The translations under genes were made by a program, and so were the position numbers. A stretch of 59,480 bases of DNA, the filler included, from Bipalium vagum (Eukaryota), in the NCBI GenBank assembly GCA_037834085.1. It is 3 parts of 3 records of this genome, joined end to end, with 100 filler letters (N's around TTAATTAATTAA, not from the genome) between each part and the next. Parts side by side here need not be neighbours in the genome. Positions count along the whole stretch, not along the records: positions 19,916 to 43,474 come from JBBMKC010207820.1; 2 more parts are not named here. One strand, 5' to 3'. Below the pieces are notes generated by a model. It searched no databases. It was given only the letters and a program-made list of their open reading frames with translations, and was not told the DNA's origin. Of this stretch, positions 1 to 59,480 are shown one piece after another; position 1 is the first letter of the stretch, and each line of letters starts with the position of its first letter.

Positions 1-143
1 CAATGACAATTTGAAAGCACTGGTTGAGAGTGATCCACGTACCACTGTTCGAGAAATTAGCCGTAAGGTAGGCGTTTTTAAGCTTTCACGTGTTCCTTTA
101 AAGTTAGATGTTAAAAACCGCCATTTATTTCTTTACAACCTAA
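1..143 (+). mobile_element. Internally deleted mariner fragment with right TIR
   Basis: Translates to DNLKALVESDPRTTVREISRKVGV (mariner second HTH region), then a TIR-like end ...ATTTCTTTACAACCTAA followed by TA. Confidence 0.65.
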
Positions 144-419
144 TAGTTTTCTGAATTCAATAAATTGATGGAAATCATTTTTGCTAGTACATTAGTTATT
201 GAAGATTTTATCTTTGATAAAGAGACCAAAATGTCAAAAAGGGATTATCGATAGGTAAAAAATGGAGACAGAGTATGGAGGATGAGGCAAAATTTCGTAC
301 CATTTCATTTTTGGACTAACCTAACATTATATAAATAAATAAAACTTTTCATTTGAGAATAATAAAATTTGATAATTTTATTTATTATAAATATTTCTAT
401 TGAAAAAATATTTTGTCAG

Positions 420-3364
420 ACTCCTTTGTGGAAAATGATTCTCATGAAGTTATCGATAATTCCATGTCGGAAACTGTGTCTAGTTTTTCCAAAAAAGAAA
501 TAATTAAAATGGAAACAAATCTCGAAAATGCTTCGTTTTTTGAATCAATTTGTCCTTGCACGCTGCTGTGTTTCCCGGCAACAGCTGCTATAACTAATCC
601 GGAGAGAAATCCAATTGTGGACTTTTCCGTAAGGCTTTTCTAAATTTTTATCATCTGCTTATAGGTAACAGAAATAAATTTTAAATTTTTAGAACAATTA
701 TTAAAATATTATATCCAATCAAAAACAAAGCTTTTTCTTGAATATGGAAAAATAATAATATTTATAAAAGGTATTGATATGATATTTTCATTCTATTAGG
801 GATCCATTTTCATCATGAGTTCCTAATCAACAAAACTTCCAAATAAATTTAATTATTAACATATAAACATTATTTTATTAAATATTCCCCATCACTGTCA
901 AATACTCACTACCATATATCTACCAAAGAATGAATGTCATCGGAATTAAATTCAATAATTTTATGATCAATAAACGTTTAAAAGTAATTTCTTATGTCGT
1001 CCAGGCTTTTAACAATTTTTTCTTTAAGAAAGTAAGCCATTGAGTGGAACAGTTGATAATCTGTAGCCGCCATGTCTGGGCTATATGGTAGATGTCGCAA
1101 GACTTCATGACACAGTTTTCTTAATTTCTTTTGTCTTTTTGATGCATGGTATTTAGCATTCTGTTGAATAACTCCTTTTCCTCTAACCAAACTGGATCTT
1201 ATTTTTTGAAGAGTGCAATATAAACTGTTTAATTGTTGGTAGTAACGTCCAGAGACAATAGTTTCGTCACTTTTCAAGAGTTCTCAAGTAATCCCTCAAG
1301 GTTTACGTTGTCCAGTCGATAACTAATGATTGTAATGATCAAGATTAGTGTATTCAACCCAATTTTCTTCGAATACCACAATTCTTTTCCAAACTGGATT
1401 TCGATCATGTCTTATTAGGCTCACATTACACATTGTAACCCGCTAAAATTTTTCTTTGTCCGATAAAACATATGATTCCATCCTCTGACTCAAAATGATT
1501 TTTCCATTTCATCTGTGAATTTTTATCGTTTTCCCTAAGACAATCGAAAATTGTGATCAATTCTTAGTACTTTTTCGGGTTCTCATCAATCAATTGCTTT
1601 AGCTTTTCAATGTCGACAACGGATGGCCTGTTCTCTGGTGATCTTAGTGAGTGTTTCTCAACAGTAAATCTCGACTGTTAAACCTCAATATTCATTTTGT
1701 TAAATGTTCATTTGATTTGAGAAAGTTAGATAACGATATCTTAAATATCCGCAAAATTATTAATTAAAGATATTCTTATGCATTCAATATATTGAATCTC
1801 CTGAATCAATTAGCAACACCTTTTTTATTTCTTAATGATTTTCATTAAATAATTTTATTACCTTACCCAGGCTTCACCATTTTATAAATAAAATTTGTTA
1901 TCTTACCACAGAAAGCCTAAAGTTTATTATTATTATTTCAGATTAACTAATAATAAAATTGATGGAGGAAATATTTCGATGAGGCACAATTAGTTCTTTA
2001 CAATATTAAATTAATGGTTTTTATTAGTTTTATTTTAATAAAAATAGATTGATCAAAACAATATATTTAAAGATTAATAAATTCTTGTAAGACATAAATA
2101 AAGCCTTAATAAAAATAATTTGATTTTGAACCTTGAAGACATTGATCCTTTTTATACCTAATTTTTGATTGAATCATATTTATATTTTTTTCCCAACAAT
2201 TTTATTTCTCCTCTATTATTGAATAGTAAAATCTTTAAATTGATTATATATTTTGTTTTCGAAAAATTCCAAAATATTTTTCAATAATTTTTACTTATTG
2301 ATTTAACTGCCCACAATTGTAAAATATTTTGCATTTCAAAAGTAGAGTATGAATCAATGATAATAAAATTAGCTATAAAACAATTTAGCTGTACAGCATA
2401 AGAATTTGATAAAAATGAAAGATAACTTGTGATACTTTCATTTTAATAAATAAACTATTCATAAAATTTTTTCTGAAACAAAATTAATTCGTTCTTGACA
2501 ATTCAGATAACATTTATATATGTTTGTTTGGCATAAAATTAATTACCGAATTTTTTCAGTAAACAATATTAATCTATATTGTTTTTATTAAATTATGAGT
2601 TGTCTATTAATGTCAAGGATCTGTTGTAATCTTCTAGGAATCATAAAAAACAATACACTTCCTATTTATTTGAAAGCTAGTATTGCGTTTTTTTTCGATA
2701 ATTAAAAGCTAAAATGTATCAAATGAGTATTCTAATTTTCTATACTGAAGTGTTAAAACAAAAGACGAAAAAAAAGAATTTGAAATTAATTTAGTAATTG
2801 AAATTTGAATCCATCAATTATCTTTAGTATTATTTAAACAATGATTTTATTATTATTATTATTATTTAAAATGCAGTTAATTTGGAATTACATGTTTTTA
2901 TGTAAAATCGGCAATTACTTTCCTTCCAACCAAATATTATATTTTGAATCTGTAATTTCTTTATAATGAATTTTCTTAATTTTAATTGACTAAAAAAATA
3001 TTTATCTATGAATTAAATAAAATAATATTTTTGACATATAAACAGATTTGAAGGTTGATAGTGTAAAGGAATTTTTGATCATATTTTCAGACGATAGAAA
3101 TAAAAAATACAATTTTTAATTTTGATTTTTAATTTAAAGTTGATTTGTAATGAGAAAAAATTCTTAAAATCTTAACCTGAAATAAATGTAGTTACATTTT
3201 TTCGTTGTCCCCTTTTTTCTCATTTTTTCATTTTATTAAGATCAATGCAAACAATATCCAAGACATAATCGCCAAATTCTTTAATTTGAACCAGTCAATA
3301 CAATTTCAATGCAAAGAACTCAGAAAAACAATAAGTTTAATAGGGAAATATGGAGGAAATAATA
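420..3364 (+). CDS. Two putative upstream coding exons (420-628, 3241-3364), possibly 5' exons of the RasGEF gene
   Basis: Both are open and AG/GT bounded (tgtcag|...|gtaagg; attaag|...|gtaagt), and phase-compatible with each other. Peptides DSFVENDSHEV...PIVDFS and INANNIQDII...GKYGGNN. No recognisable domain, and the link to 8228 is not resolved. Confidence 0.4.
830..1760 (-). mobile_element. Degenerate mariner (DD34D) transposon
   Basis: ORF 978-1277 has HLPYSPDMAATDYQLFHSM (YSPDLAPSD motif). Upstream frames are broken but include a RTGHP (RSGRP-like) motif. Confidence 0.85.
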
Positions 3365-4316
3365 GTAAGTAATTATTATATCTTATATCAATATCGGGAA
3401 GGAATTTTTGGAATATAAGATTCATTATTTATAAAAAATGTTTGTCAATAATTTTAATAAATCTTAAAATATTTTTTTCAAGTACGTGTTTTTTATCAAT
3501 TGACAATACAATTCGTTTAAAAAATTTTGATTGTGATACATGGTTCGAATTTTTTACTGGTTCTCTATCAATGACCAATATTTGATATTATACATTTTAA
3601 TCAATTAGGCGAGTGTCAATTTTAATTAAAGTATTTTATCAAATTCTTTTTAAAATAATATAGATTCTTTTTGTTTTTTTATTAATGAAATTGAATTATT
3701 CGTTAGACTTTTTTGATTACTTTTGCACTTTGAATTAATAATTTTCGTGTCAGTTTTGAAGTCTTAACTGAAAATGTAGTTTATGTAGATTGTCAAAATT
3801 AAATGCATTCGTTCATGAAGATCTCTGATTTCTTTCCATGGTTTACACGAGGCATTTGCTAAATGAAAACTATTCTTTTGGTAAAAAAATATTCAAATTA
3901 ATTAATTTTTTCAATTTTGATCGGTAAATTGGATAATAAAATCGCAAAATGAAATATCTAATATTCAGAAAACATTTCACAAAATAAACATTCTATGAAA
4001 ATAATTGGAAAACTAATTTTCTTTTACATGACAATTTACATTATCTTCTTGATATTTAGATAATATATTTATCTATCCAGGAATTTGATCCCGTGGTAGA
4101 AATGGATTTTATCTAAGACACTATCAACAAAATTATATTTTATTTTTAAATTTATATAGTATCATAAATTTTAACATTTTTATTGATTAACTTACAAACC
4201 GAAGTAAATATATATATGAAATAATTTTATTCAGTAAAAATGAGTTTTGAAATTGTTTTAACTATAAAATAAACTTAGTAAGTCTATTTTCAATGATAAA
4301 AATTTGATTAATTATA

Positions 4317-5350
4317 CAGTCCTCCAAATAATTCTTGCCGCACCATAAATAATTAAGTCATCTTAATTTATTTAGGAGGTAATAAAATATTTTTATTATG
4401 GTATACTAAAACCAAATAATACTAATGTTTTCTAACAAGCTTCTGATATTTAATCAAAATTTTACTTAATATTAAACGGAATTGTTTAAATATATAGTAT
4501 AAATTCTCATTAATTCTTGTGGCAGTTATTTGAAAGTTTGTTTATTTAGATCTGATACGAAAAATTAAATATTATGAGAATAAATATTAAGGACAAGTGC
4601 CTTTATTTTAAATTTAAATTTTATTTTATACTAAATTATTAAAAAAATATTTACATAGTAACATGCTTAAATTTGATACAATGACAGACACTGACAAAGG
4701 AATGAGTTAGGCGTACAAAAACACTAAGAAATCCATAAGATGGATTGCAAAAGAGCTAGGAAGAAATGAAAGTACCGTCAGGTACTATTTGAGAACAAGA
4801 AACGATCAATAGAAAGACGTGAGCCGAAACCAAGAATTTCTGAACCAACGAAGCGCTTGATTGTGAGAAATGCTAGTAACAAAAGTACATCTGAATTGAA
4901 CGGATGGCTATATTTATTATTGGCACGATTTGCGAGAGGAGATATCTTTTTCTAAAAGACACACAGGTGGAGGAGGAGGCTCGCTAATGATTTGAGGTTT
5001 TTTCAGTTATCATAGGAAATCATGTCTGGCGATAATCAATGGCAACCAAAATCATTATGAGTATGAAAGGCAGAACATCTCCGATTTTTGAAGGAAATGT
5101 AATTTTTCAACAAGATACTTGCAGAAGCAATATTGCGCGCTCCACTTTGCAATGGTTACAAGACATAAACTTAGAAATTAAGTCTTGACCACCTTATTTA
5201 CCGGACTTAAATCCGACCGAGAATTTATGGGGGTCTATGCTGAAGAGAAACAATACCAATCATTAGAGAAGCTGAAAAGTTCTATAATTCGTTGTTGGAA
5301 CGAAATCGATAACAGGGTATTTCAAGCACTAGTAAATTCTATGCCTATAT
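4317..5350 (+). mobile_element. Degenerate Tc1/Tc3-like transposon
   Basis: TA|CAGT left end at 4317. Broken-frame motifs DGYIYYWHDLR, GGGSLMI*G, IFQQD and PDLNPTENLWG. No right TIR found. Confidence 0.8.
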
Positions 5351-5359
5351 TGACTTTCT

Positions 5360-6101
5360 CAAAGGCACCTCATAAAATACCCCTTTAAAATATAAATTTA
5401 TTAATTAATTAAATAATACATTTTAATTAACCCTTTATAAAGTCATTGAAAAATTTTCCCTAAATTTGGTTTTAACGTAATTAAAACCTATCAAAAATAA
5501 TTAAAATATTACTGAGAAGTTTTTAAAGGGTAATTAAGGGAAGATTTTTGGAGAAAATGGGGAAACGAAGCAATCCTCAAAATGATTATCAAAGAGCAAA
5601 TTTGGAGGGTGCTCGTCTCCAAACTGATTAGTTTAGAATAAGTATTTAAGGAGAATCATTTCCTCACAATTTTACTCCTGAAGAAGCGTACAAAATAGGA
5701 TTATTGTATAATATTATTCAATTCGCAAGAAGAAGATTATTTAATTAGAAGAAGATTATTATTTATTCGATTCGAGAAGAAGATTATTGTTATTAGGTTA
5801 GCAAGGAGAAGATTTTTGATTAATAAGAAGATTATCATATATTATTTGCAACAAGTATTTTTATTGCATTTTTACAGTACTGAGATTATGCTTGAATTCC
5901 CCATCAGAGTTTTGGTTTTGATTAACTTTTGGTTAATTTTTGACAATTATTATTTCTGATGATCATTTTATTGAATTGACGATTTTGTGTTATTGTTATC
6001 GTAGTAGTTTGTACGAACCATTGTAATACAAATTATATTGCTTTACTGATTGTTATTATTTTGCACCAACTAAGAGTCAGAGTCAGGTTAAAGTTGATAC
6101 A
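5360..6101 (+). repeat. LTR-like / unclassified repeat with internal AGAAGAAGATTATT reiterations
   Basis: Replaces the Tc3-like 3' end. Contains a TATA-like TATTTAAGG (about 5643), several AGAAG(AAG)ATT(A/T)TT copies (5727-5836), and ends ...GTTGATACA before a (TA)n run. Confidence 0.35.
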
Positions 6102-8227
6102 CTAAATATTATATATATAAATATATATATATATATAATTATTTTTCTGTTCGTATTATAGTTTCTTCAAGTTCGGCAATAAATTATTGTAACTTTTAAG
6201 ATGCCTATTTACTTTTTTCTTTATTTACTTAGATAGAATTATATATAAATTTATAATAATAATATGATGCCTATAAACATTATCTTTTTACTTTTTTATA
6301 CTTTTGTTAACTTTGATACTGTAAATATACAAAAATGTGATATTTAAGTGTTACAAGAATTATTGGGAGGGGACGTATTTCTTATTTGCTCGTTTTTTTC
6401 AATTTCTCTTTATGAAATTTATAATAAAATTCAATTAATTAATTTTTTTGAACGTTTAGCAAAAAAAATCAAGACCCAATATTTCCATGACCAAAATGAT
6501 TTACAAGCCAGACTTGAATTACTTTTTATTAATCAAATGGAATTAGAAGTGAGATATTTTTTAATTGGTGGTTTTTATTTACAATCATTGAACTTTATAT
6601 TTATGTTTTTAATGCGTTTAGATTTTAACAATAATAATAATTAAAATAATAATAAAAATAATAATAATGAAAATAAAAAAAAATTAATAATAATAATAAA
6701 ATAAGAAAGCAATGAAGCATGAAATTCTAACATGTGGTGCAGTATAGAATAGCATAAAATGTTCGTAAAAATACTTTGAATTTGTGCTTTTGTAATAAAA
6801 ACAATATCAGACAGAAAAATCATTAAAATTACGTAAAACTGAAATATTATCATTCAGTAATAAAAATAAGGAAAGGTTTTATAAACAATGTTATATCTTC
6901 TGAATTAATATATCTATCTTTTATAAAGTTAATTATTGTTTCAGTTCAGAATAAAACTTTTAATAAAAAAAACTTGAAAAACTTGTTAGATTTTGGAAAT
7001 TTTAGTTGTCTATTGCAAATTCTAAACAATTGTTATCTGAGTTGATATTCGAAAATAGTTTAATAATAAAATACGTCTAAATAAAATAAAATATTTATTG
7101 AAATCCAAGAGTTTTCTTGAATTTGTCAAATGCAGAATAATCTTATATATGAAGAGTTTGGAAATTAGTCTCATCCTAAAGTCATTTATTACCAGTGTAA
7201 TATTTCACCTGATAAGAAGAGCGCTTTCTTTAAAATTGTAAGATTTTTTAGCAGCAGTATCAATTTTTATCCCATGATTGAATTTCTTGTTTAAATCCAC
7301 ATATCACTTAATTTTAATTTGGGATTTTATTTATTATAAAAATTATTATCATAATTATTTATGAAAATCTTAACATGTGGATTATTAAAATAAAAAATTA
7401 TTCATAAATGACAGTTTTAGAATGTTTGTTTTTATTTTTACCATATTTTAATTAATCAATAAATTTTTAATCAATTTCGTAAATTTTTTGATGAAAGATT
7501 GGTTTTATATTTTTAATTTTTAATTTTGTTAAACAAAAGAACGGGCTGAATCTGGAAATATTTTTTTTAATAAATATTATTCCGAACTGTAATGGGAAAA
7601 TATTGCTATATTTTTGAAAATTGTTTTTTTTATTATAAGTTGCGTTGAACGATTTCCATTAAATATTTAGACTGAATATTAGACGATTTATACATCTAAG
7701 GTCTACTATTGATAATCTCTCATTTGTTTGCAAAAAATCAATCTTTCTCTAATTTTATTTAATTTTGAAATTATTCGCTTCACAGTTACCTTTAATACGA
7801 TATTCATCATATAAAATATTGTTATCGACAAGACAAGTGAGGATATTTTCATTCGCATCAAGTTGACGATTTTCCATTTAATTCGAAACTAAAAAATCTC
7901 CTCAGATTACTGAATTGTATTTTTTTTATTTTATTAATTTTATCTCAAATGAAAAATTTCGTGGGATTCACAATTGATTTATGTATATCTAGTTTTTAAA
8001 TTTTTTAAAATTAATATATATTGGCAAATTTTTCCTTGATCGATTGTAAATGTATTATATAAATGTTTTAAATGAATTGAAAAAAAACTACTTTTAATGT
8101 AAAAATGAAATATTTTTTCTCTAATGACCAATCGATTAAAATATTGTGCACTGAGAAAAACAGGAGGAAATTAAATAAAAATCATTAAAATAAATGGAAT
8201 TTATTTTATATTTTATTAAAAATTTAG

Positions 8228-11200
8228 AGTCTTATTGTTGAATATTATTCAACTAATATTGAGATCATACTGCAAGAGATCAAGTCTCATTGCTCGATCA
8301 AAGCAATTCGATTTTCCAATGAGGTCAGAAACTTTCGTAATCTGCAGTTGGTTGAACCCTATGCCTTGGTCACTTGTCTTTTCAGCAAGTAATAATTTCC
8401 TATTTTTTGATTTTTATTTTATTGATTTTTTATATTTTTATTTTCAATTAATAAATAGAAATATTTAATAATATTTATACAATATTCTTCTTATAATTAT
8501 TTTTATTTTTTATTTAATAAGTCAAATTTTGATTTTACTCAATATAAATATTTAATAATATTGATTAAAGAATTAATAAATAGTTTTACAAAATGTAAAT
8601 AAATCTGTGTAATTGATAAAAATTGAAATTTTAATTTTTTGTTGAAAATTATTTAGAAGCACAAATGTTTAATTCCCTGTGCAAGAATCACTTAAAAAGA
8701 AATTAAACAGATAAGGTTTAAAAATAAAATAAGAACATGGTGAAAACCGTATTTAATAAATCATTAAAATTTTCTTTATAATTAATTTTCATTTATATAT
8801 ATGATGATATAAAATAAGAAACAATTTTTATTGATATCAATACTAAATATTTAATTTTATGATATTTACTTATTAAATTCATAGAATTCATTATCATTTT
8901 TTAAAGGTAATTATTGAAATAGAAACTGATTTTATAATACAAGGATTATATGTTAAGTTTTTACTGAATTAATAAAAATAATACTCAAAAATTTAATAAT
9001 AATTAACTAAACGTTTTAATGATAAATTTTTAGGTATATTGATTATTGGGTTGAGGAATAAGTTCGTGTCGTTTATTTTTGAATTGTTATAAATCTCTAA
9101 TTATTTGTTTTAAAAGTTATCTTTCTCTTAGTAGACTCATATTATTAGGTTGTAACAAAATTTTTCATGAATTTTTACAATATATAAAATGAAGAAATTA
9201 AAACAGTTTATTTAAGAATAATATTGAAAATCATTTGGTAACATAATTTCTGTCATTGTTTAGGACTTTCTCCCATCTTTCCACCAATTTATCGAAACCT
9301 TTATTTTAGAAATTGCTAGATTTACTCTGAAAGAAATTTGTGTTCCAAATTTAAAGATCATCCTCGTTCTGAAAAGTAATACCTTTCATTTGGTTTGATA
9401 GCGAGCGGAAAAGAAAAAAAATCAGTTGGCGCAAAATCCGGAGAATACGTAGGGTGTGTAAGAACCTCCTAATCGAGCTCTTGGTAATATTTGCTGTTTG
9501 TGACTTGGGTTTATCATGGAGAAGAATCACTTTGGATCCTTTATATTTGTATTTCACATTAATAATATCGTTTATTCGACGCAATTAGTTTATGTATAGA
9601 AGCTTGTCGACTATCTTACCTTTTGGGACCATTCCCCTGTGTAACAGACCATCCTAATTCAACAAAACACATATCTTTTTTATGCAATTCTGGTTTAATT
9701 CTGGACATACCTGTGCAACCAGGAGCCACCCACTCCTTCTTATACTTTAAGTTTGTATACAAACACCATTTTGCATCCCCTGTTATGATTCATTCAAGAA
9801 AAACGCTCTTTGTAGCCGGGTGTTGCTCGGTGTCTGGCAAGATTTTGAGCAGAAATTTTTTAACGACTTTTTCTGATTTTTTCATTGAGCTGATATGGTA
9901 CACATGAATCAATTTTTTAACAATAACCATTTGATTTTAGGCAGCGGAAGACTGTCATTGGATTGTTGTTCATATTTTGTGACAACTCCCTGCATTTTTC
10001 ACCACAGCCCACTTACACCAATCTGATCAATTGGTTATCGTTGAAATGGGATGGACAACTGGTATGTGGCGTGTTTTGAAGGTCAAATGTGTAATTTTCA
10101 AATTTATTATACCAGTATTTTACAGTTGTCCAGGCCAGAACATTTTTTCCGTACACACTGAAAATTTCCTTGATAGTTTCTGCTATTTTGTTACCGCGAT
10201 TAAAATAAAATAATAATAGGTGTCGAAAATGGTGCTTTTGATCATCAATTTAGCATTTCATTTCAAACCTTTGGATTTTTAAAAAAATTAAATTATATAT
10301 CAAAATATTTACTATAATTTTGTTAATAAGTAAAATAGATTTTAAATAAATGTATTTACTAACAAATAAATATAATCTGGTTAAACAAAAATTTTAATAC
10401 ATTACATTCATGAAAAATTATGTTACAACCTAGTATATTTCAATTTTTTCACAATTTTTAATATTTTCGATACTACATTCTTTAATGAGGTATCTTGGGA
10501 TATTTGTCTCAGCAGAAATTTGGTCTCAATATTAATTTATATCTGCTTAAAGCAGAACAGAAATGAGTTTATTGTAAAACATTAATGGAATGGCTAATTT
10601 TCAGGGGTGCTGTCACGTCAGGATTATTGTATGATTTTCTGTTGATCTACCGACAATTTTACACTGCTGTTGAGTTTGTCGGCGTACTGTCCACAGTTTT
10701 TGTCAATCTTCAACGGAGACTTATCCATCATCAACGACAACTGAACAACGCTAAATTTCGCTTATTGTTTATTATTTTGTGCTGGATCGATGGTTTCTAT
10801 AAAATTGATTTCACTGATCTCGTATGCTCTAAAGTAATGAGTATGGTGAAAAATAATGTAATTTATTCTTCTTTTTAAATTTGAATAATTTTTTTATTGA
10901 TTTTTTAATTTTTACAGTTAATATGTCACATAAAAAATTGTAACGAAATTGTTGAGAAAACTTTTACAGAGGCCAAAAAAAGTGAAACTGTTTCTCCGTT
11001 ACTATTTCAATTTGTATCTCTGAAAAACGGCAACTTTTCGGTATATTTTTAAAATTAATTTTAATTTTTTATTTAGAAATTTTTTAATCAAATATATTGA
11101 GGTTTATAAAATTCAAATTCTAAAATACGCATCTTAGATCTTTTTAAAATGATTATTTATTTTTATAAAACATTTTTAAAAAAGAAATTTCGATACTGTG

Positions 11201-14200
11201 TTTTCATTTTTATATTGATAATCAGTTATTTTAACTATAATTATTATTTGTGATGGGTGCCGAAAATGTTTGTGTTTGTAATATAATATAAGCTAATATA
11301 AAATTTTGAGACAATTCTGGTGGTATTTTAGCTGCCTCCAATTAATAATATCTCTAAAGTCTGTTGGTTTTCTTCTATATACCTGTGTCTCCAAATGTCC
11401 AGAAAGGGAAATATCAAGTGGTATCAAGAAATATCAAAAAATCTTTCTATTCATTATTCAAGTAGAAATACTATTTTAGATTTAATTCTGCTTCTTAATT
11501 GTTCTCTATTTACATTCCTGTAAAAGAAAAAAAGACTATAATAACGGCAATAATTACAATAACAAACAAATAACAATAATAACAAATAATTTTTGGAAAC
11601 AGCGAGACTGTGGTATAATTTCTTTAGGAGGTCCAGTGCTCTAAATTCGACAATTGTGCCTGTTGATTTATCTATTTATGAAAATGTTGCTTCATCAGTG
11701 ACAATCAGATTTTGAAAAAAAGATGGATTATTGTTGATTTCATTAAATAGACTTCTGCACATTGCAATTCTTTCATCATAGTCTTTGTCGTGTAACTTTT
11801 GGATAATTTTGATCTTGTATGGATAAAGTTCTTATCGTACAACATTTTGCACAGATTTAAAATTACATCAAACTTTCTTAGCAGCAATTCGTTGCGATAT
11901 CTCAAATGTTTCTTCATAAACCTAACTTATTTCGTATATTTTGTCATCTCCAATTGATGATCTTTCAGACTTCCAAAGATCACAAACACCTCCAGTCTAT
12001 TTGAATTTTTCAAATATCTTCCTCATTGTTCTTGGTGTAGGTATCTTTTTCCAGTTCAATTGTTCTAAATGTCGTCTGTCTAATGTAATCTCTTCCTCTG
12101 ACTTCTCTTTCTTCAATGGCGAACATTGAAAATACCGTTATTAAATTCGAATTATTAAACCAATTAAGTACTTAAATTAAATTTCGGAAATTCTGTTTTT
12201 TTAGAAAAATGTTAATTGAATGTATTAAATTATATGTATTAGATAGTTGAATTATTTCTGGCTGTTTTTTTCATTCAACGATAATTTAAATCAATTGGCA
12301 AGATTTGTAAAGTATTAATATTTAAATTTTAACATAATGGTATACTATTTAGTTAATTGGTATAAAGCAAACGAAAACCGTTACATTTAATATAACCAGT
12401 TTTCTTTCAAAAAATACATTTGCGAAATGTTTTGCTTTTTCGTTTTCATCTCAAAAGAAGTGCTGCAGAAATCTAGAATGGTCTCAGAAACTCATGCCAA
12501 CCATACTATCCTTGAAACATGTTGTTGAAATTGGTTTAATTTGCACAATAACACCGCCCTGATTAACAAAAGGACTTTTCAGATGAAGATTTGAAAAATT
12601 TGTTGACCAAAGGTTGATCCCAAATAGAATAGTTTAACAAATAGTGCTCAAATATTATTATGATTAGATTTAATATTACTAATTTTCTAAATGATGCAGA
12701 ACTTATGCCCCAACCTAATATATTTCTGAGTTCCAAAATACACGCACTGTATTGCTAAAAATTGTACAATATTTCACTGACTCATTTGAAATTATTATTA
12801 TTATTTATTATTATTTTGCAATACCTTAGTACCTATTTAATTTTGAATTATCAACTGTTTTACTTCTCCATTCTAAGATATACTTGAAATAGTTTTAAGC
12901 TAATTGACATTATGGAATTTTCAAAATATTGAATTTATAAGGATGGTAATCATAATCTGGGATTTAATATTTTTTAATTTTAAAGATTCGGTTTAAACAT
13001 AACTTTTCGTAATTTTGAATAATATATATTTATAAGCAATAAAACATGCTTAGTATTTTATTTACAAATAATGATCAAAAGTTAATTGATGACATCTTTT
13101 TTGTTTTTACTTAGAATCTCATCTATCTTTCCACTAATTTTTCTAAACTTTATTTCATAAACAGCTAGATCCACTCAGAAACAAACTGGTCAACCATTTT
13201 AGAGGTCATCCTTCTTAAAAGTGATGCCTTTCAGTTGGTTAGACAGCGATTGGAAAAGATAGAAATTTATTGAGGAGAGTCCTAGAGAATTTGGAGGATG
13301 TTGAAGAACAATCAAGTCGAGTTCCTAAATGGTTTTTCGGAAGATATTTGCTATATGCAGTTTCTCGTTATTGTGAGGGAGAATGACTTTGGCTCGTTTT
13401 GCATTTCTTTCCTCTTTCATAATTTCGTTTATTTAACGCAATTGATTTATGTATCATGAGATATGTGCTTGTTGACTGTGTGGTTTTCCAGAATCATTTC
13501 TAAATGTATGAGACTGACCCATTTCCACAAAACAAAGATCATGATTGTCTTGCGATGAAAATCTTTTATAATTCTGGATATTGTTGCACAAGATCTAACC
13601 AACCACTCCTTTCTGTATTTCAAGTTTGTATACAAACACCATTTCTCATCTCCTTTGATGATTCGTTAAGGAAACCATTTCTTATTACTTTGTGTAGGGC
13701 GTTGTCTGGAAAGATTTTGAACTCCAATTTTAAAACGACTTACTTTGAGTTATTCGTTTAGTTGATATGACGCACAAGCATCACATCAATAGTTATATTC
13801 ATTTGATTTTAGGTGGCGAAAAATTAGGTGTGTGGATTGCTTTTTATACACCGAGATAAATTTCTGCATGTTTCACAGCCGTTCTTTTTCATGATTGCGA
13901 TCAGCTGGTCATAATTGAAATCTGATTATTGACCAGTATATGGAATATCTAAAAGACTGAATTTTTCGAATTTAAGTCTCAATACAATTTCAGAAAATTT
14001 TTTTTTCAGAAAATTTAAATTATATAAATTATGTATTAAATTGATAATTATTAAAGTTAGTAAGTTTAACTTTAATTTTATTTTTTTCTAAAAATGAAAA
14101 TTTCTGATATCATAATGAATTTATTATAATTTAATTTATTTAACTTTAAAACGTAAGCAAACTATATTTTGATCAGAGAGTCAATTTGATACCGAATGTT

Positions 14201-17200
14201 GATATCGGAAATGTGATATATTCGATTGAGCAAAACCGTAAAGAAAAACAAAAATTATACACTTGGTTGAATATAAATGTTGAAAAGCCTAGAAGACCAA
14301 AAAATCAAGATGTCTTTTCCATTCTTGATTTTTCACCAAAGGACCTGGCCATATCTTTATCATTAATGGAACAGAATTTGCTTAATAATATCCATCCTTG
14401 TCACCTGTTATTATGTAAGTCGACCGATTTTATTTTTCTTTCTTTTTATTTACTATGGATTTTTCCCGAAAGATATAAATTCATTGTCCTGCAATGAAGA
14501 AAGCATTCTTCAAACAATCAAATCTCACAGATTCTCCCCAAATTCCCTTAACGGCAGCAGTACACATCACAGAGAGATCCTTTTAATTTTGCGCCATTCG
14601 GGAAAAATCACACATTGGGCAATATCGGAAATTCTTCGAACCACAGATTCTAAGTTGCAGGCCAAAGTAATTTGGGTTCAGATTTCAAAACACTGCGATT
14701 GAATGTTTTTTATTTATTGATAACAGATAGTAAAGGTTCTCATAATCACTTGCATTTGGTGTTTGGAGTTGAATAACTATTCGACGACTATCAGTGTTTT
14801 GGAAGCCTTGCAATCAGTGACATTGAAATGGGCACCTTTTTGGGCTCATGTAAAGCCGAAAACTGTGAAAATATTGAAAGAATTAGACGCCATAACAAAT
14901 CAGTTCTCAAGAAACACTTCCAACTTGTCCACGAATGATAAATGTTTCAGTAAATTATTTCTGAACGGCTCTCCTTTTCTGCCCTGTGTGCACGCTGTTC
15001 TGGTCAATCTCAAACTAACAATGGTAGGCAAAGTTATCACCAAAGACAAATGTCTAAAATGGACGAAATTAAAGTAAATTTTATTTATTTTGTATAGTTC
15101 TAGTAAGAATTTTATAAAAATAAATTTTGTTATGGCCGAAAATCAATATAATGAACTTTATAATAATAATAATAATAATAATACAGTAGAATCCACTTAA
15201 TGTCATCACAGTTGGTGTTATCAAAAATATCAATTCCCGATTTTGTCTATGTAAATTAATTAAAAATAAGCCGTTTATTCTAATAAAAAATTCTGATTAT
15301 TTTATCAATTTATTAATAATTAAATTTTATCATCTAATAAAGAATTTTACAAATCAGTTACATTTGTTTAAATATTAAGACGGATTATTACACATTTTAA
15401 AATTTCTGGATTCAAAGATAAATATGAAGCCTGTGGATTTATCGGTAAACACAAAAAGATGTCTAGAGTACTTTGACAAGTTACATAAAATGAGTCCACA
15501 AATTGTAGTTATATTCATATAAAAATTTTGCAACCTCTTTTATGTAATCTAATAAAAACAGAACACATTGAAACTGAAAGACTTACTAATGCAAATATGA
15601 ATCGGAAAATTATGTCCAAGTTGAATCAGTTTTAAAAATTTTGCTCAGAAATGTTCGTGAGAAATATGCTCCGAATAACAGGCGATAAAAAGCAGTGGAA
15701 TTTACAAAAAATGTGAGTTTCGAAAATTTCTAATGCAACCGTTGGATGGTTTTGAAATGGAAAAATCGAAAAAATTTCGTGTACAAGCACATGGTTGGTG
15801 ACGAAAAAAGTGCTGATTTTTTTAAGGCCGATTATTGGGTACATATACTATGGCTGGTAAAAAATTATTGGTGAGTATGCTTCTAAGGATATTTACAACG
15901 CAGGGGAAACAGCAATCTATTTTCGAGGAATACATGAACATACACATAAAAATGAAAGTGATAAAGGATTCAAAACTTTAAAAGACCGAGTGAAAATTCT
16001 TTGTCATGCAAAAATGGAAGGTGAGAAAAGAGATTTATTAGTAATTGGAAAAAGTAAAAATCAACCTGTTAATTATGATTCTAGTCAAATTTATTGATAA
16101 CAAGTATAATTTTTAAAAAATGGTTGGTTAAATGGGATCTTCAAGAAAAACAAAAAATTGTCTTAGTAATAAAAAACTGCTCGACACATCGAATCAATGT
16201 CATTAAAGAATATCAAAATTAGTTATTTACTTTCGAATATTGCATCGTTAATTCAGCCACGTGATCAACTTATTATATGAACTTTAAATGATTATTATCA
16301 CAAAAAATACGTGCACGAATCACTTGATAATCTAGATCTATTTGACACAAATAAAATTACAAACAAATTTGCTCTTCTTGAATCATTGCAATTCGTGTCA
16401 ATGTATAAGCATATCGCAGAGAACTCATTCAAAAACTGTTTCAAAATATGAGTTTTTTTAAACAAGAATTTTATGATACTGCTGGCGATATCTTGAACCA
16501 TCAATTAAAAGTCAAAAAAAGGAATTTGATATTTTTTTTAGATATTGATAATGAGGTCCAAACAACATAAACAATGACGACATCAGACATTTGTCAATAT
16601 TTTATAGGTCCCAATATATCACCAAACAATGAAGATAAAATTTTAAAAGAAATTTTAGAAATTCCTCCAAATGATTCTCAAATATAAGAAGCTTTAAAAA
16701 TTTTCTCCACTTTGTTGGATATAAAGAAACGCCAAAAAACACTGGATGAATATTTCAAAAAATATTGTTTTATAAAATGTGAATTTAGGAAAAGGAAAAA
16801 AAGTAGATAGATATTATAATTTTTTATATCCGTCAGTTAATGTTATCAAATGTAACAGGTACCAATGTGATTACATTAAGCGGATTCTACTGTAATAATA
16901 ATAATAAAATAATTTCAAAATCGTTCAGAAACGTTTTGTTACTTCTGAATATTTTTAATTGTTTGGCTGTCATTATTTTGGTGTTTGGAAGATTGGTTTC
17001 ATCTACGTGTGATTGATTGTTTCATTGACACTAATCATCTATAGAAAAATTACCGATATATTGGATCAAATACGACTCAATCTACAGTTCAAATACATAT
17101 CCAATAATTCAGAGATCAACAAACTGAAAAACAAATTGTCAGCTCGAATTGATCATTTGACGAGTATTTCTTTAGACATTCTTCAGTCTCATAATATGCT

Positions 17201-17216
17201 TGCTCAAGAATCTTAA
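8228..17216 (+). CDS. Divergent Ras guanine-nucleotide exchange factor (REM + CDC25 domains), 5' incomplete
   Basis: Exons 8228-8388, 10605-10857, 10918-11040, 14177-14414, 14473-14666, 14727-15073 and 17045-17216 splice in frame with GT-AG. REM motif LLYDFLLIYRQFYTAVEF. CDC25 motifs ILDFSPKDLAISLSLME, ITHWAISEIL, CLELNNYSTTISVLEALQS, SPFLPC and LKWTKLKKITDILDQI. Stop TAA at 17214-17216. Confidence 0.85.
9145..10433 (-). mobile_element. Full-length (1289 bp) decayed mariner in RasGEF intron
   Basis: About 30-bp TIRs TTAGGTTGTAACAAAATTTTTCATGAAT / ATTCATGAAAAATTATGTTACAACCTAG with TA flanks. Motifs ITGDAKWCLY, VILLHDKPKSQ and FFLFRSLSNQMKG. Confidence 0.92.
11330..12130 (-). mobile_element. 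Degenerate IS630-Tc1-mariner element with DUF4817-type HTH
   Basis: Minus-strand peptides PTPRTMRKIFEKFK*TGGVCDLWKSER and TDEATF...INRHNCRI* match the KF..TGSV.D..RSGRP and SDEA.F...VN.HN.R.W patterns. Ends not defined. Confidence 0.7.
12239..12718 (+). mobile_element. Internally deleted mariner (480 bp)
   Basis: N-terminal peptide HLRNVLLFRFHLKRSAAE. Degenerate TIR pair ending ...GAACTTATGCCCCAACCTAA|TA. Confidence 0.65.
13080..13960 (-). mobile_element. Decayed mariner, same family as 9145-10433
   Basis: Shares blocks such as AAGTTTGTATACAAACACCATTT. Motifs GDEKWCLYTN, VILPHNN and FYLFQSLSNQLKG. Confidence 0.85.
15184..16892 (+). mobile_element. pogo/Tigger-family DNA transposon, complete ends, decayed transposase
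   Basis: TIRs CAGTAGAATCCACTTAATGT / ACATTAAGCGGATTCTACTG with TA flanks. Motifs DIYNAGETAIYFR, KDRVKIL, LLVIGKSKN and LIQPRDQLII (DDE_1). Confidence 0.92.
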
Positions 17217-18235
17217 TCTTTCAAGATCATTATATATTTATGTGTATATATATAATATATCAATTTTGTAATCGTGTTTTCGTATTAATATAAATTATAT
17301 TTCTTAAACTTTTTAATTGATATTTTCCCCCATTGACATTTTTAATAAATTGATGTGTGCATATATGGTCTAGTATTAAAAATAAATCATAAATGTTATT
17401 TTTATTATTATTTACAAAAAATATTTTTCCCAGCATTGTACCTAATTAAAGTGAAATATTGTTTGTTTAAGCATATTGTTATATTTTTTTGTAATTAGAG
17501 TAATTTTTATTACCTTATAAGTTCAATGGTACTGTATTTGACACTGATGGTATAGTAATTATTGTGTATATTAATAGTAGATGATCATCAATCTTTGTTT
17601 GTACAACATAAGAAATACATTCAAATATATCTAAATAAATTGGTCAAGCAATTTTTGTATACAAGATTGAATTGTCTTATCTCATTTTAAAATAATTAAT
17701 GTTCGTAAAAGGTTTTATCAGCGAAATGTAGATTAAGAATTAACCAAGAATTAAAAATCAGTTTTAAGTTTGATGAATTTTACAGTATTCACTTTCTCTT
17801 GGATTGTAGAGTAAATTAATTATTTGTTTTCACTGATTACCAAAATATCCTTATTGGATTCTTTAAGAACTTGAATGATGTGCGCTTATTTGTCATTAAT
17901 TTGTTGTCAAAAAGACTATACCTCCAATGGTATCACTATTATTTCTCAAACGTGTGATCCATCGTTGAACGACACATTTGTTAGCAGCATTTGACAAAAC
18001 TGCCTATATACTGTGAGTTATCTCTAATGCAATTAGGCTTCTTTCAATTTCATAAAAAGTAAGCATTTAGAAGTCTGTTATTTTTTATCATTGACTAAAT
18101 TAATAAAGGTTAATAATATAAAATGCATAAAATTTGACCAAATCAAAAACTTAGGATATAATAATTAAATAGATATATAATATGGTAATAATTATTGAAG
18201 TATTTAAACAAATATTAAATGTTAAAACTCAGCTA

Positions 18236-18780
18236 CAGTAGAGATCGTTTAGTTAGACAAATTTGATTTCAAAAATGAAAAAATCACAAAAATGGAATTA
18301 ATTTTTATTAATAAATGATATCTAGATGTTTGTCTGGAAAAAAATCCGAAATTGATAGTTCAGCACTAGTTTGTAAATCTTCATCAATTTTAATGTCTTT
18401 AAGTTTTATATCAAAATTGCTAATCTCATTCAATTAATTAAAAAGATCCTCGACTTCATTGGTTTGAAATGTTTCACTTTCTTTTAGTTGCTTTATATTT
18501 ATAAAAACCAACATGGGAGAAGAAACTGATAATTATAATTATTCCTGTCGTCAAAATATTTTTAAAAGATTCATTGAATCAAGTAAATTAAAATAAAAAT
18601 CAATATCGGTTTCATAACATGCTAAAAGTTGCTGAACTAACTTTCTTATGTGCATTTTAAAGAATAAATAATTCCTGCATCTAATGGGTGATTTCTAGAT
18701 ATTTTATTTACAGGCAAAAATACAAATTAATATTTGAAGATTATCTATATTCGGGTGCCATTAGCATCTGTCCAAAACTT
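18236..18780 (-). mobile_element. pogo/Tigger 3' remnant
   Basis: TA|CAGTAGAG end at 18236 and minus-strand HPLDAGII motif. Confidence 0.65.
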
Positions 18781-19700
18781 CGAGGAGAAGCTTAAACTAT
18801 CGAGAAAAAACAAATTTAAGACTGATTATATAGATATATATTAAGTCTCTTAAATTGGAGCAAAGACTAAGAGCCTAACTGTTAGAAGGTTGACTTTCAC
18901 GCGTTCGACTATGAAATTTTAAATTAACTAAAATAACAAATATAATATTTCAAATTTTATTGAGATTACAAATCGGCTTTACAGTTAGAGAGTGATTGCT
19001 TTTACAACAATCATCTACAAGAAATCTTTCCCTTTATTTTACGGTTAATTAAAGTATAGAATCTTTTCGCGTTGATTACAAGATCAACGTCTCAAAAGCC
19101 CTTCAGAATATAATTCACCACCCTAATAAGTGTGTGAACTATGAACAAAAAGAATCACCGTCAGAAATGAAGAGATAACAAAAAAGGTTAATTGATTTTA
19201 GGGCTATACCCTAACATTTATTTTCAAGAATATTATTTAGAATTTTTATATTTTAAAATTTATTAATTGTGTAATTCAATAGAGTTACCAATTGTATTTT
19301 AGATTAATAATAACGATCGTCTAATTCTTTAGAATTAGCAATCAAATAATATACGATTAAATAATTACCAAATACTTACTAATGGGTAAATAGTTTTAAA
19401 CGTCTATTCAATTTACTGATCCAATAATTTTGGGCATATAATCAAGAATGTCAATTTGGTTCTTGATCCAGTATTTATGTGACTATGATTGTGCGTGTCT
19501 CATGATGGTTGATTTTTAGATTCTGTGACTTAACCTTTTCACTTGTGCACTCGTTGATTTATTGCTTCAAATTTGGTGTGTGTTTTTTAGCATGAAGTTT
19601 TGTTCAATTGATTATAATTTTTCTAGGGCTTATATACCCATTATTTAATATCAGATCTATTTAAAGTAACATTTTTGTTACCATTTTTAAACTTATACTT
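18780..19700. mobile_element. Penelope-like retroelement remnants (RT thumb on +, GIY-YIG region on -)
   Basis: Plus strand IGFTVRE, FTTIIYKKS, YKINV. Minus strand LILNNGY, INQRVH, IMRHAQ..H..IDILDYMPKII. Heavily decayed. Confidence 0.45.
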
Positions 19701-19815
19701 CTGATTTCCTACTGTATATAATTTTATTCTTAATATTCATTTATGTAAATCTATTATTAGTAAGTTGAACTTACTAATTTAATATATTACAAATTTTTAT
19801 ATTTTTACTATATGA

Positions 19816-19915
19816 NNNNNNNNNNNNNNNNNNNNNNNNNNNNNNNNNNNNNNNNNNNNTTAATTAATTAANNNNNNNNNNNNNNNNNNNNNNNNNNNNN
19901 NNNNNNNNNNNNNNN
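19816..19915. other. Artificial contig linker N44-TTAATTAATTAA-N44
   Basis: Exactly 100 nt with a six-frame-stop spacer, identical to 43475-43574. Confidence 0.97.
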
Positions 19916-20165
19916 AAGAGACTCGGGGCGGTTAAGGATATAGATGTGAGCTTTAAAGGAGGGTATGTGAGATAATTTGAAATTAGTCGGGGTATGTAGC
20001 TCAGTGGTCAGAGCAGTTCATGCGCAAAAAATAGAATGGAAAGGAAATTGAAGTAAGAGACTCGGGGCGGTTAAGGATATAGATGTGAGCTTTAAAGGAG
20101 GGTATGTGAGATAATTTGAAATTAGTCGGGGGATGTAGCTCAGTGGCCAGAGCAGTCCCTGCGCA
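19916..20165 (+). repeat. 139-bp tandem duplication including the 5' half of a tRNA-Ala-like sequence
   Basis: 19916-20026 is nearly identical to 20055-20165. Confidence 0.9.
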
Positions 20166-20201
20166 TATGAAGGGTCCCGAGTTCGAATCCCGCTATCTCC
20201 G
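20129..20201 (+). pseudogene. tRNA-Ala(CGC)-derived pseudogene or SINE head
   Basis: GGGGATG TAGCTCAGTGG (A box) ... GAGTTCGAATCCC (B box) ... TATCTCC, followed by a T-run. Anticodon stem and T stem are mispaired. Confidence 0.8.
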
Positions 20202-20574
20202 TAAAATTTTCAACTGACACTACTGTAAAACTAATATTTTTAAATCAGCAATAAAATTTTAAAATATGTAGATTAAAAAATTTATTTCGGATAAAATTTT
20301 TACAAAATTTGGATTTGATTTATTTTTAAAAACATTTTTAGAAAAAATAATACAGAGCGAATTTTGAACTCGTGAATTATTAAAGAATTATTTTAATCAT
20401 TAAAATTCCAACTTGTGATTTCTAATCTCTACCAAACAATAACTTATATTTTAACTAAACTTTATTTTCAAAGTTATTAATTTTTTTATTTTGTACTATA
20501 AATTATTAAATCATTAAATTTTTTTGATTAATATCACAAGAACTTTAGATTTTATTCATAAATATTATTATTAC

Positions 20575-21092
20575 CTGACACTTGCATATTTCCTTGTTTT
20601 ACTGCTATAATATGTTCTCCTATTTCTTTTGGAGTAAAATGAATATGAAAAACACTGTTGTAATAATCAATAATATCCGTAAATATGACTTTTCCAGATG
20701 GGGATTTTATCTCAGCGCACATATTTAATGCAGATTCAAAATCTTTTTAAAAACAGTAAAATAGTATTATTTACTAAAATAACCAATACGAATTTCAAAC
20801 CTTCAGATACAAAGTTGATTTCTTGTTTTACAGATTCATTATAAAAATGGTGAGGGTTGTGATGAAATTCACCAATTTTTCTAAAATCATTTACTAAAGA
20901 AGCTTCTTTGATGTCGTTTGTTATTGGATAATTCTTTTTAACTGAATTTGGAAAATTATATTCATAATTTGTGATATGTCTCGGTGTGCTATTAGTTTCA
21001 TACATGACAGAATTGGTTGATGGTTTAAAAATATAAGAACTAAGATTCGGAGAAATCAAATCTCGTTTCTGAAAATATCTTTTATAAGTCAT
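20575..21092 (-). CDS. Filamin-repeat protein, first two coding exons (3' part lost at linker)
   Basis: Exon 21092-20801, 58-nt GT-AG intron, exon 20742-20575. Spliced peptide ...NFVSEDFESALNMCAEIKSPSGKVIFTDIIDYYNSVFHIHFTPKEIGEHIIAVKQGNMQVS(G) fits the filamin Ig repeat consensus SPSG...D...Y.V.F.P.E.G.H.I.V...G..V.GSPF. Confidence 0.85.
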
Positions 21093-22076
21093 GATTATGA
21101 AATTTTAACCAGTAATTATTAATTAAATATTTAAGTTTGATCATTATTAATGATTTCATTATTGTCCATTCTCATACTTAAAACATCATTAAATATCCAT
21201 AATTTTCATTACAATGAAATTAAATATCATCATATAATACGTCACGCTTAAAGTCATACAATAAAATAGTTGTTTTGATGAAGTTATGTTTTCATAACTT
21301 GTCTTGAAAATCAAATCAGAAAACGTAAAAACAAATGAAAATGTATTATTTTTTCAAATAAAATAAATTTTCAATATAGTCCATTATTTTTAGTTATAAA
21401 ATAAATTAAATACTGTAAAAATATTGGTAATCCTGCAGTTTAGGTGCAGTTTTAAACAGATTTTAAGTAATAAGTAGTTTATATTTATTTTTATTAAAAA
21501 TTAAGAGGGTAAAATAAAACACTTAAATTTTGTTTAATTTCAGTCTTTATTTGAAAAATTTTCTGATTTAAATAATTTTTTGTTTTACTTATGTTTTAAT
21601 AAAAATAAATGTAAGCTACTTACTAATATGAGTAAATAAAATCTGTTCAAATATAAAATTACAAAATTATTAAACAAAATCTAAAATGAAAATAAATATA
21701 AAAATAAATATCCTACTGAGCCATCTTTCTCAATTTATTTTTCAGACAAAAACTAACTCCGCCGGACTCATAGGTGTTGTCTTCTATAAAGATGTGTTTA
21801 AAGTATACTCAATTTCAGGTAAAGTTTCTTCCTAATCGGTTTTCTCTCTATCTTTTAAAGTTGCATTTACATATTTTCTAATGGTACAAAATTGTTACAC
21901 AAAATTGGCGCACACGCTCATTCGTTCGTCAAAAACGTTTTTACAAATAAGATCCCATTTGTGTGGCACATAAAATTTAAATTTTTTTCATACATATAAA
22001 ATATACCTAAAAATCAAAAAATAATAAAAAAATAAAAATCAAATAATATTAAAAAAATTATTTTTTCTTTAAAAAA

Positions 22077-23640
22077 ATTGCAAGCGAAAATAATATTAAT
22101 CAAAAAAAGATAGCGAACCCAGAATTTAATATTGATGAATGGCAAGCTATACATAAAAACTTACCTTTTGAAAATTATCCTTTTCCGGATAATTTATTTC
22201 ACGATGATTTTAATCAGACAACCGAAATAGTAGATGGTAATTTGATTCATTATTTAAATTCTCATTATTATAAAAAACATCTTGGTTCAGTTTTTCAATA
22301 TAAGATTTCACCAGCAGATACAACTTCAAAAAATAATCGTAGTTTTATAAATTTTATTTTAGAAACCGTTACAAATGATTCAGATAATTATAGAGTTAAA
22401 CTAACACACATCCTATAATTTATTCAAAGCATGGCTCATTTCCTTTAACAACTAAAGATAATGTAATTAATTTATTATATTCGAAATTAGAATTTTTTTT
22501 ACAATCTGCTGAAGAAACAAATAACTTTTAAATAAATAATGTAACTTTTGAATTTTTAATAATACCAATACCTCAAGGAAAGGAAAAAGATTATATTAAT
22601 TATAGTGGTAATAATTCTACAAATTTAATATTACAAACTATTGCGAAAAATTCAATTAATATAATTCAAAATAATGATTCACTTTGTTTGACTAGGTCAA
22701 TAGTAACTTCTTTAACTTATGATAATTTCAAAAATAAAAAATATTTAAACATTGGAGGAAAAGATAATAGAATTAGATATATTAGAAGAAAAGATAAAAT
22801 TCAAGAATGGGCTATAAAATTACATAATACGGCACAAGTAGAAATTAAAGAAAATGGTAATAATATTGATGATTTAAAATTATTTGAAAATCATTTACAT
22901 TTAAGAATTATAGTTTATCATCACAATAATAATAATTCTATTTTATATAGAAGCGATGAAAATTTTGAAAAACACGTTATGATAAATAAATAAAAAGAAA
23001 ATTTTATAAAGAAAATCATCACTTTATTTCAATTGCAAAAATATCAGCTTTTTCACAATCACAAAAATATTATCACAAATGTTTACTAGCATTTCAAAAT
23101 CAACATAAATGCAAAGTAGATAGTGTTACAACTTATAGTAATTCGAAAATTTGTGAAGATTGTAAACAAGAATATTCTAATAGATCAGACCATGTGGTTA
23201 TAAAAATTGTCCAATTTGTGATGAAACTTATGAACCACCTTTTAATCAACATAAATGTTATATGAAAAATAATGAAGGAAATTTTAAACAAAGTAATAAA
23301 TATTTATTTTTTGATTTTGAATCTACTCAAGAAAATAAAGGTTATCTTGAAATGAATTATGCAATAGCTTATGATACTAAAAGAAAAATATATTTTAAAA
23401 TACAAACAAACACAATTTCATATTTTTTAATTAAATTAAAATTAGAAAATTTAATAATTGAAAATATTCAAAATAATATTGAATTTTTAAAAGACGTTAC
23501 AATTGAAAATTCAAACTCTTTTATTGATACCTTCTGTAAATTTTTCATTAGTGACGATTTCAAACAATTTACTTTTATAGCTCATTATGCAAAAGGTTAT
23601 GATAACCATCCAATTTTAGGTTGGTTGATTCGGAATCCAT
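22077..23640 (+). pseudogene. polB: Protein-primed family B DNA polymerase 5' half (Polinton/Maverick/adintovirus type), frameshifted and truncated
   Basis: Intronless. Motifs FLQS..IPIPQG..KNSINIIQNNDSLCLTRSIV, QEWAIKLH, LKLFENHL, NHHFISI, CxxC/HxC clusters, ExoI YLFFDFESTQ and ExoII FIAHYAKGYDNHPILGWL. Confidence 0.85.
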
Positions 23641-24236
23641 GAAAATCTTCGGACAACAGTAACAAATTTTGGGTCTTCCGACAAAATATAATCAAGTGTT
23701 CTCGATTTCTCTTCTGACAATCAAAATAATAACTCTCGATCTCTCTTCTGACAACCAAAAATAATAATTCTCGATCTATCTTCTGATAACCAAAAATAAT
23801 AATTCTCGATCTATCTTCTGTGGCAATCCACTGCGGATTCCAACTCCTTATATACTATTCTGATCTGACGATCAATCAATCGTAGACCAGCTTTATCAAT
23901 GGGGAATGTCAATTCCCTTTTTAGACCGATAATTCTAAATCGGTCCCTCCTTGCGGACGCTGATCTAATCTTGGCAATTTAGGTTCGTTATTATCAAGAT
24001 TAAATCCTTTTTTGGAAATAATTAATTGCCTCTTTTTTTATTTGGATGTACTTTTTAATTAATTAATTAACTATTATTATCATTAATTTATTATTATTAA
24101 AAATAATAATTTATTTCTGACCCTCTTGCGGTCTTAATAATTAATTTATAATAACCAATCTAAACCCTATTGTGGCCTCTACCATACTTCTACTTTTACA
24201 AGGGTTGGCAAGGATGTGTCCTTAGCTAACCCAACA
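23640..24236 (-). mobile_element. Solo-LTR-like insertion truncating PolB
   Basis: Abrupt GC rise. On the minus strand it begins TGTTGGGTT and has TATATAAGGAG (about 23846-23856) followed by tandem repeats. No TSD recognised. Confidence 0.5.
23701..23820. repeat. 34-35 bp tandem repeat, 3.5 copies
   Basis: Unit CTCGATCT(C/A)TCTTCTGA(C/T)AACCAAAAATAATAATT starting at 23701, 23735, 23770 and 23805. Confidence 0.92.
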
Positions 24237-24339
24237 ATATTAAAAATATCAATTTTTAAGAAATGAAACCGATATTTAAGCAATAAAAAATTAGAAACAA
24301 AAATTAATTTTCAAGTATTGCAAAACTATTATAAATATT

Positions 24340-25377
24340 TTTCATTATTTCATCTCTTGGAATTTTATTATATAAATAATCTTTTACATTATTAATAAAT
24401 TTTTTATCATAGTTTAAGTGAAAGTTTGTTTCATAAGAGCATTGTTCGCTTTCATCCCTTCAATTTGTTTTTTTTCTTTGAATAAATTTTTATTTTCATA
24501 TATCTTTATACATTTTGTTCCAATAATTTCTGTTTGTAGTGCAATAGATTTTCCTTTAAATTCTGTTTGAGTTATTTTATCAATTTATCCATGAGTATTT
24601 AATATTCTTTTTTGTAATCTTTTAACTTCATTTTTATATTTTTCAATTTCTAAAAAACTTTCTTTCTTCAAATTTCCAATCTTTTTTTTCATATTTTAAA
24701 TTAAAACTTGTATTCATTACTTTTATAGGTTCTTCAGTATTATTTAATTCTCCCTTAATAATAAATTTCTTTTTAAAAGTTTTTAATTTCTGTTTCAATA
24801 CATTTATTAAATTCTAAATTTTCCAATTTTTCAGTTTTCATATTTTTTTTGTAAATCATTATATTCTCTTTTATAATTATTTAAATAATTTTCTAATTTA
24901 TCTATTATATTACCTTTTTGGATTAAATTAATTTCTAAATTTTTTTGTATATTATTAACTTGTTTAAGCTTTTCTTCATTTTCTTTTATAATATTTTTTA
25001 AATCTTGTATTTCTAATTTATATGATTTTATTTTTTCATAATTTTCTTCATGAATATTAATTTTAGTTTCTTCTAAATTTTTAATTATATTATTTAATTG
25101 AATAATTTTTTCATCTTTATCCTTTTTAAGGTTTTTATAATGATTTTTTTCATTAGTTTTTTCTTTTATTTCATTGTTTAATTTATTTATTAAAGAATCA
25201 TTTATTGCAAAACTTCTGCTATTTCACATCACTTAGATTACTTACTTCCTTACTTATATTACTTAATTCCTTACTTACACTTATATTTTCAATATGTATT
25301 TTAGTTTTTTCATGATTCCATTTATTATTTTTTGAAATATATTTATTACAATATTTACAAAAATAATTATCTACCAT
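24340..25377 (-). pseudogene. Decayed C2H2 zinc-finger + K/E/N-rich coiled-coil gene (probable accessory gene of the Polinton-like element)
   Basis: ATG at 25377: MVDNYFCKYCNKYISKNNKWNHEKTKIH. After a frameshift near 25225, about 100 open codons (INDSLINKLNNEIKEKTNEK...EEKLKQVNNIQKNLE), then broken continuation. Intronless. Confidence 0.6.
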
Positions 25378-26379
25378 TTTTTAATAAAAAAAATGAAAAT
25401 GTAGCCCACCTAACAACTTGACAAATTAAAAATAATTATTAGTAAAATAACTAAAGAATAATTTTGATTTACCAATATAAGAAGTGGTGACATAAATGTC
25501 CCAACCTAACAACTCTACAATTAAAAAAATATTTTTTAGTATACCTATACCTACAATTATTTTTTTTTATTGAATCAAAAAACTTAAAGAAAACCATTCA
25601 CCAGATTCGTTATTTTCACTCCAGGGTTTGTATACTCTTCATATTATAGATTGAGTTCTTCTAGAAATTAAATTAAAAATTGTTATTTTGATCAACAAAT
25701 TTTCATTTTAATTGAGTTGTGTAAAAAATGTAGAAAAATATAATTTGTAAAAAGAGTGTTATCTTATTTGTGTTTAGTGCTTTTAAACCTTTACTGAAGT
25801 CAAATATTGATAAACAAAACCGTAACAGATTCCCATATTGAAGAAAGATGAGAAACAGCAAAGAATTCCCATTTAGAGGAAAAAAAATTTGAAATTTGAA
25901 TTTTTTGACCTACCTAATGAAATTGAAAAACAAGAGTAGAATGAGATCTCAATATAAATAAAATTAGATAGGAAGATTGAGAGAAAATTATTTCAGTAGC
26001 GAAATTAATTGTGTTTATGAAAGTAATATAAGTAAAGTAATATAAGATAAAAGTAAATTTTTAAAAATTATTTTTTTAAAAAAATTGTAAAAAAAATCCC
26101 AAGAATTAATAATAATAATTATTGGTTGCATCCATAATTTTTAAAGACCATAAATTTAATTTAATTGATATTTCAAATTGTTTATATAGACTTAATTTAG
26201 TTATAAAAATGGATTTTAATTATTGAGTCAATAATTTAAATTTTGCCGTGATAATTATATTGCATAACTGAAACATTTTTATAATTATTCTAATTGTATA
26301 TTCAACAAAAAACAAAGAAATATCAAAGGCATGTTTGAATTAATTGCTTCAAGCCCTTTTATTTTATTTTAAATCTAGA

Positions 26380-36886
<10,507 letters not shown>

Positions 36887-37679
36887 TCATTTTTAGAAAA
36901 ATAATGGAAAATAATTGTTTATTTGAGCTTGATCTGTTTTGATCAGAGTGCGGAATTAATAATGTCTTGTATTGTTGGTGTTGTATCACTTTTCATTTGA
37001 TTACTATAATTAATATATTATTGCCTATTAAAAGCTGAGAAATGTTTGAAAATTATTCCGCATTAGTATTTTTAGTATCATTCAATATTTTGGGTCTATA
37101 TGATCAAGGCAATAAACATGACATTTAATTTTAGGCTTTATTTAAATATGTAAACGATTTGATTTCTGACTGTTTTAATCCATTTGCTTTGCAGAATTTC
37201 GTTCGGCTCTGATTTTTTTGTCAAATAGTTTCATGGATTGAGATTGTTATAATTTGGTAGCATTTTGGAATCATTTTTTTCAATTTATGAGTCTCGATTA
37301 TGACATTAGAATTAGACATTTTGATCGGGTTTTAGTCAATTATTTGTACAATTAATGTCATGAAAGCTTCTTTTTTAATTATATGTGAAATTATTTTTAA
37401 ACTTAAATTGCTTGGAACAGACATTTTTCATAGTACAGGTATTACTTAATATTCTGAAAATTTCCAAATAGGTTAGAATGTCTGGAAATTATTGTATAAT
37501 TTCAAAAACAAGTCTCTTGCTTTAACAAATTAAACCTTAATGTTTAATTGATAAAATCTCTGCGAATAATCAGAGTTAATTATTCGAATTTAATAATGAC
37601 TAGAGCTAGGATTTTAGGTTCACAAGTATTAGGAAATAGCTTGCAAAACAAAAATTATTTATAACATTCAATCAAACTA

Positions 37680-38860
37680 TTAAAATATGATTTAAATATT
37701 CGATGTTTTGTCATCTCCGGTCATGTACAAAACTATTGTCAAATCAGAATTTTTGTCACTTCTCCAACTTTTGCCTCTACGCCTCATAGTGCCTCCTTAA
37801 CATCGATTAGAACCGCCCATTGTGATTCTTTTTCATGACAATGTTTCTCATATTTAATCAAAGCAGTTATCAGGAAAGATTAAGCATGCACAGCTATAAG
37901 TTCATCTTTTACTTGTTAATCGGCTAATTCTTTGGCTTCTTTCACCGCCAACAAATCATTTGGAATGGTATCCAAGAAATTAATTAAAGCCTGAAAATCA
38001 TTAAAAATGACTTTTATACATATTCCCCATCTGATGAGAATTGGAGAGAGTGGCGAAGGAAGACCAGTAACTTCTAAATACTTATGTATTGTACTTGGTG
38101 ATTTTTTTTCATCATTTCTTTTATACATCACATAAATCTATTTGCTTATGAATTTTCATCTGTCACGGACTCACAAACGAAATGCAATGCAAGTTACATG
38201 TTTCAGATTAGGGTACATTTGCTTGAAATTTGATATCGCCATTAACCCATGAGCACCAGTCACACTTTATTATATTGAATTCCTTTTGGTCACAATAAAA
38301 CGCATTCCTCATTTGAAACTCTACTCTCCATGAAGTACGTTTTTACGCTTAGATTTGACTTTCAGAGGTGCGACTGAAATACTTAGTACAGATCGCTTCT
38401 GCTTATAGGTGAATTCATCCATTACAAAATATTCCGGATTATCAACAACTGCTTCTTTGATTAATGTCAATATATCTCCATGGTACAATTTCCTTAATGT
38501 ATGTATTTTCATCCGGAATGGACTTTCCGGTGTATATTTGTAGGTATGAAATCATTTTCGTATTATTCATCTTAGCAAGAGGAAAGACACAATGTTCTCG
38601 GTGTTTCGCTAAAAATTCATAACTTCCATTTGAAGAAGTGAGTGGATCACTGATAAAAGTCTTCCTCTTCACATTTTCCTCACATTACAATTAATTAGCA
38701 TTAAAGTGCTTAGCAGAATCTATGTGCTGATTGATACGGGCTCGTTGGTGCTTTCGTTTATTTTTATTAAAAAAAATCACAAAGATTGCATTCTAGAATA
38801 TAATCCGCAGCAAACACTTTTGTGATTTCCATTACTTGAGCCTACATTTGGTTTTGACAT
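37680..38860 (-). mobile_element. Decayed hAT-superfamily transposase, CGGBP1-related
   Basis: Motifs in order: ILECNLC...RINQHIDSAKH, FPLAKMNN..YTGKSIPDENT, YFVMDEFTY..KRSVLSI, MYPNLKHVTCIA and PSPLSPILIRWG (PPEPVxTRWGTW). Confidence 0.8.
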
Positions 38861-39550
38861 ACTGAATTAACAAGACCTAATTAGGAAATTATAAATTTAT
38901 GTTCAAGGCCTTTTATGTAAACTCACCATGAACACAATTTTATGGAGTTTTCATTTTTTTAAAGCAAAACCCGCATTAACGAAAAAAATTTCAGTTCCCT
39001 CGACATTCGTTAAAGCGATGTGTTCCACTGTGCTTAATTTAATCCTCAAGCAAACTGGACGAAGAACTTGTTTTTAACTGAAGGCCACATGTTTTAACGA
39101 ATATAAATATTTTACCGTTTAATAAATCAATAAGAAAAAATTTGAACTCAGTTTAAAGTAGTGCTAAGATTTGTGACGGAACAAAAAATACATTAAATAT
39201 TAAAATACGTGAAATATTAAAGGTCTTGTTTTTTATTATTATTTGTGTCTGCATTTATTCGGTTGGTAACGATGAAAGAAAGTCAGCCAGTCAAAGGTTA
39301 ATTTAGTAATAATTATGTTCTAAAAATAAATATTTACAATCGAGAATAACAGTATGAATAAATATAAATAATAATATAATATAATTATTTACATTAACAT
39401 TGGTGCAATGTTAATTGTAAATGTTACATGTTTTAGGCCATTATTTTTTATAATTGTTCGAGCCTGTTTTTTGAGATCGGTTTTGAAAACATTTTAATTA
39501 TCGAAAATGAAATTGCTTTGACAATGGTCAACATTGACTTAATAATAAAA

Positions 39551-40140
39551 TTGGATTGGAAAAAATTATAATTATCCTTTTCTAACTGAGAGAAAATTAA
39601 ATTTCATCCCGTTATTAATTGATTCCGTTTTCCTAAGTATTCAATTAATTGATTTATTAAATTCAATCAATATTTATATTTGGTCTAAAAGAACGATGTA
39701 TTTATAAAATATCACTGTAAAAATTGCCATTCCATGAAACATCGAAAAGTTTCTTCCATCACGGCTTGATCAGTGAAGAACTTTTTGTGGGTAAACAATT
39801 CAGTGTGCTTGATTAATAGTAAGCGGTTGGTGGTTGTCTGTAGACCTTCACATTGTAAGAGATTTAACTTCATCAGCGCTATCCTTGAGTTATGTGACCT
39901 GACATTGTCGTGCAATAAAATGGAATCTTTTCTGTTTACTAAAGCTGTCATCTTTTGACAAAGTTTTCCTATTCATTTTGTCTATTTCCTCACATTATTT
40001 GTCACCTTTAATTACATCATCTCTTATAGGGAAGCTGTAATGGATTATATCATTGATACACCGCTAGACTGTAATCTTTAGGATTAGGACTTTTGACGTT
40101 TTTTTCTACAAATATGTCGTTATATAATCAATATTTTTTT
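39551..40140 (-). mobile_element. Decayed mariner
   Basis: ALVNRKDSILLHDNVRSH motif and a TIR-like TTGGATTGGAAAAAATT at 39551. Confidence 0.75.
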
Positions 40141-40344
40141 TCCTGGTATTTTGATGGTCCTTTTTAAAATTTTTAAGCAGTATAATGATATATTAAAAGA
40201 GATATTATTATATATGAAGTCATAAGTACAAAAAGATAATTTAAAAAAAAATTATTTATTTATTTAAATACATTGATAAGTTTTTTCCTACATTTTCTGT
40301 TAATAGGCTTTGTCTCTGTTCCGTTATTATTTGTTTATATTTAC

Positions 40345-41245
40345 TGAAGCTTCTTTCAACATCAACAAATGTTGGGGAACATAGGACAAACATTTATCAA
40401 CCAACGTACGCTTTAAAACATTGAAATTCAAAAGAAGTTGATATCTGTATTCTTGGCAGATAATTGGGATATAGGTCGAACAGAAATGGTAAAGCATAAA
40501 ATAATGCACAAAGGAAGGCCAATAAAAATTAAACTAATGGAGACAGAGGAAAAGATTGACTAACCAATTACAAATTTATTCGACAACGACATCATCAGAA
40601 AGTGTAACTTACCATGGAATTCTCCTCTGATATGCGTATGGAAGAAAAAAAAAGAAACATGTAAGATTATGTTTAAATTTCAGGATATTAAATGCCATAA
40701 CGAAGAGGCAAGCATTTCCGATCCAAAAGGTGGGAGAAATGCTAGACAATTTGTACGGAACAAAATACATGAGTACTATTATGTAAATCGGAAATGTCAA
40801 TAACGTTTCAAGATATTTTTTTGCCAATCTCTCTTTTTCGACCCCTTATAATCACAACACAAACAGCTAAATAGAAAAATCAGGGCCGTGCGTTATTTGA
40901 TCAAAGCTACTTCAAGCGGAAGGGGGACAAACCACTAGGCTGTGATCCTTTGGAAGGAGAATTTGCCCTCAATTCTACGCTACAGAAAAAAATCGGAATA
41001 AGTCTGAAATGTGTTTTGATAGAAAGATCTCAGGAATAAAAAAGGCAGCTGAGAAACAGATTTCTACAATAAAAGAAACTACAAAGAGAACAGTTACTGT
41101 AGGAGAAAAAGTGTTAATAAAAGCCGAAGCCCGATGAAAAGGAAATGAAGGACCCTATGATTTTGTCGAATCGAAGATGTGTTACAAAAGTTAAACGGGA
41201 AGAAATTTGAAAGGAATGTGGAAAAAAAATTAAATTCTTGAGAAC
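40345..41245 (+). mobile_element. Ty3/gypsy LTR retrotransposon pol remnant (deleted)
   Basis: RT N-terminus DIIRKCNLPWNSPLICVWKK..VRLCLNFRILNAITKRQAFPI..MLDNLYGTKYMSTI. Integrase-like pieces STPY, ALNST, VGEKVLIK and EGPY. Confidence 0.88.
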
Positions 41246-42339
41246 CAGGGTATAAGGAGACTAGTCAGACATGAGGGATTTTCAAATTAGTTAATTATTT
41301 TTAAAATCAAGTGTTTTAAATATAAAATATATATTCTTATGAAATTTTAAAATTAAACTTATTATAAAATTATAAAAAAAGAATTTCTAGGTCTGCGAAA
41401 ATTATTTTAAATATTATTGGTTTATGACTTAATAAAAATTATTTTAAAAATGTATTCTCTTATTGATAGTAAGTCAATTGATATTAAAAGTCATTATCAT
41501 TATTTTTTATATTAATAAAATTAGTTGATTTACATGATAATTTGATATATGATGATCCCACTGATGATTTATATTGATTAAAATCTATTTTAAGTGAATT
41601 CATATATTCGTAATTCAATCAAGATCCAGGAAATTAATTTTCATCAATATGTTTCTTTGATTTAAAACGATATTGAACATAAATTTTGATTTAGGTGGTG
41701 TGGATAAAAGTTCAGAGACTCGTATAGAAACATAATTAAGAATTTTATGAAATTTTAAAAATAAATAAATTAATATATACAGATAAGTATTATTATATTT
41801 CTTTAAGGTTGATATTTGTTGATATTTGCTAAGTCTTTTTGAAAAAACTGTAGCATCAAGTGGAATTTCAAAGCGTCGTACGGTTTTGCTATTAAATATA
41901 CTGATCACCACGAAAGGTCACTCGGTAAATCACTCCAATAAGTCCAATAACCGAAAATTTCATTGAAAATAAAAATAAATAATGATAAAAATAAACACAA
42001 CTACTGTTATAATAAAAGAGATGAAAGAAATGATGAAAAGAAGAAGAGTTTTCGGGAATAACCACAAAAATAAATAAAACGATCTCACCAAGATCAAAAA
42101 GGGGTCCCCGAGTCGCCCTCTAGGCTCTTCTCAGGTAGCCTAGGCGTTCCAAAGCTCGCTGGGTTCCTTTGTTAAATCCTTCTGCGTCGTCATATCCACT
42201 AGGAGGAAAACCTGATATAATTGCTTTAGTCTCTGAATTGATTTTGAATTGTCGCTCGTCTCACAGTTTTTGCACAAATTGATGGGAATAGCCGTATCTT
42301 TATATAGTTGCTTTAATTAATTAATTATTGTCATTTACA

Positions 42340-42830
42340 ATTTAATATTATTTGAATTTTAATTTTTTACTATATAATATTATGTTGTTATGTATTCTAC
42401 TTCATCTAGATGAATTCTTACAATTTTCTCTTCTTATTTAGATTTTAAGCTTTATATTTAAGTTTTAATTTTCATAATTTATATTATTACATAAATTAAT
42501 AAATCCTTTTTTTATTCTTTTCATTTTTATGAAAAAATATCGCAGAAATCTTATTAATATATTAAATAAATTCATCTTTTCTTTTTCAATATGATTTTTG
42601 GATCTTAAATGTGTTAATAAAGCTGATTGTATTTTAAATTCTATATAAAATATTTCACAATTAAATACTTATGAAGTATTACTATGATAATTATTATTTT
42701 AAAATTATTGTTAAATCTTAAATATTAAAATTAAAACTATTTTTAAAAAATATTTATTACATCTATCACAATAAAAATTAGTATTCATATTATCGATCAT
42801 ATTATTAGTCATTTTATTACTCATTTTTTT
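42340..42830 (-). pseudogene. Decayed C2H2 zinc-finger ORF
   Basis: Minus-strand MSNKMTNNMIDNMNTNFYCDRCNKYF and FNCEIFYIEFKIQSALLTHLRSKNHIEKEK, separated by stops/frameshifts. Confidence 0.5.
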
Positions 42831-43474
42831 GGGTTGAAAAGTTGATTACATTAAATTTGGATGTTAACTGAAATTATATTTTTATTAAATTAATTAAAAA
42901 TGTAAATAATGGTAAAATGTTCAAACAAGATCGCTATGAAACCGATAATTCAAAAAATAGTAGACTTTTTGGGCCTCAAGTTTGGTGGTGGTCTTGTTTA
43001 GGCATTTTACTATTACTTAAATGATAAAGAAATTTTAAATCTTCCATTTAATATATTAAATTAAACAAGTCAAACAATTTTTTAAAAAACTAGGCATTCA
43101 AAAAAAATAACAAAAAATCTGCAATTTCTTGTTTAAAAACCTAAACCTTCGTTATTAATACAAAAGTGTACTTTGCTTGTACCTCACACTTTTTCTCTTT
43201 CGTATTTTATTCACTCGCTCACGCTCACATAAAAATTCTCACTCAAAAAATGTGTTTACAAACAAAGAACACTTAGGGCACTTGTAAAAATAAAAAAAAT
43301 TTCTTAACATTTTTTGGTATTCACAAAAAATATATTAATATGATGAAAGAAAATGTTGAAAATTTAGAAATTTTTAATGTAGGTAATGAGCTAAAAGATC
43401 GATGTATAATTTTTTTCTCTTTAATTGTTTCTAAATTTGAAGAATCAGAATGTAAATCTTTATTATTAAAATCA

Positions 43475-43574
43475 NNNNNNNNNNNNNNNNNNNNNNNNNN
43501 NNNNNNNNNNNNNNNNNNTTAATTAATTAANNNNNNNNNNNNNNNNNNNNNNNNNNNNNNNNNNNNNNNNNNNN
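43475..43574. other. Artificial contig linker N44-TTAATTAATTAA-N44
   Basis: Same structure as 19816-19915. Confidence 0.97.
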
Positions 43575-43717
43575 TTAAAAAGTGTTCAAATTTTAAAGTA
43601 TACAGGTTTTCAATTAACACAGGTGACAATAACTTATATTTACAGTGTACGAAATTAAATGTTCAAATAAAAGATGTGTTCAGCTAACAAAGGTGTTCAT
43701 TTATGCAGGTTTCACTG
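43575..43717 (-). mobile_element. pogo/Tigger-type MITE, partial copy
   Basis: Ends ...GGTGTTCATTTATGCAGGTTTCACTG|TA. About 80 bp is the reverse complement of 44151-44232. Confidence 0.8.
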
Positions 43718-44150
43718 TAATTCAAAATGTATGATGCCTAATAATTCCACCATACAGAAATCAGAACTTTCTTTTTGAACCTGTTGACTTTTTAACGACA
43801 GACAACAGTGGTTAACCAGTTAGACGCCATTGTTTTTTGCTATCAGTAGACACATAATAAATCCATTTTTCGTCGCATGCAACTATTTGTCACAAAAGCG
43901 AGTCTCTTGGATAGTTCAGTAAGGTTAGACAAACAGTAATTGGTCTTTTTTCTTATTCACGTGTTAAGTACTGAGGTATTTCGAAACGATTCTAATAACG
44001 TACTCGAAGCAATCTTAGACCAAGAAACACTCTTTTAGTAGGGATATTTAGTTTCGGTAATAATTGTCTTTTATTGTTTTGTGGATTAGATGCAACTGCG
44101 TGTTTTATGAGTTCAAACTCATTGACCGATGTCTACCCGATTTCGGTATA

Positions 44151-44326
44151 CAGTGAAACCCGCATAAATGAACACCTTTGTTAGCTGAACACCTCTTTAT
44201 TTGAACATTTAATTCCGTACACTGTAAATATATGTTAAACTTGAATACCTTGATTATCTGAACACTTCTCTAATTTGAACTTTATAGCAAGAACACTATG
44301 GTGTTTAATTTAAGCAGGTTTTACTG
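44151..44326 (+). mobile_element. pogo/Tigger-type MITE (176 bp)
   Basis: TA|CAGTGAAACCCGCATAAATGAACACC ... GGTGTTTAATTTAAGCAGGTTTTACTG|TA with internal TGAACA reiterations. Confidence 0.88.
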
Positions 44327-47321
44327 TATCTAAAATCGTCATATCAGCGCTTTCAAATCAACGATAACAAGGTTGTGGAAGCTTGCAATTCATAGAATTT
44401 TCACCTTTAAATTCAGATATCTTCTAGAAGCCTCCCGATTCTTGCACTCATTTTTTCCAACAAGGCATTAGTAAACTAGGATATATAATTTTGTCAATTT
44501 CCATTTTTTTCATACTAATTTAATCTAAAAGTTATATATTCCTTAAAAGTAGTCATAAACAACGGATTTAGATAAACAACAACTACATATTGATATCAAA
44601 TTTATTTTAAATATATTTATTTTTAATGTTATAGTCTTCATTCAAAATGATAGATTACTTTTAGAACAACCTAATATTAATAATATATAGAGAATCTTAT
44701 CATTGTAACAGTATATTAATAAAGATCTTTCATTCCATAAGGATAATATAAACTTCCTCCCTGATGTATCTCTAAAAATTATCATTAATATTCAAAATAA
44801 CAGGAAAATAAACATTTTTTGAGATTTTCTGTTTCTTTGAGAGTCCAGCATAATTTAAGAAGATTATGGAAATAACCACCGCATGTTCATAGATATGTAG
44901 GAAGAATAAGAAGGATTTAGGAAGAAAACACTTATGTAAGTATATAATAGGAAGAAAATATGATATGGAAAATCTCTTTTAGTCTTCATAAATTACATTT
45001 TGTCTGAATAGTTCATTATCGTATCGAATTTCAAAAGGAAATCAACTTCTCGTTTATCATTTTTATCTTCTTTAATAGAAGAATTGGTAAATATAAAAAT
45101 TACATTGATGAGAGATAAAAGAAGTTTTCAAACTGATTATATGAAGATTTTTATTTATTAAATTTATTTAATCAAGAAATTGTTTTCCTTTGAATTATGA
45201 CGTTTTTAACATAGAAAAATATTGAAATATTAGTATAATGCAAGTCTGTTTCTCGCTGGTATCATTCTGAAAGCTTGAACTGATCAAGAAAGTTCCTATG
45301 ATTAAAATTTGTAATATGTTAGGACAAAAAGTTAGTTTATACGATATGATTATATTAGGATGTATCAAAAGTCTTTTCCCATAAAACAACATTTACTTAA
45401 ATGAAAATAAAAGAAGAACAAGATATGAGTAATCTTTGAAATATATATCTTTGTTTTCAATGACCTTAAATCATTGAAAACTCTGCTAATTCTCGAATCT
45501 AATGAAAATAATACAACTTAGTTTTGGAGGAAAAAACTTCAAAACAAGCCTGTTTGACTTCTTTCACTATTTCAAATTGCTAATCTCAAAAAATGTAACC
45601 AAAGAGAGAAATAAGCCGCGAAGACTCTTCGTCCGGACCGTATCGTGAAAGTGAAAATAATTGCACACCAACTATTTTCTTAATTTGAGCTGTGGTCAAT
45701 TGAGTACGGTGCACGGGAGTAATATCTTGTTACAACAAAACGTGTTTTTTATTTATTAAAATATGACGAGTCTATAATATTTCATAGACACATTCCAACT
45801 GCTCTGCAGTATTCATTAAGACACATCTAGGAACAAACCAAAAATCGAGAATTCCCACAAAATTCCACCATATACTTAACCGAATCACTCATAATTTAGA
45901 AACAAATGCTAACTAAAAATAAATAAAACCAAAGTTTCTATAAGAAATTAAGTTCTGCAATAAACAACCTTTAAATTGATATATTCAAGCGTATAAATCT
46001 ATTTATTATCTACTTGAAATATTTAAACTACTATTTTAGATAACATTTTGGGAATAACATTTTTCTAATTATCTAATAGTTTCGATAGAAGTACAGTATT
46101 TGTTGATATACGTGATTCAATGTGTTTGGAAAATCCATAAGATCCTAGGTTATTCGATTTTACGAGTGATCTCAGTTAATTATTATGGACACCAACATTG
46201 ACCTTTTCCTTTCTTTCAGATTTCATTTTCTGTTTGCAACATTACTCTTTCCCTAAATTGTTTTCACTTTTCTATTTTCATATATAGGTCTATCACATAG
46301 TTTACACTCATGAAAGAAAGGGAAAAAATCAAAAATCTTTTAAAGTCTGCTACTTGAATATCGAAAGAAAATCAATTTATTAATTATAATTAATAAAATA
46401 ATAAAATAACACATAATAATAATCAATCATCTGTGAATTACTAAATCATGTTATACCATTTGTACAAAGAATATTACTCAAAGTGTTCCAAAGTGGCACA
46501 ATATTACCAGGTTCACTTCAACCGAACAATTAAAACAATTTTTAATATTTATATTTTTTATTAATTTCAGCCTAAATAAAAATTTTTTTTAAAATAAATA
46601 TTATGTTCTATAATTATTTTTAAAATTTTTTTCTGTTTTCCCTTAGCTTTTTATAAAATAAAAGGATATCAAGTTCCATTTGAACTCGAACATATCTCAA
46701 TCATATTTACATAGAAAGAATTTTGAAAAGAAAACTAAAAGGTTATTGTTGTTTAGAGAAACTTTCTATGGAAAGGGGGCGTTGCATTCGTAAAATGAAA
46801 CAATTAGATTATTGTATTATTTTCCCTTATTAATTCGTGGATCATATTTCAAGCATATGTGAAATTGATTTGTCAATCAACATAGAAACACGATATTCGT
46901 CAACAATATCCTTTAGAATGTACAGCTGAGGTAAGGTAGACTTTTGAGGTCTACCTTAGATCATACTTTCAAAAGGGTTATATGTTTATCCTGTTAACCA
47001 TAAGAAATTAATAAGAAATTAATGGCTACTTCTCTGAAATATTATCAATTTTTACATTTCAAACAGTAAAGAGTATCAATATTTTTGATTTCTTACACTG
47101 ACGATATGAAATCAATTGTCAGACTGAGATTTAGAAATGTTACAGTTAGCTGTCCCGATCCTAATGACGGAGAATGAAAAATAAGATGATAATGTTTTCC
47201 AGATAAAATATGGTTGAAAATTGTTTCAAGGTCACAAATTAATATTAATAAATTCAAGTAATTTAAATAATTAATAAATTTTATATTAATAAAAAGGTCT
47301 GGGATAAAAATAAGTATTACT

Positions 47322-50300
47322 ATCTATTGTCTTCCCGGCACACCTTGAAAGGTAATCATCATCATCCAGTAATCTATCCAGCAAGATTCCATGACAATCG
47401 TACAAGATCCAGTTTATTTCAGCCGCCGGGTTGGATTCATCTGTTTGACAAGTAAAATTACTAACTTCTCCTGCTCTTAGTTTTGAGAAGGAAGACAGAA
47501 TTAATTTGGTCGGAAGATATATAACCCGAATGGTTATCTCAGGACTTTGAATACTTTCAAACAATCGAAAAGCTGACAAGACTTTACAGCTAAGAAAAAT
47601 TATTCGAAATCAATGATATCGATTTTATAAAAAAAATATTAAAGTATATTAAATATTTAATTATTTCAAAATATTTAAATATTAAATTATTTAATTTTTA
47701 AGTATTAATCACCAATTTCTATTAAAAAATATTTAATTTATACTTTTGATTTAAATTTAATTTATAATTAATTATTAATTATTAAGTTTAATTAAAATTA
47801 GGTTAAAGCTAAAAAATTATTTTTTTTTCAAAAATGAAATGTTTCAATCATTAATCCAGTTCGACTATATGAAACTAATTTATTAATTTATAAAAATAAA
47901 AATCAGATATTTATGTAAAATGATTCAGGATAGTAATAAATAATAATTAAGAGAGAAAAATCATCTCTGAAAAGGACACCATTGGACATTTAATCGGACA
48001 AATATCCAAAGGGATTTTATAAATCTTGCTTTATATCAAAAGGGACTTTATTTTATATTCTAAATTAAAATTGCAATAAAAACGAGGAGAATAAACAAGT
48101 TTGCCGGTTATTTATAATAAAAATAATTTTAATTCCTAACTTTATTATTTTGTTATGACTTTCAGATCGAATTCAGAATATAAGACCAACGTTTTATTAT
48201 AAACTTTTACAGAAAAATTAATTATAATCATAATTAGAATTTCCATAAAAATTGCAGAGTATTAAAATTGAAATATTAAATTTACTATCTTTGAGGTCAG
48301 CACATTTTTAATCGATAATTTCTTCAGATATTATTCAATTTTATGAAATTTATGATGAATAATTTATTATTATTAAAATAAATTTATTAAAATTTCTTTT
48401 TAGTATTTTTACATAAAATAAGACACAATGCCATTAATATTGGGCATTTAATCAAATGAAATAAGAAATAATACTACTACAATTAAGCAGTTCAATCAAA
48501 CATTTCGTTAAACATAAAAGATATACCTTTTGAACTAAACTCTGGTAACTGCAGCAAGTCTGCGTTATCCATGATTTCTTTATTTCCTTTATTTTTCATA
48601 AATCAATACAAAAAATTATCTCTAAAACAGATATTCGTGAAAAGACTAGTTAGATCCAATGACACCATTTAAAATAAAAAAATTTTATCATATACACATA
48701 CATCTGTATCAAGTACAGCAGTAGAGACAATTATGTACAATGAGTAAATGTCATATAACTATTTTTCTCAGATCGCTTTGATAATTTGACGCCGAATAGG
48801 AACAATATATCATTCATTTCTTTCTTTTTAATTTTCAGTTTAGAGATTTCATATGGATTTTCTCGTCGCATGTTGAACAATCTGACAATTTATTTCTGTT
48901 AATAAATTTTGGAATTAATTAAAATTATTTCAAAACATAACATAAAAAAGAGTTTAAAATACTTCCTCCGTTTTGATGTAAACTGGAGGTCATGATTTCA
49001 TATTGTGTAATAAACATTTCTATGGAGGCATGATTTCTCATATAAATCTTCAAAGTATTTTCACTAACATTTAAACTTGATACCGACATTAATATAAATT
49101 AATAATGCCTCAGGAGTATTCTTGCCTCTTCCTTTTACTTCTGCTAATTGTTGTCAACAGACTTGAGGTCTAATTGTTTCACCATGTTTCACCAGAGTAA
49201 TATATAAATTGTACAAATGAAAACAAATCAGGCTCATCATCACTTTGTAAACTCTGTTTGTTTTCGTACAAATAATTTTAAAAATTTAATATATTTTTTC
49301 AAGCCTTTCCATTTTTTTATCTTCAAACACTTTGGCTGACCCAGAGGTTAGTCTTAATGTCCGGGTCATTATCTTGAAATGGCTGAGCCACTAAATGTTG
49401 ATATGACATATCTTCAACTTCATATCAGCAGGCTCTGATTTTATATTTAAATTAAAAAGTAAAAAATAACAAATGCATTTTTGAAGAAAAAGAATTAATA
49501 AATAATAATAATAAATTATAATCAACGAGCTTAATAAAAATATAAAATTATTTTTTAAAAATATTATGTAAAGATAAATCCCGGAGAATTCATTTCTTTA
49601 ATTATACCCTTCTTCAATAACAGTCCAATATTAAATAACAGCATGGGGAGAAGGCAACCATGCCGAATACGTATATTTATTGGGATCGGAGTTGTAATGT
49701 TACCAAAATTAAAATGACTGACAACCTTTATATATAGCTCTATTAATTATCTTAAGAAATAATATAGTAACATGATACATATAATTAAAATATCATTCCA
49801 TCTCCTAGAAAAAATCTAATGCAATTTTAAATAAATTAAAGTAAAAAATGATCTGAATAAATAATATTATAACCTTTGTACAGAGCGACACAAAATATTA
49901 GTTAAGTCAGAAAGTAACTTTCGTTTTTATCACAAAATTTTATTTTACAAATTTCTACATTTAAATTTATCATAAATCAATCACATAATCGCCATTATTT
50001 TTTACTATAGTCTGCCACTTGTCAACCATGCATTTCATCCGTTTTTCAAATAACGAGGAAGATTTAGAGTCAATAAATGATTGGATCTCCTTTTGGATCT
50101 GATCTTCATTTTGAAATCTTTTTCCAGACGAGAAGTGCTGCAAAGATCTGAAAAGGTGAAAATCTGTTGGAGCAATGTCTGGGCTATATGGTGGGTGAGC
50201 CATAACTTCCCATCCTAAGTCTTTAATTTTTTAGATGTGATCTTTGAGGTGTGTGGCCTGGCATTGTCCTGGTGAAAATGACACCTTTTTTATTGATTAA

Positions 50301-52654
50301 AGCTGGACGAAATTTAATTATGTTCTCATTTAATTTGTTCAATTGATGACAGTATTTGTTGCATCAATTGTCTGATTTGATTCGAGCAATTCCAAATATA
50401 CTACCCCACGACAATCCCAACAAATAAAAATCATAGCTTCTTTAGGATGAAGACCCGGTTTGGTGTTGAAATCGGGGTTTCACCTGGAAAAAACCATTGC
50501 TTTTGTCTTTTGGGATTGAGGTACTGAATCCACTTTTCGTTCCCGAGACAATACGTTGAAGAAACGGATCACTGTTGTTCTTCAGAATCAGTGATTGACA
50601 AACAGATAGTCTAACAGCTTTATTTTTTTCGGTCAACTCATGGGGTACCCAGACACATGCCTTATATGACTTTCCAGTCATATCTAAGTGGGTCTTAACT
50701 GTAGTAGGACTAGTGTGACCGTAGAGCCACGGATATATTCGTACAAGTACCAATTTTGAACATTTTGTTTAGTCCGGAAAAATGTATCCACTGAATTATA
50801 AAAATTATAATATAAAAAATAAATATGATTTCTTATACTTTCAAATATTGCGCTTCAAATATTTCTATATCAATATTATTAAAACAAAAATAAAATTGCC
50901 AATATTTAGCAATTAATTTTAACAATTAGAAAAACGATGTTACTTTCTTATTCGCCTAATAATTGTCACACTAAAAAATAACATTATCTTATGTACAAAG
51001 ATTTTAAATATTTGTAAATATTAACAGAATGTTATTATTTCTACTGTTTTACCAATTTTATCAAGCAAAGAATACAAATATCAAGAATAAAACATTACAA
51101 ATTATTTGCTGCATTTTCATAAAAATCTTTTTTTATTTAAAACAAAAATTTAAAACAAAACATTCAATTCTAATAATTTATTGAGGTGTCATTTTATTTG
51201 AAGTTACAAAGTTAATGAATGACCATCAATTACAGCTCATCAATAGAATTAAACTGCTTTCTACTAACATAAACCGTACGCACCATCACTCCATATACAT
51301 TTTCGATGCAACTTAAGTCATGTGAGCCATAACTTGAATTTAGCCATTCTTATAGCTTCTGCTATCATCAATTAAAAAAGTTATTTAAATTTTGATTTTC
51401 TTTAAAAAAAATCAAGATTTCTTAAATTTACAAGGTGCAGCAATTAATTTGTGTGGATATAACAATTTTAAAATTCTTAATTTTAATAAGAAATCAGAAT
51501 GCTCAAAAAACGTAAAATTTCATTTTCAAAATTTATTTATTTTCAGGAAAATATGAATTGAATATGTCGATTGTAAAGTATCTCCAGGTTTCTTTTGAAG
51601 ATGTAAGATCAAATGGTTATGAAAATGATCATAGAAATGTCAATCTAGACAGATTTAACTTTTTGATTCACTGTCAATATATAAAAAAACCTCTGTAGAA
51701 AGGAAAAAAATATTATTATCAATGTAAATATTAATTTGAAATTTCTTGTCATGGAAATAAATAAAATAATTATTTCTGTGTCAGAATATTAAAGCTCATT
51801 GTTAATAATTGATAAACTTGTGAGAATAATAAAATTAAAATAAATGCAGCTGACATGAATATGACAATGAAAAATATTTCTTCACGGAATATAAAATAAT
51901 AATAATATCATTATAAAATAATAATTCCATCCCTTTCATCTGAAAAAATATTTTGAAATGAAACAATTTGTTTAATATCAATAAAGTATTAAGGTAAATT
52001 ACACTTATGAAGATTTTTGTAATTAGTGAAGAGTTTATGTAATAATGCGATATTTATTAAAATTACAAATAATTAAATTAAATACTAAAAATTAACAAAT
52101 TATTATTCTATTAGATTGGTGCAAAACTATTGGCCGATTTTTAATAAATATTTTAAAATTTTAAAACTCAGTTCAAATGAAACTTTTTTCGGGTGAGACA
52201 TATTTGTGTCAGAATAGGACACAAAACTCGCAAAAAACAGATGGATAGCCTAAAATGTCATAAAATCCTAAAATGTGCCCAGAGTCATGAAAAGAAAATT
52301 TCCTTTAAAATTCATGGTGTTTAGTGTTGCTCGTAGTGAAGGTGATGTTATGACCTTCACTAGTTATTGTAGTACCTAATATGAAAAGATTGAAATAAAA
52401 ACACAATAAGCTAATAAACCTAAATCGTCCATTAATTTTGTGCTAACATATATTGGATTTTTATAAATAAATATATATAATAAAATATATATAATAAAAT
52501 TTATTAATTAAAATAGCTTGTTTGTTATTACTATTAATCCAGAACATTTACCTGTACTTGTCTAAGTTCATTGATTTTGTGGCTGTAAACTGGAATTTTA
52601 TTTCAATCTTGTTCGATTCTTTTGTGATGGAAGGAGTCAAAATTTCTTCATTAC
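47322..52654 (-). CDS. Ig-superfamily cell-surface protein (nephrin/kirre/sidestep-like C2-set domains), two internal exons
   Basis: Exon 52654-52552 splices in phase 2 to the exon starting at 47589, giving IEIKFQFTATKSMNLDKYSCKV...EITIRVIYLP..LRAGEVSNFTCQTDESNPAAEINW. The donor of the second exon is uncertain (about 47344 or 47322). Confidence 0.8.
48700..49440 (-). mobile_element. Possible decayed hAT-type transposase remnant
   Basis: Minus-strand I*WLSHFKIMTRTLRL (TRWLS-like) and NKQSLQSDDEPDL. Many stops. Confidence 0.35.
49898..50959 (-). mobile_element. Mariner with both TIRs and a 5' internal deletion
   Basis: TIRs TTAGTTAAGTCAGAAAGTAACTTTCGTTTTT / AAAAACGATGTTACTTTCTTATTCGCCTAA with TA flanks. 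Motifs WVPHELTE, HQDNARPHT and HPPYSPDIAPTDFHLFRSL. Confidence 0.93.
51190..51370 (-). mobile_element. Tc1/Tc3-like 3' remnant
   Basis: SHDLSCIENVYGVMVRTVYVSRKQFNSIDEL resembles SPDLNPIENLWG...VY..GKQF. Confidence 0.6.
52111..52450 (+). mobile_element. 340-bp non-autonomous ITm element (maT/DD37D-like core)
   Basis: TIRs TTAGATTGGTGCAAAACTATTGGCCGATTT / AAATCGTCCATTAATTTTGTGCTAACATA with TA flanks. Internal NVPRVMKRKFPLKFMVFSVARSEGDVM. Confidence 0.75.
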
Positions 52655-53129
52655 CTGCAAATATTTAACTCAATTAATAAAATCTCTAGAATAATTTAAT
52701 TTACTATTCAATTTAATTAATTTATATAATTTTCTAATTAAATAATTTTTTCTAGAAAAACACTCAAATCTCTGAATGATAAAAATCAATTTTTATTAAC
52801 CTAAATGATTGAATCCATTGATTAAAAATTATATTTGTTGCTTTGCTTCTATAAGTTGTGGAAAAGCGAAAAATCCTTCAAATTTAATTCTTGAAAAATT
52901 TAATATTAAATATTAAATTATATAAAAATTATTTTTATTAAACAATTTAATTAATTTTCATCTAATTATCTTCGTTAGTTACATTTTATTTTTAGAAATT
53001 TACAAAATAATTATTTGTTTACATTATATATAATAAACAATACTTTTGTTTTAATAACTTTCATCTTAAATAATATTAAATTTTGTTTATTTTTCATTGT
53101 TATTGTTATTATGGTAACCCATAAATTTC

Positions 53130-53750
53130 CTGAATTTGTAATATTAATATTGTAGCTGAATACAAAAATGATAAGAATGAATTTTATTCATCGAAATACA
53201 ATCTCCCATGTTCATTTGTATTCAACCATCTTTCATCGAATAGTGAAAGACCATTTTGATACAAAATCCTATCCTTCAATCAAAAGAATTCTTGACATAC
53301 TTTTTCAATATTTGTCAGATCTAGAAATTTCCTTACTTTCAAGAACGTGGACATTAGTCGAGCTAGGTAGAAATCATTTGGCGCTAGATTGGAACAATTT
53401 GCTGAATTTAGTAGGATTACGAAATCTACACTGCTGTTGTTTATTTTAGCTGCAATATGCGTATTCACCTAGCATTATCTTAGTGTTTATCGTAGTGGCC
53501 ACAGTATTTTATTTATGCAAAATTCCAGAAAATTATTCCATCCACCTTAATTAAACATCATCAAAAGAATCGAAGTAATCCATCTTTTGCCTCCAGTCAC
53601 AATATTTCATAAAGTCTTTTCTTTGCCTTTATTTTTCTCTAGAATGGAGCATATCAATTTAAATGCTTCGGCACATTTTTGACTTGCTGAAATTCATATC
53701 TAATGGTGTCTCGACATTATGTCTTTTCATCAATCATTTTCGACGATTTT
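53130..53750 (-). mobile_element. Highly decayed mariner
   Basis: IVTGGKRW, H*DNAR*IR and CSNLAPNDFYL motifs on the minus strand. Confidence 0.7.
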
Positions 53751-54344
53751 TTTATTTTGTTGTAAAAAACTAAATAAAAATAATAAAATTTCATAAAATT
53801 TAATATCTAAATTACCAAAATACAATTTAACGGGAGTTGTTAGATTATTACTAGGATTATTTAAACAATTCCCTAATGTTAAAATTATTATTATGTAATA
53901 AATAACGGAATTTGGATTTTAGATGGTTTTATTAATTATGCTGAAAAATCTTAATTTCCAAAGATTAATTTATTTGTTGTTTTGTCTACGAAGTTTAATT
54001 TTATCTTTAATCTATCCTTGTTTTTCCCTAATTACCTTTTCATAATCTGTGCAGAATAATAACTTGTGAGAAGTAAACTACTTCTCTCACATAATTCTTT
54101 ATAACTTGATTTTGTTAATATTTACTCTATATTAATTCATTTTAAAATTTAAGACGTCATTTCTCTTTTACACGATGATAGACATTTCCTTCATCATTTA
54201 TAATTTCATAAAACTGACAAATATGACTTTATCTTCTAAAATACCTATCGTAAGTTTATAGTTTTAATTCTTTCGATTATACAAACAGGAGACAGTTTTC
54301 TGAGTCTACAGTTTAAATGAAAATAATAATAATAAATAATAATA

Positions 54345-55615
54345 TTAGGTGTACAACATGACTCCGGCTTTTTTAATTAGAAAACAAAAACATTTATTAC
54401 AAATTTTATTTAAAAACATTTATTGAAAATATGTTCAATTGGAAGCTACAACGTTTGCCCACCTTTCAGGTAACGAATGAATTCCATGACAAAAAAACTC
54501 TGGCTCTTTTGATGAAATCCAGCTGTCAATCCAATTTTGGAGGTCTTCAAGAGAACTGACCCGCTCTCCGAAAAGTGCTGATTGCAAAGAGCGGAACAAA
54601 TGGTAATCCGAAGGAGCGATGTCTGGTGAACAGGGCGGGTGAGGTAAGACTTCCCACTTTGTACATTCTAAGTAATTATTTACAATTGAATTAAAGTGTG
54701 GTCTTGCGTTATCATGTTGGAAAATTATCTTTTCGTGTCTTGTCTCCCATTTCGGTCGTTTTTCATTCAAAGCTTTCTTCAAACGAATTAATTGTGATCG
54801 ATAAAGTTCACCGTTAGTGTTGGAGAAGATTTTAAAAATTCATAATAGATCACTTCACCAGATACACAACATAACTTTCAAACCGTGGGCATTTTGTTTT
54901 TGTATTGATGGATCGGATTCACCTGGCATCACCCAAGCTAATTTGCGTTTTCGATTGTCATAACGAATCTATTTTTCGTCTCCTGTGATAATTAGATGCA
55001 AAAAACATTTTTATTTTTTGTCACTGAAGAAGGACATCACAAATTGTTTTTCACCGTTCAATGCATCTTTCTGTCAATTCATGTGAGATCCAAATTCCTA
55101 ATTTTCGAATAATTCCTAAAGCTGCCAGACGTTTTGAAATGCATTGTTGAGTCACTTTTAATGCGACAGCCAGATCAGATTGTGTTTGGAATGGGTCTTC
55201 ATCCACCAGCCTTCTCAAATTTCTATCTTCACATTGTTTTTGTGGCTTCCAATGCCCCTTGTCGTTTGTATCATATTGGCTATTTCTAAAACGGCGAAAC
55301 CAATCTTTACATGTGTTCATCGAAGGAGCATGTTCTCTTTAGATGTTTCAAAGCAAGCGGTACGTTTCCGTTGCAGTTTTCTTGGCAAAAAATAATGTAT
55401 AATTACTTCCCGCAAATGTCGTTTATTTGGGATGAATATTGACATTTTGAATCTCTATAATATTTAAACAAGGAATATCAAAACAACTGTCTCGTGATAT
55501 TATTAATCATATGATATTTTTGTTTATAAATCAATTCAATACAATTTAGATATATAGGCAAACAAAATTTTTATTAACATTTAACAAAAAGCCGGAGTCA
55601 TAGTTATACACCTAA
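54345..55615 (-). mobile_element. Full-length (1271 bp) mauritiana/Mos1-like mariner, transposase frameshifted
   Basis: TIRs TTAGGTGTACAACATGACTCCGGCTTTTT / AAAAAGCCGGAGTCATAGTTATACACCTAA with TA flanks. ATG at 55445 gives MSIFIPNKRHLREVIIHYF. Motifs WISHELTE, ITGDEK*I, HDNARPH and HPPCSPDIAPSDYHLFRS. Confidence 0.95.
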
Positions 55616-56557
55616 TAAATAATCAAATAAAATAAATAATTATGGTATATCCTTTCATTTTCTGAGAAACAAAATCAATCATTATCAAATAATTATGATC
55701 ATTTTAACGAAGGTGGTATTTATATATTATAGAATTCTTGGCTTTTCACTGGTCTGCTTAATAAAAAATTTTCCTGTACAACATGATTTAACTTTTCAAA
55801 GATGTTTAAATCTTTTTATGTAAGGTCTAAGGTCAAATAATACTTTTCTATGAGAAGATTACCTTAACCGTAACAGAATGATAATGATTATAAAGTAAAA
55901 TTTATGAGGTCAATTCAATAGGGATTGTAAAGAATAAATTTGTTTTAATCACAATTTTTAAAACTCACAGTTCACTAACTCAATATTTAAACAAAACCTT
56001 TCAAATTATTAAAATACTTTTTAGTTTTCATTAAAACATTAAGTTAAGAAAAATGATTATTTAATAAAACTTATTTTGGTTATTATTAAATAATTAAATC
56101 CATGTCAGGACTGTCTTTATTAATGTTCTTAATAAAATTAATAAAACTTTTTAATAATAAAACGAGCTATATTTGCCACTATTATTTTTCGTTCAAAATT
56201 TTAGGAAAACAAAATAATCCTCTTTATTCTAATAAAATAAAACCTTATTAAAATATTTTTAACGAGGAAATGTATTAAATTTTATTCATTTTTGTTATTT
56301 TAGAATACTGCAGTTTTGTTTTACTTAAGAGGATTTATTAATTAAAATTATTTATTTGAACAAAAATCTCAAAAATATTTTTAAATATTATCTTAAATAA
56401 TATACACTATACATATATTAATACTGTTGAGAGATTTTGTCTTGTAAAATTATTTAACTATAAAATATTAATAAAAATAGTTTTATTTAAATGTAACCCT
56501 TTTTAATAAATTATTAATATTTTTATTAATAATAATATTATTATTGTTTATTAATAT

Positions 56558-56688
56558 NNNNNNNNNNNNNNNNNNNNNNNNNNNNNNNNNNNNNNNNNNN
56601 NNNNNNNNNNNNNNNNNNNNNNNNNNNNNNNNNNNNNNNNNNNNNNNNNNNNNNNNNNNNNNNNNNNNNNNNNNNNNNNNNNNNNNNN
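56558..56688. other. Assembly gap
   Basis: 131 N. Confidence 0.98.
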
Positions 56689-57061
56689 NTTCTAAATTAG
56701 ATAGAATTGTTTGTAAAAACTGATTGCTTCCACACATACTTAATTTACATTAATTAATATTTTTTAATGAAGGTCATCAAGCTAATATTTTTTTATAAAT
56801 ATAAAAATCAAATTGTTTGTTTTAATTATTAAATATAATTCTGAACTTTCATATTCAAAAACCAACCATAATTTATTAAAATTTAGTATTGATAGAAACG
56901 CAATTTTTTTAGCTTTAAGCAAAAATAATTAAAAATAAATATTTTCATTTATTTACGTAAAGGAAAATTATACTATTTTTGTTATATATAATATTGAATA
57001 GAATAAAAATTAAATAATAACCAAAACAAATTAGTTGGGAAAATTCAATTTTAAGACCTTT

Positions 57062-57683
57062 CTTGGTGACTCATTAAAGTTTTATGTGGTCGAACGTTGT
57101 CGTGACGAGCCACAGTACCATTTCTGTTGAGTAATTCAGTTTAGCTTTTATTTTTCGCTTGATTTAATCTGTCAGGTGACTGACAATAGAATATAGAACC
57201 TATTTTTCTTGTAATAATGATTTTCAATATGATTTTAAATAGTTTTTGACAAATACCTCGAACTTTAATAGAGCGCAAATGCTTATTTGACGATCTTACT
57301 TGATTAATTTCTTGATGTCATTATCTTTATCTGCGATTGGTCGACCAGAACGAAGTGAATCTTTCAACTAAAGCTTCCTTGGCGAAATCGGGCGAACCAT
57401 CCCGCACCGTTTTTTCTAATAATTATTTCAGACCCATTATATATATTTTTTGACGACATGACTGCCATTTTTCCATTTTATGAAATTAAATTTCATAACA
57501 ACTCAGATTTCTTCTTTATTTTAATTTTTTGGACATGTTTAAATGATATTAATTTAATTTTTTATATTTGATTTGATTTTACTAAAAGATTGATTAACAT
57601 TGAATTTCAAACTTATATATTGATTGTAATTCACATTACTACAGTCCTTGAGGAAAGCGACTAAAAATGTTTGAGTCACCTAA
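57062..57683 (-). mobile_element. Internally deleted mariner
   Basis: WFARFRQGSF..DSLRSGRP and HDNVRPH motifs. Ends contain GGTGACTCA / TGAGTCACCTAA|TA. Confidence 0.75.
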
Positions 57684-59411
57684 TATTTTTATAAATCGTT
57701 TATAATATTAATTACATTTTTTGTTAAATAATCAATAATAAAAAATTTTATATGTCATTCAAATTGATAGAAAATATTATATATATTTCACTCTTAAAAT
57801 TTCACACAAAACTTTAAATAATTTACCCAAAAATTTTATTCCAATTTTATCTGAGGATTAATTATCAATTAATTATAAATAAAAATAAATTATTTCATTA
57901 TTCTTTAATCGAGAATATCACTATAAAAATATAATTAAAAATTTATGTTCAGTACCGTTATTACCAGTCAAAAGGGGTTGATGTGATCAAAAAATTAATT
58001 AATGATCACATTATAATCCAAATCGTGTATATATTATATATATTTCCATATTTTTTCGTGTTATTATTTTCTAAATAATATAATAATTTAATTAAATGAA
58101 CATTTCTGAAAAAATAATCCGTGCAATTTGAAGGAATTACATGAAATTAATCAAGAGAAGATGTCTGATTTTTTTACCCGGGGAAATACGAAAAAATCCA
58201 ATTCATTTAACAATTCCCTTTCATTATTAAACCTGAAGAAAATTGAAGTTCATTGAAAAAAATTAAAAGCGTTTGTTTTAAATAGTCTATTTGTGAAGGA
58301 CTTACACAAATAGAGTACGATAAGTTAATTACGACAGTAAGTCGCTTGTGTAATTTTCAGATAAAATAATAATAAACCAAAAAATGTGTAAAATAGATTT
58401 CGAAACATTTTATAATTCATTCAGGACTAAAATATTTTAATAAAACATAAAAAGTGAAAAAAATCACAAAATAAATATAAGTACATTAATATTCTTTTTT
58501 TAGAAGTAATCTTTTTTAATATAATTAGTCTAAATTTCCCTGGGGTGACTCAAGAATAATTTTTCACAAACATTTTTTGTTATTTGTGTTGATTAATAAA
58601 TTAATTTAATAAATAAAAAATATTAAATAATTGAAAATAAAATAATAGAAATCTAATGAATCACTTATATTATTAAATTTAAACAAATATTTATAAAGAT
58701 CATAAGATAAATTTACAAATTACATATGACCTATTGATCTAAACCTATTATTTTATTGATCTAAATTTGACCTAAATATAAAACATCAAAAATCTGAATT
58801 TATATTGCAGCAACTTAATATTGTCCGAATCTATGGAACAATTCATTGATCAATCCTACTCGTTTATTAATTGCCAAGACTTGTACTGTTCAGGAAGATC
58901 AACATTTAGAAATCAAATGACTCATTGTCTTAATATTATAAAAAGTGACCCAGATCATGTGTTTTCAAGATTCTTTTACTCTTATTGCAATATATTTTGT
59001 TATATATTGATATTTCAGTCCATTGTTTCTCATTATTAGATTATGATAGATCAATTTTACATATAGTTTATAAATATTTATCAACATTACAGAATTATAA
59101 TTGTAAGAAATCAATTTTAATTAAAATTAAATAGTAAATAATAAATCATAAATAATTTTAAAATAAATTTTAAAGTAGTATATTAAAATTTAATCCTTAA
59201 TGTAAAATAGGTTTTTAATAATTTTAATAAATTTAAAGGTTTTATTTAAAAATTAAATTAATTTTAATAAAAGTTTTAGATAATTAATTTGTTTATATAA
59301 AGTATAAAAAGGGCACACTATTTAAATCTATACAATTATTTTCTTCGGAAAAGTGTTACCAAATATTGAGTTTATGAATTCTGAAACTGTGGATAACGTC
59401 GCGGTTTTATC

Positions 59412-59412
<1 letters not shown>

Positions 59413-59480
<68 letters not shown>
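59413..59480 (+). repeat. (ATT)n microsatellite
   Basis: About 22 perfect units running to the window end. Confidence 0.97.

Follow-up and report, generated by a model that had tools for sequence, protein, structure and literature searches.

A decayed block (22077-25560) in the genome of the flatworm Bipalium vagum is, with a probability of about 85%, the dead and deleted remnant of a Polinton/Maverick that had integrated in the germ line. Within the window, the whole stretch of 59,480 nucleotides analysed here, the block consists of the stump of a polB gene on the plus strand and a zinc-finger gene on the minus strand, which converge on a gap of ~0.65-0.7 kb between a filamin-repeat gene and a gene for a long-chain acyl-CoA ligase, ACSL (Table 1). 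The stump is homologous to protein-primed DNA polymerases (pPolBs), presents a vOTU, a Cys-rich linker and an exonuclease in that order, is interrupted by frame breaks and ends after ExoII. This polB is the sole Polinton gene shown at the locus. Missing virion genes are to be expected of a deleted remnant, and the locus is classed as derived from a Polinton rather than as a complete one.

Table 1. Features of the block and its surroundings, in positions of the window
Position	Strand	Feature	Basis
20555..21092	-	5' coding exons of the host's filamin-repeat gene	ATG and GT/AG read from sequence
21745..21900	-	possible rve-type integrase end, several stops	read by eye; statistically weak
22077..22418	+	stop-free piece, probable N-terminal/terminal-protein part of pPolB (weak)	score 51 vs P0001 93-135
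22409..22993	+	pPolB piece: end of presumed terminal-protein region and most of vOTU	P0001 152-323, 41%, profile E 6e-21
22990..23190	+	pPolB piece: vOTU His strand (23014-23034) and start of Cys-rich linker	P0001 323-381, 32%, profile E 2e-4
23184..23642	+	pPolB piece: CxxC knuckle, ExoI, ExoII	P0001 392-543, 47%; stop 23640-23642 ends homology
23641..24030	.	GC-richer (35%) segment at truncation point	35-nt tandem array and TCTTCnGAYAA motifs
24307..25380	-	decayed gene: N-terminal U1-type C2H2 zinc finger, then K/N/E/I-rich pieces	zf-U1 E 3.7e-6
26380..36880	+	host long-chain acyl-CoA ligase (ACSL3/4-like) gene	Pfam AMP-binding

The nearest relative of the stump is P0001, a complete pPolB of 1363 amino acids from a 7-kb contig of a JGI/IMG metagenome, which passes PF03175. 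Positions 22409-23636(+) correspond to its residues 152-543 in four collinear pieces (tblastn E 3e-68), with identities of about 32-57% by piece. An in-frame stop (22529-22531(+)) and three changes of frame split the stump, which ends just past ExoII, and the breaks between pieces span a few to ~20 nt. The vOTU Cys motif, DSLCLTR, lies at 22676-22696(+) with its Cys in a conserved alignment column, the His strand likewise aligns with a conserved column, and the region upstream of the vOTU (22409-22520) matches P0001 residues 152-188 (E 4e-11). The exonuclease piece is stop-free through 23639 and contains both motifs named in the original prediction, ExoI FFDFESTQ at 23307-23330(+) and ExoII IAHYAKGYD at 23577-23603(+). 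Used as a query, 23184-23642 retrieves 53 matches at E<=0.001 among 1.84 billion representatives, and a profile built from 12 pPolBs reaches E<0.001 for only 3 of the 1808 stop-to-stop pieces of the window, all three in the block. Because the pieces alone gave no meaningful match in Pfam, PHROGs, NCBIfam or PDB sequences, the PolB assignment was made via relatives.

The block had been said to hold the 5' half of a protein-primed PolB; its front is there, but ~40% of the polymerase is present rather than half. Searches with the pPolB profile and with P0001 place the polymerase core nowhere in the window, which also holds no second copy of polB. Ahead of the first piece, 22077-22418 has no match in Pfam, PHROGs or NCBIfam, and its local score against P0001 is reached in 19 of 1000 shuffles; position 22077, a conjectural former start, is in frame with that piece, its codon is not ATG, and the first ~60 codons found no match. 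Introns were rejected as the cause of the breaks, as the gaps are short and lack a GT-AG intron. Also rejected was the idea that terminal protein and polymerase are naturally separate, since the stop at 22529 precedes the conserved linker Gly ahead of the vOTU.

The proposal that this is a PolB of Polinton/Maverick/adintovirus type is supported by its relatives, as 13 of the 15 long ones scanned are PF03175 pPolBs (the other two are N-terminal fragments), some of their contigs bear Polinton genes, and the N-terminal part of one has an OTU/adintovirus-like fold. In the tree, the exonuclease piece is sister to P0001 with support 94, and the two polymerases share an unusual ExoI-ExoII insert and a short Cys-rich linker. 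A metagenome scan yielded six loci, P0001's own contig not being among these. Of the relatives' contigs, L007 carries an rve integrase and an A32 ATPase, L001 an A32-like ATPase, and L003 BIR and F-box genes. The PolBs of the Polinton-type contigs are more distant from that of the window, at about 26% in the exonuclease piece. In the Atlas, P0001 has eukaryotic PF03175 clusters as neighbours, Nematoda being the commonest among the few that have a record. The model of another relative, P0018 (mean pLDDT 72.7), resembles OTU proteases and phi29 polymerase weakly in the PDB (E 1e-3 to 1e-2). Its BFVD matches comprise adintovirus PolBs (E 2e-10) as well as PolBs of MELD virus, mavirus and bird 'parvoviridae'; for the alpha/beta domain that the model places ahead of the vOTU, no TP match was returned.

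P0001 (at residue 762) and 5 of 11 full-length relatives contain a VDG..FxGCxxHG..WECEF motif, which we take to be the VSR-like insertion; a VSR profile search gave no match. Such an insertion in pPolB has been tied to Group I Mavericks (PMC10328495), and the parent of the block was probably a member of that group, since P0001, its nearest relative, bears it. Scans of IMG/VR returned no confirmed relative with P0001 (0/4 stretches), the vOTU piece (0/24) or the zinc finger (0/73). Identity to the closest protein retrieved is no more than 47%, so the family has probably not been catalogued in the databases covered, Repbase and Dfam not being among them, and to that extent the prediction of a probably undescribed lineage is supported.

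The second gene faces polB as described, with an ATG at 25377(-) and at least five frame changes. Its zinc finger (25222-25380(-)) scores 27.1 bits, above the Pfam zf-U1 cut-off of 22, and the K/N/E/I-rich pieces that follow are probably a coiled coil. Stop-free runs of at least 45 aa cover 92% of 24300-25380(-) (shuffle mean 6%) and 93% of 22053-23642(+) (shuffle mean 17%), with 0 of 300 shuffles as high in either case; the minus strand of the middle segment is borderline in openness (16/300 shuffles). That segment, 23641-24030, contains a 35-nt unit repeated 3.5 times in tandem (23699-23820), and the motif TCTTCnGAYAA occurs in it five times, at 23646-23789. It matched no Rfam entry, tRNA or protein family and showed no folding excess (z -0.16).

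The notion that both genes belonged to one element was not upheld by direct evidence: no relative of the zinc-finger gene was found on the 15 fetched loci or in IMG/VR. It is nonetheless probably an accessory gene of the polB element. A possible, though doubtful, alternative is that the block is composite, the polB stump being Polinton-derived and the zinc-finger gene and 35-nt-repeat segment stemming from other adjoining insertions, such as another transposon, a giant-virus fragment or a retrocopy. Besides that lack of relatives, such an origin would suit the nucleocytovirus proteins which, together with small unnamed ones, make up the Atlas look-alikes of the zinc-finger protein (0.88-0.94, a lead only), the abrupt GC step at 23641, the wealth of other decayed transposons in the window and a possibly Gypsy-type integrase scrap directly upstream of the block. 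However, both genes are intron-free, similarly AT-rich (21.7% GC for polB, 17.3% for the zinc-finger gene) and similarly decayed, and they converge within 0.7 kb like packed viral genes. Accessory genes of L007 also combine K/E/N/Y-rich stretches with a C-terminal Cys/His finger, and one of them weakly matches the zinc finger of the window (E 0.14).

Other Polinton hallmarks were sought at the locus. No ATPase, protease or capsid gene was found in the window, where only one of 62 ORFs from six relatives' loci, a PolB, matched. Polinton TIRs measure 100-1500 bp and their target site duplications (TSDs) 5-8 bp; comparing the flanks with each other and with the middle segment gave no inverted repeat above shuffle level (best scores 36, 40 and 31 vs shuffle means of 32-36), and terminal AG/AGT motifs did not rise above chance. 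The earlier reading that virion genes and long TIRs are not visible here agrees with these empty searches. The integrase-like stretch at 21745-21900(-) scores 38 against a Ty3/Gypsy integrase, a value reached by 7 of 1434 window stretches, in a comparison that is circular because the integrase of L012 was itself picked by the motif. Among the loci of that motif scan, L012 is a Ty3/Gypsy-type pol, and L011, L013 and L014 have no long ORF bearing the motif. The stretch resembles neither the Polinton integrase of L007 nor any library entry, and the L007 integrase ORFs have no match anywhere in the window. It is probably not part of the Polinton and, if real, is more likely retrotransposon-derived.

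That no integrase, capsid or TIRs are seen at the locus would also suit capture, through chance repair, of a TP-vOTU-Exo gene from a non-Polinton carrier (a cytoplasmic linear plasmid, a bidnavirus, an adenovirus or an integrase-less MELD virus), and the BFVD matches to PolBs of MELD virus, mavirus and bird 'parvoviridae' lean the same way. We consider this improbable, as the vOTU Cys and His, lost in adenovirids and bidnavirids (PMC11071308), are both present, P0001 neighbours eukaryotic PF03175 clusters, and L007 and L001 are Polinton-like. Misassembly, or a contaminant read joined into a host scaffold, is very improbable: short-read assemblies do fail at repeats, and the scaffold has five N runs with a 111-nt duplication beside one, but no N occurs between 19916 and 43474, the composition matches host intergenic DNA, and the many small lesions imply long residence in a genome rather than a free virus. 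We give next to no credence to a domesticated, intron-split or recoded gene that still serves the host as deubiquitinase or exonuclease. Although both catalytic residues (Cys/His) and the ExoI/ExoII motifs survive, the short breaks without a GT-AG intron and the in-frame stop speak against it; the breaks also part the vOTU Cys from its His, and ExoIII and the rest are missing.

The flanks are host genes, as predicted. A Filamin exon lies at 20555-20746(-) (Pfam Filamin E 8.8e-6), and AMP-binding ACSL exons, 65-98% identical to P0058, begin at 26.4 kb on the plus strand; the ACSL tree nests the gene in flatworms with support 100, in concordance with the exon comparison. The block lies ~1 kb from the start codons of these divergent genes, and the data at the locus contain no pointer to an effect on their regulation. 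Other decayed transposons are abundant in the window. Of the two properties first ascribed to the block, intronless stands, there being no intron-sized GT-AG gap, but extremely AT-rich does not: at 21.8% GC it is only mildly AT-rich against 25.9% for the window and 19-21% for the intergenic flanks, and 4.6% of equal-sized windows are as low.

Under the preferred reading of a deleted Polinton, and going by what is known of the family (PMC11071308, PMC6431247), the parent would have been an element of 13-25 kb that inserted by its own rve integrase. Its polymerase, primed by a terminal protein, would have copied it, with the vOTU cleaving the primer domain from the rest. The polymerase core, virion module, integrase and ends would then have been lost in at least one large deletion, leaving two gene stumps that point at each other across a 0.65-kb segment. 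Small neutral indels and a nonsense change presumably accumulated afterwards, so no working enzyme would be made; at most, the stump would contribute to piRNA silencing in the way that Schmidtea Polintons do (PMC8532177). Intact copies elsewhere in the genome are plausible. More tentatively, the block may represent an undescribed flatworm lineage of Group I Polintons with a giant-virus-like zinc-finger/coiled-coil accessory gene and intact, capsid-coding copies. This lineage, a candidate DNA virus, would have the environmental polymerases P0001, P0002, P0004 and P0006 as closer kin than any of the named elements encountered.

Animal genomes commonly contain decayed Polinton pieces, and flatworms are already among the known carriers, which makes the locus itself an ordinary fossil. 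Its value is that of a marker, suggesting that a small clade of metagenomic polymerases without names has a flatworm as host, and of a probe for full-length elements in the host genome. No paper on a flatworm Polinton DNA polymerase was found in the literature covered, which excludes Repbase Reports and most subscription papers. Polintons are reported as piRNA targets in Schmidtea (PMC8532177) and Mavericks are reported to have expanded in Dugesia (10.64898/2025.12.11.693146); these planarian elements are of the transposon superfamily to which the block probably belongs, in hosts of the same phylum.

Compared with known systems, the block resembles the Group I Polintons/Mavericks of animals, with a vOTU and exonuclease at the pPolB front and packed, intron-free genes in a chromosome. 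Group I Polintons have a VSR-bearing pPolB (Kapitonov and Jurka 2006, as cited in PMC10328495), and the VSR-like insertion is present in P0001; the corresponding part is missing from the window. Unlike complete Polintons, the locus retains only 40% of polB, which no clear integrase and no visible TSD, TIRs, capsid, protease or ATPase gene accompany. The proposed adintoviruses share the OTU-PolB architecture and an animal host, and the best BFVD folds for P0018 are adintovirus PolBs, but adenain, FtsK-type ATPase, hexon, penton and rve integrase are not seen at the locus. Degraded germ-line adintovirus copies are described as widespread in animals (Starrett et al. 2021, PMC8502044); one supplement file of that study contains no flatworm genus names. 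Its class signals are mixed in P0001, which combines PF03175, tied to Alpha, with a Group I-type insertion, binned with Beta (PMC8502044). P0001 is intact and full length, whereas the polB of the window is a pseudogene of the front 40%. In Adenoviridae and Bidnaviridae the vOTU is inactivated (PMC11071308), whereas the polB of the window, for all its decay, keeps both catalytic residues.

The intron-free block between the host filamin-repeat and ACSL genes is a real but ordinary fossil, and it holds the broken remnant of a protein-primed PolB (pPolB). The original prediction had placed the ExoI and ExoII motifs correctly (Table). The stop-free piece 23184-23639, used as a query, retrieved a single protein from 348 candidates at 47% identity; this nearest relative, P0001, comes from a JGI metagenome and is a full-length PF03175 polymerase of 1363 aa. 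A full-library search with the same piece gave 53 matches at E<=0.001. The proposed PolB type was borne out, as 13 of the 15 proteins scanned (P0001 and 14 longer matches) are DNA_pol_B_2; the remaining two (544 and 579 aa) stop near the exonuclease. By tblastn against the window, residues 152-543 of P0001 align in three collinear segments (22409-22984, 23002-23178 and 23193-23636; E 3e-68), and residues 544-1363 have no significant match anywhere in the window. Three of 1808 stop-free window pieces match a profile built from 12 pPolBs, all of them polB pieces of the block, and this search found no second copy within the window. For the piece lying before these, 22077-22418, the link to the polymerase is only weak (19 of 1000 shuffles score as high). 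Introns were rejected as the cause of the polB breaks, none of which is an intron.

Features of the block and of other parts of the window
Feature	Position	Strand	Observation
ExoI motif	23307-23330	+	
ExoII motif	23577-23603	+	
polB frame changes	near 22410, 22990, 23185	+	pieces in different frames
polB in-frame stop	22529	+	
polB end	23640	+	
Second decayed gene	24307-25380	-	open-frame cover 92% vs 6% in shuffles (0/300 as high)
Paired 36-nt motifs	25405-25440, 25501-25536		78% identical, 96 nt apart
MITE-like unit	21468-21625		158 bp; 38-nt inverted ends (87%)
Integrase-like scrap	21745-21900	-	several stops; ~180 nt upstream of piece 22077-22418
Decayed DNA transposon	15183-16893	+ (transposase-like pieces)	~55-nt terminal inverted repeats (80%)
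Mariner-like transposase remnants	981-1283, 50445-50768, 54438-55338	-	weak Pfam support, solely 54438-55338
Dispersed direct repeat	9144-10002, 12986-13876		0.9 kb, 67% identical
Duplication with tRNA-like match	19916-20201		111 nt, adjoining N gap

In a FastTree phylogeny of the exonuclease region, comprising the window piece and the 39 of 60 candidates with both motifs present, the window piece is sister to P0001 (support 94) within a three-member clade with a second library relative, P0002 (support 97). All members of this group are singletons. A candidate insertion motif occurs in P0001 and four more of 11 full-length relatives. We take this motif, also seen in the pPolB of the IMG/VR contig L007, to be a VSR-like insertion; Pfam gave it no name. 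Such an insertion marks Group I Mavericks (PMC10328495). That the parent element was a Group I Maverick is only a likelihood, because Pfam did not name the motif. On two contigs with relatives, L001 and L002, a Polinton-like polB lies in three long stop-free pieces, identically arranged in both; the gaps of 33-57 nt may be short introns.

The second decayed gene begins with a U1-type zinc finger, over the Pfam cut-off, followed by K/N/I/E-rich pieces. No relative of it was found on the fetched relatives' loci or in IMG/VR; its Atlas look-alikes, a lead only, are small unnamed or nucleocytovirus zinc-finger proteins. The paired motifs just upstream of it are possibly a promoter or subterminal repeats. 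The two genes are separated by 0.65 kb, of which the first 0.4 kb is 35% GC with a 35-nt tandem array. The block had been called extremely AT-rich, and for this genome its AT content is not unusual.

No Polinton gene besides polB was found in the window: among 62 ORFs from six relatives' loci, only a PolB matches. Nor did a search find terminal inverted repeats (TIRs) for the block, in keeping with the original prediction. The locus lacks capsid, ATPase and TIRs and therefore counts as a Polinton derivative rather than a complete element. On the best reading, a Polinton would have integrated into the germ line, deletion would have removed most of it, and the remainder, presumably polB and zinc-finger gene alike, would have decayed neutrally. 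Homology, breaks and absences are observed here; how the element integrated, how it was deleted and whether both genes share one origin are inferences. That the block is instead a composite of separate insertions, which is compatible with a Polinton-derived polB, seems rather unlikely. The contigs of more distant relatives carry Polinton genes. L007 (1-13354) is a compact Polinton-like contig with an integrase spread over two ORFs, an A32 ATPase, two GIY-YIG-like genes, each with C-terminal Cys/His fingers, and a 552-aa ORF labelled capsid-like by eye; L003 has BIR and F-box genes, and L001 an A32-like ATPase scoring under the Pfam cut-off. A non-Polinton carrier of the polB is improbable, misassembly very improbable, and domestication of the broken gene hardly credible. 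A bolder reading is rather unlikely: the fossil would stand for a flatworm lineage not yet described, with an accessory gene resembling those of giant viruses and with copies that are still intact and virus-like.

In the surroundings, one frame of the integrase-like scrap, which the original prediction had not mentioned, resembles the rve integrase core end. It scores 38 against a Ty3/Gypsy integrase chosen by the motif itself (7 of 1434 window stretches score as high), whereas its score against L007's Polinton integrase does not rise above chance; searches of Pfam, PDB, PHROGs and NCBIfam found no match. The likeness is statistically weak and nearer to Ty3/Gypsy than to that Polinton integrase, and the putative integrase scrap is probably unrelated to the Polinton polB. 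The MITE-like unit sits in the stretch that separates the filamin gene from the polB stump. The decayed transposon right after the RasGEF exons is presumably pogo/Tigger-like. The tRNA-like match (Rfam 30.8 bits; no ARAGORN call) probably represents either a tRNA pseudogene or the head of a SINE, and the overlapping duplication is possibly an assembly artefact. The ACSL exons share 65-98% identity with a comparison protein, P0058, whose best named matches are from Macrostomum, Fasciola and Schistosoma. In a 29-row tree with six window exons the gene groups with flatworms, where it belongs neither to the trematode-cestode clade nor with Macrostomum (supports 100), a placement from one gene and unnamed neighbours that stops short of the order.

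Polintons are 13-25 kb long with TIRs and TSDs, and 960 genomes contain INT-linked pPolB1 homologs (10.1101/2023.08.22.554363; general features also from PMC6431247); flatworms are not named in the portion of the former available. Degraded adintoviruses are reported to be widespread in animal germ lines (PMC8502044); six flatworm names had no match in one supplement of that paper, possibly incomplete. Polintons are targeted by piRNAs in Schmidtea (PMC8532177), and Mavericks have expanded in Dugesia (10.64898/2025.12.11.693146); our literature search turned up no paper devoted to the Polinton polymerases of flatworms. P0018, a further relative, was modelled with AlphaFold from 22 aligned rows (mean pLDDT 72.7, pTM 0.41); the model has weak matches to OTU proteases and phi29 polymerase in the PDB (one at E<=0.001), and in BFVD it matches PolB proteins of adintoviruses, MELD viruses and mavirus (17 at E<=0.001). 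The window polB runs from a presumed terminal-protein end through a vOTU protease, whose Cys and His fall in conserved alignment columns, and a Cys-rich linker to the exonuclease, an order that fits the TP-vOTU-EXO-PALM layout of polinton polymerases (PMC11071308).
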